Below, one piece after another: positions 1 to 64,000 of a stretch of 64,000 nt of DNA. Source of the stretch: Alphaproteobacteria bacterium (GTDB lineage: Bacteria > Pseudomonadota > Alphaproteobacteria > Bin95); the NCBI GenBank assembly GCA_965215305.1, contig OZ244041.1, forward strand, positions 3,486,283 through 3,550,282, written 5' to 3'. The notes under the pieces were generated by a model. That model did not search any database. It was not told where the DNA came from and saw only the letters and a list, made by a program, of their open reading frames with translations. The number at the start of each line of letters is the position of its first letter. The first letter of the stretch is position 1. The position numbers and the translations under genes are program-made.

Positions 1-80
1 AGGCTCGGCGGATAGACAGGCGCGGTTCTCTCAGGCATCGTCGGACATCTAGGGATATGCGGGTTCGGGAGGCACGGATC

Positions 81-404
81 ATGGCCGAAAAGCTCACCGG
101 TAGCGAGCGCCGCAAGGCGTTGGCGGCGCTTGAAGGCTGGAGCGAGGTCGAGGATCGGGACGCTATTGCGCGCAGCTTCCGGTTCGAGGACTTCACCGGC
201 GCCTTCGCCTTCATGGCCCGCTGCGCGCTCGCCGCCGAGCGCATGGACCACCATCCCGAATGGTTCAACGTCTATAACAGCGTCGAAGTCACTCTCGCCA
301 CCCACAGTGCCGGCGGGGTGACCGAGCTCGATGTGCGGCTCGCCTCGTTCATGAACGGGGCGGCGGCGGCAACCGGCTCCGTGGACGACGGCAGCCTGCT
401 CTAA
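81..404 (+). CDS. phhB: Pterin-4-alpha-carbinolamine dehydratase
   Basis: Family motif AERMDHHPEWFNVYN..V.LATHSAGGVTELD. Start placed at ATG 81. Confidence 0.93.
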   Translation: MAEKLTGSERRKALAALEGWSEVEDRDAIARSFRFEDFTGAFAFMARCALAAERMDHHPEWFNVYNSVEVTLATHSAGGVTELDVRLASFMNGAAAATGSVDDGSLL

Positions 405-529
405 AAGCACGATCCCGGCGCGGTGAAGGGGCTCGCACGAACAGCCCCGATTGCACGTGCGGCGACAATACTGCGGCGGTCGTCCGTGATCGTGGCGACC
501 GGCGAAACCGACGACAGCGGAGAGACGTC

Positions 530-1630
530 ATGGGCATTCACCGACCGCCCTTCCGTGCTGACCATGTCGGCAGCCTGCTGCGCCCGACCCGCGTCGTCGA
601 AGCGCGCCGCCAATGCCTCGACGAAAAGACCATGCCGGCTGACGAGCTCAGCGCGATCGAAGACGAGGCGATCGCCGACGCCATCCGCATGCAGGAGGAT
701 ATCGGGCTCAAGGCGGTGACCGACGGCGAATACCGCCGCCTGTTCTGGCATTACGATTTCATGGAAATGCTGACCGGCTTCGAGTTCGAGACGCGCGAGC
801 TCGGGGTGCGCCTCCCGCCGCTCTACCCGACGATCACGGCCCGACTCGACTTCCCCGACGACCACCCCATGCTCGACCATTTCAGGTTCGTGGCCGCCAA
901 CACGACTGCGGCACCCAAGATCTCGATTCCCGGACCGAGCTGCTGCCATTTCCGGCTCACGCCTGAGGACATCCATGTGCCGGAATACAGGGACGCGGAC
1001 CTGCTGTTCGCCGACATCGCGGCGACCTACCGGAAGGCCGTCGCGGCGTTCTACGACGCAGGCTGCCGCTATATCCAACTCGACGATATCTTCTTCGCCT
1101 ATCTCTGCGACCCCAGGCACCGTGCCGCGAAGCGGCAGGAAGGCCACGACCCGGACCGGTTGATCGACCGCTATGCCTGGATGATGAACGAGGCGATCAG
1201 GGACCGCCCGGACGACATGGTGGTCGCGATGCATCTCTGCCGCGGCAATTTCCAGTCCACCTACGCAGCGGAAGGCGCCTACGATCCCGTCGCCGACGCG
1301 GTGTTCAACAGGACCGGGGTCGATATCTTCTTCATGGAATACGACACCGAGCGCGCCGGTGGGCTGGAGCCGCTCCGCCTGCTCGCCAAGGGCCGCCAGC
1401 GCGTCCTGCCGGGCTTCGTCACCACCAAGACGCCGGAGCTGGAGAGCACGGACGACCTCAAGCGGAAGTTCGACGAGGCTTCACGATATGTCGATCTCGA
1501 CCAGCTCGGCATCGCACCGCAATGCGGCTTCGCCTCCACCGAACACGGCAACAGGATCGGCTATGACGACCAGCGCCGAAAGCTTGAACTGGTGGTGACG
1601 CTGGCGGAGGAAATCTGGGGCGGGGTTTAG
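530..1630 (+). CDS. Cobalamin-independent methionine synthase II family protein (MetE C-terminal-like, Zn)
   Basis: PFRADHVGSLLRP N-terminus, TDGEYRR, Zn ligands HLCRGN / MEYD / PQCGFAS. Confidence 0.88.
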   Translation: MGIHRPPFRADHVGSLLRPTRVVEARRQCLDEKTMPADELSAIEDEAIADAIRMQEDIGLKAVTDGEYRRLFWHYDFMEMLTGFEFETRELGVRLPPLYPTITARLDFPDDHPMLDHFRFVAANTTAAPKISIPGPSCCHFRLTPEDIHVPEYRDADLLFADIAATYRKAVAAFYDAGCRYIQLDDIFFAYLCDPRHRAAKRQEGHDPDRLIDRYAWMMNEAIRDRPDDMVVAMHLCRGNFQSTYAAEGAYDPVADAVFNRTGVDIFFMEYDTERAGGLEPLRLLAKGRQRVLPGFVTTKTPELESTDDLKRKFDEASRYVDLDQLGIAPQCGFASTEHGNRIGYDDQRRKLELVVTLAEEIWGGV

Positions 1631-1684
1631 GCCCATCCGTCACCGGCCGCGGGGCGGCAGTCGATTCGGTCGGGCCAAAGCCGT

Positions 1685-2713
1685 CTAGCGGACGTAGAGG
1701 CGGACCTCCTCCACATCCGCGTCGCTGTCCGCCCGGGTCGCGATCCGCAACCGGGACGCCGCGACGCCCAGGCGGCGGAGGCTCCTGTGGACCTTGTCGG
1801 CATAGTCCGCCGCAGCGGCCATACTGCCGCCCGGCGACACCCCGACGACCTCGAAGGTCGTGCCGGGCCGACGGTCGAGCACCTGCTGCACGGCGGCCGA
1901 CAGGGCGTCCTCGAAAGCGACATTCGGGTTGTCGAAGCGGACGACCGCCAGCGGTCTCTCCTCCGCCGCCCGCGCGGAATAAGGACCGCTCGCCACACCG
2001 TCCTCAAGGCTGCCGGCGTCGATCGCCTCGGCCAGCAGCGCCAGTTCGCGCCGTTCAGCCGTGACCAGCCGACCCTGACGCTGTGTCGCCGCCGAGATAT
2101 CGTCAAGAAGCCGCGTCACGGTGACCGCCATATGCGCCGCCCGGTCGCCGATCGCGCGCAGCGCCCGGTGGTCTTCCTCCACCGCGCCGGACAGCTCGAA
2201 GGCGTTCAGCACCGAGTCGTTGAGGAAGGCGGCCCTCGAATCGGCCTCGGCGGTCCGCGTCCGCAGCACATCCCAGGCGCCGACATCGCGGTTCATCGCC
2301 GCCAGCATCGACTGCGCAGTATTCCAATCGGCCCTCAGCCGCGGATTGGCGCGCGTCGTCCCGATCTTGAGGCGCGCCTCAATGCCGCCGACGCGTCCGT
2401 GGTAGCTTTGGGCGCGCTGGCGGGCGCCGTCCCTGAGACTCGCATGGGCCTTCTCCAGGCCGCCGATCACTTTCGCGAGCGCATCCGCCTCACCGGCGAG
2501 CTGGCGGACTTTGCCGACGACGAAGCTTTCCCCGCCCTGCCGGGGCGCGGCCGCCTGCCGGACCGCCGGGGCCGGCGCTTCGCGGACAGCTGGCGCCGCC
2601 GGAGCCGCAACACGAGTCGAACCAGGCGGCAGGCCGGTATTGGGGTTCACGCATCCCGCAACAACCAGAAGCCCGCCCAGAAGGAGGGCGCTCGCGCCTG
2701 CCCGTTTAAGCAT
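1685..2713 (-). CDS. Hypothetical lipoprotein, coiled-coil with OmpA-like C-terminal domain
   Basis: Signal peptide with lipobox (LLVVAGC), Ala/Pro linker and long helical region. The C-terminal alpha/beta domain (VVRFDNPNV...FEVVGVS...RLGVAASRL...EEVRLYV) resembles OmpA-C. Start inferred at MLKRAG. Confidence 0.65.
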   Translation of the reverse strand: MLKRAGASALLLGGLLVVAGCVNPNTGLPPGSTRVAAPAAPAVREAPAPAVRQAAAPRQGGESFVVGKVRQLAGEADALAKVIGGLEKAHASLRDGARQRAQSYHGRVGGIEARLKIGTTRANPRLRADWNTAQSMLAAMNRDVGAWDVLRTRTAEADSRAAFLNDSVLNAFELSGAVEEDHRALRAIGDRAAHMAVTVTRLLDDISAATQRQGRLVTAERRELALLAEAIDAGSLEDGVASGPYSARAAEERPLAVVRFDNPNVAFEDALSAAVQQVLDRRPGTTFEVVGVSPGGSMAAAADYADKVHRSLRRLGVAASRLRIATRADSDADVEEVRLYVR

Positions 2714-2822
2714 AATGTTCCGCCTGAAACGCCATCGGTTTTCGCCCTTTGCAAGACAGTAGCGCGTTATGGCAGCTTCCGCCAACAAGTTATCCAAAGG
2801 AGGCCGGCGTTGGCGGCAAGGC

Positions 2823-2851
2823 TTGCGCAGGCGGCGGCCGACAGCTAAATT
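2823..2851 (+). promoter_or_regulatory. Sigma70-type promoter of tRNA-Arg
   Basis: TTGCGC-N17-TAAATT ending 16 nt upstream of the tRNA. Confidence 0.6.
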
Positions 2852-2867
2852 TGGCCCGTCTCGAACA

Positions 2868-2944
<77 letters not shown>

Positions 2945-3013
2945 GATTTTCCTTTCATGCTGAGGAAACCGTCCGTGGCGACCGCCGGGCGCGGGCGGTC
3001 CGGGCGAGGACTT

Positions 3014-4633
3014 ATGAACGAAAGAGACCTTGATGTTGCGATCGTCGGCGCCGGCGTCGGCGGCCTCTATGCGATCCAGCGGCTGCGGCAATCGGGGTTC
3101 CGGGTGCGCGCCTTCGAAGCGGGCGGCGGGCCCGGCGGCACCTGGTACTGGAACCGCTATCCCGGCTGCCGCTGCGATGTCGAAAGCCTGGAATATTCCT
3201 ATTCCTTCTCGGACGACCTGCAGCAGGACTGGCGCTGGCCCGAGCGTTACGGCACCCAGCCGGCGATCCTCTCCTATGTGAACCATGTCGTGGACCGCTT
3301 CGACCTCCGGCAGGATATCGAGCTGAACACGCGCATCCGTTCCGCGCATTTCGACAGCGAGGCCGGCCTCTGGACGCTGGAGGCGGAGAATCTGGAGACC
3401 GGCGCCGTCCGGTCGGTGCGCGCGCCCTTCTGCATCATGGCGACGGGCAATCTTTCGACGCCGCGCACGCCCGATTACCCGGGGCTTGAGAGCTTCCGGG
3501 GCCGTTGGTACCACACCGGCCTCTGGCCGCATGACGGCGTGGACTTCACGGGGCTGCGTGTCGGCGTCATCGGCACGGGCTCGTCCGGCGTGCAGTCGAT
3601 CCCCCACATCGCGCGCGAGGCGAAGCATCTGCATGTCTTCCAGCGCACCGCCAATTTCAGCCTGCCGGCGCGCAATGAGCCGATGCCCGAGGACAAGGAA
3701 AACCGGCACAAGTCGGAATATGTGGAGCGGCGGCGCGCCGCCTATACGACGCCTTTCGGCATTGCCGGCTACCCGCCGCCCGACAGGTCGGCGCTGGAGG
3801 TTTCCGAGGAGGAGCGCGACCGCATCTACGAGGCCAAGTGGCAGGAGGGCGGCAGCATCAGCTTTCTGTACGCCTTCAACGACCTGCTGGTGAACAGGGA
3901 GGCGAACGAGACCGCCGGCGAGTTCGTGCGCCGCAAGATCCGCGAGACGGTGAAGGACCCGAAGACGGCCGCGCTGCTCTGCCCCCACGACCATCCGATC
4001 GGCACCAAGCGGCTGATCCTCGACACGAATTACTACGAAACCTACAATCGCGACAATGTGACGCTTGTCGATGTCCGCAGTGCGCGGATCCGGGAAATCC
4101 TGCCCGGCGGCCTCAGGACCGACGAGGCCAGCTACGAACTCGACGCCCTCGTCTTCGCCACCGGCTTCGACGCGATGACGGGGGCGATGAAGGAGATCGA
4201 CATCCGCACCGACCAGGGCGCGGTTATCGGCGAGAAATGGGCGGACGGGCCGCAAACCTATCTCGGCATCATGGTCGCGGGTTTCCCCAATCTCTTCATG
4301 GTCACCGGCCCGCAAAGCCCCGGCGTGAAGAGCCAGATGATCCTGTCCTGCGAACAGCATGTGGACTGGATTACCGACTGTCTGGAGCATCTGCGCGCGG
4401 AGGGGCTCGGCCGCATCGAACCGGAGGAAACCGCCGAACGCGCCTGGGTGCGGCACAACAACCAGGTGGCGGACAGCACACTCTACCCGCTCGCCAACTC
4501 CTGGTATGTCGGCGCCAACATCCCCGGCAAACCGCGTATTTTCATGCCCTATGTCGGCGGGGTGGACCGCTACAAGCAGCGCTGCGACAGCGTGGCCGCA
4601 AACGGCTACCAAGGCTTCCGCACCGCCGGATAA
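3014..4633 (+). CDS. Type I Baeyer-Villiger monooxygenase (CHMO/PAMO family)
   Basis: GAGVGG, GGTWYWNRYPGCRCD, BVMO fingerprint FRGRWYHTGLWP, second Rossmann motif GTGSSG, ATGFDA. Confidence 0.93.
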   Translation: MNERDLDVAIVGAGVGGLYAIQRLRQSGFRVRAFEAGGGPGGTWYWNRYPGCRCDVESLEYSYSFSDDLQQDWRWPERYGTQPAILSYVNHVVDRFDLRQDIELNTRIRSAHFDSEAGLWTLEAENLETGAVRSVRAPFCIMATGNLSTPRTPDYPGLESFRGRWYHTGLWPHDGVDFTGLRVGVIGTGSSGVQSIPHIAREAKHLHVFQRTANFSLPARNEPMPEDKENRHKSEYVERRRAAYTTPFGIAGYPPPDRSALEVSEEERDRIYEAKWQEGGSISFLYAFNDLLVNREANETAGEFVRRKIRETVKDPKTAALLCPHDHPIGTKRLILDTNYYETYNRDNVTLVDVRSARIREILPGGLRTDEASYELDALVFATGFDAMTGAMKEIDIRTDQGAVIGEKWADGPQTYLGIMVAGFPNLFMVTGPQSPGVKSQMILSCEQHVDWITDCLEHLRAEGLGRIEPEETAERAWVRHNNQVADSTLYPLANSWYVGANIPGKPRIFMPYVGGVDRYKQRCDSVAANGYQGFRTAG

Positions 4634-4694
4634 GCCGGACGGGCGACCGGGCCGTCCCGGCGCGCAACGCCGGAAGAGCCACGCAGCAGGGGGA

Positions 4695-6761
4695 ATGTCC
4701 GGATGGCGAGGTCGAACCGTGATTAGGCCTGGAGGCGGGTCCTGGATCGTCGGGGTGGATGTCGGCGGTACCTTCACCGACTTCTCCGCCGTCAATGACC
4801 GCACCGGCGAAACGCATGTCTTCAAGCGCCCCTCGACGCCGGACGACCCGAGCCGCGCCATCCTGGAAGGCATAAGGGAGATGGCGGACGCCTCGGGGAT
4901 TGCGCTGGGCGAGGTCTCCCGCCTCGCGCATGGCACGACGGTCGCCACCAATGCGCTGCTGCAGGGCAAGGGCGGCCAGGTGGCGCTGGTGACGACCGAG
5001 GGCTTCCGCGACCTGCTGGAGATCGGCCGGCAGGTGCGCCCGCATATGTATGATTTCCGCCGCACATGGCCGGCGCCGCCTGTGCCGGCGGAACGGCGTT
5101 TCGAGCTGGCCGAGCGCATGGATGCAGCGGGCGAACCGCTGCGCGCGCCGAGCGCGGCCGCCATCGATGCAGCCGTCGAGGCGGTGCGCGCGAGCGGCGC
5201 GGAGGCCTGCGCGGTCTGCTTCCTGTTCGCCTATCTGAACGGCGCGCATGAGCAGGCCTTTGCCGATGCGCTCCGCGCGGCGCTGCCGGCGCTGCATGTC
5301 TCGCTCTCCTCCGAGGTGCAGCCCGAGTTCCGCGAATTCGAGCGCTTCTCGACCACGACCGTGAATGCCTGCCTGCAATCGGTGATGGACCGTTATCTCG
5401 GTCGGCTGGAAGATGGGCTGTCCGAAGTCGCGCCCCGCGCCGCGTTCGGCATCAACCAGTCGAGCGGCGGGCTGATGTCGGTGGCGCGCGCCCGCGCCTT
5501 CCCGGTCCGCACCGCCCTGTCCGGGCCGGCGGCGGGCGTTGTCGGCGCGATTCACGCCGCCCGCCGCGCCGGCTTCGGCGAGCTCGTCACGCTCGACATG
5601 GGCGGCACCAGCGCGGACATGGCGCTCATCCGGGGCGGCGAGGCGGATATCGCCTATGAACGCGCCGTCGCCGGCTTCCCCATCCGGCTGCCGCAGATCG
5701 ACATCGCGACCATCGGCGCCGGCGGCGGCTCCCTCGCCTGGTTCGACCGCGACGGGCTGATGAAGGTCGGCCCCGGCAGCGCCGGCGCGGACCCCGGCCC
5801 CGCCTGCTACGGGCGCGGCAATACCGAGCCGACGGTCACCGACGCCAATCTCCTGCTCGGGCGGCTCAGCGCGCGTGGCCTGCTGGACGGCAGCATGCGC
5901 CTCGACGAGGCAAGGGCCCGCACCGCCTTCGAGCCTGCCGCCGCGCGCCTCGGCCTCTCCGTCGAGCGCACGGCGGAGGGCGTGCTCGATATCGTCGCCG
6001 CCAACATGATCCGCGCGATCCGCACCGTCTCGGTCGAGCGCGGCCACGACCCGCGCGGCTATGTGCTGGCGGCCTTCGGCGGGGCGGGGCCGCTGCATGC
6101 GCGCGATGTGGCCGCCGGCATCGGCATGCGTGAAATCCTGGTGCCGCCCGCGCCCGGCATTGTGTGCGCGGAAGGACTGCTAGTCTCGGACCTGCGCGAG
6201 ACCTTCACCCGCAGCGAGCGCATCGCCGTGGCGCCCGAGGCGTTCCCGCGCATCGCCGCCATTCTGGAAGAACTGGAAGACCGGGCCCGGCGCTGGTTCG
6301 CCGGCGAAGCAGGCGCGGAAGACCGGCGAACGGAAGTGTCACTCGACATGCGCCATATCGGGCAGAATTTCGAGCTCGCCGTGGCACTGCCGGAAAGGCT
6401 CGACGATCTGCGCGACCGGTTCCTCGACGCGCATGAATTCGCCTATGGCTTCCGCAACCCGGAGGACCCGGTGGAAATCGTCAATCTCAGGCTGACGGCG
6501 AAAGCCCGCCTCTACCGCGCGCCGGAGACCCGGCTGCCGCCCGCCGACGGGCCGCCCGCGCCGAGGGAGCGCCGGCCCGTGCGCTTCGCCGGCCAGGCGT
6601 TCCCGGACACACCCGTTTATGACCGCGCCCGGCTCGGCGCCGGCAGCCGTATCGCCGGCCCGGCCGTTATCGAGCAACTCGACGCCACCGCCATCGTCTA
6701 TCCGGGCGACACGGCTGCGGTGGACACGTTCGGCAACCTCACCATCCGGATCGCCGCATGA
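4695..6761 (+). CDS. Hydantoinase A / 5-oxoprolinase-family ATP-binding subunit
   Basis: GVDVGGTFTD, HGTTVATNALL, SGPAAG, DMGGTS, IGAGGGS, SAGADPGPACYG. Start uncertain. Confidence 0.92.
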   Translation: MSGWRGRTVIRPGGGSWIVGVDVGGTFTDFSAVNDRTGETHVFKRPSTPDDPSRAILEGIREMADASGIALGEVSRLAHGTTVATNALLQGKGGQVALVTTEGFRDLLEIGRQVRPHMYDFRRTWPAPPVPAERRFELAERMDAAGEPLRAPSAAAIDAAVEAVRASGAEACAVCFLFAYLNGAHEQAFADALRAALPALHVSLSSEVQPEFREFERFSTTTVNACLQSVMDRYLGRLEDGLSEVAPRAAFGINQSSGGLMSVARARAFPVRTALSGPAAGVVGAIHAARRAGFGELVTLDMGGTSADMALIRGGEADIAYERAVAGFPIRLPQIDIATIGAGGGSLAWFDRDGLMKVGPGSAGADPGPACYGRGNTEPTVTDANLLLGRLSARGLLDGSMRLDEARARTAFEPAAARLGLSVERTAEGVLDIVAANMIRAIRTVSVERGHDPRGYVLAAFGGAGPLHARDVAAGIGMREILVPPAPGIVCAEGLLVSDLRETFTRSERIAVAPEAFPRIAAILEELEDRARRWFAGEAGAEDRRTEVSLDMRHIGQNFELAVALPERLDDLRDRFLDAHEFAYGFRNPEDPVEIVNLRLTAKARLYRAPETRLPPADGPPAPRERRPVRFAGQAFPDTPVYDRARLGAGSRIAGPAVIEQLDATAIVYPGDTAAVDTFGNLTIRIAA

Positions 6762-8344
6762 CCGCCCTCGACCCTATCGGCCTCGAAATCCTGGCCAACG
6801 CGCTCCGCTCGATCACCGACGAGACCTTCGCCGCGCTGATGAAGAGCGCCTATTCCACCAATATCAAGGAGCGGCATGACCATTCGACCGCGATCATGGA
6901 CGCGAGCGGCCGGCTGATCGCCCAGGCCGAGCAGTCGCTGCCGATTCATATCGCGTCCATGAGCGGGCTGATGGAATGCCTGCTGGCGCGCTATGGAGAC
7001 GATATCGAGGAAGGCGACATCGTCATCGCCAATGATCCGCACACGGCCGGCGGCACGCATCTTCCGGACATCAACATGGCCGCGCCCGTTTTCGCCGAGG
7101 GGCGCATCGTCGCCTGGGTCTGCAATATCGCCCACCACGCCGATGTCGGCGGCATGGCGCCGGGCTCCATGGCCGGCGGCATGTCGGAGATCTACCAGGA
7201 AGGGCTGCGCGTGCCGGTGGTGAAGCTCTTCCGCCGGGGCGAACTGCAAAGCGAACTGTTCGACCTCGTGCTGCTGAATGTGCGCCTGCCGAACGAGCGG
7301 CGCGGGGACTATTTCGCCCAGGTCGCGGCCTGCAATCTGGGCGTGCGGCGCATGGCGGAGACCATCGAGGCTTACGGCGCGAACACCGTGCTCGCCGCCT
7401 TCGAGGACATGCTGGCGCGCACGGCCGGCCGCATGGCGGATGCGATCCGCGCCATACCGGACGGCACATACCGCTTCGAGGACGTCATGGACGATGACGG
7501 GCTGGAGACGCGCGACATTCCCATCGTGCTAACCGTCAAGAAGGAGGGCGGACATGCGCGCTTCGACTTCTCCGGCACCGCGCCGCAAGTGCCGGGCAAT
7601 ATCAATGTGACCATGAACGCGACCGTGGCCGCCGTCACCTACACGCTCAAGGCGCTGCTGGACCCCGAAGTGCCGAACAACCAGGCGGTGATCGACTGCG
7701 TGGACATATCCGCGCCCCGCGGCTCGCTGCTCAACGCTGTCTTTCCCGCCCCGGTGGCGGCGCGGGCGCATACCTGCCAGCGGATCATCGATGTCGTGTT
7801 CGGCGCGCTGGCGCCGGCCATGCCGGACCGCGCGCCGGCGGCCGGCAACGGCGCCAACACCACCGCCGTCTTCTCCGGCATCGATCCCAGGACCGGCGAA
7901 GGCTATCTCTATCTGGAAACGCTCGGCGGCGGGGCCGGCGGCTGGCCGGGCGGGCATGGCAAGGACGGCGTGCAGGTCGGCATCACCAACACCTCCAACC
8001 TGCCGGTCGAGGCCATCGAGACCGAGTATCCGCTGCGCGTCGAGCGTTACGGCCTGCTGGAGGGCTCAGGCGGCGCAGGACAGTTCCGTGGCGGGCGCGG
8101 GCTGTATCGCGTGGTACGGCCGGTCGGGCATGACTGCCTCTTCAACGGCGCAGGCGAGCGTTTCACAAACTCGCCCTGGGGCCTCGCCGGCGGAGAGCCC
8201 GGCGGCCGCGGCCGGTTCGCGCGGCTCGACGCCGCCGGCACCGAAACCCCGCTTGAGACCAAGCCCTCCGGCATCATCTTGCGCGAGGACGAGCGCCTGC
8301 TTGTCGAGACCCCCGGCGCAGGCGGGTTCGGGTCGCCGCAGTGA
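6758..8344 (+). CDS. Hydantoinase B / 5-oxoprolinase-family subunit
   Basis: AYSTNIKERHDHS, NDPHTAGGTHLPD, HHADVGG, EIYQEG, TPGAGGFG. ATGA overlap with subunit A. Confidence 0.92.
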   Translation: MTALDPIGLEILANALRSITDETFAALMKSAYSTNIKERHDHSTAIMDASGRLIAQAEQSLPIHIASMSGLMECLLARYGDDIEEGDIVIANDPHTAGGTHLPDINMAAPVFAEGRIVAWVCNIAHHADVGGMAPGSMAGGMSEIYQEGLRVPVVKLFRRGELQSELFDLVLLNVRLPNERRGDYFAQVAACNLGVRRMAETIEAYGANTVLAAFEDMLARTAGRMADAIRAIPDGTYRFEDVMDDDGLETRDIPIVLTVKKEGGHARFDFSGTAPQVPGNINVTMNATVAAVTYTLKALLDPEVPNNQAVIDCVDISAPRGSLLNAVFPAPVAARAHTCQRIIDVVFGALAPAMPDRAPAAGNGANTTAVFSGIDPRTGEGYLYLETLGGGAGGWPGGHGKDGVQVGITNTSNLPVEAIETEYPLRVERYGLLEGSGGAGQFRGGRGLYRVVRPVGHDCLFNGAGERFTNSPWGLAGGEPGGRGRFARLDAAGTETPLETKPSGIILREDERLLVETPGAGGFGSPQ

Positions 8345-9138
8345 GCCCGGTCCGGGTCGAGCGGCGGGGCCTCGCCCTTCATATCCTGCTGACACGGCCC
8401 GAACGCCGCAACGCGCTGACCCGGGAGACGATGGAGGCGCTGCTTTCGGCCTTCCAGGACGCCCGGGCCTCGGACGCCCGCGCGGTTATTCTGCGCGGCG
8501 AGGGCGGGCAGTTCTCGGCCGGCGGCGACATGGCGATGCTGGGCGACATCCCGCCGGCAGCGGACCCGGACCCGCTTGTCCCTGTCTATCGCAAGATGGG
8601 CTATGTGCTGGAGCAGTTGAACGCCCTGCCCCAGGCCGTCATCGCCGTGGTCGAGGGCGCCTGCACGGGCGGCGGCCTCGGGATGGCCTGCTGCTCGGAT
8701 GTCGTGATCGTCGCTGAGGACGCGAAGATCGGCCTGCCCGAGGCGCGCGCCGGCTTCATCCCGGCCCAGGTCATTCCGCATATCGTGCGGCGCATGGGCG
8801 AGGGCTGGACCCGGCGGCTGGTCGCAACCGGCGCGATACTGGACGGACGCCGGGCCTTCGCCGACGGCCTCGCCCATATCCTCACCGCCGGACCGGAGGA
8901 GGCCGATGCGGCGCTGGCGGAGGTGCTGGAGCAGATCCGCCGCTCGGAGCCGAACGCGGTGGCGCAGGCGAAGCGCCTGGTCATCTCCGCCTCGGACCGG
9001 CCCGTGGACGAAACCCTGGACGACGCGGCCCGCACCATAGCCGCCCTCCTCCGCGCCCCCGCCGCCCGCGCCGGCATAGACGCCTTCCGGGAAAAGCGAC
9101 CGCCGCCCTGGGCAACACCGTCGCAACCCGAAGAGTAG
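8341..9138 (+). CDS. Enoyl-CoA hydratase/isomerase (crotonase family)
   Basis: RPERRNAL, FSAGGD, GACTGGG, GLPEARAG. GTGA overlap with the upstream gene. Confidence 0.88.
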   Translation: MSPVRVERRGLALHILLTRPERRNALTRETMEALLSAFQDARASDARAVILRGEGGQFSAGGDMAMLGDIPPAADPDPLVPVYRKMGYVLEQLNALPQAVIAVVEGACTGGGLGMACCSDVVIVAEDAKIGLPEARAGFIPAQVIPHIVRRMGEGWTRRLVATGAILDGRRAFADGLAHILTAGPEEADAALAEVLEQIRRSEPNAVAQAKRLVISASDRPVDETLDDAARTIAALLRAPAARAGIDAFREKRPPPWATPSQPEE

Positions 9139-9146
9139 CTATTTCC

Positions 9147-10034
9147 TCACCCCCGCCCGGCGATGCGGTCCGCCAGCGCGAGCGTGCGGCGGGCTTTCTC
9201 GACGATGGGGTAATCGACGAAATAGCCGTCCACCTGAATGGAAGCAGAGCCGGCGGCTTCGGCTTCGTCGAAGGCCGCAACGATGCGCCGGGCGCGCTCC
9301 GTCTCCTCCTCGGTCGGCGAGAAGGCGGCGTTGACCGGGCCCACCTGGGCCGGGTGGATGCAGAGCTTGCCCTGGAAGCCGAGCGCCAGCGCGCGCCGGG
9401 CCGAAGCCGCGAAGGCCTCGGTCTCGCGCAGTTCGATGAACACCGTATCGACCGGCGGCTCCAGCCCGCCCGCGCGCGACTCGACCACCATCGCCGCGCG
9501 CGCATGCGCCAGTTCCGCCTCGTCGAGCGACCAGCGCATCCCGACATCGAGCGTGTAGTCGCCCGCCCCGAAGCAGAGCCGCCGGAGCCGCGAGCGGCAG
9601 GCGGCGATCTCCTTTAGGTTCGAGACGCCGAGACCGGTCTCGACGATAGGCATGAGGTCTATGCTGCCGATCTCGAGCCCGGCCCTGCGCTCGAGCTGGG
9701 CGAGCGTCCAGTCAATGGTCTGCAGCATGGCCGCGCTTTCGAGCTTCGGCAGCACGATACCGTCGAGCCACGACCCGACGATCGCCTCCATGTCGCCGAA
9801 GCACCATTCGGTCTCGGCGGCGTTGACCCGCACGAAACCCTTGCAGGGCCGTGGCCGTTGCAAGGCGGCGACGGCAAGCGCGCGGGCGGCCGCCTTCTCG
9901 GCGACCGCAACTGCGTCCTCAAGGTCCAGGATCGCCGCGTCAGCCCCTGCCTGGAACACCTTTTCCGCCCGGCGGGCATGGTTGGCGGGCGCGAACAGGA
10001 AGCTCCGCCAAGGGCCGGTCGAAGGCCGGGTCAT
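9147..10034 (-). CDS. CitE/HpcH-HpaI family CoA-ester lyase
   Basis: RSFLFAPA, ILDLEDAV, VLPKLES, IVET, FGAGD, GFQGKLCIHPAQ. Confidence 0.9.
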   Translation of the reverse strand: MTRPSTGPWRSFLFAPANHARRAEKVFQAGADAAILDLEDAVAVAEKAAARALAVAALQRPRPCKGFVRVNAAETEWCFGDMEAIVGSWLDGIVLPKLESAAMLQTIDWTLAQLERRAGLEIGSIDLMPIVETGLGVSNLKEIAACRSRLRRLCFGAGDYTLDVGMRWSLDEAELAHARAAMVVESRAGGLEPPVDTVFIELRETEAFAASARRALALGFQGKLCIHPAQVGPVNAAFSPTEEETERARRIVAAFDEAEAAGSASIQVDGYFVDYPIVEKARRTLALADRIAGRG

Positions 10035-10044
10035 GGCACGCGCC

Positions 10045-10821
10045 TCACATCGCGGTCATGCCGCCGTCGATGGTCAGGTTCTTGCCGGTAATGTAGTTCG
10101 ACCCCGGCGCAAGCAGGAAACAGACGCTCGGCGCGACATCGCTGGTCTCGGCATAACGGCCGAGCGGGATGCGGGACATGGTCTGGGCGCCGAATTTCGG
10201 GCCCCGGATCACTTCGGTCATCGGTGTGACGACGGTGCCGAACGCCACCGAGTTCACGCAGATGCCGTAGCGCGCCCATTCGCGCGCCGCGCTCATGGTG
10301 ATGCCGAGCACGCCGGCCTTGGCGGCGCCGTAATTGATCTGGCCGATGGTGCCGGCCGTGCCGGCGATGGAGGACACATTGACGATCTGGCCGGGGCAGA
10401 CGCCGAATTCGCCGGTCTCGGATTGCGCGATCATCTGTTTGCCGACGGACTGCAGGACCAGATAGACAGCGGTCAGGTTCACATTGATGACCTCATCCCA
10501 GTATTCACGGCTCATCTTGTGGATCATGGCGGCGCGGACGATGCCGGCATTGTTGACGAGGCCGGTTATCGAGCCCCACTCACCGACCATCGCCTCGACG
10601 ATGCTGTCCGCGAGGCTTTGCTCGGTGACCGAGCCGTGAAAGCCCATCGCGTTGTCCTCGCCCAGTTCCTCCACGAGGCTGTTTATGCCCTCGCTGTTCA
10701 GATCGACGACCGCGGCGCGGCCGCCCATTGAGACGACGGTGCGCGCGACCTCGCGGCCGACGCCCTGCGCGGCGCCCGTGACCAGAATATTGCGGCCTTC
10801 GAGGCTGAAGGGATTGCTCAT
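10045..10821 (-). CDS. SDR family oxidoreductase (FabG-like)
   Basis: TGAAQGVG, NNAG, NVSS, YGAAK catalytic motif. Confidence 0.92.
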   Translation of the reverse strand: MSNPFSLEGRNILVTGAAQGVGREVARTVVSMGGRAAVVDLNSEGINSLVEELGEDNAMGFHGSVTEQSLADSIVEAMVGEWGSITGLVNNAGIVRAAMIHKMSREYWDEVINVNLTAVYLVLQSVGKQMIAQSETGEFGVCPGQIVNVSSIAGTAGTIGQINYGAAKAGVLGITMSAAREWARYGICVNSVAFGTVVTPMTEVIRGPKFGAQTMSRIPLGRYAETSDVAPSVCFLLAPGSNYITGKNLTIDGGMTAM

Positions 10822-10898
10822 TTCGGCGTTTCCTTGTGCATTCGGGTTCCGCTACCGTAGCCGCAATGGCAGCGTCGGCAAGCGGGAGATAGGGACGC

Positions 10899-11957
10899 AT
10901 GACCGAAAATCCGCGCTGGAAGCGGCGCCCGGAAGGGTCCACCTGGGGCGACTGGGGGCCGGACGACCAGCTCGGCCGTCTGAACCTGCTCACACCGGAG
11001 CGGGTGCTTACCGCGCGCGAGGAAATCCGCCTGGGCGAGGTATATTGCCTTTCCCTGCCGCTTGACTATCCGGGCCGCAACATCCTCAATCCGCGCCGCC
11101 ACCCGCCTGTGCTGGAACCAACACAGGGGCCGGACGGCGCACCGCGCTACAACTATCCGCTGCAGCTCGACGACCCGCGTCACATCGACGTCGGCTGCGA
11201 CGACCGGGTGCATATGACCCTGCAATACTCCTCGCAATGGGACGCTTTCTGCCATATGGGGCAGCTGTTCGACGCCGACGACGACGGCATCCCGGAAATC
11301 CGCTTCTACAACGGCTTCAGGGGCGGCGAGGACATTATCGGGCCGGTGGACTACAACGCCGACGGCTCGCAAACGCCCCGCCCGGAAGCCATGGGCGCGC
11401 GCAAGCTCGGCATCGAAACCTTTGCCGAGAAGGGCGTGGTCGGCCGGGGCGTGATGATCGACCTGGAGCGTTTTTTCGGTCGGGAGGGCCGGCACCTCGT
11501 CACCTGCGACGAGTTGATGCGTGTGCTGGAGGAGACAGGCGCAACCGTCGAGGAAGGCGATCTCGTCTTCTTCTACACAGGCTTTGCGGACCTGCTGCTC
11601 GAAATGGAGAAGGACCCGGACGGCCCCCGCCTCGCCAACAGCTGCGCCGCGCTCGACGGACGCGACGACCGGCTGCTGCAGTGGGTCACGGATTCGGGCG
11701 TCGCGGCGCTTTTCGCCGACAATTATGCCGTCGAGCAGTCTCCCGCCCGCCCGATGCCGGGCGAGCGCTATGCCAATTCACCGCTGCACCAGCATTGCCT
11801 GTTCAAGCTCGGCGTGCCGCTGGGCGAGCTCTGGTATCTGGGCGAGCTCGCCCGCCGGCTCCGCGAACTCGGGCGCACACGCTTCTTCACGACCTGCCAG
11901 CCGCTGCGCCTGCCGGGCGCGGTCGGCTCTCCCGCCAATCCCGTCGGCATCGTCTGA
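10899..11957 (+). CDS. Cyclase family (kynurenine formamidase-like) metal-dependent hydrolase
   Basis: WGDWGPDDQLGRLN, QYSSQWDAFCH, GRGVMID, ADNYAVE, GAVGSPANP. Confidence 0.85.
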   Translation: MTENPRWKRRPEGSTWGDWGPDDQLGRLNLLTPERVLTAREEIRLGEVYCLSLPLDYPGRNILNPRRHPPVLEPTQGPDGAPRYNYPLQLDDPRHIDVGCDDRVHMTLQYSSQWDAFCHMGQLFDADDDGIPEIRFYNGFRGGEDIIGPVDYNADGSQTPRPEAMGARKLGIETFAEKGVVGRGVMIDLERFFGREGRHLVTCDELMRVLEETGATVEEGDLVFFYTGFADLLLEMEKDPDGPRLANSCAALDGRDDRLLQWVTDSGVAALFADNYAVEQSPARPMPGERYANSPLHQHCLFKLGVPLGELWYLGELARRLRELGRTRFFTTCQPLRLPGAVGSPANPVGIV

Positions 11958-11980
11958 CCCGCCAACCAGGAAGGCATCCC

Positions 11981-12385
11981 ATGGCCATCACCAAGGGCAT
12001 CGAACAACTGCTCGCCGCCGCCCGCGCGAAGATCGAGGAAATTCCGGCCGCGGAGGCTCTCGCCCTCCAGGAGGACGAGGCCGTACAGATCGTCGATATC
12101 CGCGATGTGCGTGAGCTGGACCGCGACGGCATGATCCCGGGCGCGCTGCATGCGCCGCGCGGCATGCTGGAATTCTGGGTCGATCCGGCGAGCCCCTATC
12201 ACCGCGAGGTGTTCGCAAACGGCAAGAAGTTCGTCCTCTATTGTGCGAGCGGCTGGCGTTCCGCGCTGGCGGCGGAGACTTTGCAGGATATGGGCCTTGA
12301 TCCCGTCGCCCATATCGAGGGCGGCTTCGCAGCCTGGAAAGAGGCCGGCGGCCCGGTCGCCGAGCGGCCTCGCAAGGGGGGATAG
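11981..12385 (+). CDS. Single-domain rhodanese-like protein
   Basis: VDIRD.RE...GMIPGA, PRGMLEFW, YCASGWRSALAA, IEGGF.AW. It is the C-terminal part of track ORF 11237..12385. Confidence 0.9.
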   Translation: MAITKGIEQLLAAARAKIEEIPAAEALALQEDEAVQIVDIRDVRELDRDGMIPGALHAPRGMLEFWVDPASPYHREVFANGKKFVLYCASGWRSALAAETLQDMGLDPVAHIEGGFAAWKEAGGPVAERPRKGG

Positions 12386-12413
12386 GCAGCCCCTTCGATA
12401 TTTCGCCGCCTTC

Positions 12414-12429
12414 CGGCACGCAATTTGCT
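12414..12429 (+). promoter_or_regulatory. Sigma54 (-24/-12) promoter of amtB-glnK
   Basis: CGGCACG-CAAT-TTGCT with exact GG-N10-GC spacing, 46 nt upstream of the amtB ATG. Fits Ntr regulation. Confidence 0.75.
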
Positions 12430-12475
12430 GCTTCTCGGGGGAACGGTCGTCCTCTGCAGGAGTTCGGAAGCGGTA

Positions 12476-14138
<1,663 letters not shown>

Positions 14139-14242
14139 CAGAGGAGCCGCGCCTGCAATGCAGCCGGGCCGGGCCGTGACAAGGGGCGGGCATACGGGCT
14201 AGCCTCCGCCGCCCGAACCCGCCAGCGAAGGAACCCGCGCCC

Positions 14243-15328
14243 ATGACGACGGTCCGAGCCATGACCTTCGGCGTGCAGACCGCACCCTCCACCGATGTCC
14301 GCAAGTCCGACAAGCTGCTCTATGACGAGGTGATCGAGGACGTGAAGCTTGCCGAGACGCTCGGCTACGACTCCGTCTGGATGCTGGAGCACCATTTCTC
14401 GGACTACTACCCGACGCCGAGTCCGCTGCTCTTCATGGCGCATGTGGCGGCGCTCTGCCCGGATATCGGGCTCGGCACTTCGGTGCTGGTACTGCCCTGG
14501 TACCATCCGATGCGCATCGCCGAAGAGATTGCGATGCTGAACTCGCTGACCCGTGGCACGCTGCATCTGGGCCTCGGGCGCGGCACGGCGAAATCCGAAT
14601 ACGATGCCTATGGCGTGTCCATGCCGGAGGCGCGGGGGCGCTTTGCAGAGTCGCTGGACATCATCCGCAAGGGCCTTTCGGGACAGGAATTCACCCATGA
14701 CGGGACCTACTACAAGGTGCCGCGCCCGGTCCGCCTGCGCCCGGAGCCGGTGGACAAGCCGGTGAAGTTCTATGGCGCTATCGGCAGTCCGCAAAGCGCG
14801 GGCGTGATGGCCGGCCTGGAACTGCCGCCGCTCTGCCTCTCCACCTTCCCGGCACGGCTGCTGGAACGGATCCTGGCGACCTGGGACGAACAGGCGCCGC
14901 CGGAAGCGGACCGCAGCAAGGCCATCTCGATCAAGATGCTGATTGCTGACAGCGACGAGGAGGCAATCAAGCTGGCGCGGCGCTATTTCCCGCCTTATTT
15001 CGCTATCCAGGCGGACCATTACGAGGCGGACGCGAACCCTTGGGAGAATATCGAGGAATACCAGCAGTTCTCCCGCATGTTCGCCAATCTGCGCAAGATG
15101 GCGGACCCTGACGAGCTCGGCCCCTATTGCGAGATGAATCTTGTCGGCTCGCCCGAGACTGCCGTCGAGCGGCTCAAGGGCTATGCCGCGCTCGGCTTCG
15201 ACTACGCGCTCGTCTCCGCCGCCACGCCCGGCATGCCCAAGGACCTGCAACGAGAGGTCATGGCCCGCTTCGCCCGCGAGGTGGCGCCGCACTTCTCGCC
15301 GGGCTTCCGGGCTGAGGCGGCGGAATAG
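14243..15328 (+). CDS. LLM-class (luciferase-like) flavin-dependent oxidoreductase
   Basis: AETLGYDSVWMLEHHF, HPMRIAEEIAML, LGLGRG, GSPE. Confidence 0.9.
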   Translation: MTTVRAMTFGVQTAPSTDVRKSDKLLYDEVIEDVKLAETLGYDSVWMLEHHFSDYYPTPSPLLFMAHVAALCPDIGLGTSVLVLPWYHPMRIAEEIAMLNSLTRGTLHLGLGRGTAKSEYDAYGVSMPEARGRFAESLDIIRKGLSGQEFTHDGTYYKVPRPVRLRPEPVDKPVKFYGAIGSPQSAGVMAGLELPPLCLSTFPARLLERILATWDEQAPPEADRSKAISIKMLIADSDEEAIKLARRYFPPYFAIQADHYEADANPWENIEEYQQFSRMFANLRKMADPDELGPYCEMNLVGSPETAVERLKGYAALGFDYALVSAATPGMPKDLQREVMARFAREVAPHFSPGFRAEAAE

Positions 15329-15332
15329 CGCT

Positions 15333-15450
15333 TTGGGGTTCGAGGAAGAGGAATCTGTTTCAGTACCCGCGACCGGGACGCAATCGCTGGATTTGCACAC
15401 GACGCCCCGGCTCGAACGGGCGCTCGGCTATGGCGCCGACCCCTACAAGC
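15333..15450 (+). pseudogene. Putative remnant of a HigA-like HTH antitoxin
   Basis: The frame reads LGFEEEESVSVPATGTQSLDLHTTPRLERALGYGAD. This matches the spacing of the HigA pattern LG..VS...G...I......RL..A.G. No start codon or N-terminus. Confidence 0.4.
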
Positions 15451-15604
15451 GGCGAGCGCCGGAGCGCCTCCAGGACTCCGCCCCGCCGCAGTCGCGAAGC
15501 CGAATTATCCCGTTCAATCGCGTTTCGTCGACTATCGGAATCGGTCGCGTTTGCAGCGGAAGATCGGGCGACCTGCGACGACATCCGGCCGCTTTCATGG
15601 CTTA

Positions 15605-15829
15605 TTATTCGGCTGCCGAGGCTGGAGGCGTGCGGTCTCGCTCCATCATGCCTTCGATGCGGGCGACGCGCTCCGCGAGGCGGCGGAGTTCGTCCTTCAC
15701 CTTGTGGAGCTCGCCCTCCATGCGGCCGAGGCCCTTCTGCATGCCGAGCCATACCGCGCCGAAGCCGGCGACGAATGCCGGCACGAGGATCGCGGCAAGC
15801 GGAAAGGCGAAGTCCCACATATTCTGCAT
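15605..15829 (-). CDS. Small membrane-anchored coiled-coil protein (74 aa)
   Basis: Hydrophobic N-terminus (FAFPLAAILVPAFVAGFGAVWLGM), heptad segment ELHKVKDELRRLAERVARIEGMM, AAE tail. GGGAG lies upstream of the start. Confidence 0.65.
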   Translation of the reverse strand: MQNMWDFAFPLAAILVPAFVAGFGAVWLGMQKGLGRMEGELHKVKDELRRLAERVARIEGMMERDRTPPASAAE

Positions 15830-16193
15830 CGAGGTTGCTCCCACCCGGTGAAGAACCAACCGGTCGCAGATTAGGCGTTCTTTGCCGCCGCACAAGGCTG
15901 CAAAACCGGCAGCACGTCCCGATCGCCGCTCTTTCCTGCTGCGAAAGTCGGCTCGTTCGACGGCAGCGGGCCGGTTTGGCTCGGCGATTGCCCCGCTAAA
16001 ACCTTGCAAAGAGAGCCGGGGCGCATGTCTGCTTCTGTTGGACATTGCACTGCATCCGTTCCTTTTGTCGCAAATCCTCCTCACGGTCCGGCAGGCGGGC
16101 TTGTCAAAAACCCGCCGCAACTCCTGATGACATCGCGTGGCTTGTCGATGAATATAGGCGCCAGACAGGCCCGAACAGCGAACCGGAGGCGCC

Positions 16194-17177
16194 ATGACCC
16201 TCAATGCCGAGCTCAGCCGCAGGATCTACACGGATATGTGGCGCATCCGCCTCTTCGAGGAAGAGGCGCTGCGCCAGACAGGCCTCGGCTCCGTCAAGGG
16301 CACGCTCCATACCTATTGCGGCGAGGAGGCGATTGCGGTCGCGGTCTGCGCGCATCTGCGCGACGACGACTATGTGCTGGGAACGCATCGCAGCCACGGC
16401 CACTGCCTCGCCAAGGGCGCGCCAATGGACCGCATGATGGCGGAGCTGTTCGGCCGCGCGACCGGAAGCTGCCGGGCCAAGGGCGGCTCCATGCATATCG
16501 CTGACTTCTCGCGCAACATCCTGGGCGCGAACGGCATCGTCGCGGGCGGCATCGGCCCCGGCACCGGCACGGCGCTCGCCAGCCGGATCCGCAAGAGCGA
16601 CCAGGTGTCGGTCGTGTTCTTCGGCGACGGCGCGGCGGCGCGCGGCCCCTTCCATGAGGGCCTCCTGTTCGGCTCGCTCTGGAAGCTGCCGGTCATCTAT
16701 GTATGCGAGAACAACGGCTACCAGCAATGGGTGCCGCGGAAGAATGTCGCCGTGGTGGACTCGGTGGCCGACATGGCGGCCTCCTATGCCATGCCCGGCG
16801 TCTCCGTGGACGGGCAGGACCTGGAGGCGGTCTATGGCGCGGCCGAGGAAGCCGTCGCCCGCGCCCGGCGTGGCGAGGGCCCGACCCTGATCGAGGCCCG
16901 CACCTACCGCTTCTACGGACACAGCCTGGGCGACATGGAGGAATACCGCTCGCGCGAGGAAGTCGACGAGTGGCGCCGGAACCGTGACCCCATCAAGCTC
17001 TTCAGCGCCTGGATGAAGGAGCGCCAGTGGCTGGGTGAGGATGAGGACGAGGCAATCCAGGCGCAGGTAAAAGCGGAAGTCGGACAGTCAGTAGCCTTTG
17101 CCGAGGAGAGCCCACCGCCGGATCCCGAGGACGCCATGACCGATGTGCTGGACACGGAATGGAGGGTCTCGGCATGA
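16194..17177 (+). CDS. TPP-dependent 2-oxoacid/acetoin dehydrogenase E1 alpha subunit
   Basis: GTHRSHGH, KGGSMH, TPP motif FFGDGA...CENN, TYRFYGHS. Confidence 0.92.
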   Translation: MTLNAELSRRIYTDMWRIRLFEEEALRQTGLGSVKGTLHTYCGEEAIAVAVCAHLRDDDYVLGTHRSHGHCLAKGAPMDRMMAELFGRATGSCRAKGGSMHIADFSRNILGANGIVAGGIGPGTGTALASRIRKSDQVSVVFFGDGAAARGPFHEGLLFGSLWKLPVIYVCENNGYQQWVPRKNVAVVDSVADMAASYAMPGVSVDGQDLEAVYGAAEEAVARARRGEGPTLIEARTYRFYGHSLGDMEEYRSREEVDEWRRNRDPIKLFSAWMKERQWLGEDEDEAIQAQVKAEVGQSVAFAEESPPPDPEDAMTDVLDTEWRVSA

Positions 17178-18145
17178 GGACCATCGCGCTGCGCGACGCG
17201 CTCCGGGAAGCGCTGCACGAGGAAATGGCCCGCGACGAGAGCGTGTTCGTCATCGGCGAGGACGTGATCGCCCATGGCGGCCCCTATACCGTCACCCAGG
17301 GCATTGTGGACAAGTGGCCGGACCGCATTTTCGAGACGCCCATTGCGGAAGCGGGCATTGTCGGCCTCGGCGTCGGCGCGGCGCTCGCCGGCATGCGACC
17401 GGTGGTCGAGATCATGTATGTCGATTTCATCACCTGCGCGATGGACGAGGTCGTCAACCAGGCGGCCAAGATGCGCTACATGACCGGCGGGCAGGCAAGC
17501 GTGCCGATCGTCATCCGCCTGCCCTGCGGCCCGGCGCGGCTGGTCGCGGCCCAGCATTCGCAGATCATGGAATCCTGGTTCATGCATGTGCCGGGCCTGC
17601 AGGTGGTGGCGCCGAGCACGCCCTATGACGCCAAGGGCCTGATGAAGACCGCGATCCGCAGCCCCGATCCGGTCGCCTTCTTCGAATACAAGGCGCTCTA
17701 TGTGAGCGAGGGCGCGGTGCCGGAGGAGGATTATGTCATCCCCTTCGGCAAGGCGGACATCAAGCGCGAGGGCGAGGACGCGACCGTGGTCGCCATAGGC
17801 GGCATGGTGCCCCGCGCGCTGGAGGCGGGCATTGCGCTGGAGGACGAAGGCTACGACATCGAGGTCGTGGACCCGCGGACGCTGGCCCCGCTCGACATGG
17901 AGACGATCTGCGAGTCCGTGCGCCGCACCGGGCGCGCCGTGGTCTGCGAGATGGATTCCTCCTTCGCCGGCACCGGCGCGGAGATCGCCGCCGCGCTCGC
18001 CGAGCAGTGTTTCCACGATCTGCGCGCGCCCATCCTGCGGGTCGGCAGCCCTCATGTACCGATGCCCTTCGCGGAGGAGCTGGTCAATGTGACGGTGCCG
18101 GATGCGGACGCCGTCTGCGCGGCGGTGCGCAAGGTCATGGCCTGA
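17174..18145 (+). CDS. 2-oxoacid/acetoin dehydrogenase E1 beta subunit
   Basis: IGEDV, ETPIAE, RPVVEIM, AAQHSQ, PYDAKGL, DPRTLAPLD. ATGA overlap. Confidence 0.93.
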   Translation: MRTIALRDALREALHEEMARDESVFVIGEDVIAHGGPYTVTQGIVDKWPDRIFETPIAEAGIVGLGVGAALAGMRPVVEIMYVDFITCAMDEVVNQAAKMRYMTGGQASVPIVIRLPCGPARLVAAQHSQIMESWFMHVPGLQVVAPSTPYDAKGLMKTAIRSPDPVAFFEYKALYVSEGAVPEEDYVIPFGKADIKREGEDATVVAIGGMVPRALEAGIALEDEGYDIEVVDPRTLAPLDMETICESVRRTGRAVVCEMDSSFAGTGAEIAAALAEQCFHDLRAPILRVGSPHVPMPFAEELVNVTVPDADAVCAAVRKVMA

Positions 18146-19308
18146 TGGCGGTCCGCCTCAGGCTCGCCGCGCTCGGCCACACCATGGAACGCGGCAAGGT
18201 CGTGGAATGGTATGCGGCGGAAGGCGCTTCGGTCGCGCAGGGCGCGCCGCTCTATTCCGTCGAGACCGACAAGGCGACGGTCGATGTCGAGGCGCCGGCC
18301 GGCGGCGTCCTGCTGCGCATCGACGCGGAGGTGAACCGGGAATACCCGGTGGGCGCCACGCTTGCCTGGATCGGCGACGCGGGCGAGGACCTGCCGGACA
18401 AGGCGGATGAGACCGTGGCCGCGCCCGCCGCCGTGTCGGACGAGCAGCGCGTCACGCCCGTAGCCCGGCGCCTCGCGGAGCGCCGCGGCGTGGATGCGGA
18501 CCGGCTGGAAGGCACCGGCCCCGGCGGCCGCGTCACCAAGGAAGACGTGCAGCGCGCCATCGATTCGGGCACAGCCCCGCCGCTGGAGGCGAAGCCCTCG
18601 GGCGAGCCCGCGCATGATGTGGTGCCGCTCGAGGGCATTCGCCGCGTCACGGCCGAGCGCCTCAGCGCGCACTGGACGGGCGCGCCGCAGGTCACCGAGG
18701 GCCTCGATATCGACATGACCGCCATGCGCGCCTTCCGCAACGCCAACCGCAGCGAATGGCGCGCGGCTTACGGTGTCGTGCCGGCCTTGAACGATATTGT
18801 GCTGAAGGCCGCCGCCGCCGCGCTGGAGGCGAATCCGGCGCTCAATGCGGCCTTGGTGGACGGCGCGATCCACCGCTACCGGGAGATCAATCTCGGCATG
18901 GCGGTGGATGTCGAGGACGGGCTCGTAGTGCCGGTGCTGCGCGATGCCGGCCGGCTCGATCTCGGCGGTATCGCGCGCGCCGCCGCCGACCTGACGGCAA
19001 GAGCGAAAGCCCGCAAGCTCACACCCGCGGATTTCGAGGGCGCGACCTTCACGGTCACCAATCTCGCCGCGCTCGGCGTGGACTGGTTCACGCCGGTGCT
19101 GAATCCACCGCAATGCGCCATTCTCGGCGTCGGCCGGATGCGGCGCACGCCGGCCGTCGTCGGCAATGAAGTCGCGATCCGCGACATGGCCACCTTCGTC
19201 GTCACCTTCGACCACCGCGCGCTGGACGGCGCACCGGCCGGGCGCTTCCTCTCCAGGCTGAAGCGCCTGCTGGAAGCGCCCGACCCGGCGCTGTTTGCGG
19301 GCGGATAA
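18145..19308 (+). CDS. Dihydrolipoamide acyltransferase E2
   Basis: Lipoyl domain VETDKA, E3-binding domain TPVARRLA...[13 protein letters not shown], catalytic DHRALDG. Confidence 0.93.
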
Positions 19309-19336
19309 GCCGGCCAGGCAGTTCCGGCGCCGGACC

Positions 19337-20368
19337 ATGCGGACCACGCAACCGATCCATGTCGTCTGCTGCCATGCCGAGGGCGAGGTGGGGGATGTGA
19401 TCGTGGGCGGGGTGGCGCCGCCGCCGGGCGCCACGCTCTGGGAGCAGAGCCGCTTCATCGCGGAGGACGGCCGGCTGCGCGATATCGTCCTGAACGAGCC
19501 GCGCGGCGGCGTCTTCCGCCATGTGAACCTGCTCGTGCCGGCGAAGGACCCGGCGGCGGCGATGGGCTTCATCATCATGGAGCCGGCGGACACGCCGCCC
19601 ATGTCCGGCTCCAACGCCATCTGCGTCGCCACCGTGGCTCTGGAGACCGGCATGGTGGCGATGGAGGAGCCGGAGACCCGCTTTCTGCTGGAAGCGCCGG
19701 GCGGCCTGGTCGAGGTTCGGGCCTCCTGCCGGGACGGCAAGGCGGAGCGGGTGCGCATCCGCAATGTCCCCTCTTTCGCGGACCGGCTGGATGCGCCGCT
19801 CGAGGTCGAGGGTTTCGGCTCGCTCCGGGTCGATACCGCCTATGGCGGCGACAGCTACGTCATCGTGGACGCAGCGGCGCTCGGCTTCGCGCTTCGCCCC
19901 GACGAGGCGCGCGACCTTGTCCGGGCCGGCATGCGCATCCTGCGGGCCGCGAATGAGCAGATCGGCTTCCACCATCCTGAGCTGCCGGACTGGGCGCATC
20001 TCTCCTTCTGCCAGTTCGCGGCCCCGCTCGAATACCAGGGCGGCGTCCCTCACGGCCGCAATGCGGTCGCCATCCGCCCCGGCAAGATCGACCGCTCGCC
20101 CTGCGGCACCGGCTGTTCCGCCCGCCTCGCCGCCCTGCATGCAAGGGGCATTCTCCGCGCGGGCGACAGATTTGTGGGCCTGTCACTCATCGATTCCCGT
20201 TTCGATTGCCGGATCGAGGGCGAGACGACGGTGGGCGGCCGCCCCGCCATCCTGCCCTCGCTCGCCGGCCGCGCCTGGATCACCGGCAGGAGCCACATCG
20301 CGGTCGATCCCGACGACCCCTGGCCGCGCGGCTACCGCCTCGCCGACACCTGGCCGGACTATTCCTGA
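19337..20368 (+). CDS. Proline racemase superfamily protein, Ser/Cys type (putative hydroxyproline dehydratase/epimerase)
   Basis: HAEGEVG, NEPRG, PPMSGSN (Ser replaces the first catalytic Cys), DRSPCGTG. Confidence 0.88.
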
Positions 20369-20970
20369 ACGCGGCTCAGCAGCAGGCGGAGGCCGAGGCC
20401 GCCGAGGATGAGGGCAGCGGCACGGTCGATATGCTGCTTCGCGCGCATATAGCGCCTGGCGACGGCCGGCGTGCTCATGCAGAAGGCGAGCACTGTGTAG
20501 AAGACGACTTCCACAAGGAAGTGGTTGGCGATGATGAGCACGCTGTCCGCCGCGCCGAGGCCGGCGGGAAACACGACGACGAGCACGGCGGCTGCGAACA
20601 GCACCGATTTCGGGTTGAACAGGTTGACCAGGACTCCCTGCCGGAAGGCGCGCCGCGCCGGCGCAGCCGTCGCCCCGGCGGGCGCGGAGGAGTCCCGCCA
20701 CATCCTCCAGGCGAGCCAGAGGAGATAGCCGGCCCCCGCAATCTTCGCCGCCATGTGGACTGCCGGGAACAGCCGGAAGACAGCGCCAAGGCCGAGCAGC
20801 GCCATCCCCGTCCACATGGCCGCCATGCAGCCGAGGCCTGCGCCCACCGCGATCCCCGCCCTTCGCCCGGCGCTGAGCGAGGTCTGGACGGCCATCAGAA
20901 GCGCCGGCCCGGGGCTTGCGATAGCGGCCGCCAGCACGAGGTTGAAGGCGAGAACCTGTTCGAGCGTCAT
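20359..20970 (-). CDS. LysE family translocator
   Basis: [23 protein letters not shown]. Hydrophobic. Confidence 0.9.
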
Positions 20971-21013
20971 GCGTTTTCTTCTTGCCGACCTGGCCGGGCT
21001 GCATCCACTGCGA

Positions 21014-21484
21014 TCACGGGTTCCCGTCCGTCCACCGGCTCATGACCGTGCGCGGCTCGACGCTGTAGCCGAGGCCTTCGTAGAACCGGCGCACCGCCTC
21101 GTTGTCTTCCCGGATCATCAGCATGACCTTGGGCGCGCCGACCTCCGCGAGCCAGGCTTCGGCATGGCGCATCAGCCTCTCGCCGAGGCCCTGCGAGCGG
21201 TGCTCCGGCGCAACGGCGACATAATAGACCCAGCCCCGATGGCCCTCATATCCGGCCATGACGCTGCCCGCGACGCCGCCGCCGACGGCGACGAAGATGT
21301 CCGAGGAGGGGTTTGCCTGCGCCCTTTCGATGTCCCGCATTGGGTCGTTCCACGGGCGCACCAGTCCGCAGGCTTGCCAGAGTGCCGCAACCGCCGCCGC
21401 CTCCCCGTCCCGGATCGGCCGGATCGCGAACCCGCCCGCGTCTTCCGTCTTCGCCGAATTGCCCGGCATCACCCTCTCGCTCAC
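21014..21484 (-). CDS. GNAT family acetyltransferase (YpeA-like)
   Basis: LVRPWNDP..DI, MAGYEGHRGWVYY.AV, acetyl-CoA motif RSQGLG, N..V..FY..LGY. Confidence 0.9.
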   Translation of the reverse strand: MSERVMPGNSAKTEDAGGFAIRPIRDGEAAAVAALWQACGLVRPWNDPMRDIERAQANPSSDIFVAVGGGVAGSVMAGYEGHRGWVYYVAVAPEHRSQGLGERLMRHAEAWLAEVGAPKVMLMIREDNEAVRRFYEGLGYSVEPRTVMSRWTDGNP

Positions 21485-21587
21485 GCCCGTCTCGGTTTGA
21501 TTTTACGGCAGATACGCCGCTCTGGCGCGCAAGCCGGGTTCGGGGCATCATCCAGGCTTTCCCCATCCCTGCCCGGAGGTCGGTCCC

Positions 21588-22805
21588 ATGGCTCGGCGCG
21601 GCATGAGTTTCGGCGTCTTCCTCGCTCCCTTCCACGCGCTCGGCGAGAACCCGACCGTCGCCATGAGCCGCGACATGGAGCTGATCGAGTGGCTCGACCA
21701 TCTGGGCTATGACGAGGCCTGGATCGGCGAGCACCATTCCGCCGGCTGGGAGATCATCGCCGCGCCCGAGATCTTCATCGGCGCGGCGCTGGAGCGGACG
21801 AAGCACATCAGGCTGGGCTCCGGCGTGACCTCGCTCCCCTACCACCACCCGATGCTGGTAGCGCAGCGCTTCGTCCAGCTCGATCATATGAGTCGTGGGC
21901 GGACGATGTTGGGCTGCGGACCGGGCGCGCTGGTGACCGACGCCTATATGATGGGCATCAAGCCGACCGACCAGCGCCGGCGGATGATCGAGTCCCTGGA
22001 CGCCATCGTGGCGCTGCTGGAATGCGGCGAGCCGGTGACGATGGAAACCGACTGGTTCACGCTCCGCGAGGCGCGGCTGCATCTGGCGCCCTGGACCGAG
22101 GGGCGCTTCCCCATCGCCGTCGCCTCCACCATCACGCCTTTCGGCATGATGGCCGCCGGGCGCCACGGCATCGGCGTGCTCTCCATCGGGGCGGGCATTC
22201 CCGGCGGGCCGGAAATGCTGGCGAAACAGTGGCGGATTGCCGAGGAGGAGGCCGCGAAGCACGGCAAGACCATGAACCGCCGGGACTGGCGCGTCGTCGT
22301 CAACATGCACCTCGCGGAGGACGACGAGGAAGCGCTGCGCCAGGTGAAGGCCGGCGAGCGGCTCGAAACCGTGACCTATTTCGAGGAGACGCTGGGCCGC
22401 CCGCCCGGCCGCGCCGACGATCCGGTGCGCGAAGGCGTGAAGATGGGCACGACGCTCATCGGCTCGCCGGAGACCGCGATCAAGGGCATCGAATATCTGC
22501 TGGAGCTCTCGAAGGGCGGTTTCGGCGGCATCCTCTTCCGCGCCAACGAGTGGGCGAACCGCGAGGACACGATGAAGAGCTACGAGTTGTTCGCCCGCTA
22601 TGTGGCGCCCCGCTTCCAGGGCTCCATGGACGCGCTCTACGGCTCCAACGCCTTCGTGCGCGAGAACCGGCTGCGCGTGCTGGAGGGCAATGTCGAAGCG
22701 GTCAGGCGCGCCTTCACCGACGCAGGCCGCGAGGTCCCCGCCGGCTTCGAGGACCGCACGCTCGGCGGCGGCGACCTGCCGAAGGAAGAGGACGCGGCGG
22801 AATAG
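21588..22805 (+). CDS. LLM-class flavin-dependent monooxygenase (limonene 1,2-monooxygenase-like)
   Basis: FGVFLAPFH, GYDEAWIGEHHSAGWE, SLPYHHP, GPGAL.TD. Confidence 0.9.
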   Translation: MARRGMSFGVFLAPFHALGENPTVAMSRDMELIEWLDHLGYDEAWIGEHHSAGWEIIAAPEIFIGAALERTKHIRLGSGVTSLPYHHPMLVAQRFVQLDHMSRGRTMLGCGPGALVTDAYMMGIKPTDQRRRMIESLDAIVALLECGEPVTMETDWFTLREARLHLAPWTEGRFPIAVASTITPFGMMAAGRHGIGVLSIGAGIPGGPEMLAKQWRIAEEEAAKHGKTMNRRDWRVVVNMHLAEDDEEALRQVKAGERLETVTYFEETLGRPPGRADDPVREGVKMGTTLIGSPETAIKGIEYLLELSKGGFGGILFRANEWANREDTMKSYELFARYVAPRFQGSMDALYGSNAFVRENRLRVLEGNVEAVRRAFTDAGREVPAGFEDRTLGGGDLPKEEDAAE

Positions 22806-22842
22806 AGCAAAGGGTCGAGCGCCCCGGCCTGGGCTTTCCCGG

Positions 22843-22971
22843 CCAGCCTTCCTCGCCCTCCAGCCTGCCGAAGCCGGCTTCCGGATGGCGGTTTTCGGGT
22901 GTTATCCGGTCCATCATCCTGGCCAGCCGGTATTTCCATTCGGCGAGGCGGCGCGTCAGGAGGCGGTTTCC
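22843..22971 (-). pseudogene. Putative C-terminal remnant of an AbrB/MazE-family antitoxin
   Basis: The frame reads GNRLLTRRLAEWKYRLARMMDRITPENRHPEAGFGRLEGEEGW, similar to the MazE C-terminus (..L..L...ITPEN.H...D.G.P.G.E.W). No N-terminal AbrB domain, no stop after the W, no toxin gene. Confidence 0.5.
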
Positions 22972-23036
22972 TTGCCCGCCGCGGGGCTTTTCGGCATGTC
23001 CTACCGCCGCGCCATAGCTTGCGCTTCCCGTCCCGT

Positions 23037-24422
23037 TCAAAACCCCGCGAGCTCGTCCCCCAGCCGGGCGAGCACCGAGTCGAGGCGGTCCACGGCCTCG
23101 TCGATCTCGTTCCGGTCGATGCAGAGCGGCGGGGCGATGGGAATGATGTGGCCGGCGCGGCCGAGCATGCGATGCGCGCGCATGGCCCGGACCGCGCGCC
23201 TGTCGAGCGCCGCCACCTTCGGGAATTGCGCCTTCGTCCCGCGGTCCTTCACCAGCTCCAGCGCGCAGAACAGCCCCATGCCGCCGCGCACATCGCCCAC
23301 AATGTCGTGCTTGCGGAGCGTTTGCAGGCGCTCGAACAGGTAATCGCCCATCTCGCGCGAACGCGCCGCCATGTCCTCGCCTTCCATGATGTCGAGATTG
23401 GCGAGCGCCGCCGCGCAGGAGGCCGGATTGCCACCGAAGGTGATGAGATGCTGGAACACATTGTCCTCGCCGGAGAAAGCCTCTGCGACCTTGCCCGTCG
23501 CGACGGCGGCGCCGATGGGCAGATAGCCACTGGTCAGGCCCTTGGCGACGGTGAATATGTCGGGCTTTACCCCCCAATGCTCCATCGCAAACATCTTGCC
23601 CGTCCGGCCGAAGCCGGTGATGACCTCGTCCGCGATGAGCAGCACGCCATGGCGGTCGCAGATTTCGCGCACCGCCGGCCAATAGTCGGGATGCGGCGTG
23701 TGGATGCCTGCCGCCGCCGAGACCGGCTCGGCGATGAAGGCCGCCACCGTCGCCGGACCCTCATGCAGGATCGCCCGTTCCACATCCTCCGCACATTCCA
23801 TGTTGCACGCGCCCGCCGCCGCGCACAGATGGCAACGATATGACGCCGGCTGGGCCACATGGATATTGCCCGGGACGAGTGGCCCGAAATGCATCGGCAC
23901 GCTACCACCGCCCGGCCCGCCCCGGCCGAGGCTGGTGCAGGCGAGCGTCGCGCCGTGATAGGAGCCACGCCGGGAAAGCACCTTCCAGCGCGTCGGCGCA
24001 CCGTTCAGGTGGTGGTAGTTCTTGGCGATCTTGAGGGCGGTCTCGTTCGCCTCCGACCCGCCGCTCACGAAATAGACCCGCGCCGCCTCATCCCCGCTGA
24101 GCCGCGCCAGCCGGCCCGAAAGCTCCGCTGTCGCCGGGCTTACCGTATCGTTCGGCGAAAAGGCGAGTTCCAGCATCTGCCGATAGACGGCATCGGCGAT
24201 CTCCTGGCGCCCATGGCCGATATTCACGAGCCAGAGGCCGGACATGGTGTCAAACCAGCGTTCGCCCTCGTCATCGATCACCCACACGCCCTTGCCATGA
24301 GTGACGAGCCTGAGGCCGGTCTCTCCCGCGACATTCCCCACCGCGCCGGAATGCGGCCAGAAATGCGCCTCGGCGTCGGCGCGAGCCCGGTCGAGGTCGG
24401 GGGCGTTGGCGAAATCGGGCAT
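23037..24422 (-). CDS. Class III PLP aminotransferase (omega-amino acid/polyamine type)
   Basis: [48 protein letters not shown]. Start at MPDFANA. Confidence 0.92.
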
Positions 24423-24598
24423 ACGCCGGGTCTCCCTCCAATATGCAAGCCCTGCAACCGGCGCGAACCGCCCGGCGGGCCTCCGCGCAAACAGTATCAC
24501 CTGCTCACCGAACCGAACAGTTTGCGCACCCGGTCCGGACATGCGGAAGCAGGGCCTCCGTCAAGCTACTGCCCGGAACGAAAGCGTTTGCTTTGTAT

Positions 24599-25483
24599 CT
24601 ACGATGCGTGTCGGCGGTGTCTGATCCGCTCGCGCCAGAGCACATAGAGGCCCGAGGCGACGATCAGCCCGCCGCCGGCAAGCGTCGCCGCATCCGGCAG
24701 GTCGCGGAAGGCGAACCAGCCGACCAGCACGGCCCAGAGCATGCGCGAATAGTTGAAGGGCGCGAGCAACGCCGCCTCGGTGACGGCGAAGGCGTTTATC
24801 ATCAGGAAATGCGCGCCTGCGCCGATCGCGCCCGAGACCGCCATCCAGGCCCACATCTCCCAGGCGGGCCACTGCCAGACGAAGGGCATGGCGAGCGTGA
24901 GCAGCAGCGCACCGCCGGCCGAAGTGCAGAACAGCGTTGTCAGATGGTCGTCCCGCGCCGTGATGATGCGCGTCACGAGCTGGAAACCCGCAAAGAAGAC
25001 CGCGCCGATGAGCGGCAGCACCGCCGCCCAGTGGACGATGCCGAGGCCCGGGCGGATGACGATCACGACGCCCGCCCAGCCGAGCAGCACCGCCGCCCAG
25101 CGATGCGGGCCGACCCGCTCCTTCAACACCGGCCATGAGAGCGCGGTCATGAAAAGCGGCGCCGCGAAGCTGATGACGGTTGCGTCCGCCAGCGCCAGAT
25201 ATTGCAGGCCGACGAACAGCATGGAGAGCGAGCCCACCAGGCAACCCGCACGCAATGCCTGCAAGCCGGGATTGCGCGTGCGCAGCCAGCGCCGGAGCGG
25301 GACGCGGGCGATGAGGAAGCCGGCAGTCAGCGTCACGGTGATGAAGGTGAAATAGCCCCAGGCGACCTGGACGCCGCTCAGGTTCGACGCGACATGCTTG
25401 GCGATGGCGTCCACCGCGGTGATGCCGACCATGGCGCCGAGCATGAGCGGGATGCCGAGGGACGGGCGGTGGCGCGGCGGCAA
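24599..25483 (-). CDS. DMT/EamA family transporter
   Basis: About 10 TM segments, LADATVI.FAAP, LKERVG..RW, IRPG, LAPFNY. Start uncertain (TTG at 25483). Confidence 0.85.
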   Translation of the reverse strand: MPPRHRPSLGIPLMLGAMVGITAVDAIAKHVASNLSGVQVAWGYFTFITVTLTAGFLIARVPLRRWLRTRNPGLQALRAGCLVGSLSMLFVGLQYLALADATVISFAAPLFMTALSWPVLKERVGPHRWAAVLLGWAGVVIVIRPGLGIVHWAAVLPLIGAVFFAGFQLVTRIITARDDHLTTLFCTSAGGALLLTLAMPFVWQWPAWEMWAWMAVSGAIGAGAHFLMINAFAVTEAALLAPFNYSRMLWAVLVGWFAFRDLPDAATLAGGGLIVASGLYVLWRERIRHRRHAS

Positions 25484-25590
25484 GGGCGTTCCGTTCGGGC
25501 TGGGGGAGCCAATCCCCGTGCAATAGCTGGAAATGCCGCGCCGGGCTATGATGGCGGCCGAATTTACGGCATCGAGGCGAGGACAGGACC

Positions 25591-27012
25591 ATGGACGGGC
25601 TCCACACGACAGCGACGGACGCAGCAACGGCGAACCGGCCGATCGCCGCCATGCTGGCCGAATTCGCCTGCGGGCTCGACGACCGGGCGGTTCCCGATCG
25701 GGTGATGGAGCGCGCGCGCCTGCATATTCTGGACTGCATCGGCATCGCGCTCGCCTCGACCGGCTACGAGTTCGGGCAGCGCACGGTGGACGCCATGCGC
25801 GGGCTCGCCGGCGAGGGGCCGTCGCCCGTCATCGGCGCGGATGTCCGCCTGCCGATGCGCGATGCGGCGCTCGTCAACGGCACGCTGGTCCACGGCCTCG
25901 ACTATGACGACACCCATTCCGACGGCGTGGTCCATGCCTCGGCCTCGGCCTTCGTCGCCGCGCTCGCGCAGGGCTTCGCGTCCGGCGCGACCGGGCGGGC
26001 GTTGCTGGCCGCCTATCTGGTCGGCGTGGAAGCCTCCTCGCGGATCGGCCAGGCGGCCCAGGGCGGCTTCCATCTGCGTGGGCACCATCCGACCGGCCTC
26101 GTGGGCGCGTTCGGCGCGGCGCTGACGGCGGCCCGCCTTGCCGGCCTGTCCGAGCGCGAGGCGGCGATGGCGCAGGGCATTGCGCTCTCCATGGCCGCCG
26201 GCAGCCTGGAGTTCCTGTCCGACGGCGCCTGGACGAAGCGCATCCATCCCGGCTGGGCGGCGGTGGCCGGCATCACCGCCGCGGCGCTCGCCGGCGGTGG
26301 CTTCCAGGGGCCGAGCGCGCCCTATGAGGGCCGTTACGGCCTCTACAACCTGCATCTCGGCGCGGATCACGAGGCGCGGCTTGACATGGCGACGGCGGAT
26401 CTGGGCGAGGTCTGGGAGCTGGAGAATGTGGCGTTCAAGCCCTACCCCGCCTGCCACTTCAACCACGCCTTCGCCGACGCTGCCCTGGCGCTCCGGCGCG
26501 AATACGGGCTCCGGCCGGAGGATGTGGACAGCATTACCGGCTATCTGGCCGAGGCGCAGGCCAATGTCGTCTGCCGCCCGGAAGCGACCAAGAAGCGCCC
26601 GCAGAACAGCTATGACGCGCAGTTCTCGATGCACTACACCATTGCAGCGGCGCTCAAGCACGGGCGCTTCACGCTGGACGAGATCGACGCGCAGGCGATC
26701 ACCGACCCCGAGGTGCTGGCGCTGGCGGACCGGGTGGATTTCGCCATCGATCCGGACACGGCCTTCCCTCGCTACTATTCCGGCGAGATCAGGGTCCGCA
26801 CCCGTGACGGGCGCGAGTTCAGCCACCGCGAATCGGTCAACCGGGGCTCGGACGCCAACCCACTCTCAGCGGAGGATATCTCGGCCAAGTTCCGGGACAA
26901 TGCGCAGCGCGCCGTCGGCCCGGAGCGCATGGAGCGGATCTTCGACGCCGTCATGACCCTCGACCGCGCCCCCGACCTCGGCGCGCTCGACGCCGCGCTC
27001 TGCCAGGGCTGA
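25591..27012 (+). CDS. MmgE/PrpD family protein
   Basis: NGTLVHGLDYDDTH, VHAS, KRIHPG, FKPYPACH, AQFS. Confidence 0.92.
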   Translation: MDGLHTTATDAATANRPIAAMLAEFACGLDDRAVPDRVMERARLHILDCIGIALASTGYEFGQRTVDAMRGLAGEGPSPVIGADVRLPMRDAALVNGTLVHGLDYDDTHSDGVVHASASAFVAALAQGFASGATGRALLAAYLVGVEASSRIGQAAQGGFHLRGHHPTGLVGAFGAALTAARLAGLSEREAAMAQGIALSMAAGSLEFLSDGAWTKRIHPGWAAVAGITAAALAGGGFQGPSAPYEGRYGLYNLHLGADHEARLDMATADLGEVWELENVAFKPYPACHFNHAFADAALALRREYGLRPEDVDSITGYLAEAQANVVCRPEATKKRPQNSYDAQFSMHYTIAAALKHGRFTLDEIDAQAITDPEVLALADRVDFAIDPDTAFPRYYSGEIRVRTRDGREFSHRESVNRGSDANPLSAEDISAKFRDNAQRAVGPERMERIFDAVMTLDRAPDLGALDAALCQG

Positions 27013-27097
27013 GACAAGGCGCCGGATTGACGCCGGCCTCCGTCGGAATAGCTACTTGCCCCGCCCGAACGGCAGAGCACGCTGACCGGAGGACCGG

Positions 27098-29380
27098 ATG
27101 CCGTCTCGTTTCTCTTCCATCGCCGCGGGGCTTGCCGTCGGCGCGATAGCGCTCGCGCTCTCGGCCTGTTCGCTGCTGGCGCCGCTGCCGAAACCCAAGG
27201 GCGTCGCCGCGCGTCTGGAGGCCTTCCCGGCACGCGGCCTGCCGTTGGAAGGGCGCGTGACGATCCGCTGGAACGAGCAGCAGATTCCCTTCATCGAGGC
27301 GCAAAGCGACGGCGATGCGGCGTTTGCGCTCGGCCTCGTGCACGCGCATTTGCGGCTCGGCCAGATGGCGACGGTGCGCATGCTCGCGCGCGGACGGTTG
27401 TCGGAGATGATCGGCCCCCTGGGCGTCGACATCGACCGCGGCCTGCGCACGCTTTCCTATGCCCGCGCAGCGGCGGAAATCGAACGGGACATGGACGAGG
27501 CCACCCTGCTCTGGGTCCGGCGTTTCGTGGAGGGCGTCAACCACTACCAGACCGCCGCCGCCGAACTGCCGCACGATTTCGGCGTTCTGGGCCTGGAGCC
27601 GGAGCCCTGGACCGTGGCCGACGTCCTGGCCATCGGCCGCCTCGGGGGCACCGATGTGAACTGGCTGGTCTGGGCCGATCTGCTGCCGCACCGCGCGCGA
27701 AAGGACTGGTCCGAACTCTGGGCGCGCCTCGTGAAGCAGGGAAGCGCGTCCTTCGCCAGTTTCGGCGGCCCGGAGCGGACGGCCGCGATACGGCAATGGC
27801 TCGCCGGGCTGCCGAAATCGGGCAGCAACAGCGTCGCCGTGGCGGGCCATCGCAGCGCCACCGGCGGCGCACTCATGGCCAACGACCCCCATCTCGGCAT
27901 ATTTATACCCAATGTCTGGCTGATCGCCGGCCTTAAATCCCCCTCCTACCACGCCGTCGGACTGATGGCGCCGGGCCTGCCGATCTTCGCCATCGGCCGC
28001 AATCCGCACATCGCCTGGGGCGGCACGAACATGCGCGCGGCCTCGAGCGACCTCATCGATGTTCGCGGCATACCCGATTCCGGGATCGCGGAACGGCGGG
28101 AGCCGATCGGCGTGCGCTGGTGGTTCGACGAGGAGATAACCGTCCGCGAGACCCGCTGGGGGCCGATCGTGACCGACACGCCGCTTCTCTCGGGGTTGGA
28201 CCTGCCGCCGCTTGCGCTGAAATGGACCGGGCACAGCGCGAGCGACGAAATCGGCGCCATGCTTGCGGCGAGCCGGGCGGAGAGCTTCCCGGAGTTCCGC
28301 GCCGCCTTCGACCGCTTCGCCGTGCCGGGACAGAACATGCTCTATGCCGACAGGGACGGGAATATCGGCCAGGTGATGGCAGTGCAGCTGCCCGCGCGCC
28401 GGGGCGTGCCTGCGGACATTTTCCTCGACAGGGCCGCGCATGACGCCTCCTGGGGCGCGATGCGCGGCGCAGCGGACCTTCCCTGGAGCCTCAACCCGGA
28501 CAACGGCTTCCTGGTCTCGGCCAATAACCGCCCGACGGAGACGGACATACCCGTCGGGTTCTTCTTTTCGCCCGACGACCGCGTCAAGCGCATGACCCGG
28601 CTGGTCGGGAGCGGGGGCAAGGTGGACGTCGAGGCCCTCAAGGCGCTGCAACGGGATGTGTATATGCCGTCCTCGGCCGCGCTGCGCGACCTCTTCCTTT
28701 CCCGGATGGACGCGCTGGGGCTGGCCGAGACGGCCGACGCCAAAAGCGTCGAGGCGATAGACCGGCTGCGCCAATGGGACGGCGCATATCGGCGCGACTC
28801 CCTCGGCGCAGTCGCTTTCGAGCAGTTCCGCCACAGCTTCACCCAGCGCTTCTATGTCCTCCGCTACGGCGAAGACGACGGCGAGTCCTTTGCGAAGATG
28901 CGCCGTGGCACGGCGCTGTTGACCGACGATATCGCCGCTGCGGACGAGGAGACCATGCGCGCGGCGCTCGCCGCCGGACTGCGCGCAGCGGCGGACGGCC
29001 TCGACGCCTTCTCCGATTGGGGAGACATGCACCGTCTCCGCCTCGCCCACCCGCTCTCCCGCATTCCGCTCATCGGCGGGAAATACCGTTTCGTTGAAGA
29101 GGGCGTCGGCGGCAGTTCGGAGACGGTGATGAAGACCGCGCATAACGCGACGACGGAGCGCCATACGGTCACATACGGCTCCAATGCGCGCCATATTTCG
29201 GACCTGTCACACCCGGACGAGAATTATTTCGCCCTGCTCGGCGGGCAGGACGGCTGGTTCAACAGCTCGACCATGCTCGACCAGTGGGAGCTGTGGCGCC
29301 GGGGTGACTATGTGCGCGTGCCTCTGACGCTGTCCGAAGTGCGCGCGCAATTCCCGCATGCGCTGTCGCTGGAGAAGTGA
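27098..29380 (+). CDS. Penicillin acylase family (S45 Ntn-hydrolase) lipoprotein
   Basis: Lipobox LALSAC, LG.VHA..RL.QM, GRLSE..G, autocleavage site G/SNSVAV, ANDPHL, PGQN..YAD..GNIG, SANN. Confidence 0.9.
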   Translation: MPSRFSSIAAGLAVGAIALALSACSLLAPLPKPKGVAARLEAFPARGLPLEGRVTIRWNEQQIPFIEAQSDGDAAFALGLVHAHLRLGQMATVRMLARGRLSEMIGPLGVDIDRGLRTLSYARAAAEIERDMDEATLLWVRRFVEGVNHYQTAAAELPHDFGVLGLEPEPWTVADVLAIGRLGGTDVNWLVWADLLPHRARKDWSELWARLVKQGSASFASFGGPERTAAIRQWLAGLPKSGSNSVAVAGHRSATGGALMANDPHLGIFIPNVWLIAGLKSPSYHAVGLMAPGLPIFAIGRNPHIAWGGTNMRAASSDLIDVRGIPDSGIAERREPIGVRWWFDEEITVRETRWGPIVTDTPLLSGLDLPPLALKWTGHSASDEIGAMLAASRAESFPEFRAAFDRFAVPGQNMLYADRDGNIGQVMAVQLPARRGVPADIFLDRAAHDASWGAMRGAADLPWSLNPDNGFLVSANNRPTETDIPVGFFFSPDDRVKRMTRLVGSGGKVDVEALKALQRDVYMPSSAALRDLFLSRMDALGLAETADAKSVEAIDRLRQWDGAYRRDSLGAVAFEQFRHSFTQRFYVLRYGEDDGESFAKMRRGTALLTDDIAAADEETMRAALAAGLRAAADGLDAFSDWGDMHRLRLAHPLSRIPLIGGKYRFVEEGVGGSSETVMKTAHNATTERHTVTYGSNARHISDLSHPDENYFALLGGQDGWFNSSTMLDQWELWRRGDYVRVPLTLSEVRAQFPHALSLEK

Positions 29381-29407
29381 CGACGGAAGGGGACCGGGCC
29401 ACCGGCC

Positions 29408-30949
29408 ATGCATGACGCGACCTGGCTTCTCCGGCTCTATGCCCGCCACCGCCTTCGGCAGCTGGCGCAGATAGACCCGAAGCAGGCGCAGCGCCGTGTC
29501 CTGTCGTCCCTCATCCGGAAGGCGCGCGACACGCAATTCGGGCGGGACCACGGGTTTTCCGACGCCTGGTCCCTCGACGATTTCCGGTCGCGCGTCCCGC
29601 TCAGGGACTATGACGCCTTCTGGGAAAGCTACTGGCGCACGCCCTTCCCGCGCCTGGACAATTGCACCTGGCCGGGGCCCGTTCCGTGGTTCGCCGTGTC
29701 GTCCGGCACAACGACCGGCACCACGAAATACATCCCCGTCAGCCGCGAGATGCGCCGGTCGAACGTGCGCGCGGGCACCGAACTGTTGGTCCACCATGTT
29801 GCCAACCGGCCGGAAAGCCGGCTGCTCGCGGGCCGTGTCTTCATGCTCGGCGGTTCAACCGGGCTGGTCCGGCAGGCGCCGGGGGTCTCCAGCGGCGACC
29901 TGAGCGGCATCGCGGCGGCGGAAATGCCCGGCTGGGCAAGGCTGCGCTACTTCCCGCCGCACGACCTGGAGACGATCGCCGACTGGGAGGAGAAGATCGA
30001 CCGCTTTGCGGAGCGCTCCCTGGACGAAGAGATTTCGGGCGTTGCCGGCACGCCGAACTGGCTGCTGATCTTTTTCGAGCGCCTGGCCGAGATCGCCGGC
30101 GGGGCGAGCCGGATTGCCGACATTTATCCCGCATTGGAAATGCTGTCGCACGGAGGCGTCGCCTGGGCGCCCTACCGCGACCGTTTCGCCGCCCTGCTCG
30201 AAGGCAGCGACGCGGAAACGCGCGAGGTCTATCCCGCAAGCGAGGGGTTCTTCGGCATTGCCGACCGCGCGGACGGCGAGGGCCTCCGGCTTCTGCTCGA
30301 CACGGGCATCTTCTACGAATTCATTCCCCTCGACCGGCTGGACGACCCCGAACCCGACTGCCGCTGGGTGGGCGACGTGGAGCCGGGCGTCAACTACGCC
30401 CTCGCCGTGACCACATGCGCGGGGCTCTGGCGCTACATCGTCGGCGACACGGTGACCGTGGTCGAACGCGACCCGCCGCGCGTCCTCGTCACCGGGCGGA
30501 CGAGCTACATGCTGTCCGCCTTCGGCGAACATGTGATCGGCGCCGAGGTCGAGCGCGCCGTGGCGGAAGCCGCAAGGGCCATCGACGCGACGGTCACCGA
30601 CTTCGCCGCCGGCAGCCTGTTTCCGGAGGAAGCCGGCCAGCGCGGCGGGCATCTCTATATCGTCGAGTTCGGAGCGGACGGGGCCGGCATCGACCGCGGG
30701 CGGCAGGCGCGCTTCGCCGAAACGCTGGATGCAGCGCTCTGCCGCCTCAATGACGACTATGACGCCCACCGCGCCGGCGGCTACGGCATGGACGCGGCGC
30801 GCGTGCGCCTCATGCCTCCCGGCGGCTTCGCGGCATGGATGAAGAGCCGCGGCAAGCTCGGCGGACAGAACAAGGTGCCCCGCATCGTCAACGACCGCGC
30901 ACTCTTCGCCGCCTTGCAGGCATTCGCCGACGGATACGGGGCCCCGTGA
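29408..30949 (+). CDS. GH3 auxin-responsive-promoter family protein (ANL-type acyl-amido synthetase)
   Basis: T.FGR.HGF, SSGTTTGTTKYIP, YPASEGFFG, FYEFIP, GLWRY.VGD, GKLGGQNKVPR. Confidence 0.92.
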   Translation: MHDATWLLRLYARHRLRQLAQIDPKQAQRRVLSSLIRKARDTQFGRDHGFSDAWSLDDFRSRVPLRDYDAFWESYWRTPFPRLDNCTWPGPVPWFAVSSGTTTGTTKYIPVSREMRRSNVRAGTELLVHHVANRPESRLLAGRVFMLGGSTGLVRQAPGVSSGDLSGIAAAEMPGWARLRYFPPHDLETIADWEEKIDRFAERSLDEEISGVAGTPNWLLIFFERLAEIAGGASRIADIYPALEMLSHGGVAWAPYRDRFAALLEGSDAETREVYPASEGFFGIADRADGEGLRLLLDTGIFYEFIPLDRLDDPEPDCRWVGDVEPGVNYALAVTTCAGLWRYIVGDTVTVVERDPPRVLVTGRTSYMLSAFGEHVIGAEVERAVAEAARAIDATVTDFAAGSLFPEEAGQRGGHLYIVEFGADGAGIDRGRQARFAETLDAALCRLNDDYDAHRAGGYGMDAARVRLMPPGGFAAWMKSRGKLGGQNKVPRIVNDRALFAALQAFADGYGAP

Positions 30950-31039
30950 CGCCCCAACCCAAAATTGACGCGCCCCCTGTCCGCCGCCATAGTTGACGGC
31001 AAGATGAATGACAGTCGGGCGCTGCCGAGGGGACGGTCG

Positions 31040-31408
31040 ATGGAGACGGTGAGGGTCGGGTCGGTCGAGGAGTTCGAGCCGCTGCCCGCCAGGAAGGTGG
31101 TGGAGGTCGGCGGCGAGGAGATCGGCGTCTTCCGTCTCGATGATGGCTTCTACGCTTGGCGCAACAACTGCCCGCACCAGGGCGGCCCGGTCTGCCAGGG
31201 CCGTATCTATCAACGCGTGCTGGAGGCGCTCGACGCCGGGCGCCGCTCGCTCGGGCGGCGCTATGACGAGGAGCGGGTCAATATCGTCTGCCCGTGGCAC
31301 GGGCTGGAATACGACATCCGCACCGGCCGCCATCCCGGCAATGACGGCATGGCGCTGGAGCCTGTCGCGGTCCAGGTGCAGAGTGGAGAGGTCTATGTCT
31401 CCCTCTGA
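31040..31408 (+). CDS. Rieske [2Fe-2S] ferredoxin
   Basis: CPHQGGP ... CPWHG, with a long insert between the two motifs. Confidence 0.92.
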   Translation: METVRVGSVEEFEPLPARKVVEVGGEEIGVFRLDDGFYAWRNNCPHQGGPVCQGRIYQRVLEALDAGRRSLGRRYDEERVNIVCPWHGLEYDIRTGRHPGNDGMALEPVAVQVQSGEVYVSL

Positions 31409-31772
31409 CCTGAGGGGCCATAACGATCCCTATGCGGATTTCGATGAGGACGCCCGCCGGCTCTGGATGATGGCCGCCGAGGCGGTCGAGCGCGGCGAGG
31501 CCCACCAGATACCGGACAGCGCCGTCGCCGACCTGATGACCGCCGCCGTCAAGCTATATGCCGCCAAGGCCGACGGCGAGGACCGCACCTTCCGCCCGCT
31601 GCGCGGGCGCTATGACGAGGTGGTAACGCCGACCGAGGCGCTCACCGCCGTCACCGAATTGCTGCGGGCGCTCCGCCTCGGGCCGATGGAGTTCGGCCTC
31701 TGGTCCCGTCGCCGCCCGGAGGATTACCATTTGAGCGAGGCCGCGCCTGCGGCCGTGCAGGAGGAGGCCTGA
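31395..31772 (+). CDS. Small helical hypothetical protein (125 aa) coupled to the Rieske and amidohydrolase genes
   Basis: Overlaps the Rieske gene by 14 nt and ends 4 nt before the next ATG. Reads LMTAAVKLYAAK...TPTEALTAVTELLRA....MEFGLW. Confidence 0.75.
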   Translation: MSPSDLRGHNDPYADFDEDARRLWMMAAEAVERGEAHQIPDSAVADLMTAAVKLYAAKADGEDRTFRPLRGRYDEVVTPTEALTAVTELLRALRLGPMEFGLWSRRRPEDYHLSEAAPAAVQEEA

Positions 31773-31776
31773 GCCC

Positions 31777-33012
31777 ATGGATGCCGCGATCCGGACCGCC
31801 AGCGCGATGCCCGTGCAGGAAATGGGCGTCGAGACCGACACGAGGGACTATCTGGCCCATGCCCGCGCGCATGCCCGCAAGGCGGGCTATGCCGACTGGA
31901 CGATCGTGGATATCGACGCCCACCATGTCGAGACAGTGCATTGGCACGAGATCATCGACTATATCGAGGATCCCGTGCTGCGCCACCAGGCGCAGATGTA
32001 CCAGAAGGAGCGCATCGGCGCGCCGCCCTACGGCCTCAACGGCGATCTCGGCCTGCGCTACCAGGATGTCGGCGGGCGCATTCCGCACCAGTCCTCGCGG
32101 CGCGAGAAGGTGGATGAGCCGGGCGTGCATCTCGACGTGGCGCTGACACGCCGGGCGATGGACGCGCTTTGTGTCGATTACATGGTGCTCTTCCCGACGC
32201 CGATGCTGTTCATCGGCATGCACCCGCAGGTGGAGATGGAGGCGGTGCTGTCGAACGCCTACAATCGCTGGCTGGCGGAGAATGTGCTTTCGGCCGAGGA
32301 CGGTATCCTGTCGCTCGCCGTGCTGCCCTTCAACTCGCCGGACGCCGCCTGCCGCACGGTCGAGGAATTCGGCGACAACCCGAATGTGATCGGCTTCACC
32401 GTCACCTCAACCCGCTATAAGCCGGTGCATTCCAACGAATATATGCGCCTCTACCGCATGATCGAGGAGACCGGAAAGCCCATCGCCTTCCATGCCGGCT
32501 ACCATTGGCAGGACCCCTCGCTCGCCACCTGCAACAGCTTCCTCGGCATGCACGCTCTGGGCTTCGTGTGGTGCAACCTCGTCCACATGACCAACTGGAT
32601 CCTGAACGGCATCCCCGAGCGTTTCCCGAAGCTGAACAGCCTCTGGGTCGAGAGCGGGCTTTCCTGGGTGCCGTTCCTGATGCAGCGGCTCGACGACCAG
32701 TATCTGATGCGCCAAAGCGAAGCGCCGCTGCTGACGAAGATGCCGTCCGACTATATGCGCGAATCCTGCTTCTATACCTGCCAGCCGATGGAGAAGAGCA
32801 GCGAGGTCGGGCTGAAGGCCACCCTGGAGATGATCAACGCCGAGACGCAGCTTCTCTACGCCTCGGACTGGCCGCATTTCGACTTCGATGCGCCGCGCGC
32901 GATCTACGACATCCCGTTCCTGAGCGAGGACCAGAAGCGAAACATCCTCGGCCGCAACGCCGCCCGCCTGTTCAACCTGCCGGGGAAGCAGAGCGCGCGA
33001 AAGGCGGCTTGA
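31777..33012 (+). CDS. Amidohydrolase_2-fold protein, candidate dinuclear metal oxygenase subunit
   Basis: DIDAHHVE, LFPT, AYNRWL, AFHA, ERFPKL, WVESG, ASDWPHFDFD, ILG.NA.RLF. Confidence 0.85.
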   Translation: MDAAIRTASAMPVQEMGVETDTRDYLAHARAHARKAGYADWTIVDIDAHHVETVHWHEIIDYIEDPVLRHQAQMYQKERIGAPPYGLNGDLGLRYQDVGGRIPHQSSRREKVDEPGVHLDVALTRRAMDALCVDYMVLFPTPMLFIGMHPQVEMEAVLSNAYNRWLAENVLSAEDGILSLAVLPFNSPDAACRTVEEFGDNPNVIGFTVTSTRYKPVHSNEYMRLYRMIEETGKPIAFHAGYHWQDPSLATCNSFLGMHALGFVWCNLVHMTNWILNGIPERFPKLNSLWVESGLSWVPFLMQRLDDQYLMRQSEAPLLTKMPSDYMRESCFYTCQPMEKSSEVGLKATLEMINAETQLLYASDWPHFDFDAPRAIYDIPFLSEDQKRNILGRNAARLFNLPGKQSARKAA

Positions 33013-33090
33013 CCCGGCGCCAATTCCTCCTGGGCCGTCCCTACAGGATTCACAGATCCTGTTTCTGACGGCATCGCATCATGCGCCCTA

Positions 33091-33113
33091 CCCTTGTCGC
33101 CGCGGACGGCGCG
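33091..33113. repeat. Degenerate REP-like half element
   Basis: CCCTTGTCGCCGCGGACGGCGCG versus CCCTTGTCACCCCGGACGGCGCG at 34443 (2 mismatches). Confidence 0.5.
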
Positions 33114-33191
33114 CATCCCTCCCTTGTGAGTGACAACCCGGCGCCGCATGACAAGCCAAAGGCCGGAGTGAAGCCTTTCCGGGAAACGACT

Positions 33192-34133
33192 ATGCGTAAA
33201 TCCGTCCCGGCTCTTACTGCCGCCGCTCTTGCCCTGACCGCATGTCAGACCATGAAATCGGAAACCGTCAATTACACAACCGCAAATGTACAAAACAGAT
33301 TTATTCTGAGTAACAAAACAATCACATCGTTTCCTATAACACTTTCCGGCAGATTGTGGTTGCCTGAAGGTAACGGACCATTTCCGGTTGTGGTATGGGG
33401 ACATCCGTCCACAATGGGAAGTAATAACCTGGCGCAATGGCGACGCAATCTCAGAAGTGAACTTATTTCCGAAGGCATCGGTATTTTCTTTAGTGATTCC
33501 TATACAGGACGCGGTTTGCCTCGTAGCAACACCTGGATCAAACTTAATTCCTCCAGTCGATATGTGGACGGAATACGCGCTCTTGACGCATTAGCCAAAC
33601 ATCAAAAAGTCGATCCGAAACGAATCGGTATCAGCGGAGCCAGCTTCGGAGCGAATGTCGCCATGCGGCTTCAATGGGAAACCCATATGAATCAGATACA
33701 ACCCGGCGGACCTCGGTATGCCGCCCATGTAGCGATATACCCGCCCTGCAATACCATTATCAAGGATTACAAATCCACGGGAGCACCAATGTTGATCCTT
33801 ATCGGTGAGAAAGACTGGAATTATGCCAGCCGTTGCGAAGATCGAGCGAAGGAACTCCAGAAATCTGGCGCACAAGTGAAAGTCATTATATATCCCGGTG
33901 CTTATCATTGCTTCCTTGCTTCAACGCCACCGAAAATAGTCAATAGTCCGGTTTACGGGGATTGCGGGGTCAGAATTTTTGATAAGGAAACAGGCCTCTC
34001 TACGAGAATAAATGCCAGAGACACTTGGCCTAATTGTATCAAGCCGCAAGGCATGTGTGGAGGAAATCGTACAGCTTCTGATGATGCTTTGAGGCGCACC
34101 GTTGCATTCTTTGTCAAACATTTGCGGAAGTAA
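33192..34133 (+). CDS. Dienelactone hydrolase-like alpha/beta hydrolase lipoprotein (AT-rich, likely foreign)
   Basis: Lipobox LALTAC, nucleophile elbow GASFG, GEKD, YPGAYH. Many A/T-ending codons. Confidence 0.82.
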   Translation: MRKSVPALTAAALALTACQTMKSETVNYTTANVQNRFILSNKTITSFPITLSGRLWLPEGNGPFPVVVWGHPSTMGSNNLAQWRRNLRSELISEGIGIFFSDSYTGRGLPRSNTWIKLNSSSRYVDGIRALDALAKHQKVDPKRIGISGASFGANVAMRLQWETHMNQIQPGGPRYAAHVAIYPPCNTIIKDYKSTGAPMLILIGEKDWNYASRCEDRAKELQKSGAQVKVIIYPGAYHCFLASTPPKIVNSPVYGDCGVRIFDKETGLSTRINARDTWPNCIKPQGMCGGNRTASDDALRRTVAFFVKHLRK

Positions 34134-34285
34134 CCGGATCAGTCCTGTTCATCACGCAAGTATATAATTCCTTATCCGAAGGGGTTTTTCTATACTCCCC
34201 GGCGTGGCCGCAACGCCACTGTCACGTCGGACGGCGCATGCCTCCCCCGCGTCGTTCCCAACTTCCTTTTGTTCTCTCGCCCCTT

Positions 34286-34487
34286 TTGTCACCCCCGCGA
34301 AAGCGGGGGCCCTGCCGAGGGGTACCGGCATTTCTGGGTCCCGGATCAAGTCCGGGACGACAAGTGGGGGGAGCAGGGGCGGTCCCTCCCCCTATCGCCG
34401 CAGATGGGGCGCAATCCCTCTGGTCACCCCGGACGGAGCACCCCCTTGTCACCCCGGACGGCGCGTCAGCGCCGAGCCGGGGTCCAG
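34286..34487. repeat. Cluster of alphaproteobacterial REP-like palindromic elements
   Basis: Hairpins CCCCCGC-GAAA-GCGGGGG (34292-34309) and GTCCCGGA-TCAAG-TCCGGGAC (34338-34358) lie inside TTGTC...GACAA. GTCACCCCGGACGG occurs in tandem at 34423 and 34448. Sequence is shared with 45144-45265. Confidence 0.85.
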
Positions 34488-34885
34488 GCGACCGGGCCGG
34501 CAAGTGTCCACCAGGTATTCTAGGTATTTTTTCTCATAAAAGCTTGACATCCGGAAATCCATGATAGGATGGGCGGAGAGGAGGGAGCCGGCATCCATGG
34601 GGCCGGTTTGCCTCCTCTTTTTCGCGCCGGCGCGAAAAATTCCCGAAGAAACAGGAGGGAGAAGTATGTCCTCAATCCGCCTTGCGCGCGCGGGCGCAAT
34701 CAGGTGCGCGAACCGCGCCGGCGCTGCCATGCGCCCGCGCGCAGGCGAAACGCGCGCGATGCAGGGTCCCGGCGCCGGCGGGGAGCGAAAGGAGGCCTCA
34801 TGCCGGAAGTGAACAGGGGCTATACGCCGCCAGCATGCGAATCATGACATTTCGCATGGAGGCTCCGCGGGGCGGCGATGAGCCG

Positions 34886-35221
34886 TCAGGTCACCAGTTC
34901 GAGCCGGCGTTCGATCACGGACAGCACGTCGCGGATATTCTGGCCTCGCTTCAGCAGCCGGGGGCCTTCGCTCACCGAGTATTCCGCCGCCGAGCGTCCC
35001 TTGCGCCCGGTCTTGGCCACCCTGTAGAGGGGCGCTTCGGAACTATGCCGGAAAATCGAAAACACGGCCCGGTCTCGCTGGAAGTCTATCGCGTAATCCC
35101 GCCAGTCCCCTGCCGACACGCGCCGACTATAGACATTCATCAAATGGCGAAGCTCTCTCTTGTCGAAACATACCAGCTTCGCCGGGCGATATTGATTTTC
35201 GAGTGCGACGACCTCTCCCAT
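34886..35221 (-). CDS. DUF2794 family protein
   Basis: FDKREL..LMNVY.R.V.AG.WRDYAID...AVFSIFR...E.PLYR..K, LKRG. Confidence 0.85.
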   Translation of the reverse strand: MGEVVALENQYRPAKLVCFDKRELRHLMNVYSRRVSAGDWRDYAIDFQRDRAVFSIFRHSSEAPLYRVAKTGRKGRSAAEYSVSEGPRLLKRGQNIRDVLSVIERRLELVT

Positions 35222-35378
35222 ATTCCCCTCTGTCCTCCCTGCTGGACGGCGACGTCCATGCTGCCCCGAAACTCCGGGCGGCGTCCAGACGAAATATGTT
35301 GAATCCGTGACTGCCGGCAGCGTTTGCGCGGACAGGCCGGGGAAAGCTATAAGGCGGCGGCGGTTCGGGAGAGGCAGT

Positions 35379-36017
35379 GTGGCCGATATCTTTCGCGAGG
35401 TGGACGAGGAAGTCCGCGCCGAACGCGCCAGGACGCTCTGGCAAAAATACGGCGTCCTGGTCGTTGGGGCGGCGGTGCTGGCCGTGTTGGCTGTGGGCGG
35501 CTTCCAGTTCTGGAAGCATATGCAGGCGGAGTCCGCCGCCGAGGCGAGCCTGCGTCTCGAAGAGGCAGCGGCGCTGGCGGCGGAGGACAAGCCGGCCGAC
35601 GCCGCGGCGGTCTTTGCGGCGCTGGCGGCGGAGGGCGGCGGAGCCGGACTGCTGGCGCGGTTCGGCGAAGCGGCGGAACTGGCCCGACAGGGTGACGCGG
35701 ACGCGGCGCTAGCGCGCTACGGGGCGCTGGCGGCCGATGAGGACGCCGCCCCGGTCTATCGCGATCTGGCGCGGCTGTTCCGGGGCATGATCGAACTGGA
35801 TGCCGGCCGGCCGGAAGCGGCGATCGCGGCGCTGGACGGCTTCTCGGGCGCGTTGCGCTATTCCGCGGCCGAGACGGTTGCGGCGGCGCGGGCGGCGCTA
35901 GGGGAAACGACGGCGGCGATCGCAGGCTTCAAGGCGCTGGCAGACGATCCCGAGGCCCCTGCCGGCGTGCGCCGACGGGCGGCGGAAATGCTGGCTGCGT
36001 TGGGAGACGCCTCATGA
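35379..36017 (+). CDS. YfgM-like / TPR-like membrane-anchored protein
   Basis: DIFREVDEEVR.E....LW..YG, one TM segment and a helical domain. First gene of the conserved yfgM-bamB-der cluster. Confidence 0.85.
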   Translation: MADIFREVDEEVRAERARTLWQKYGVLVVGAAVLAVLAVGGFQFWKHMQAESAAEASLRLEEAAALAAEDKPADAAAVFAALAAEGGGAGLLARFGEAAELARQGDADAALARYGALAADEDAAPVYRDLARLFRGMIELDAGRPEAAIAALDGFSGALRYSAAETVAAARAALGETTAAIAGFKALADDPEAPAGVRRRAAEMLAALGDAS

Positions 36018-37333
36018 GACAGGCACTGCTGCTGCTGGCCGGGGGCGTATTCCTGCTCGCCGGCTGCGGATCGGACGGCTGGTTCGGCGAATCCGAAGAC
36101 CCGGCCCTGCCGGGCGAGCGTATCGCCGTGCTGGCGCTGGACCGCGCGCTTAAGAGCGACCCGGAGGCAGCGGCGCGCCCGATGGCGCTGCCCGAGCCGA
36201 TCGCCAATGCGGACTGGCCGCAGGCCGGCGGGGCGCCCTTCCACGCTATCGGCCATCCCGCGCTCGGCCCGGTTTCAGGGGCCGCCTGGTCGCGCCCCGT
36301 CGGCGCGGGCGCCGGCGAAGGCCGGCGCGCGATGGCGCAGCCCGTTGTCGCCGGGGGCCGGGTTTACGCCATGGACGCCGTCGGCGACGTCAGCGCCTTC
36401 GGTTTGCAGGACGGCCGCGAATTATGGTCGGTCGAGGCCCGGCCCGAGGACGAGGAAGACGCCTCCGGCGGCGGCGTCGCCGTCGCGGGCGGACGCCTGT
36501 TTGCAGCGACGGGCTATGCCGAGGCGCTGGCGATGGATGCCGCCTCCGGGGCCATTGCATGGCGCCAGACACTGTCGGCCCCGGCCCGCGGCGCGCCGAC
36601 GGTGGAGGGCGGCCGGGTCTATGTCGCAACGCTCGACAACAAGACCCATGCGCTGGACGCCGCAGACGGCAGCCCGCTGTGGACGCATGATTCGATCGAG
36701 GAGCAGACGGCGCTCCTCGGCGGCGCAAGTCCGGCGGTCGCACAGGGCGCGGCCGTCACGGCCTATTCTTCGGGCGAAATCGTGGCGCTCAAGGTGGAGA
36801 ACGGCCGGGAGCTCTGGTCCGACAACCTGACAGCGGCCCGCCGGGCGGACTTCATCGCGGCGCTGGCGGATGTCCAGGCTGCCCCGGTCGTTCATGACGG
36901 GCGGCTCTTTGCGCTCAGCAATTCCGGGCGCGCCGGCGCCATCGACATGCGGAGCGGCAGGCGCATCTGGAGCAAGGAATTCGGCGGCCTGCACATGCCG
37001 TGGCTCGCTGGCGCCTACCTCTTCACGGTGACAGAACGGGGCGAAGTCCTGGCGGCGGAGGCCGCGACGGGTGCCGTGCGCTGGGTCATGCCGCTCGCGC
37101 GCTATGAGGACGAGGAGGACCGCACAGACCGGATCGACTGGGCGGGCCCGGTACTGGCCGGCGGGCGGCTGGTGCTGGCCGGCTCGCATGGGGAGGTCGT
37201 CTTCCTCAATCCCGGGACGGGCGCGAAAGCCGGGATGCTCGATACCGGACGGCCCCACCGCCTGGCGCCTGTCGTCGCGGCCGGGACGCTGCTGCTGCTC
37301 GACGACGACGGCGTGCTGACCGCGTATCGCTGA
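36014..37333 (+). CDS. BamB-like PQQ-repeat beta-propeller lipoprotein
   Basis: Lipobox LLAGC, LPGERI, repeated A.D...G...W propeller motifs. Directly upstream of der. Confidence 0.88.
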   Translation: MRQALLLLAGGVFLLAGCGSDGWFGESEDPALPGERIAVLALDRALKSDPEAAARPMALPEPIANADWPQAGGAPFHAIGHPALGPVSGAAWSRPVGAGAGEGRRAMAQPVVAGGRVYAMDAVGDVSAFGLQDGRELWSVEARPEDEEDASGGGVAVAGGRLFAATGYAEALAMDAASGAIAWRQTLSAPARGAPTVEGGRVYVATLDNKTHALDAADGSPLWTHDSIEEQTALLGGASPAVAQGAAVTAYSSGEIVALKVENGRELWSDNLTAARRADFIAALADVQAAPVVHDGRLFALSNSGRAGAIDMRSGRRIWSKEFGGLHMPWLAGAYLFTVTERGEVLAAEAATGAVRWVMPLARYEDEEDRTDRIDWAGPVLAGGRLVLAGSHGEVVFLNPGTGAKAGMLDTGRPHRLAPVVAAGTLLLLDDDGVLTAYR

Positions 37334-37339
37334 TCGCTC

Positions 37340-38695
37340 ATGGCAGGCGCCGTTATCGCCATTGTCGGACGGCCCAATGTCGGCAAATCGACGCTGTTCA
37401 ACCGGCTCGTCGGCCGGCGCGAGGCGATCGTGGACGACCGGCCGGGCGTGACACGCGACCGGCGCGAGGGCGCGGCATCGCTGGGTGGGACGGAATTCAC
37501 GGTGGTGGATACCGCCGGGCTGGAGGACGCGCCTGCGGGCGCGCTGGAAGCCGCCATGCGCCTCCAGACCGAGGCCGCGCTCTCAGGGGCGGATGCAGCG
37601 CTCTTCCTGATCGACGCGCGCGCCGGCGTGACGGCGCTGGACCGGCATTTCGCCGCCTGGCTGCGGCGGGGGCCTGCGCCGGTCGTGCTCGCCGCGAACA
37701 AGGCCGAGTCCGGACGCGGCATGGAAGGCGCGCTCGAAGCCTATGAACTCGGTTTCGACGCGCCGGTGGCCATTTCGGCGGAGCATGGCGAGGGTCTGGC
37801 GGACCTCTACCAGGCGCTCGCGCCCTTCATCGAAGCGCCCGCCCCGGAACACGAAGGAGACGATGACGAAGCAGAAGGCCCTCTCCGACTCGCTATAGTG
37901 GGCCGGCCGAATGTGGGCAAATCGACGCTTATCAACCGCCTGCTTGGCGAGGACCGCCTGCTGACCGGGCCCGAGCCGGGCGTGACCCGTGATGCCATTG
38001 CCGTCGATTTGGTCTGGAAGGGCCAGCCCGTGCGCCTGGTGGACACGGCCGGGCTGCGCCGCCGCGCCCGCGTTCGGGACCGGATCGAACGGCTCTCGGC
38101 GGCGGATACCGACCGCGCCATTCGCTTCGCCGAGGTGGTCGTGCTGCTGCTTGACCCCGCAGACGGGCTGGAGCGACAGGACCTCTCCATCGCCGCCCGG
38201 ACGATAGAGGAAGGCCGCGCCCTCGCGATCGCGGCGAACAAGTGGGACCTCGTCCGCGATCCTTCGGAAGCACTCGGCGCCTTGCGGGACCGGGTCGAGC
38301 TCTCCCTGCCGCAGGTGCGCAATGTGCCCCTGCTGACCGTGTCCGCCGTCACCGGGCGCGGCATCGACCGGCTGGTGCGCACGGCGTTCGAGAGCCGCGC
38401 GGTCTGGAGCCGGCGCATCCCGACAGGGGCTCTCAACCGCTGGCTTCAGGACGCGCTGGAGGCGCATCCGCCGCCTATCGTCAAGGGCAGGCGCCTCAAG
38501 CTGCGCTACGCCGCCCAGATCAAGCGCCGGCCGCCGACCGTGGCAATTTTCGGCTCGCGCCCCTCTGCCGTGCCGGAGTCCTATGTCCGCTACCTCACCA
38601 ACGGCCTCCGGCGCGATTTCGACCTGCCGGGCGTGCCCATCCGCATCCTGCTCCGCGCCGCCGCCAACCCCTATGCAGAGGAGGGACAGCGATAA
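37340..38695 (+). CDS. der: Ribosome biogenesis GTPase Der (EngA)
   Basis: Two G domains ([21 protein letters not shown]) and a C-terminal KH-like domain. Confidence 0.97.
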
Positions 38696-38699
38696 CGGG

Positions 38700-38807
38700 C
38701 CGTTTGTCGCTCAGATTCTCCGTTTTGTGAGCGACAAACCAGTTTGTTGTTCATCCATGAGCGACAAAGCCGTTTGCCGCTCATATTTGCCGGCTTGTGA
38801 ACGACAA
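38700..38807. repeat. Array of three tandem inverted repeats (GTTTGTCGCTCA / TGAGCGACAAAC)
   Basis: Arms at 38702-13/38728-39, 38742-53/38758-68 and 38772-83/38798-807. Loops of 14, 4 and 14 nt. Confidence 0.8.
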
Positions 38808-38885
38808 GAGCGGCACTCGTCATGCCTTGCCTCGCGCCGGCACTCGCTGGCATGGTCCGGACATCGCAGCAGGAGGCCGCTTACC

Positions 38886-39869
38886 GTGGCGCGCTATCGT
38901 ATTTTCGGTTCGGAACTTTCGCCCTATTCGGTGAAGATCCGCGCCTGGTTCCGCTACAAGGGCATCGCGCATGACTGGCTGATGCGCACGCCCGAAAACC
39001 GGGCGGAATACGAGGCCCATGCGCGGCTGCCGCTCGTGCCGCTGGTCATCACGCCCGATGGCGAGGGCATCCAGGACTCGACGCCCATCATGGAACGGTT
39101 CGAGACCGCCGTTCCGGAGCCAGCGACACGGCCCGCCGACCCGACGCTCGCCTTCCTCTCCGCGCTGCTGGAGGAATATGGCGACGAGTGGGGCAACAAG
39201 CACATGTTCCACTATCGCTGGCGCGATGAGGAGGACCAGGTCTCGGCGGCGGCGCGCATCGCCCGCTCCATGCTGCCGGATGCGGAGGAGGACGCGGTCG
39301 CCGCGCGCGCCCGGGCGGTGCGGGAACGCATGGTGCCGCGGGTGAGTTTCGTCGGCTCCTCGCCGGAAACGGCGCCGATCATCGAGGCGTCCTTCGCCCG
39401 CCAACTGGAATTGCTGGAGGCGCATCTGGAGGGCCGCCGCTACCTGTTCGGCGCCCGCCCGGCTTTCGCGGATTTCGGCATCGCCGCGCAGGTCTGGGAA
39501 GCCTGGACCGACCCGACCGGCAGCCGCCTCGTGCCGTCGCGCACGCGGGACTGGTGCCAGAGGATGCAGGACCCCGAGAATGAAGGCCCGTTCGAGACCT
39601 GGAACACGCTCGCGCCGACGCTCGAGCCGCTGCTGGCCGAGGAGGTCGGCGCGCGCTTCCTGCCCTGGTCGGACGCCAATGCACGGGCCATCGCCGACGG
39701 CGCGGAGAGCTTCGCCGTGGAGGTCGCCGGCGGGCGCTGGACGCAGGCGCCACAGCGCTATCATGCCCGTTCGCTCCGCGCGCTGCGGGAGAAATACGCC
39801 GCGCTCGCCGACCGCAGGGCGCTCGACCCGGTGCTGGAGGCCGCCGGCTGCCGCGCCTGGCTCGGTTGA
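38886..39869 (+). CDS. Glutathione S-transferase family protein
   Basis: GSELSPYSVKIR, LVPLV, QDSTPI, YLFG.RP..ADFG. GTG start. Confidence 0.88.
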   Translation: MARYRIFGSELSPYSVKIRAWFRYKGIAHDWLMRTPENRAEYEAHARLPLVPLVITPDGEGIQDSTPIMERFETAVPEPATRPADPTLAFLSALLEEYGDEWGNKHMFHYRWRDEEDQVSAAARIARSMLPDAEEDAVAARARAVRERMVPRVSFVGSSPETAPIIEASFARQLELLEAHLEGRRYLFGARPAFADFGIAAQVWEAWTDPTGSRLVPSRTRDWCQRMQDPENEGPFETWNTLAPTLEPLLAEEVGARFLPWSDANARAIADGAESFAVEVAGGRWTQAPQRYHARSLRALREKYAALADRRALDPVLEAAGCRAWLG

Positions 39870-39937
39870 ACTGGCGCGCCGGAGGCAAAGGCGCTATCGA
39901 TTCCCTACCTTTCCGAAAGGCGTCGGGAGCCGGACAT

Positions 39938-40927
39938 ATGAGCGAGATGCGGGCGTGGCGGGTGCGCGAATTCTGCGAGCCCGAGGACATGGCGTTCGAG
40001 ACTGTGGCGCGTCCGGAGCCAGGACCGGGCGAGGCGCTGGTCAAGGTCCATACGGCCGCGCTCAACTTCTTCGATATCCTGATGATCCAAGGCAAATACC
40101 AGCTAAAGCCCGGCTTCCCCTTCACGCCCGGCTGCGAGTTCTCGGGCGAGGTGGTGGCGACAGGCCCCGGCTCCGGTTGGAAGATCGGCCAGCGCGTCGC
40201 GGCGCAGCCCAATTGGGGCGCTTTCGCCGAGTTCGCGCTGGTGGACGACCTGAACGCCAACCCGGTGCCGGACGGCGTCGTGATGGACCTCGCCGCCTGC
40301 GTGCCGGTGGTCTATCCGACCGGGCATATCGCGCTCGGCCGGCGCGGCGGCCTCAAGGCCGGGGAGTGGCTGCTGGTTACGGCCGGGGCGGGCGGCGTCG
40401 GGCTTGCGGCGGTCCAGATCGGCAGGGCCTGGGGCGCGCGCGTGATCGCGCTCGCGGGCGGCGAGGAGAAGCTTGCCGTCTGCCGCGCGCATGGCGCCGA
40501 ACTTGCGCTCGACTACACCGAAGAGGGCTGGGTCGAGGCGGTGCGCGAGGCGACCGGCGGGCGCGGCGCGGATGTCATCTTCGATCCTGTGGGCGGCGAG
40601 GTATTCAATCTCGCGCTCAAGGTCATCGCGGTCGAGGGCCGCGCGCTCATCATCGGCTTCGCCGGCGGCGCCATTCAGCAGATCGCCGCCAATCGCCTCC
40701 TGCTGAAGAACGCCTCGGCCGTCGGCGCCATCTGGGGTGGCTATTTCCGCAGCCATCCCGAATACACCCACGAGGTGGTGGCGGACTGCTACGCCATGCT
40801 CGCGCGCGGCGAGATCGATCCCGTCGTCTCTGCCCGCTACCCGCTCGACGAACTGCCGGCTGCGCTTCGCGCGCTCGCCTCGCGCCGCACATGGGGCAAG
40901 GTGCTGCTGGACGTGCAATCGGGTTAG
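39938..40927 (+). CDS. NADPH:quinone oxidoreductase-like MDR family protein
   Basis: LNFFD....GKYQ, PFTPG.E.SG, AGAGGVG, IGFAGG, GKVLL. Confidence 0.9.
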   Translation: MSEMRAWRVREFCEPEDMAFETVARPEPGPGEALVKVHTAALNFFDILMIQGKYQLKPGFPFTPGCEFSGEVVATGPGSGWKIGQRVAAQPNWGAFAEFALVDDLNANPVPDGVVMDLAACVPVVYPTGHIALGRRGGLKAGEWLLVTAGAGGVGLAAVQIGRAWGARVIALAGGEEKLAVCRAHGAELALDYTEEGWVEAVREATGGRGADVIFDPVGGEVFNLALKVIAVEGRALIIGFAGGAIQQIAANRLLLKNASAVGAIWGGYFRSHPEYTHEVVADCYAMLARGEIDPVVSARYPLDELPAALRALASRRTWGKVLLDVQSG

Positions 40928-40956
40928 GCCGGGTTACCGGCGCTGGAGACCGCATC

Positions 40957-42222
40957 GTGAGTATAGTCCTGGGCGCAATTGCGGACGACTTCACCGGGGC
41001 CACGGACCTTGCCAGCGCCTGGGTGAAGGAAGGCGTCAGGACCGTGCAGGCGATCGGGACGCCTGCGGCCGGGACCGGGATCGGCGATGCGGAGGCGGTT
41101 GTCATCGCGCTCAAGTCCAGAACCGCGCCTGTCGATGAGGCGGTGCGCCAGTCGCTGGAGGCGCTGGCGTGGCTCCGCGAGGCGGGAGCCGTACAGGTCG
41201 TCTTCAAATACTGCTCGACTTTCGACTCCACCGACCGGGGCAATATCGGTCCTGTCGCCGATGCGCTGGCAGACGCGCTCGGCGCCGATTTCGCGCTCGT
41301 CTGTCCCGCCTTTCCGACGAACGGGCGCACGATCTACCGGGGCTATCTCTATGTCGGCGACATGCTGCTCTCTGAGTCGCCGATGAAGGACCACCCTCTG
41401 ACGCCGATGCGCGATTCCAGCCTGATCAGGCTGATGGCGGCGCAGTCCCGCAAGCCGGTTGGTCTGATTCCTCTGCAGGATGTCAGCGCCGGAGTCGAAC
41501 GGATCAGGTCCCGGATCGCCGAGCTGAAGGCCGGAGGAACGGGATACGGGGTCATCGATGCGGTTGCGGACGGCCATTTGCGCCTGATCGGCGAGGCCGC
41601 ATTCGACCACCCGTTGGTCACCGGCGGGTCGGGTATCGGTATCGGTCTGCCGGAGAACTTCCGCAAGTCGGGGCGGCTGTCGGCCGTCTCCGCCGCCGCG
41701 CTGCCGGCGACAGCCGGTCGCGAGATCGTGCTCGCCGGCAGTTGCTCCGTCGCCACCCGGGCGCAGATTGCCTCCGTCGAAGGCCGTTGGCCGACGCGAA
41801 AGCTGGACCCGGACGGACTTGCCGCAGGGCCTGGCGAAATCGAAGACGCCATAACTTGGGCGCTCGGCCGGTCGGCCGACACGCCGATTGCGATTTACGC
41901 ATCCGCCGGGCCGGAGGAAGTGGCTTCGGTACAGGCGCGCTACGGCGCCGATCGGGCCGGCTGCATGTTCGAAGCAGCCTTTGGCGCCATCGCGGCTGCG
42001 CTCGCCTGCCAAGGCTTTTCCCGCATTGTCGTCGCCGGAGGCGAGACGGCCGGGGCGGTCGTTTCGGCTCTCGGAATCCGACTCCTGCGGATCGCCCCGG
42101 AGATCGCCCCGGGCGTTCCGTGGACCGAGGCCGGCGGCGACAGGCCTCTGATGCTTGCATTGAAGTCCGGGAATTTCGGAACCGAAAGCTTCTTCGTCGA
42201 CGCCTTCGCGATGCTGCCATGA
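40957..42222 (+). CDS. otnK: 3-oxo-tetronate kinase (four-carbon acid sugar kinase, DUF1537)
   Basis: GAIADDFTGATD, ALKSRT, FKYCSTFDST..GNIGP, HPLTPM.DS, GSCS, AGGET, LKSGNFG. Confidence 0.88.
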   Translation: MSIVLGAIADDFTGATDLASAWVKEGVRTVQAIGTPAAGTGIGDAEAVVIALKSRTAPVDEAVRQSLEALAWLREAGAVQVVFKYCSTFDSTDRGNIGPVADALADALGADFALVCPAFPTNGRTIYRGYLYVGDMLLSESPMKDHPLTPMRDSSLIRLMAAQSRKPVGLIPLQDVSAGVERIRSRIAELKAGGTGYGVIDAVADGHLRLIGEAAFDHPLVTGGSGIGIGLPENFRKSGRLSAVSAAALPATAGREIVLAGSCSVATRAQIASVEGRWPTRKLDPDGLAAGPGEIEDAITWALGRSADTPIAIYASAGPEEVASVQARYGADRAGCMFEAAFGAIAAALACQGFSRIVVAGGETAGAVVSALGIRLLRIAPEIAPGVPWTEAGGDRPLMLALKSGNFGTESFFVDAFAMLP

Positions 42223-42857
42223 CCGAAGCGAGGTTGCGGGACCGGATTGCAGGCATGGCCAAGTCGCTGTTCGACCGGGGCCTGACTTTCGGATCGACCG
42301 GAAACATCAGCATCCGGCTCGACGACGGCTGGCTGATGACCCCCACCGGCTCCAGCATGGGCGATTTGGACCCGGAACGGATTTCCCGGCTCGACGCCGG
42401 AGGAAAGCTGGTTTCGGGCGATGCGCCAACAAAGGAGTCTTTCCTGCATATCGCCATGTACGAGTGCAGGCCGCGAGCCGGAGCGGTCGTGCATCTCCAC
42501 TCCACGCATTCGGTCGCCGTAAGCTGCCTCGACGGCATCGATGAAACGAACGTGCTGCCGCCGCTGACCGCCTACTACGCCATGCGGGTCGGCTCACTGC
42601 CGCTCATTCCCTATTTCCCGCCGGGGGATATCGAACTCGCGCGCGCGGTTCGCGAGATGGCGTCCGATCATCACGCAGTCCTGCTGGCCAATCACGGGCC
42701 GGTCGTGGCCGGGAAGTCGCTTGAAGATGCCGTCTATGCCACCGAGGAGTTGGAGGAGACAGCCAAACTGTTTCTCGCCCTGCAAGGCATGAAGACCCGG
42801 CCGCTGACTCCGGATCAGCTTTCGGAGATTCGACGCCGGTTCCCCGCCGACAGCTGA
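42219..42857 (+). CDS. otnC: 3-oxo-tetronate 4-phosphate decarboxylase (class II aldolase family)
   Basis: SLFDRGLT.GSTGNIS, PTKE..LH, VHLHSTH, LLANHGPV, EELEETAKL. ATGA overlap with otnK. Confidence 0.87.
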   Translation: MTEARLRDRIAGMAKSLFDRGLTFGSTGNISIRLDDGWLMTPTGSSMGDLDPERISRLDAGGKLVSGDAPTKESFLHIAMYECRPRAGAVVHLHSTHSVAVSCLDGIDETNVLPPLTAYYAMRVGSLPLIPYFPPGDIELARAVREMASDHHAVLLANHGPVVAGKSLEDAVYATEELEETAKLFLALQGMKTRPLTPDQLSEIRRRFPADS

Positions 42858-42898
42858 GCAGAAGGAGCCGCACCGAAGATGCTGCTGGAGGTATCGCC

Positions 42899-43840
42899 AT
42901 GATTCGCGCCGTTCGCGCCGTTCCCGGAAGTCCGCAGCGCCTCGAAATCGCCGAGGTCGAGGAGCGTCCGCCGTTCTCCAACGAGGCGCTGGTGCGCGTT
43001 TCCGCCTTCTCGCTCAATCGCGGCGAGGTGCGGCGCGCCGAGCGTGCGAACCGGCCGATCCGCATCGGCTGGGACATTGCGGGCAGGGTCGAGAAGGCCG
43101 CAGCCGACGGCTCCAGTCCACCGGAAGGCGCGCGAGTCGTCGGCTTCTCGCCGCGCATGGAGGGCTGGGCCGAGCGCGCGCCGATTCTCGGCAATTACCT
43201 CTGCCCGATCCCGGACGGCGTAAGCGACGCCGCCGCTGCAACGCTGCCTGTCGCCGGGCTCACCGCACTTCATTCCATCGACGCGGGCGACTGCCTGATC
43301 GGCGCGCGTGTGCTGGTTACCGGGGCAACCGGCGGCGTCGGCCTGTTTGCGGCCCAGCTTGCGCAGATCGGCGGGGCGGAAGTACTAAGCCAGGTCCGGC
43401 GCGAGGAGCAGCGCGCCTTTGCCGACCGGATCGGCCTCGGCACGGTCCTCGTCAGCGTGGACGGCGGCGGCATAGAGGCAGCCGGCCCCTATCGGCTGGT
43501 TGTCGATGGCGTCGCCGGGACGATCCTCGAAGCCGGCCTGCGTGCGCTTGGCCGCGAAGGGCTCGCGGTCTGCTACGGTGTCACGGCCGCGCCCGCGGTC
43601 TCCGTCGCCATCGGAGACTTCATGACCCGGGGCCTCGCACGTATCATGGGCTTCCATCTCTACCACAAGAGCGAGAGCGCCCCGCCGCGCGATCATCTTG
43701 CCCGGCTGCTCAGCCTCGTGGAGCAGAACCGCCTCAATACCGCCATTGAGCGCGAAGCGTCCTGGAGCGAGGTTGCACGCATGGCCAACGATCTGATCGC
43801 GCGCCGCTTCCCCGGCAAGGCCGTGTTGCATATCGACTGA
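42899..43840 (+). CDS. MDR (zinc-binding dehydrogenase-like / quinone reductase-like) oxidoreductase
   Basis: SLNRGE, GWD.AG, LPVAGLTA, TGATGGVG, GKAVL. Confidence 0.85.
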   Translation: MIRAVRAVPGSPQRLEIAEVEERPPFSNEALVRVSAFSLNRGEVRRAERANRPIRIGWDIAGRVEKAAADGSSPPEGARVVGFSPRMEGWAERAPILGNYLCPIPDGVSDAAAATLPVAGLTALHSIDAGDCLIGARVLVTGATGGVGLFAAQLAQIGGAEVLSQVRREEQRAFADRIGLGTVLVSVDGGGIEAAGPYRLVVDGVAGTILEAGLRALGREGLAVCYGVTAAPAVSVAIGDFMTRGLARIMGFHLYHKSESAPPRDHLARLLSLVEQNRLNTAIEREASWSEVARMANDLIARRFPGKAVLHID

Positions 43841-43968
43841 TTGGCCGCCGCATCGACCGGGAGCGTATGCCGGCCAACTTGTCCATTGCCGCCGGCGGCC
43901 GGATATCCGTAAGCTTCCCGCGACCGGGCGGCGGCCCTCCGTCCCCGGGGTTCGAGGGTTCCCCACCC

Positions 43969-45000
43969 ATGGCAGGCAGCGCGTTTCGACCGGCGAACCA
44001 TCCCCGCTTGGGTATCGCCCTTGTCTGCCTCGGCATGATCGTCATCACCGTCAATGATTCCATCATCAAGGCGCTGTCGGACCGCTACCCGCTGCACGAG
44101 ATCGTATTCGTGCGCGCGGCGGTGGCGCTGCTGTTCAGCCTCGCCGTGCTGCGTTTCGAGGGCGGCTTGCGGGCGCTTCGCACCGGACGCCCCGCTGCCC
44201 ATATCGCGCGCGGGCTCTGCATGGTTTTAGCGAACCTCGCCTTTTTCGGCGCCATCGCGGCGATCCCGCTGGCCGACGCAACGGCGCTTTTCTTTGTCGC
44301 CCCGTTGCTCATCACTCTGCTCTCCATCCCCTTCCTTGGCGAGAAGGTCGGCATCAGACGGTTTTCCGCCGTCGGAATCGGGTTCGTCGGCGTGCTGATC
44401 ATGCTCCGGCCGGGAACCGGCGAACTCGAACACGCCCCCGACCGGCTGACCCTGCTGCTGCCCATGATCGCGGCGTTCGCCTACGCCACCATGCAGATCC
44501 TGACGCGGAAGCTCAGGGCGAGCGCGCCGGCCTCGGCCATGGCGGCCTATATCCAGGGCATGTTCATTCTTGTCAGCCTTGGTTTTTTCGTCGTCGCCGG
44601 CGACGGCCGCTTCGCCGAGGGCATGGAGAACAGGAGCTGGCTGTTTCTGTTCCGCGCCTGGGTCTGGCCGACATTGGAGCACTGGCTTCTGTTCGTGCTG
44701 CTGGGCGGCCTTTCCGGCTTCATCGCCTATGCGCTGACCCAAGCCTACAGGCTGGCCGACGCCGCGACGCTCGCGCCCTTCGAATATATCGCGCTCCCCT
44801 CCGCCATCGTGATCGGCTGGCTGGTTTTCGACCATTTGCCGGACCGCTGGATGCTGCTCGGCTGTGCGCTCATCGCCGGCTCCGGCATCTATGTCTATCT
44901 GCGCGAGAGGCAGCTTGCGGCAGGTGCTTCCCCGGGCCGGCGTCCGCCAGGAGCGGCCTCCGGCCGACCGGATGCCCCTTCGACATCGAGACCGTGCTGA
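43969..45000 (+). CDS. DMT/EamA family transporter
   Basis: PLADATALFFVAP, LGEKVG.RR, LRPG, LAPFEY. About 10 TM segments. Confidence 0.88.
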   Translation: MAGSAFRPANHPRLGIALVCLGMIVITVNDSIIKALSDRYPLHEIVFVRAAVALLFSLAVLRFEGGLRALRTGRPAAHIARGLCMVLANLAFFGAIAAIPLADATALFFVAPLLITLLSIPFLGEKVGIRRFSAVGIGFVGVLIMLRPGTGELEHAPDRLTLLLPMIAAFAYATMQILTRKLRASAPASAMAAYIQGMFILVSLGFFVVAGDGRFAEGMENRSWLFLFRAWVWPTLEHWLLFVLLGGLSGFIAYALTQAYRLADAATLAPFEYIALPSAIVIGWLVFDHLPDRWMLLGCALIAGSGIYVYLRERQLAAGASPGRRPPGAASGRPDAPSTSRPC

Positions 45001-45061
45001 ACGCCCCTGGCGCCCCGCCAACTCTCGCAGATGTCTCGCAGTCAATCTGCATGTAAGAGTT

Positions 45062-45334
45062 ATACCAGCGGTCGTTGACGCGAACCGATGCCAGAGTTCG
45101 GGTTCGGCGGCGGTAAGGCGGAGCCGGAGCATCCGGTGCTGCGCGGACGGAGCAACCTCCTTGTCACCCCGGACGGCGCGGAGCGCCGATCCGGGGTCCA
45201 GCCTGTTGAGACCCCTGTGGGCTGCATCGGGAGTACTGGGTCCCGGATCAAGTCCGGGACGACAATTGGAGGGCCGGGGCGACAATGCGGGCCCGTGACC
45301 GCAGCCATGAGTCTCAACTCGAAACCGCTGGTAT
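45062..45334. mobile_element. Putative MITE (273 bp) with 11-bp terminal inverted repeats
   Basis: ATACCAGCGGT (45062-72) and ACCGCTGGTAT (45324-34) are exact reverse complements. Non-coding, and contains a REP-like element. Confidence 0.45.
45144..45265. repeat. REP-like palindromic element
   Basis: 45236-45265 is identical (30/30) to 34334-34363. 45144-45201 is near-identical to 34430-34487. Confidence 0.85.
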
Positions 45335-45478
45335 TATTTCCTTGTATTCGCAGCGAATCGCGCCGCCTTGCAAATCCGCAATGCGGGTGATTGCAACTGT
45401 TCGAACGACTGCCTATCACCTCCGGAGCAAGCTGTCCCCAAAAGGGATGGAATGAATCGACAGCCGGAACGTGCGACG

Positions 45479-46426
45479 ATGCCGAGGAAACGCAAACGAT
45501 CGAACACCGCTGTCCGCCGTGGACGCAATACGGGTCCGTCCGCCCCTAAGCAGGTCCCGGCCGGCTCCAGGACGCCGGAACGCGGCAGGCTTGTTCTCGA
45601 CAACGGGATTCTCGGCCTGGCGGCAGCCGGTGTGCTGCTCACCGGCTATCTGACCCTGGCCGCCTGGTTCGGCGAGCATCCGGCCTGGTGCGGGGCGGAG
45701 TCGCAATGCGACATCGTACAGTCGAGCCGATGGTCCACCTTGTTGGGCCTTCCGATGGCGCTCTGGGGTTGCCTTACCTACGCGCTGCTTGCCGGTCTGG
45801 CATGGCGCCTGCGTTCCCGGCCGCCGGCATGGAGCGCCCTGTTTCTCGTCGCCTGCGTCGGCGCCGGGGTGAGCTGGTTCCTGACCCTGGTGTCGTTCCT
45901 TGAGATCAAGGCGGTCTGCGAATACTGCCTTGCTTCATTCGCACTGATGAACCTGTTGCTTCTGCTCGTGGTCCTGCGCCGCTCTTCCGCGACGCCGGAG
46001 CGAGGCTGGCGCAAGACCCTGCTGTTCCCGGTCAGCGCCGCCATCGTGCTGGTTCTCGGCCTTCACCTGCATTTCAGCGGCCTCTTCGATCCTGCCGCCG
46101 GCCCCGAGGATCCCTATCTCAAGGCGCTGGCAACCCATTTGCAGGAAAACGGCGCACGCTTCTACGGCGCTTACTGGTGTCGGGCCTGCCAGGAGCAGAA
46201 GGCCCTGTTCACCTCCTCCGCCAAGCGGCTGCCCTATACCGAATGCGCCCCCTCTGGGCCGAACGGACCCCTCACAGCCGCCTGCACGGTCCAGGACATC
46301 CAGCGATATCCGACATGGATCGTCGAGGGCCGTCGCCTGACCGGGGTTGTGGATGTCGAGCGGCTCGCCCGGGCTTCGAAATTCGAATGGGATGCGGCGG
46401 CGCAGGAAAACGCGCCGGAGGGGTAA
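45479..46426 (+). CDS. VKOR family protein fused to a thioredoxin-like domain
   Basis: Loop Cys pair C.....C.IV.SS.WS, TM CEYC, then FYGAYWCRACQEQK, Y.EC, C....I..YPTW. Alternative start at 45452. Confidence 0.88.
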   Translation: MPRKRKRSNTAVRRGRNTGPSAPKQVPAGSRTPERGRLVLDNGILGLAAAGVLLTGYLTLAAWFGEHPAWCGAESQCDIVQSSRWSTLLGLPMALWGCLTYALLAGLAWRLRSRPPAWSALFLVACVGAGVSWFLTLVSFLEIKAVCEYCLASFALMNLLLLLVVLRRSSATPERGWRKTLLFPVSAAIVLVLGLHLHFSGLFDPAAGPEDPYLKALATHLQENGARFYGAYWCRACQEQKALFTSSAKRLPYTECAPSGPNGPLTAACTVQDIQRYPTWIVEGRRLTGVVDVERLARASKFEWDAAAQENAPEG

Positions 46427-46508
46427 CCGTCATTTCTGTCCGGGCCTGAAATCGTCGCCCCGGACACCGGTTCGGAGCCTCGATGGGCCGTCGCGACACC
46501 GCGCCGAT

Positions 46509-48047
46509 CTACCCCAATTCCCCCGCCGCCAGCATGCGGCGGAGTTCGTGCTTCAGCACCTTGCCGGTGGCGTTCCGGGGGAGCGCGTCGATGAACAGGA
46601 TTTGGCGCGGCTGCTTGAAGCGGGCGAGCTGGCCGGCGCAGTGGTCAAGGATCTGCTGCGACTCCAGCGCCGCGCCCTCGCGGCGCACGACCACCGCACA
46701 GCCGACCTCGCCCCAGCGCTCGTCCGGCACGCCGATCACAGCGGCTTCACCGACACCGTCCAGCCGGTAAAGTACATTCTCCACCTCCGCCGGATAGACG
46801 TTTTCGCCGCCGGAGATATACATGTCCTTCCATCGGTCCACGATGTAGTAGTAGCCCTCGTCATCGACCCAAACGGCGTCGCCCGTCTTCAGCCATTCGC
46901 CGTCGAAGGACTCCGCCGTCTCCTTCGGCTTGTTCCAGTAGCCGGGCGTCACATTCGGCCCCGCCACCTGGAGCTCCCCCCGCTCGCCGGGCGCGGCTTC
47001 GCGGCCCTCCTCGGTTATCACCCGCGTGCGGGTATAGAGCACGGGCTTGCCGGCCGAGCCGATCTTGCGCGTGGCGTCCACAGGGTCGAGCGCCATCACC
47101 AGCGGCGCGGTCTCGGTCATGCCGTAAGCCTGGGCGAGCGGAGCGCCCCTCGCCGCCCAGACCTCGATCAGCGCATGCGGCGTGGGGGCGGCGCCGACGC
47201 CGAACACCGAGACATGACTGAAATCCGCCCTCTCGAAGGCCGGAAGCTGCGCCATGAACTGGAAATTGGCCGGCACGCCGAGGAAATTGGTGATGCCGGC
47301 TTCCGGGTCGGCCAGCAGGCTGAGACATTGCTCGGGGTCAAAGCTCCGCGCGACCACCACCTTGCCGCCCGCATGCAGCACGGGATTGGCATAGGCGTTG
47401 AGGCCGCCGGTATGGAACAGAGGCAGTACGGTGAGCGTGACCGAATCGGCCGTGACCCGGTGCGGGATGCCGATATTCACCGTGTTGATGAAGGTCATGC
47501 CATGGGTGATGCGCGCGCCCTTGGGCAGGCCGGTGGTGCCCGAGGTGTACATGATGGTCGAGAGGTCCGCCATCTGTTGCGGCACCATCTCCGCCTCGCA
47601 GGGTCCTTCCTCGATCGCCGCCTCATATTCCGACGGGCCACCGTCGGCAGCGGTCTCCAGCCGGTGCCGGAAGCCCGTCTCTGCCTGCACGGCCGCAGCC
47701 GTTTCGGCAAAGCCGCGGTCGTGGATCATCGCCTTCGGCGCGGCGTCGCCGACGATATAGGAGAGCTCCGGCACGGTGAGCCGCCAGTTGAGCGGCACGA
47801 ACACCGCGCCCGCGCGGAAACAGGCGAACTGTACTTCCAGATAATCGCTGGAATTCTCCGCCAGCAGCGCCACACGGTCGCCGGGCTCGATCCCCAGCCG
47901 GTCGCGCAGGAAGCCCGCCAGGCTGCCGACCCGCCGGTTCATCAGCGCATAGTTGATTTCGCGGCTGCTTGCGAGATCGACAAGTGCGGTCTTCTCCGGC
48001 TGCCGCGCCGCATGGTGCGCAATCCAGTCGAAGGTCTCGAATTGCAT
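46509..48047 (-). CDS. Acyl-CoA synthetase (AMP-forming, FadD-like)
   Basis: YTSGTTGLPKG, PLFHTGG, YGMTET, TGD, SGGENVYPAEVE, GKVLK. Confidence 0.93.
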   Translation of the reverse strand: MQFETFDWIAHHAARQPEKTALVDLASSREINYALMNRRVGSLAGFLRDRLGIEPGDRVALLAENSSDYLEVQFACFRAGAVFVPLNWRLTVPELSYIVGDAAPKAMIHDRGFAETAAAVQAETGFRHRLETAADGGPSEYEAAIEEGPCEAEMVPQQMADLSTIMYTSGTTGLPKGARITHGMTFINTVNIGIPHRVTADSVTLTVLPLFHTGGLNAYANPVLHAGGKVVVARSFDPEQCLSLLADPEAGITNFLGVPANFQFMAQLPAFERADFSHVSVFGVGAAPTPHALIEVWAARGAPLAQAYGMTETAPLVMALDPVDATRKIGSAGKPVLYTRTRVITEEGREAAPGERGELQVAGPNVTPGYWNKPKETAESFDGEWLKTGDAVWVDDEGYYYIVDRWKDMYISGGENVYPAEVENVLYRLDGVGEAAVIGVPDERWGEVGCAVVVRREGAALESQQILDHCAGQLARFKQPRQILFIDALPRNATGKVLKHELRRMLAAGELG

Positions 48048-48070
48048 CCGTGCTGTCCCTCCGGAGCGCC

Positions 48071-49603
48071 CTAAAGCGGGATATTGTCGTGTTTCTTCCA
48101 GGGATTTTCCAACCGCTTGTTGCGCAATACCTCAAGCGACCGGCAGATACGAAAGCGGGTGTTGCGCGGGTGTATCACATCGTCGATATAGCCGCGCGCA
48201 GATGCGATGAAGGGGTTGGCGAATTTGTCCGCATATTCCGCCGTCCGCTCCGCGATCTTCTCCTCGTCGCCGATATCCTGGCGGAAGATGATCTCAACCG
48301 CGCCCTTGGCGCCCATCACGGCGATTTCCGCCTGCGGCCAGGCATAATTCACATCGCCGCGCAGATGCTTCGAGCTCATCACGTCATAGGCGCCGCCATA
48401 GGCCTTGCGGGTAATCAGCGTGACCTTCGGCACCGTGGCCTCGGCATAGGCGAACAGGAGCTTCGCGCCATGCTTGATGATGCCGCCATATTCCTGGACG
48501 GTGCCGGGCAGGAATCCCGGCACATCGACGAAGGTGACGATCGGCAGGTTGAAGGCGTCGCAGAAGCGGACGAACCGCCCGCCCTTGCGCGCGCTGTCGA
48601 TATCGAGGCAACCGGCCAGCACCATGGGCTGATTGGCGACGATCCCAACGGGCTGGCCGCCATAGCGGGCGAAACCGATGACGATATTCGCCGCCCAGTC
48701 CGGCTGGAGCTCGAAGAACACACCTTCATCCGCTGTCTTGCGGATCAATTCCTTGATGTCGTAGGGCTGGTTCGGATTGTCCGGCACAAGGCTGTCGAGC
48801 GAGAGCTCCTGGCGGGCGATGGGGTCTTCCGTCGGCCGGAGCGGCGGCGGCTCGCGGTTCGAGGACGGCAGGAAGCCCAGGAAGCGGCGGACCTGAAGCA
48901 GCGCCTCGATATCGTTGTCGAGCGCGAGATCGGCGACGCCGGAGCGTCGGGCGTGCGTGCGTGCGCCGCCGAGCTCCTCATGGGTCACCGTCTCGTGGGT
49001 CACCGTCCGCACCACGTCGGGGCCGGTGACATACATGAAGGAAGTATCCTCCACCATGAAGATGAAATCCGTCATCGCCGGCGAATAGACCGCGCCGCCG
49101 GCGCAGGGCCCCATGATGACCGAGACCTGCGGCACGACGCCGGACGCCAGCACATTGCGCTGGAACACCTCTGCATAGCCGCCGAGTGAAGCAACGCCTT
49201 CCTGGATGCGCGCGCCGCCCGAATCGTTGAGGCCGACGACTGGCGCGCCCACCTTCATCGCCCGGTCCATCACCTTGCAGATCTTCTCCGCATGCGCTTC
49301 CGAAAGCGAGCCGCCGAACACGGTGAAATCCTGGCTGAAGACGAAGACCAGCCGTCCGTTCACCGTGCCGTGACCGGTGACCACGCCGTCGCCCGGAATG
49401 CGCTGCGCCTCCATGCCGAAATCAGCACAGCGATGCTCGACGAACATGTCGTATTCCTCGAAGGAGCCTTCGTCGAGCAGCACCTCCAGCCGCTCGCGCG
49501 CCGTCAGCTTGCCGCGCCGGTGCTGCGCCTCGATCCGCCGCTCGCCGCCGCCGAGGCGGGCCTGCGCACGCTTGGCTTCCAGCATGTCCACAATGTCGGT
49601 CAT
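48071..49603 (-). CDS. pccB: Propionyl-CoA carboxylase beta chain
   Basis: [64 protein letters not shown]. Confidence 0.93.
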
Positions 49604-49636
49604 GGGCCTTTGGCCTCCTCGTCTATAGCAGCACCT

Positions 49637-50329
49637 CTATAGCAGGGCCGCGAAGCGCTCGACGGCGGCGAGCTCGTCCCGGAGCGCAGCACCCCGCCTG
49701 CGCGCGTCCTCCTCCTCGCCCCAATGTTCCGCCTGCCACTCGTCGTCAATGCGCGCGCAGCGCCATGCCTGGCAAGCATTCAGACGGCCGCCAATCAGCG
49801 CCATGCCGAGCGCGGCGGAGCCGGTGGCGGCAACAGCAGTGTGGAGCGCCGTCAGCCGGAACGGCCCATGCGCGTCCACCGCCAGCCGGAGCGCGTCGAG
49901 CGCTGCGTCGTCCTGTGGCGCCGGCATCACGCCTGCGACCGGCTTGAGGCACACGCCATACGTTGCAGCCAACCAGTCGAGCACAGGCTGCCAGGCCGCA
50001 TTCTGCCGCCGCGCGAGCTCCCTGCCGGCCGCGTCGCGGTAACAGAGCAAGTCGGTTTCACCATAGCGCGCGATCTCGGCGGCGACCTCGCCGGCGCGCG
50101 GCGCGACCCGGTCGAGAGCCGTCGCCGAGAGGGTCATCATCGCCATGGTCCGAGGCTGGACCGTCTCGTCCTGCGCCGCCCATTCGCCTGCAACCGCCTC
50201 AGCCAGCGCCGGGCTCGGCAGGGCGAGAAGCCGGCCCGCCGGCGTGCGCACCCGGCGCCCGTCCAGCGCGACGCCGTAGCCGTCCAGGTCGAGCGGCACC
50301 GCCTCCGCCTGCCTGTAGAAGCGCTTCAT
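49637..50329 (-). CDS. ATP12 family F1-ATPase chaperone
   Basis: MKRFY, LDGR..RTP, A.EW.AQ, TDLLCYR, IDDEWQ...WG. Confidence 0.9.
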   Translation of the reverse strand: MKRFYRQAEAVPLDLDGYGVALDGRRVRTPAGRLLALPSPALAEAVAGEWAAQDETVQPRTMAMMTLSATALDRVAPRAGEVAAEIARYGETDLLCYRDAAGRELARRQNAAWQPVLDWLAATYGVCLKPVAGVMPAPQDDAALDALRLAVDAHGPFRLTALHTAVAATGSAALGMALIGGRLNACQAWRCARIDDEWQAEHWGEEEDARRRGAALRDELAAVERFAALL

Positions 50330-50333
50330 GGCG

Positions 50334-51182
50334 TCAGGCGATCTCCCGCTCGCCGCGGATCTGGGTGCGGTGCATGATGCGCCGGGCCCCGGCGTCAAAG
50401 GCGTCGCGGCGGTGCAGCACGCCCAGATTGTTCCAGACGAGCAGGTCGCCCGGCCGCCAGCGATGGCGCCAGACGAAACGCGGCGCGCAAGCATGGGCCC
50501 AGAGGCGGTCGAGCAGCGCATCGCTCTCTTCCACCTCCAGCCCGACGACCCAGGCATGGGGCCGCCGGCCGAGGAAAAGCGCCTTGCCGCCCGTCTCCGG
50601 ATCAGTGCGCACCAGCGGCTGGCGCGCGCCCGGCGTCTCGCGCACATCGACGGTCTCGCAATAGCCCCGCCGCAGCATGCCGGCGCTGTTATGCGCGCTG
50701 TCATGGACGCAGCGCAGACCCTCGATCCGGCGCTTGAGCCCGGCCGGCAGGGCTTCCCAGGCGGCGAACTGGTTGGCGAAATATGTGTCGCCCTCGCCTT
50801 CCGGCGCCTCCAGCGCATGCAGGAGCGCGGCTCCGGGCGGCTTTTCGACATAGGTCATGTCCGCATGCCAGACCGCCTCGCCCGCGCCCAGATTGCCGAT
50901 GGGGCGCCCGTTTTCCACCACATTGGAGATGACATTGATCTCCGGAAACGCCGGCAGGAAGGGCGCGCCATAGGGATTCGGCCCCGGCGGGTCCAATTCG
51001 CCGAAGACGCGCGAAAAGGCGATCAGCGCCGGATCGTCCAGCCGCTGGCCGCGTGCAAGCAGGACGAGATGCTCATCGAGCGCCCGCCGCATCGCGTCGG
51101 CGTCGGCCGCGCCGACGGGAAGCGAGGCGTCGAGGCCGCGCAACTCCGCGCCAAGCGGGGCATCGAACGGAACGATCTGCAA
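50334..51182 (-). CDS. TauD/TfdA family Fe(II)/2-oxoglutarate dioxygenase
   Basis: LGAE..G, WHADMT (HxD), GDT.FAN, W..GDL.VWNN...LHRR. TTG start. Confidence 0.9.
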   Translation of the reverse strand: MQIVPFDAPLGAELRGLDASLPVGAADADAMRRALDEHLVLLARGQRLDDPALIAFSRVFGELDPPGPNPYGAPFLPAFPEINVISNVVENGRPIGNLGAGEAVWHADMTYVEKPPGAALLHALEAPEGEGDTYFANQFAAWEALPAGLKRRIEGLRCVHDSAHNSAGMLRRGYCETVDVRETPGARQPLVRTDPETGGKALFLGRRPHAWVVGLEVEESDALLDRLWAHACAPRFVWRHRWRPGDLLVWNNLGVLHRRDAFDAGARRIMHRTQIRGEREIA

Positions 51183-51348
51183 GCGCGCACCCTCCCCGGC
51201 GCAAGGAAACGGTCACCTTCCACCAGCTTGCCGAAACCGCCGGCCGGAGCAAGCCCCCTGCCCAGCACCCGCCAGCGCCCTTGCGCGCGGGTGTGGGATG
51301 GGCTTGCATAGGCGGGATCGTTACGCCCCGATTCTGGAGACCCTGTGG

Positions 51349-53631
51349 ATGAGCGCCGAAGCGAAAGAGTTCAAGTGGGTTGGCACCCGCCCCGTCCGTC
51401 CGGACGGCGTGCCGAAAGTCACCGGCCGCGCGCAATACGGCGCCGATTACCGCCTGCCCGGCGAGTTGATCGGCAAGGTGCTGCGCAGCCCTCACGCCCA
51501 TGCGCGCATCCGGAGCATCGACACCTCGAAGGCCGAGGCGCTGCCCGGCGTCAAGGCGGTGGTGACCGCCGCCGATTTCCCCGACCATCCGTTCGCCTAT
51601 ATCGGCCCGGAGCGGGTGGCGCAGAATTTCTGGCACATCACCCGCAACATCGTGGCGCGCGAGAAAGCGCTATATGAAGGCCATGCCATCGCCGCCGTCG
51701 CCGCGCCGAGCGCCGCCATCGCCGAGGAAGCCCTTTCGCTCATCGAGGTCGATTACGAGGTGCTCGCGCATGTGATCGACGTTGACGAGGCGATGAAGCC
51801 GGACGCGCCGCTGCTCTTCGACGACATGATGACCCGCGGCGTGGAGCCTGCGCCCGACAAGCCCTCCAACATCTCGAAGCGGCTCGAATTCGCCATCGGC
51901 GACATCGAGGCCGGTTTTGCCGCAGCCGATCATATCGTCGAGAAGAGCTTCAAGACGGCGCCCGTCCACCAGGGCTATATCGAAACCCATGCCTGCATGG
52001 CGCGCTTCGACGCCGACGGGCAGGGTGAGATCTGGTCGTCGAGCCAGGGCCATTTCGTGGTCCGCGCCATGACTGCCAAGCTGCTTGGCATCAGCCCCGG
52101 CGATATCCGCGCGACGGCGCTGGAGATCGGCGGCGGCTTCGGCGGCAAAACCATCGTCTATCTGGAGCCGCTCGCCGCCGCGCTCTCGCGAAAATGCAGC
52201 CAGCCGGTGCGCATGCAGATGACGCGGGAAGAAGTGTTCAAGGCGACCGGCCCCACCTCCGGCGCCTCCATGACCGTCAAGATCGGCACGACAAATGACG
52301 GGAAGATCACTGCCGCCGACGCCACCTTCAATTTCCAGGCAGGCGCCTTCCCCGGCTCGCCGGTGATGAACGCCTGCATGTGCGCCTTCGCGCCCTACGA
52401 CATCGGGAATGCGCGCACGGTCGGCTATGACGTGGTGTGCAACCGCCCGAAGGCGGCAGCCTACCGCGCGCCCGGCTCGCCCATCTCGGCCTTCGGGGTC
52501 GAGAGCGTGCTCGACATGCTGGCGAAGAAGGTCGGCATGGACCCGGTGGAATTCCGCCTGAAAAACGCCGCCCGCCAGGGCACCCAGATGGTCTATGGGC
52601 CAAAGCTCAGCCATGACGGCTATATCGAGACGCTGGAAGCGCTCATGGCGCACCCGGACTACAAGAAGCCCATCGGGCCAAACCAGGGCCGCGGCGTCGC
52701 CTCCGGCTTCTGGTTCAATGGCGGCGGCGAATCAAGCGCCACCGTGCATGTCAACGACGACGGCACGGTGATCGTCGGCAGCGGCAGCGTCGATGTCGGC
52801 GGCTCGCGCGCCAGCATGGCGATGATGGCGGCGGAGACATTCGGCGTGGATTACGACAAGGTGCGCTGCGTCGTCTCCGACACCGCGTCGGTCGGCTACA
52901 CACATGTCACCGGCGGCAGCCGGGTCACCTTTGCGACCGGTATCGCCGTACACCAGGCCTGCCACAAGGTGATCGACGACCTGCGCCAGCGGGCCGCGAT
53001 GATCTGGGATGTCGATGTCGAGGCCGTGGAATGGCGGGACGGCGCCGCCCATCCCGCCGGCGCCAATGTCGGCGATTTCGAGCCGCTCACCATAGGCGAG
53101 CTTGCGGCTAAGCGGGCGTTGACAGGCGGGCCTATCGGCGCGGCCGGCACCATCAATGCCGGCGCCCAGGCGCCCGGCTTCTCCAGCCAGTTCTGCGACA
53201 TCGAGGTCGATCCGGAAACGGGACACGTCCAGGTGCTGCGCTTCATCGCCGCGCAGGATGTGGGCCGGGCGATCCATCCCTCCTATGTCGAGGGCCAGAT
53301 CCAGGGCGGCGTCGTGCAGGGCATCGGCTGGGCGCTCAACGAGGAATATATCTATGACGACAAGGGCCGGCTGGAGAATGCGGGCTTTCTCGACTACCGC
53401 GTGCCGGTGGCCTCCGACCTGCCGATGATCGACGCGGTGCTCGTCGAGGTTCCCAATCCGAGCCACCCCTATGGCGTCAAGGGCGTGGGCGAGGTGAATA
53501 TCTGCCCGCCCATGGCCGCGATTGCCAACGCCATCGACGGGGCGGTCGGCACGCGCATGTACGAACTGCCGATGTCGCCGCCGCGGCTGCTTGCGGCCAT
53601 CGACGCGAACGGGGCGGACGGCGACGACTAA
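51349..53631 (+). CDS. Xanthine dehydrogenase-family molybdopterin-binding (large) subunit
   Basis: KVTGRAQY..D, RSPHAHARI, HQGYIE, GGGFGGK, AYRAPG, GGSR, EGQIQGG..QG, KGVGE. Confidence 0.92.
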   Translation: MSAEAKEFKWVGTRPVRPDGVPKVTGRAQYGADYRLPGELIGKVLRSPHAHARIRSIDTSKAEALPGVKAVVTAADFPDHPFAYIGPERVAQNFWHITRNIVAREKALYEGHAIAAVAAPSAAIAEEALSLIEVDYEVLAHVIDVDEAMKPDAPLLFDDMMTRGVEPAPDKPSNISKRLEFAIGDIEAGFAAADHIVEKSFKTAPVHQGYIETHACMARFDADGQGEIWSSSQGHFVVRAMTAKLLGISPGDIRATALEIGGGFGGKTIVYLEPLAAALSRKCSQPVRMQMTREEVFKATGPTSGASMTVKIGTTNDGKITAADATFNFQAGAFPGSPVMNACMCAFAPYDIGNARTVGYDVVCNRPKAAAYRAPGSPISAFGVESVLDMLAKKVGMDPVEFRLKNAARQGTQMVYGPKLSHDGYIETLEALMAHPDYKKPIGPNQGRGVASGFWFNGGGESSATVHVNDDGTVIVGSGSVDVGGSRASMAMMAAETFGVDYDKVRCVVSDTASVGYTHVTGGSRVTFATGIAVHQACHKVIDDLRQRAAMIWDVDVEAVEWRDGAAHPAGANVGDFEPLTIGELAAKRALTGGPIGAAGTINAGAQAPGFSSQFCDIEVDPETGHVQVLRFIAAQDVGRAIHPSYVEGQIQGGVVQGIGWALNEEYIYDDKGRLENAGFLDYRVPVASDLPMIDAVLVEVPNPSHPYGVKGVGEVNICPPMAAIANAIDGAVGTRMYELPMSPPRLLAAIDANGADGDD

Positions 53632-53649
53632 GACCGGAGACGGAACCGC

Positions 53650-53907
53650 ATGGGTCCGACCGTCCAGGTGCGGTTCACCGAAGGGTTCGCGCGCGCCTTT
53701 ACCGGGGGCGTGCGTGAATTCGAGGTCGAGGCGCGGTTGCTGCGCGATGTCATCCGCGCGATGAACGAGCGCTTCCCGGGCCTCGGCGAACGCCTGGTGG
53801 AAGAGACCACCGTCGCCATAGACGGCATGATGCACGAGACTGCCTATTTCCAGCCCGTGCCGCCGGGCGGCGAGGTGTTCTTCATCCCGAAGCTCGAAGG
53901 CGGCTGA
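53650..53907 (+). CDS. MoaD/ThiS family sulfur-carrier protein
   Basis: 85 aa ubiquitin-like fold, RFPGL, C-terminal Gly-Gly. Confidence 0.85.
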   Translation: MGPTVQVRFTEGFARAFTGGVREFEVEARLLRDVIRAMNERFPGLGERLVEETTVAIDGMMHETAYFQPVPPGGEVFFIPKLEGG

Positions 53908-53929
53908 CGAAACGGAAGGGACCGACGCC

Positions 53930-54829
53930 ATGAAGGACCGCTCGATTGCGGCGCTCAGGCTGAAGCTCGCGGAACGTCCGGACGGCGCCAGCGCCGCCAT
54001 AGCCGACCTCCGGGAGGAATACGACCGCGCCGTCGAGATCTTTCCGCTGCCGGAGACCGTCGCTTGCGAACCCGGCGCGCTCGGCGGCGTTCCGGGCGAA
54101 TGGCTGCGGCCCGAGGGCGCTGACCCGGGCCGCGCGCTGCTCTATTTCCACGGCGGCGGCTATGTGCTGGGCTCGACGCGCTCGCACCGGCATATGGTGG
54201 CCGCCCTGGCGGCGGGCGCCGGCGTGCATGCCTTCTCGGCCGATTACCGGCTTGCGCCCGAGCATCCCTTCCCCGCCGCGGTCGAGGATGGAGCCGCCGC
54301 CTGGAAGGGCCTGCTGGAGAGCGGGATCGCACCGGCCTGCGCCGTCATCGGCGGCGATTCCGCAGGGGGCGGCCTCACCGTCGCCACACTGCTCAAGGCG
54401 CGCGACGACGGGCTGCCTATGCCGGCCGGCGGGCTCTGTATTTCCCCCTGGACGGACATGACCCTGGAGGCCGCCTCCTACGCGACCAAGGCCGCATCGG
54501 ACCCGATGGTGAAGAAGGAGCAGATCGAGCGCTGGACGGGCGTCTATCTCGGCGCGGAAACGGACCGCCATCATCCCTGGGCTTCGCCGCTCCACGCCGA
54601 TCTGGAGGGCCTGCCGCCGCTGTTGATTCAGGTCGGCAGCGAGGAAGTGCTCCTCGACGATTCGGTGTCGCTGGCGGCGGCGGCCCGCCGGGCGGGCGTT
54701 GAGGCCGAGCTCTCCGTGGCGGACGAGATGATCCATGTCTGGCACTGGTTCGACAGGCTGCTCGACCGGGCGCAGGAGGGTCTGGACGAGGCGGCGGCCT
54801 TCATCCGCGCCCGCACCCGCGCGCCGTAG
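53930..54829 (+). CDS. Alpha/beta hydrolase, HSL (family IV) esterase
   Basis: YFHGGGY, DYRLAPEHPFPAA, GDSAGG, E.L.DD, IHVW. Confidence 0.92.
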   Translation: MKDRSIAALRLKLAERPDGASAAIADLREEYDRAVEIFPLPETVACEPGALGGVPGEWLRPEGADPGRALLYFHGGGYVLGSTRSHRHMVAALAAGAGVHAFSADYRLAPEHPFPAAVEDGAAAWKGLLESGIAPACAVIGGDSAGGGLTVATLLKARDDGLPMPAGGLCISPWTDMTLEAASYATKAASDPMVKKEQIERWTGVYLGAETDRHHPWASPLHADLEGLPPLLIQVGSEEVLLDDSVSLAAAARRAGVEAELSVADEMIHVWHWFDRLLDRAQEGLDEAAAFIRARTRAP

Positions 54830-54837
54830 CGTCCCCC

Positions 54838-55890
54838 GTGAAGTTCGGCTACTTCACCCTTTCCGACAACCGCTATCCGGGCAATACGCGCTCGGCCGAA
54901 ACGCTGGTGCGCGAGATCTACGAGCAGGCGCTGCACGCCGAGGCTGTGGGCCTCGATTCCGCCTGGATCGGCGAGCACCATTTCAACCTGCTGGGCGTCA
55001 ACGCCTCGCCGCACATGCTGCTGGCCCAGCTGGCCGGCGCCACCTCGCGCATCCGGCTCGCGCCGGCAGTGGTGCTACTGCCGGTCCACCACCCACTGCA
55101 GGTGGCGGAGGACTGGGCGACGCTCGACCTGCTCTCCGGCGGGCGCGTCGATTTCGCTGCAGGGCGCGGCTATGACCGGCTGGAATACGGCCCCTTCGGC
55201 GCACCGTTTGAGGACTCGGCCGAAGCCTTCGCGGAAGGCCTGGACATCGTCTGGCGTGCCTGGACGGAGACCGGCCCGTTCTCGCATGACGGGCGCTTCT
55301 GGCGCTTCGACAATGTCGATGTCCGCCCGAAGCCGGCGCAGAAGCCGCTGAGGCCCCATGTCGCCTGCTTCTCCCGCCCCAGCATGGAGCTCGCGGCGCG
55401 GCGCGACTGGCACGTCGTCTATGCCCCCTTCGCGGCCGCCATGGTTTACGGCTCTCTGGCCGAGGCCGTGGCAATCTACCGGCGCACCTGCGAGGACGAC
55501 CATGCGCGGCCGCCGAGGCGTGCGGTCTGCTCCTATTTCATCCATATCGCCGACACGCCGACGGAGGATCTGCGCGGCCGCGAGGCGCTGGTGCGCTATT
55601 TCCAGGACGCGCTGCTGGCGGCCTTTCCCGGCGACCCGGCAACCGCCCCGCCGAGCTACCGCTATTTCGTCGAGATCTGCCGCCTGCTGCGCGAGATGTC
55701 GCCCGACAAGCTCACCAACCGCTCTGTGTTGATCGGCCCGCCCGCGCAAATCATTGAGGACCTGAAGCTGGTGGAGGCCGCCGGCATCGACGAGGTCGTG
55801 CTCTATTTCAACTACGGCCTGAAGCCGCATGAAGAGGTCAAGGACCAGATGACGCGCTTCACGGAAGAGGTCGCGCCGCACTTCCGGTAG
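54838..55890 (+). CDS. LLM-class flavin-dependent oxidoreductase
   Basis: DSAWIGEHHF, HPLQVAE.WATLD.LSGGR, GRGY. GTG start. Confidence 0.9.
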   Translation: MKFGYFTLSDNRYPGNTRSAETLVREIYEQALHAEAVGLDSAWIGEHHFNLLGVNASPHMLLAQLAGATSRIRLAPAVVLLPVHHPLQVAEDWATLDLLSGGRVDFAAGRGYDRLEYGPFGAPFEDSAEAFAEGLDIVWRAWTETGPFSHDGRFWRFDNVDVRPKPAQKPLRPHVACFSRPSMELAARRDWHVVYAPFAAAMVYGSLAEAVAIYRRTCEDDHARPPRRAVCSYFIHIADTPTEDLRGREALVRYFQDALLAAFPGDPATAPPSYRYFVEICRLLREMSPDKLTNRSVLIGPPAQIIEDLKLVEAAGIDEVVLYFNYGLKPHEEVKDQMTRFTEEVAPHFR

Positions 55891-55927
55891 GTCGGGAGGC
55901 GCGCGGCTTTCGGGAAAGACAACGCCC

Positions 55928-57970
55928 ATGCGGGACCCCCGATACGACGTCCTGTTCGAGCCAGTCCGCGTCGGGCCCGTGACCGCCCCCAACCGCTTCT
56001 ACCAGGTGCCGCATTGCACCGGCATGGGACATCGCTATCCCGAATCGGAAGCGGCGCTGCGCGGCATCAAGGCCGAGGGAGGCTGGGGCGTGGTCTCCAC
56101 CCAGGAGACGGAAATCCACGCGACCTCCGATGTCTCGCCCTCCAACCAGGCGCGTTTGTGGGACGAGGCCGGCATTTCGGCGCTCAGGCTGACCGTGGAC
56201 GCCATTCACGCCCATGGCAGCCTCGCCGCGGTCGAGCTGGTCCATAACGGACTGCATGCGAACAACCGCTACAGCCGCGTCCCTCCGCTTGCGCCATCCG
56301 CCGTCGTCGTGGACAGCGACGATCCCCTGCAGGCGCGCGCCATGGACAAGGCGGATATCGCCGATTTCCGCCGCTGGCATCGCGAGGCGGCGCTGCTGGC
56401 AAGGGAACTCGGCTTCGACATTGTCTATGTCTATGCCGGCCACGACCTGACGCTTCTCCAGCATTTCCTGCTGAAGCGCTACAACCATCGCACCGACGAA
56501 TATGGCGGGTCGTTCGAAAACCGGCTGCGTCTGTTTCGGGAAGTGCTTGCCGACACGAAAGAGGCCGTCGGCGACAGATGCGGGATCGCGGTCAGGCTCG
56601 CCGTCGATGAGCTTCTCGGCCAAGACGGGCTGCGGCACGACCGCGAGGGCCGGGACATTCTGGCGGCGCTCGCCGACGAGCCGGATCTCTGGGACGTCAA
56701 CCTCTCGGACTGGTCCAATGACAGCCAGACATCGCGCTTTTCGGAGGAAGGATTCCAGGAGCCCTACATCGCTTTCGTGAAATCCATGACGAGCAAGCCC
56801 GTTGTCGGCGTGGGCCGCTACACCTCGCCCGACACAATGGCGCGCGTCGTCCGCAGCGGCGTTCTGGACTTCATCGGCGCTGCGCGACCCTCGATTTCGG
56901 ACCCGTTTCTTCCGAACAAGATTCGTGACGGACGCATTGACGAGATAAGGGAATGCATCGGCTGCAACATTTGCGTGGCCGGAGACCGCACGAGGGTGCC
57001 CATACGCTGCACGCAGAACCCCACAATGGGCGAGGAATGGCGGCGCGGCTGGCACCCGGAATCCATCCCCCCGCTCCGGAACAAGGGGCCTTACCTGATT
57101 GTGGGCGGCGGCCCGGCCGGCCTGGAGGCTGCGCGGGCGCTTGCCCAACGCGGTGCCGAGGTCGAGCTCGCCGAGGCGGGGGCGGAATGGGGAGGCCGGG
57201 TGTCGCGCGAGAGCCGGCTTCCCGGCCTTGCCGCCTGGGCCCGGGTGCGGGACTGGCGGCTCGGGCAGCTTCGACAAATGCCGAATGTCAGGATGTATCT
57301 CGACAGCCGGCTGACGGCCGCCGACATTCTCGAATATGGCAGCCCCCATGTCGTTCTGGCTACGGGCGCGGTCTGGCGGGCGGACGGAGTCGGCCGAGTC
57401 CACAGGGGGCCCCTGCCTTTCCTCGCCGGCAAGCCGATCCTGACCCCGGATGACCTGATGACCGGCGGCGTTGGAGCGATAACCGCGCCGGGCCCCGTCA
57501 TCGTCTTCGACGATGACAGGTTCTACATGGCAAGCGTTCTGGCGGAACTTGTGGCGGTCGCCGGACACGAGACGATCTTCGTGACACCCGCCCCGATTGT
57601 CGCCCCCTGGTCGGAGAACACCCTGGAACAGGATCGGATCCAGAAGCAGTTGCTTGAGCTTGGCATAGAGATCGTCCCGTTGCACGGGCTGGCCGGCCTG
57701 TCGGGAGACCGGCTCCGGGTCGCATGCGTGTATTCCGGAAGGACGCGGGAGATTGCCTGCGGAACGCTGGTCGCCGTCACCTCGCGCCTGCCGAACGACG
57801 GATTATGGGATGACCTGGCCGCCCGTAAGGACGACTGGCGGGATGCCGGCCTCCAGTCGGTAACGCGGGTCGGCGACTGCCTGGCCCCGGGGCTCATCGC
57901 GACGGCCTGCTATTCCGGACATGAATACGCCCGGTCCCCCTGCACCGAAGCCCGTTCCGGCGGTCACTGA
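55928..57970 (+). CDS. Histamine/trimethylamine dehydrogenase-family flavoenzyme (OYE-like barrel, [4Fe-4S], ADP-binding)
   Basis: NRFYQVPHC (6-S-cysteinyl-FMN Cys), Y.YAGH, RTDEYGGS, CIGCNIC...CTQN, GGGPAG. Confidence 0.9.
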   Translation: MRDPRYDVLFEPVRVGPVTAPNRFYQVPHCTGMGHRYPESEAALRGIKAEGGWGVVSTQETEIHATSDVSPSNQARLWDEAGISALRLTVDAIHAHGSLAAVELVHNGLHANNRYSRVPPLAPSAVVVDSDDPLQARAMDKADIADFRRWHREAALLARELGFDIVYVYAGHDLTLLQHFLLKRYNHRTDEYGGSFENRLRLFREVLADTKEAVGDRCGIAVRLAVDELLGQDGLRHDREGRDILAALADEPDLWDVNLSDWSNDSQTSRFSEEGFQEPYIAFVKSMTSKPVVGVGRYTSPDTMARVVRSGVLDFIGAARPSISDPFLPNKIRDGRIDEIRECIGCNICVAGDRTRVPIRCTQNPTMGEEWRRGWHPESIPPLRNKGPYLIVGGGPAGLEAARALAQRGAEVELAEAGAEWGGRVSRESRLPGLAAWARVRDWRLGQLRQMPNVRMYLDSRLTAADILEYGSPHVVLATGAVWRADGVGRVHRGPLPFLAGKPILTPDDLMTGGVGAITAPGPVIVFDDDRFYMASVLAELVAVAGHETIFVTPAPIVAPWSENTLEQDRIQKQLLELGIEIVPLHGLAGLSGDRLRVACVYSGRTREIACGTLVAVTSRLPNDGLWDDLAARKDDWRDAGLQSVTRVGDCLAPGLIATACYSGHEYARSPCTEARSGGH

Positions 57971-58177
57971 CGGGACCCGATAACGGAGACCGGGTTCAGC
58001 GACGGCAAGGCGCGTCCGGGGCCTTCGCTGCTGCCCGGAACGGCGCAAAGCGCCGCTGCGGCCGAGGCGGTGAAAAGGGGGCGGGAATGCTGACTTCGAA
58101 ACAGAGCCACCAAACTTGCTGCCGATTTTGTCGATTTAAGGCTTTTTTTGTGCTTTTCTTCCGACTTGCGGGAGGAA

Positions 58178-58891
58178 ATGCAGGTGGAAAGCGTCTGGGG
58201 GATTCTCGGAAAGGCGATGGGCCTGATCCTCGGCTGGGACTCCGACCTCGTCGAAATCGTCGGCCTGTCGCTCCGCGTCACGCTCGCCGCTGTCGCCATC
58301 GCCTGTGCTATCGGCCTGCCTTTGGGAGCCGCGGTAGGCGCATTCCGCTTTCCGGGGCGGACGGCCGTCATCGTCCTCCTGAACTCGCTGATGGGGTTGC
58401 CGCCCGTCGTGGTGGGGTTGATCGCCTATATGATGCTGTCAGCCGCCGGACCGCTCGGTCCGCTGGAACTGCTCTACACCCCGACGGCGATGATTATCGC
58501 GCAGACGATCCTCGTCACGCCCATCGTCACGGCGTTGAGCCGGCAGGTGGTGGAGGACTGCTACCGCGAATATGCTGAACAATTCGCCTCGCTCGGCGTG
58601 GGTCCCTTCGACCGGGTGGCCGCGCTGTTGTGGGACGCCCGCTACAGCCTCCTGACGGTGGCGCTTGCCGGCTTCGGCCGCGCCGTCGCCGAGGTGGGCG
58701 CGGTCATCATCGTCGGCGGCAATATCAACCATGCGACCCGTGTGATGACCACGACGATCGCGCTTGAAACCTCCAGGGGCAATCTCGAATTGGCGCTGGC
58801 GCTCGGCGTCGTGTTGCTCGCCATCGCCGTGGCTGTAAATGGGGCCGCGATGACGCTCCGGGCCTCGGCGGTCCGCATGGCCTATGCTTGA
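58178..58891 (+). CDS. tupB: Tungstate ABC transporter permease
   Basis: F.FPGR, MGLPPVVVGL, GPLG, AGFGRA.AEVGA...VGGNI...TRVMTT.I.LET. Confidence 0.9.
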   Translation: MQVESVWGILGKAMGLILGWDSDLVEIVGLSLRVTLAAVAIACAIGLPLGAAVGAFRFPGRTAVIVLLNSLMGLPPVVVGLIAYMMLSAAGPLGPLELLYTPTAMIIAQTILVTPIVTALSRQVVEDCYREYAEQFASLGVGPFDRVAALLWDARYSLLTVALAGFGRAVAEVGAVIIVGGNINHATRVMTTTIALETSRGNLELALALGVVLLAIAVAVNGAAMTLRASAVRMAYA

Positions 58892-59669
58892 AGCCGCCTT
58901 TGATATGGCGGCCTCGGCGCCTGAGGCAGCAGGCTCGCCGCCCCCGGCCTTGCTGAGCGCGCAGGGCCTCTGCTTCGATGCAGGCGGCAAACGGCTGATC
59001 GACCGGGTCGATATCGACATCCGCCCCGGCAGGCGGATGGTGGTGATGGGGGCCAACGGCGCCGGCAAGAGCCTGTTGCTGCGCCTGCTGCACGGCCTGA
59101 TCCGGCCGAGCGCCGGCGAGGTGCTCTGGCAGGGGCGGCGGCTCGACCGCGAAGGCCGCCGCGCCCAGGCGATGGTCTTCCAGCGCCCGGTGCTGTTGCG
59201 CCGTTCGGTGCGGGCCAATCTGCGCTTCGCTCTTGCCGTGCGCGGCCTTTCAGGGCCGGCGCGGGCGGCGCGGGAGGCCGAGGCGATAATGCGCTCCCGC
59301 CTCGGCGACCTGGCGAACCGCCCGGCGCGCGTGCTTTCCGGCGGCGAGCAACAGCGGCTGGCGGTCGTGCGCGCGCTCGCTTGCGCGCCGGGCCTCTTGT
59401 TCCTGGACGAGCCGACGGCCAATCTCGACCCGGGTTCGACCTACGCCATCGAACGACTGGTGGCGGAAGCGCATGAAAGCGGCGTCGCCATTGTGCTCGT
59501 CACGCACGATATCGGCCAGGCGCGGCGCCTCGGCGACGACCTCGTCTTCATGCATGGCGGGCGGGTCGTGGAGACAGGACCCGCGCCGATGGTGCTGGAT
59601 GCGCCGCGCTCCGCGGCCGCCCGCGCCTGGCTCAGGGGCCGCCTCTATCTCGACTCGCCATCCCGCTGA
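58884..59669 (+). CDS. tupC: Tungstate ABC transporter ATP-binding protein
   Basis: GANGAGKS, VFQRP.LLRRSV, LSGGEQQR, LDEPT, THD. Confidence 0.85.
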   Translation: MLEAAFDMAASAPEAAGSPPPALLSAQGLCFDAGGKRLIDRVDIDIRPGRRMVVMGANGAGKSLLLRLLHGLIRPSAGEVLWQGRRLDREGRRAQAMVFQRPVLLRRSVRANLRFALAVRGLSGPARAAREAEAIMRSRLGDLANRPARVLSGGEQQRLAVVRALACAPGLLFLDEPTANLDPGSTYAIERLVAEAHESGVAIVLVTHDIGQARRLGDDLVFMHGGRVVETGPAPMVLDAPRSAAARAWLRGRLYLDSPSR

Positions 59670-59698
59670 CGCAATTGCAGCCCGACAGAGGCAGCCGC

Positions 59699-60523
59699 AT
59701 GGGCAGAAGACTGCTTCTCTCTCTCACAATCGTCACCATGCTCGCCGCGCTCGGCGCCGCCGGCCATGCAGCGGATCGCTTCATCATCGTCCAGTCCACC
59801 ACCTCGACCCAGAACTCCGGCCTTTACGACCACATCCTGCCGCTATTCCGGGAAAAGACCGGCATTGAGGTGCGGGTCGTCGCGGTCGGCACGGGCCAAG
59901 CGATCCGGAATGCCGCAAACGGCGACGGCGATGTGCTCCTCGTCCATGCAAAGCCTGAGGAGGAACAGTTCGTGGCCGACGGCCACGGCGTCAGCCGCGC
60001 TGATGTCATGTATAACGACTTCGTTGTCGTCGGGCCGGCGACCGACCCCGCCGGATTGGCGGGCATGGGCGACGCCGCGGCGGCGCTGGCCCGGATCGCC
60101 GCGGCCGAAGCGCCCTTCGTCTCGCGCGGCGACGACAGCGGCACGCACAAGGCCGAGCTCAGGCTCTGGAAAGAGGCCGGGGTCGATGCGGCCGCCGCTT
60201 CGGGCGGCTGGTATCGCGAAACGGGCTCCGGTATGGGCGCAACCCTCAATATCGCCGCCGGCATGGGCGCCTATGCAATGACCGACCGCGCGACATGGGC
60301 GAGCTTCGCCAACAGGGGCAGCCACCGGATCCTGGTCGAGGGCGACCCCAGGCTGTTCAACCAGTACGGCATCGTACTGGTGAATCCCGAGAGGCGCCCG
60401 AATGCGAAAGCCGGCCTCGCGCAGCAATTCGTCACCTGGATGCTCTCCGGAGAAGGACAGGCGGCCATCGCGTCCTACAGGGTTGACGACCGGCAGCTCT
60501 TCTTCCCGAACGCCGGCGGCTAA
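59699..60523 (+). CDS. tupA: Tungstate-binding periplasmic protein
   Basis: Signal peptide, STTSTQNSGL (TTTS-like motif), VGTGQA, D..LVH, MYNDF, FVSRGDDSGTH, GMG.TL, DRAT, LFNQY. Confidence 0.9.
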   Translation: MGRRLLLSLTIVTMLAALGAAGHAADRFIIVQSTTSTQNSGLYDHILPLFREKTGIEVRVVAVGTGQAIRNAANGDGDVLLVHAKPEEEQFVADGHGVSRADVMYNDFVVVGPATDPAGLAGMGDAAAALARIAAAEAPFVSRGDDSGTHKAELRLWKEAGVDAAAASGGWYRETGSGMGATLNIAAGMGAYAMTDRATWASFANRGSHRILVEGDPRLFNQYGIVLVNPERRPNAKAGLAQQFVTWMLSGEGQAAIASYRVDDRQLFFPNAGG

Positions 60524-60579
60524 CGCCCCGCGCGGGCTTTCGCTGGCATGGCGGAGCCCGCTGGCATAAGGATTGCCGA

Positions 60580-61617
60580 ATGACACGGTTTCTGCAGTTG
60601 TTGCTGGCGGTTGCGCTCGTCGGTTTCGGCGCGCCTGGCGAGGCCCGCACCGTCCGCGACTCCGCCGGGAGGGTCGTGGAAATCCCGGACCGGGTGGAGC
60701 GCATCTTCGCCGCCGGGCCGCCGGCCTCGATCCTGGTCTATGCACTCAAGCCCACAGCGCTGCTCGGATGGCCGCGCGCGCTTCGGGACCATGAGCGGCC
60801 CTATATCGCCGAACCTTGGCGCGACCTCCCCGAGACCGGGCGGCTTACCGGCCGCGGCGGCGGCGCGAGCCTCGAACGGGTGATCGCGCTGAAACCGGAC
60901 CTCATCGTCGATTTCGGATCCGTCCGGGACACCTATATCGACCTTGCGAACCGCGTCCAGCACCAGACCGGTATCCCCTATATCCTGGTCAACGGTCGCT
61001 TTTCCGAAACAGCAGCGTCGCTCCGGCTGCTCGGAGCGGCGCTGGGCGTCCCGGATCGCGGCGAAGCGCTTGCCGCCGATGCCGAGGCGACCTTCGCGAA
61101 ACTCCGCGCCGCGCTCGGCGCCGTGCCGATGAAAGAGCGGCCGCGCGTCTATCTCGCCCGCGGCCCGGACGGGCTCGAAACGGGGCTGAAAGGCTCCATC
61201 AACACCGAGATCATCGAACTCGCCGGCGGACGGAACGTGGCCGATGCGCCCGGGCGCCACGGCCTCGTCCGGGCCTCGCCGGAGCAGGTGATCCTGGCCG
61301 ACCCCGACACCGTCCTCACCTGGGACCGAACCTTCTACGACCGCGTCTGGCGGGACCCGCTCTGGCAGGGGATAGAGGCGGTGCGCCGGGGCCAGGTCTA
61401 TCTCTCGCCAACCGCGCCGTTCGGCTGGATCGACCGCCCGCCCTCCATCAACCGCATGATGGGGCTGACATGGCTCGCCGGCCTGTTCTATCCCGATTTG
61501 TGGCCGGACGAGCTGCGCGCCGAAACACACGCCTTCTACAGGCTCTGGTACCATATCGATCTTGGCGAAGCGGACCTCGACCGGCTGCTGGGGCAGGCGA
61601 AAGGACGCGCGCCCTGA
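60580..61617 (+). CDS. Type II ABC transporter substrate-binding protein (iron-chelate/BtuF/MolA-like class III)
   Basis: Signal peptide, DSAGR.V.IP, AAGPPA, E...ALKPDL, AGGRNV, PFGWIDRPPS.NR. Confidence 0.85.
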   Translation: MTRFLQLLLAVALVGFGAPGEARTVRDSAGRVVEIPDRVERIFAAGPPASILVYALKPTALLGWPRALRDHERPYIAEPWRDLPETGRLTGRGGGASLERVIALKPDLIVDFGSVRDTYIDLANRVQHQTGIPYILVNGRFSETAASLRLLGAALGVPDRGEALAADAEATFAKLRAALGAVPMKERPRVYLARGPDGLETGLKGSINTEIIELAGGRNVADAPGRHGLVRASPEQVILADPDTVLTWDRTFYDRVWRDPLWQGIEAVRRGQVYLSPTAPFGWIDRPPSINRMMGLTWLAGLFYPDLWPDELRAETHAFYRLWYHIDLGEADLDRLLGQAKGRAP

Positions 61618-61640
61618 ATTCCCTCCGCACGGGTGGAAGA

Positions 61641-62627
61641 GTGGGGGCCGGAACGGCACTCTGGCTCGCCGCCGCCCTGGCCTTCGGCAGTTTCGCCGCG
61701 CTCCTGATCGGGCCCTATCCGCTCGGGCCCTTCGAGGCGATAACGGTACTGACGGGCGGCGAGAGCGCCGGGCAGGCCGAAACCGTGCTGCTTGCGATCC
61801 GGCTTCCGAGGGTGGCGGCGTCGCTGCTGGTCGGCGCGGCGCTGGCGGCGGCGGGCGCCTGCTACCAGACGATCTTCCGCAACCCGCTCGTATCGCCGGA
61901 CATTCTCGGCGTCTCGGCCGGGGCGGGCCTCGGCGCGGTGTTCGGCATCTTCCTCGCGCTGCCGGTCGCGGCCATCCAGCTCCTGGGCTTCGCGGGCGGG
62001 CTCGGGGCCGTCGCGCTGGTCGGCCTCACCGCCGCCTCGGTGAAGACAGGAGACCGCACGCTTGTCCTCGTGCTGGCGGGCGTGGTGGTCGGTGCGCTTG
62101 CCGGCGCCGCGACCTCGCTGCTGAAGGTGCTGGCCGACCCTTACGACCAGCTCCCCGCCATCACCTTCTGGCTGCTCGGCAGCCTCGCCGGGGTAAAGGC
62201 CGCAGACCTCGTGCCCGCCGCTCCGGTCGTGGCCGCCGGCCTCGTGCCGCTGATCCTGCTGCGCTGGCGGATCAATGTGCTGGCGCTCGGCGACGAGGAG
62301 GCGCGGACGCTCGGTATCGAGGCGGGACGGATCCGCCTCGTCGTCATCCTTTGCGCCACGCTTATCACGGCGAGCGTCGTGGCAGTCGCAGGCGTCGTCG
62401 GCTGGGTCGGGCTCGTCATCCCGCATATCGCCCGCATGCTCACCGGCCCGGGCTTCGGCCGGCTGTTGCCGGCCGCCACGCTGCTCGGCGCGGGTTACAT
62501 GCTCGCGGTCGATACGCTCGCGCGCACCGTCTCGGCCGCCGAGGTGCCGCTCGGCATCCTGACGGCGGTGGTGGGCGCCCCCTTCTTCCTCTGGCTGCTC
62601 GCACGGGGCCGGCGCGCATGGGCATGA
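61641..62627 (+). CDS. FecCD/BtuC-family permease
   Basis: IRLPR, YQ.IFRNPLVSPDILGVSAGA, FWLLGSL, GWVGLVIPH.AR, E.PLG...GAP. Start uncertain. Confidence 0.88.
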   Translation: MGAGTALWLAAALAFGSFAALLIGPYPLGPFEAITVLTGGESAGQAETVLLAIRLPRVAASLLVGAALAAAGACYQTIFRNPLVSPDILGVSAGAGLGAVFGIFLALPVAAIQLLGFAGGLGAVALVGLTAASVKTGDRTLVLVLAGVVVGALAGAATSLLKVLADPYDQLPAITFWLLGSLAGVKAADLVPAAPVVAAGLVPLILLRWRINVLALGDEEARTLGIEAGRIRLVVILCATLITASVVAVAGVVGWVGLVIPHIARMLTGPGFGRLLPAATLLGAGYMLAVDTLARTVSAAEVPLGILTAVVGAPFFLWLLARGRRAWA

Positions 62628-63439
62628 CGATCGAGACCCGCGACCTGGCGATCGGCTATCCGGGCCGGACAGTCGGCTCCGGCATCACGCTCGCTGCCGG
62701 ACCGGGCGCAGTGCTCTGCCTGCTCGGACCCAACGGCTCCGGCAAGACGACACTGTTCAGGACGCAGCTTGGCCTCATACCGGCGCTAGGCGGGCAGGTG
62801 CTGCTGGAGGGTCGGCCGCTCGACCGCCTCTCGCGCGCCCGGATTGCACGCCGCGTCGCCTATGTGCCGCAGGCGCATGCACCGCCTTTCGCCTGGTCCG
62901 CCCTCGAGGTCGTGCTGATGGGCCGAACGGCGCGGCTCGGGCTCTTCTCGCAGCCGGGCGAAGCAGACCGCGCCGCCGCGCGCGCCGCGCTCGAGCGCCT
63001 GCGCATCGGCGGTCTTGCGGATGCAGACTATACCCGCCTCTCCGGCGGCCAGCGCCAACTCGTTCTGGTTGCGCGGGCGCTCGCGCAGGAAACGCCCGTG
63101 CTCATCATGGACGAGCCCACCGCCAGCCTCGATTTCGGCAATCAGACTCTGGTGCTGCGGGAGATCACCGGACTTGCCGCCGACGGGCTCACCGTCATCC
63201 TCTCAACCCATGACCCCGACCACGCCTTCGCCGTCGGCACTGATGTCGCGCTGCTGCATGAGGGGCGCGTAAAGGCGAAGGGTCCGCCCGCCGCGGCGCT
63301 CACTGAAGAGGCGCTGTCCGCCGTCTACGGAGTCGATGTCAAGGTAGAGATCCTGGCCGGCGGCAGGACCGTCTGCGTGCCGTCCCTGGCCCGTCAGGGC
63401 GAAAGCCAGCGCACCGAGCCGGCTTCGGAAAGGTCGTAG
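62624..63439 (+). CDS. ABC transporter ATP-binding protein (FecE/BtuD-like)
   Basis: GPNGSGKTT, YVPQ, LSGGQRQ, MDEPTASLDFGNQ, STHDP. ATGA overlap. Confidence 0.9.
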   Translation: MTIETRDLAIGYPGRTVGSGITLAAGPGAVLCLLGPNGSGKTTLFRTQLGLIPALGGQVLLEGRPLDRLSRARIARRVAYVPQAHAPPFAWSALEVVLMGRTARLGLFSQPGEADRAAARAALERLRIGGLADADYTRLSGGQRQLVLVARALAQETPVLIMDEPTASLDFGNQTLVLREITGLAADGLTVILSTHDPDHAFAVGTDVALLHEGRVKAKGPPAAALTEEALSAVYGVDVKVEILAGGRTVCVPSLARQGESQRTEPASERS

Positions 63440-64000
63440 CCGCCCATGGCGGCGGCCTTGCGCCGGAAGGCGTCGCTCTGTGCAAAGGCCGCAAGCGCCT
63501 GCACCCGCTCGGTGAAATAGGCCCGGCGGTCGATCAGCAGGTCGAACCGCTCCCGCACCAGCGGCAGGAACGGCAGATGGAATTGGCGCGCCATCGCTTC
63601 TATGCCGGGGGCGGCGTCCGCCTCGCCCGCCGCAACCGCGGACGCCGCATCATTCTCGGTCCGCGCCAGTTCCGCAGTCGGCGCGAGGTCCGACGCCGTC
63701 AGCCCTTCCTTCTGCAGCAGCGCCTCGAAGAGCGCGGCCGCACCCGCACCCGGCTGGCGCATGGCGACCCGCCGGCCCCTGAGATCGGAGACGCAGCGCA
63801 CCCGGTCGCGCATGGCTTCCGAAAGGACGAGCCCCCGCGCCCGCACGGTCCATGCGATCAGCACCGCGCCCCGCAGGCCGCGTCCGGCGACCGTGCGGAC
63901 ATTCCAGTCGTCTTCCTCCGGGATATGCAGTCCGGCGAGCGCAGCGCGGCCGTCGGCAAAGGCGTCGAGGCCGTCGAAGCTGCCGTTCCAGAGCGTCGCC
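63394..64000 (-). CDS. C-terminal PBP-like (molybdate/tungstate-sensing type) domain protein, probably an HTH-PBP regulator; 5' end beyond the window
   Basis: The frame is open to the window edge: GSFDGL, LAGLH, RQPGAGA..L, A.AVA.GEADA..G, F.PL..ERFDL, GGYD....G. Confidence 0.75.
   Translation of the reverse strand, partial: ATLWNGSFDGLDAFADGRAALAGLHIPEEDDWNVRTVAGRGLRGAVLIAWTVRARGLVLSEAMRDRVRCVSDLRGRRVAMRQPGAGAAALFEALLQKEGLTASDLAPTAELARTENDAASAVAAGEADAAPGIEAMARQFHLPFLPLVRERFDLLIDRRAYFTERVQALAAFAQSDAFRRKAAAMGGYDLSEAGSVRWLSP

What the first reader, a model, noticed from the sequence alone, without database searches (positions are those of the whole stretch)
27098..30949. Exported Ntn-amidase + GH3 amido-synthetase: candidate amide conjugation/deconjugation system
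Seen: a lipobox-bearing penicillin-acylase-family gene is followed after only 27 nt by a GH3-family gene with intact ANL motifs (SSGTT, YxxSE, RYxxGD) and no signal peptide. An MmgE/PrpD gene precedes both on the same strand. Established: plant GH3 enzymes use ATP to join carboxylic acids (IAA, jasmonate, benzoates) to amino acids, S45 acylases hydrolyse N-acyl amides, and bacterial GH3 proteins are largely uncharacterised. Inference: the two opposite reactions are split across the inner membrane. The cell could build an N-acyl amide in the cytoplasm and cleave or mature it outside, as in prodrug activation, signal-molecule cycling or envelope modification.
Basis: partly seen in the sequence, partly recalled or inferred. 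Interest (0 to 1): 0.75.

Follow-up and report, generated by a model that had tools for sequence, protein, structure and literature searches.

The report
Exported acylase paired with OlsH-like ligase
An exported amide-cleaving enzyme and a cytoplasmic enzyme that joins fatty acids to amino acids sit side by side in many Alphaproteobacteria, and they probably salvage or recycle a membrane amino-lipid, a role not yet described.

Summary
A 760-aa S45/penicillin-acylase lipoprotein gene (27098-29380) lies 27 nt upstream of a 513-aa GH3 gene (29408-30949), with MmgE/PrpD upstream.

The GH3 is no longer an orphan. It scores 578 bits on NCBIfam's OlsH model (cut-off 620). OlsH is the ATP-dependent N-acyl-ornithine synthetase described in 2025 (PMC12493201).

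The pairing is conserved:
- An S45 gene lies within 10 kb in 55 of 66 alphaproteobacterial GH3 loci, and upstream on the same strand in 50.
- No other neighbour is conserved.
- In 401 sampled Alphaproteobacteria, 42 of 48 GH3 genomes carry this S45 clade, but 21 genomes carry the S45 alone.
- All 69 genomes with either gene have an OlsB-family gene.
- The window's own genome has an olsB-olsA operon.

My best reading (0.4) is that the acylase cleaves an N-acyl-ornithine or lyso-ornithine-lipid-type amide outside. The GH3 then re-ligates the released fatty acid inside, feeding OlsA.

No substrate was tested. The S45's nearest solved relative is D-succinylase at only 25% identity. I found no paper describing the pairing. 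It is a new variant of known kinds.

The parts
27088..27093 (+). Shine-Dalgarno-like GGAGGA, 4 nt before the S45 start codon
   Evidence: Read from the sequence. GGAG(G/C/A)A is kept at this place in 15 of 17 related loci aligned with the window, while the rest of the upstream region diverges; the other two (L001, L011) have only a short spacer there.
27098..29380 (+). S45 (penicillin-acylase family) Ntn-hydrolase precursor, 760 aa. Lipoprotein signal peptide residues 1-24 (27098-27169, lipobox LSAC). Alpha chain to about residue 215. Low-confidence spacer 216-241. Nucleophile Ser243 (27824-27826) starts the beta chain.
   Evidence: Pfam PF01804 1.9e-150. G242-S243-N244, H265 and N476 are invariant in 25 diverse orthologues. 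AlphaFold2 model pLDDT 85.9, pTM 0.88, with residues 216-241 below 50. Foldseek top hit is D-succinylase 7eby, TM 0.77, 25% identity.
29381..29407 (+). 27-nt intergenic spacer with no terminator-like hairpin
   Evidence: The scan found none of its 4 terminator-like sites in this gap. In 39 of the 50 loci with an upstream same-strand S45 the gap is 41 nt or less.
29408..30949 (+). GH3-family, OlsH-like ATP-dependent fatty acid-amino acid ligase, 513 aa, cytoplasmic
   Evidence: Pfam GH3 N/M/C domains. NCBIfam NF052613 OlsH_GH3_orni 1.6e-173, 578 bits against a cut-off of 620, covering model positions 22-510 of 524. Motifs SSGTTTGTTK (98-107), YPASE (275) and WRYIVGD (341) match the pattern of OlsH motifs TSGTTQGATK / TYPCSE / GMWSHLIGD quoted in PMC12493201.

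Best explanation
The two genes form a self-contained, probably co-transcribed module that handles one class of N-fatty-acyl amino compound on opposite sides of the inner membrane.

The GH3 is an OlsH-type enzyme. It adenylates a free fatty acid with ATP and joins it to the alpha-amino group of an amino acid, most likely ornithine or another basic amino acid. The product is N-acyl-ornithine, that is, a lyso-ornithine lipid.

The S45 protein is exported and lipid-anchored. It is autoproteolytically activated at Ser243 and hydrolyses an N-acyl amide.

The most likely order is outside first:
1. The acylase splits lyso-ornithine-lipid-type amides in the periplasm or outer membrane into a fatty acid and an amino acid. 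These amides could be products of wear or remodelling of the OlsBA-made lipid.
2. The fatty acid re-enters the cell.
3. The GH3 re-ligates it without CoA or ACP.
4. OlsA, encoded elsewhere in this genome, completes the lipid.

Shown here: family memberships, intact catalytic motifs, topology signals, conserved linkage and co-occurrence, and the presence of olsBA.

Inferred: the identity of the acyl and amino moieties, the order of the two reactions, and co-transcription.
For: 1. GH3 identity. It scores 578 bits on the OlsH model. Alphaproteobacterial GH3s score 519-612, against 399-420 for the 4 Bacteroidota/Chlorobiota GH3s scanned. OlsH uses free fatty acids, ornithine, ATP and Mg2+ without CoA or ACP (PMC12493201, sections read).

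2. Linkage in the locus set.
- 55 of 66 alphaproteobacterial loci have an S45 within 10 kb, and 50 have it upstream on the same strand.
- De novo clustering of 1250 flanking ORFs finds S45 in 52 sources (51 of the 78 loci plus the window). The next family is in only 11.
- Of 10 loci without an adjacent S45, 8 genomes carry the orthologue elsewhere and 1 carries a contig-edge fragment.

3. Class sample of 401 genomes. GH3 is in 48 and this S45 clade in 63. Both are in 42, of which 32 are adjacent.

4. Replacement keeps the link. L009, L025, L027 and L029 have GH3 at 77-80% identity. Their S45 belongs to a different branch of the clade (41-42% identity) and sits downstream or on the opposite strand.

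5. Asymmetry. S45 occurs alone in 21 genomes and GH3 alone in 6, three of them at contig edges. This fits an acylase that works on its own, with a ligase that depends on it.

6. Ornithine-lipid context.
- All 48 GH3 genomes and all 21 S45-only genomes have an OlsB-family gene. That is 69 of 69, against 255 of 401 overall.
- Among handles G001-G059, OlsB is in 10 of 10 genomes with this S45 clade, 16 of 20 with only the paralogous S45, and 13 of 29 with none.
- The window's genome has an olsB-olsA operon: OlsB 293 bits (cut-off 320), OlsA 256 bits (cut-off 300).

7. Topology. Lipobox in the window protein and a lipobox-like motif in 40 of 48 orthologues. No hydrophobic segment in the GH3.

8. 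Catalytic residues G-S243-N, H265 and N476 are invariant.
Against: - No substrate was tested, and no call bears directly on which amide the S45 cleaves.
- Its nearest solved relatives act on short polar acyl groups: D-succinylase 276 bits and class III glutaryl acylase 175 bits. The long-chain acylase PvdQ scores 51 bits. Foldseek gives the same order.
- The GH3 is below NCBIfam's OlsH cut-off (578 against 620), and no sampled alphaproteobacterial GH3 passes it (0 of 401).
- OlsH preferred non-hydroxylated fatty acids and gave only a weak signal with hydroxypalmitate. Lyso-ornithine lipid carries a 3-hydroxy acid.
- Hydrolysing and re-making the same amide costs ATP.
- S45 and olsB are never adjacent in the genomes where both coordinates were listed.
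- No RNA data were found, so co-transcription is inferred only.
Confidence: 0.4

Rival explanations
1. Build inside, cleave outside. The GH3 makes an N-acyl amide in the cytoplasm. It is flipped or exported, and the S45 removes the acyl group outside. This could serve acyl-tethered export or maturation, in the manner of PvdQ and pyoverdine, or homeostasis of an N-acyl-amino-acid signal or surfactant.
For: The same linkage, co-occurrence and topology evidence applies. The PvdQ precedent of cytoplasmic acylation followed by periplasmic S45 deacylation is recalled knowledge, not from a call. OlsH homologues outside planctomycetes are proposed to make other N-acyl amino acids.
Against: - The S45 clade occurs without GH3 in 21 of 63 genomes, and solo sequences are interleaved with linked ones on the tree, with at least 5 changes. 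So it does not depend on a GH3 product.
- No exporter, NRPS or other biosynthetic gene is conserved beside the pair.
- PvdQ-model similarity is negligible: 42 bits against a cut-off of 950.
Confidence: 0.2
2. Scavenging of foreign N-acyl compounds. The S45 is a quorum-quenching or scavenging acylase for acyl-homoserine lactones, lipopeptides or N-acyl amino acids made by neighbours. The GH3 captures the released fatty acid into an N-acyl amino acid or amino-lipid.
For: Many S45 enzymes are AHL acylases (search listing). The GH3 needs free fatty acid, which is scarce in cells (PMC12493201 discussion). An acylase that can stand alone fits the 21 S45-only genomes. No LuxI-type synthase was found in the own genome, but the control rang nowhere, so this is uninformative.
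Against: - Similarity to the structurally known AHL acylases is low: PvdQ 51 bits by profile, MacQ at Foldseek rank 13 and PvdQ at rank 49.
- This model does not explain why all 69 carriers have OlsB.
- Fatty acids from such a source could be used by ordinary acyl-CoA ligases.
Confidence: 0.2
3. Non-lipid conjugate cycle. The acyl group is short or polar (succinyl- or glutaryl-like, or aromatic). The pair makes and breaks a small N-acyl amino acid unrelated to membrane lipids.
For: The closest solved relatives of the S45 are D-succinylase and glutaryl acylases. Plant GH3s conjugate non-lipid acids (one search hits; PMC12493201).
Against: The GH3 aligns end to end with the OlsH model at 578 bits, against at most 58 bits for plant GH3 structures. 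D-succinylase identity is only 24-25%, too low to carry specificity across.
Confidence: 0.12
4. No functional link. The adjacency is inherited synteny in one alphaproteobacterial lineage.
For: All carriers found are Alphaproteobacteria, and 11 of 66 loci lack an S45 within the flank.
Against: - All other neighbours turn over while the pair persists down to 46% GH3 identity.
- Unlinked genomes still keep both genes, 9 of 10.
- A different S45 branch re-associates with GH3 in four loci.
Confidence: 0.05

Closest known systems
OlsH-OlsI ornithine-lipid pathway of Singulisphaera acidiphila (PMC12493201)
   Same: A GH3-like soluble enzyme with the three nucleotide-binding motifs. The window's GH3 has a near-full-length match to NCBIfam's OlsH model (578 bits). 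The inferred chemistry is the same: free fatty acid + ATP + amino acid gives an N-acyl amino acid.
   Different: - The score is below the OlsH cut-off of 620.
- The operon partner is an exported S45 amidase, not the alpha/beta-hydrolase O-acyltransferase OlsI or the methyltransferase OlsG.
- The genome already has olsB-olsA, so the GH3 is not the sole route to the lipid.
D-succinylase (PDB 7ea4/7eby) and class III glutaryl-7-ACA acylase (4hst): S45 Ntn hydrolases
   Same: Same fold (TM 0.77). Same Gly-Ser-Asn nucleophile site and alpha-spacer-beta precursor layout. D-succinylase also hydrolyses N-acyl amino acids.
   Different: Only 24-25% identity. Those enzymes take short polar acyl groups. 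The window protein is a lipoprotein genetically tied to a fatty-acid ligase.
PvdQ and pyoverdine maturation; AHL acylases (recalled knowledge)
   Same: A periplasmic S45 acylase removes a fatty acyl group that an adenylating enzyme attached in the cytoplasm.
   Different: The PvdQ model scores 42 bits (cut-off 950). There is no siderophore or NRPS cluster. The pair stands alone in variable surroundings.
LplT-Aas lysophospholipid repair of E. coli (recalled knowledge)
   Same: A two-gene envelope-lipid repair module in which an adenylate-forming enzyme uses free fatty acid and ATP to rebuild a membrane lipid from a lyso form.
   Different: It has no homologous parts. LplT flips the intact lyso-lipid, whereas here the lyso-lipid would be taken apart outside and rebuilt inside.
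Plant GH3 / ILR1-type amidohydrolase conjugation-deconjugation of auxin and jasmonate (recalled knowledge)
   Same: A GH3 ligase is opposed by an amidohydrolase acting on the same amide.
   Different: The plant hydrolases are M20 metallopeptidases, not S45. The substrates are hormones. The two plant genes are not genetically linked.

Membership tests
Peptidase S45 / penicillin-acylase family (PF01804) | Profile match over the curated cut-off along the whole domain | tested here: met
   503.6 bits against a cut-off of 21.3, residues 54-749 matching profile positions 2-674 of 675.
Peptidase S45 / penicillin-acylase family (PF01804) | N-terminal nucleophile Ser of the beta chain in a Gly-Ser-Asn context, plus the conserved His about 22 residues later (numbering recalled) | tested here: met
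   G242-S243-N244 and H265 are invariant in 48 and in 25 orthologues. S243 aligns with residue 1 of solved beta chains.
Peptidase S45 / penicillin-acylase family (PF01804) | Ntn-hydrolase fold with an alpha-spacer-beta precursor | tested here: met
   Model pLDDT 85.9. The spacer 216-241 is disordered. Foldseek TM is 0.77 to D-succinylase, with E <= 0.001 for 78 matches, all those listed being S45 acylases.
Peptidase S45 / penicillin-acylase family (PF01804) | Autoproteolytic maturation and amidase activity | not testable with these tools
   Needs protein expression.
Bacterial lipoprotein | Signal peptide ending in a lipobox [LVI][ASTVI][GAS]C | tested here: met
   LSAC with Cys24 after a hydrophobic stretch. 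A lipobox-like motif occurs in 40 of 48 orthologues. Two more were seen by eye, two have Cys replaced by Arg, and four have none.
GH3 acyl-acid amido synthetases (PF03321, PF23571, PF23572) | All three domains over cut-off and the three nucleotide-binding motifs | tested here: met
   104.1, 57.9 and 62.4 bits against a cut-off of 23.6. SSGTT98, YPASE275, RYIVGD342.
OlsH lyso-ornithine lipid synthetase (NF052613, equivalog) | Score at or above the curated cut-off of 620 bits | tested here: not met
   578 bits. None of 401 sampled Alphaproteobacteria passes; the best is 611.9. It is filed as OlsH-like, not as OlsH.
OlsH lyso-ornithine lipid synthetase (NF052613, equivalog) | Operon with the O-acyltransferase OlsI, as in all planctomycete cases per PMC12493201 | tested here: inconclusive
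   No alpha/beta hydrolase is conserved beside the GH3. DLH-type hydrolases lie directly downstream in only L042 and L055, and 2.1 kb downstream in the window. No OlsI reference sequence or model was available for comparison.
OlsH lyso-ornithine lipid synthetase (NF052613, equivalog) | Ornithine and long-chain fatty acid specificity | not testable with these tools
   Needs an enzyme assay.
PvdQ-type AHL acylase (NF051460) | Score at or above 950 bits | tested here: not met
   42.1 bits on a 70-residue stretch. The profile against PvdQ chains gives 46-51 bits.

The most novel reading that the evidence does not exclude
The S45 clade is the first ornithine-lipid (lyso-ornithine-lipid) N-deacylase. 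Together with the OlsH-like GH3 it forms a trans-envelope disassemble-and-rebuild cycle. Amino-lipid that has reached the periplasm or outer membrane is hydrolysed there. Its fatty acid and ornithine are re-ligated in the cytoplasm at the cost of ATP. This would be a retrograde recycling route for a phosphorus-free membrane lipid, for which no turnover pathway appears in the literature I could search.
Probability: 0.25. Interest if true: 0.75.

Novelty: new variant of a known kind. Interest (0 to 1): 0.58.

Why it matters
Ornithine lipids occur in roughly half of bacterial species. Three synthesis routes are known, but the 2026 review I searched contains no occurrence of 'degradation', 'turnover', 'acylase' or 'amidase'.

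A conserved pair of an exported N-acyl amidase and an OlsH-like ligase gives a concrete candidate for amino-lipid turnover or salvage. Testing it needs two enzyme assays and one knockout.

It would also assign a function to a large uncharacterised S45 clade, found in 63 of 401 sampled Alphaproteobacteria. It would do the same for the alphaproteobacterial GH3s, which the OlsH authors left open.

CoA-free N-acyl-amino-acid synthesis and a matching hydrolase are also of interest for biosurfactant production.

Tried and rejected
- **Other window neighbours as module parts.** MmgE/PrpD, the Rieske protein and Amidohydro_2 are present only in close relatives (PrpD in 9 of 78 loci, Rieske in 12, Amidohydro_2 in 11). 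Rejected.
- **A conserved third gene.** I looked for a transporter, OlsI-like hydrolase or regulator. Clustering and Pfam scans of 50 flanking ORFs found none.
- **Partners of S45-only genes.** Across 18 loci none was conserved. In L095 a downstream AMP-binding enzyme first looked like a fatty-acid ligase, but it is acetoacetate-CoA ligase at 831 bits. Dropped. In L086 a nearby FA_hydroxylase scores only 85 bits against 475 on the OlsE model. Dropped.
- **Fused S45-GH3 proteins.** One single-ORF case was found in G006. The 'longer' protein search found none, which is weak evidence either way.
- **Conserved operator upstream of the S45.** Only the ribosome-binding site is conserved.
- **LuxI search in the own genome.** No match, but the control rang nowhere, so it is uninformative.
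- **Binding prediction.** Not attempted, because the two proteins are predicted to sit in different compartments.


Full report
**Observation.**
- Pfam assigns them to MmgE/PrpD, Penicil_amidase (PF01804, 1.9e-150) and the three GH3 domains.
- The S45 protein begins MPSRFSSIAAGLAVGAIALALSAC. That is a positively charged start, a hydrophobic core (Kyte-Doolittle 19-residue maximum 2.17) and the lipobox LSAC with Cys24.
- The GH3 has SSGTT (98), YPASE (275) and RYIVGD (342). Its hydropathy maximum is 1.06, so it has no export signal.
- The gap between the two genes is 27 nt and holds no terminator-like hairpin.
- A GGAGGA sits 4 nt before the S45 start.

**What the GH3 is.** NCBIfam matches it end to end to NF052613, 'lyso-ornithine lipid synthetase OlsH'. 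The E-value is 1.6e-173 and the score 578 bits, just under the 620-bit equivalog cut-off.

OlsH was described in 2025 in the planctomycete Singulisphaera acidiphila. I read the abstract and the sections on discovery, modelling, substrate specificity and distribution, plus part 1 of the discussion, of PMC12493201. The paper reports that:
- OlsH is a soluble GH3-like enzyme that makes N-acyl-ornithine from a free fatty acid, ornithine, ATP and Mg2+, without CoA or ACP.
- It prefers ornithine, with minor activity on lysine and arginine.
- It prefers non-hydroxylated fatty acids.
- Its motif-1 serine is essential.
- In planctomycetes it sits in an operon with the O-acyltransferase OlsI and the methyltransferase OlsG.
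- The function of homologues in Alphaproteobacteria and Bacteroidota remains open.

The window's motifs follow the OlsH pattern. Alphaproteobacterial GH3s score 519-612 bits on the model, and the 4 Bacteroidota/Chlorobiota GH3s I scanned score 399-420. The window's clade is therefore the closer one, yet none of 401 sampled genomes passes the cut-off. I file it as OlsH-like, not as OlsH.

**What the S45 protein is.**
- Gly242-Ser243-Asn244, His265 and Asn476 are invariant across orthologues. Ser243 aligns with residue 1 of solved beta chains.
- An AlphaFold2 model built on 25 orthologues has pLDDT 85.9 and pTM 0.88. Only the signal peptide and residues 216-241 are of low confidence, as expected for the spacer removed on autoproteolysis.
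- Foldseek's best hits are D-succinylase (TM 0.77, 24-25% identity), then cephalosporin/glutaryl acylases, MacQ at rank 13 and PvdQ at rank 49.
- A family profile gives the same order: D-succinylase 276 bits, class III glutaryl acylase 175, penicillin G acylases 95-155, PvdQ about 50.
- The PvdQ NCBIfam model scores 42 bits against a cut-off of 950.

So it is a sound, catalytically intact S45 Ntn amidase from an uncharacterised clade. The nearest structures are too distant to tell its substrate.

**Is the pair conserved?** The search for related loci returned 78 species-level loci encoding GH3 relatives. I searched them with the window's proteins.

| Loci | S45 finding |
|---|---|
| 66 alphaproteobacterial (GH3 identity 46-90%) | 55 have an S45 within the flank |
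| of those 55 | 50 upstream on the same strand; 39 of these have a gap of 41 nt or less, one lies 2.5 kb away, one is a fragment |
| of those 55 | 4 downstream on the same strand, 1 upstream on the opposite strand |
| remaining 11 alphaproteobacterial | none in the flank (one has only 772 nt of upstream sequence) |
| 12 Bacteroidota/Chlorobiota | none |

I made my own rough gene calls for all loci and the window (1250 ORFs) and clustered them all against all. The S45 family occurs in 52 sources (51 loci plus the window). The next most common family occurs in 11. Pfam scans of 50 flanking ORFs from the more distant loci show unrelated housekeeping genes. PrpD, the Rieske protein and the Amidohydro_2 gene accompany the pair only in the closest relatives.

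For the 10 loci with enough flank but no adjacent S45, whole-genome searches gave the following:
- 8 genomes carry the orthologue elsewhere (43-68% identity).
- 1 genome carries a contig-edge fragment.
- 1 genome (G403) carries none.

**Independent tally.** I sampled 401 Alphaproteobacteria drawn evenly over the class. This sample may share genomes with the locus set, and related genomes are not independent.
- A full-length GH3 (E below 1e-100) is in 48 genomes. Four further matches at 1e-21 to 1e-27 are partial and were left out.
- S45 hits to the window protein are bimodal. Orthologues score 339-1723 bits at 39-100% identity. Paralogues score at most 246 bits at about 33%.
- The orthologous clade is in 63 genomes.
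- Both genes are in 42 genomes, GH3 alone in 6 and S45 alone in 21. Three of the six GH3-alone cases have the GH3 within 1.1 kb of a contig end.
- Of the 42, the genes are adjacent in 32, apart in 8, and cut by contig ends in 2.
- The same-genus and same-family genomes in the sample (G312, G172) have neither gene, so the pair is patchily distributed.
- A 1.5-Mb genome (G180) keeps the adjacent pair.

**S45 tree.** I built a maximum-likelihood tree of 48 GH3-linked and 18 solo S45 sequences, with the window genome's own paralogue as outgroup.
- Linked and solo sequences are interleaved, and well-supported branches force at least five changes.
- The large clade holding the window is all linked: 38 of 38.
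- L009, L025, L027 and L029 have GH3s 77-80% identical to the window's. Their S45 belongs to a distant branch (41-42% identity) and lies downstream or on the opposite strand.

So the link was re-formed with a different member of the clade. That argues for function over inherited synteny.

**Link to ornithine lipid.**
- The window's genome is complete at 3.94 Mb. It has one GH3 and two S45 genes.
- Elsewhere it has an olsB-olsA operon downstream of a Ros/MucR-type regulator gene on the same strand. OlsB scores 293 bits against a cut-off of 320, and OlsA 256 against 300. The GH3 is therefore an addition to the canonical pathway, not a substitute for OlsB.
- In the class sample an OlsB-family gene (E at most 1e-30) is in 255 of 401 genomes. 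It is in all 48 GH3 genomes and all 21 S45-only genomes.
- For handles G001-G059, where the listing shows every genome's status, OlsB is present in 10 of 10 genomes with the S45 clade, 16 of 20 with only the paralogous S45, and 13 of 29 without any.

This is consistent with an ornithine-lipid connection. S45 and olsB are never neighbours where both coordinates were listed.

**Mechanism.** The module is self-contained. It is two genes in ever-changing surroundings, so its substrates should be common metabolites. The GH3's homology points to a fatty acid plus a basic amino acid.

The asymmetry matters. The acylase often stands alone and the ligase rarely does. That suggests the acylase has a substrate independent of the GH3, and the ligase depends on what the acylase yields.

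OlsB-made N-acyl-ornithine or lyso-ornithine lipid would be available in every carrier. The OlsH paper stresses that free fatty acid is limiting for the enzyme in E. coli.

I therefore favour this order (0.4):
1. Hydrolysis of a lyso-amino-lipid-type amide outside.
2. ATP-dependent re-ligation inside.
3. Completion of the lipid by OlsA.

This is a salvage loop that resembles in logic, not in homology, the LplT-Aas lysophospholipid repair system (recalled).

The points against this reading are real:
- No assay was done.
- The nearest S45 structures take short polar acyl groups.
- OlsH worked poorly with hydroxypalmitate.
- The cycle costs ATP.

Rival readings:

| Rival | Confidence |
|---|---|
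| Scavenging of foreign N-acyl compounds such as AHLs | 0.2 |
| A non-lipid conjugate cycle | 0.12 |
| Mere synteny | 0.05 |

**Literature.** Four full-text searches returned no paper on this pairing or on an ornithine-lipid deacylase in the library held:
- 'GH3' with 'penicillin acylase', 'N-acyl amino acid' and related terms.
- 'Ornithine lipid' with 'deacylase', 'acylase', 'Ntn hydrolase' and 'lipid recycling'.
- 'Ornithine lipid', 'aminolipid', 'amidohydrolase', 'penicillin acylase', 'lipid turnover' and 'N-acyl ornithine'.
- A term search inside the 2026 ornithine-lipid review PMC12971839, where 'acylase', 'amidase', 'degradation' and 'turnover' each gave 0 hits.

Subscription journals and supplements were not covered.

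**Verdict.** The GH3 half is now a member of a known kind (OlsH-like), and the S45 half belongs to a known superfamily. What is new is their conserved coupling and the amino-lipid turnover or salvage role it implies. That makes it a new variant of a known kind, of moderate to good interest and directly testable.

Noticed in passing
L083:2989-6915 (G006:C1, about 4855988-4859914): In one complete genome the S45 and GH3 genes form a single 1308-aa open frame. The S45 stop is missing, and about 20 codons run into the GH3's own ATG. The lipobox (LAGC) is kept. It could be a read-through, a sequencing error or a true fusion. G353 has separate ORFs, and a search for longer proteins found no fused forms.
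   Followed up: partly
window 32000-34200: The 2-kb composition bin 32001-34000 has G+C of 0.57, against 0.65-0.72 elsewhere. It includes a DLH/Abhydrolase_3-type alpha/beta hydrolase gene (33081-34133, +), 2.1 kb downstream of the GH3. Related DLH-type hydrolases (28-30% identity) lie directly downstream of the GH3 in L042 and L055, and about 6 kb downstream in L026, L035, L045, L047 and L048. Whether any is OlsI-like could not be tested.
   Followed up: partly
L082 (G000:C1:2059361-2062684), outside the window: A same-strand run of a Ros/MucR-family regulator gene, olsB (313 aa) and olsA (264 aa); the olsB stop overlaps the olsA start.
   Followed up: yes
window 30965-33012: Small Rieske [2Fe-2S] protein (30965-31408) and Amidohydro_2 (31777-33012) genes follow the GH3. 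They are 84-98% identical in the closest relatives (Rieske in 11 of them plus a 51%-identical, differently placed copy in L062; Amidohydro_2 in 11 loci) and absent beside the pair elsewhere. An overlapping ORF at 31140-31772 has no Pfam match.
   Followed up: partly
G264:C1:153092-156125; L100 (G081:C239): There are tandem duplications of each partner. G264 has two GH3 genes side by side, with its S45 770 kb away. G081 has two S45 orthologues in tandem on a 4.8-kb contig, with no GH3 found in that 79%-complete genome.
   Followed up: no
L012 and L015, S45 N-termini: In two orthologues the lipobox cysteine is replaced by arginine (LSAR) while the hydrophobic region is kept. Four others (L039, L040, L042, L055) show no recognisable lipobox. 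Anchoring may differ in these lineages.
   Followed up: no
G382:C1:2419098-2420559: The GH3 is split into two frames, probably by a frameshift or as a pseudogene. This genome's S45 orthologue lies about 1 Mb away.
   Followed up: no
L079 (G000:C1:2364625-2366598, minus strand): A second, paralogous S45 acylase (795-aa frame, Pfam 587 bits) is in the same genome. This paralogue type (about 33% identity) is listed in many genomes of the 401-genome sample, including ones without the GH3-linked clade, and was not studied.
   Followed up: no
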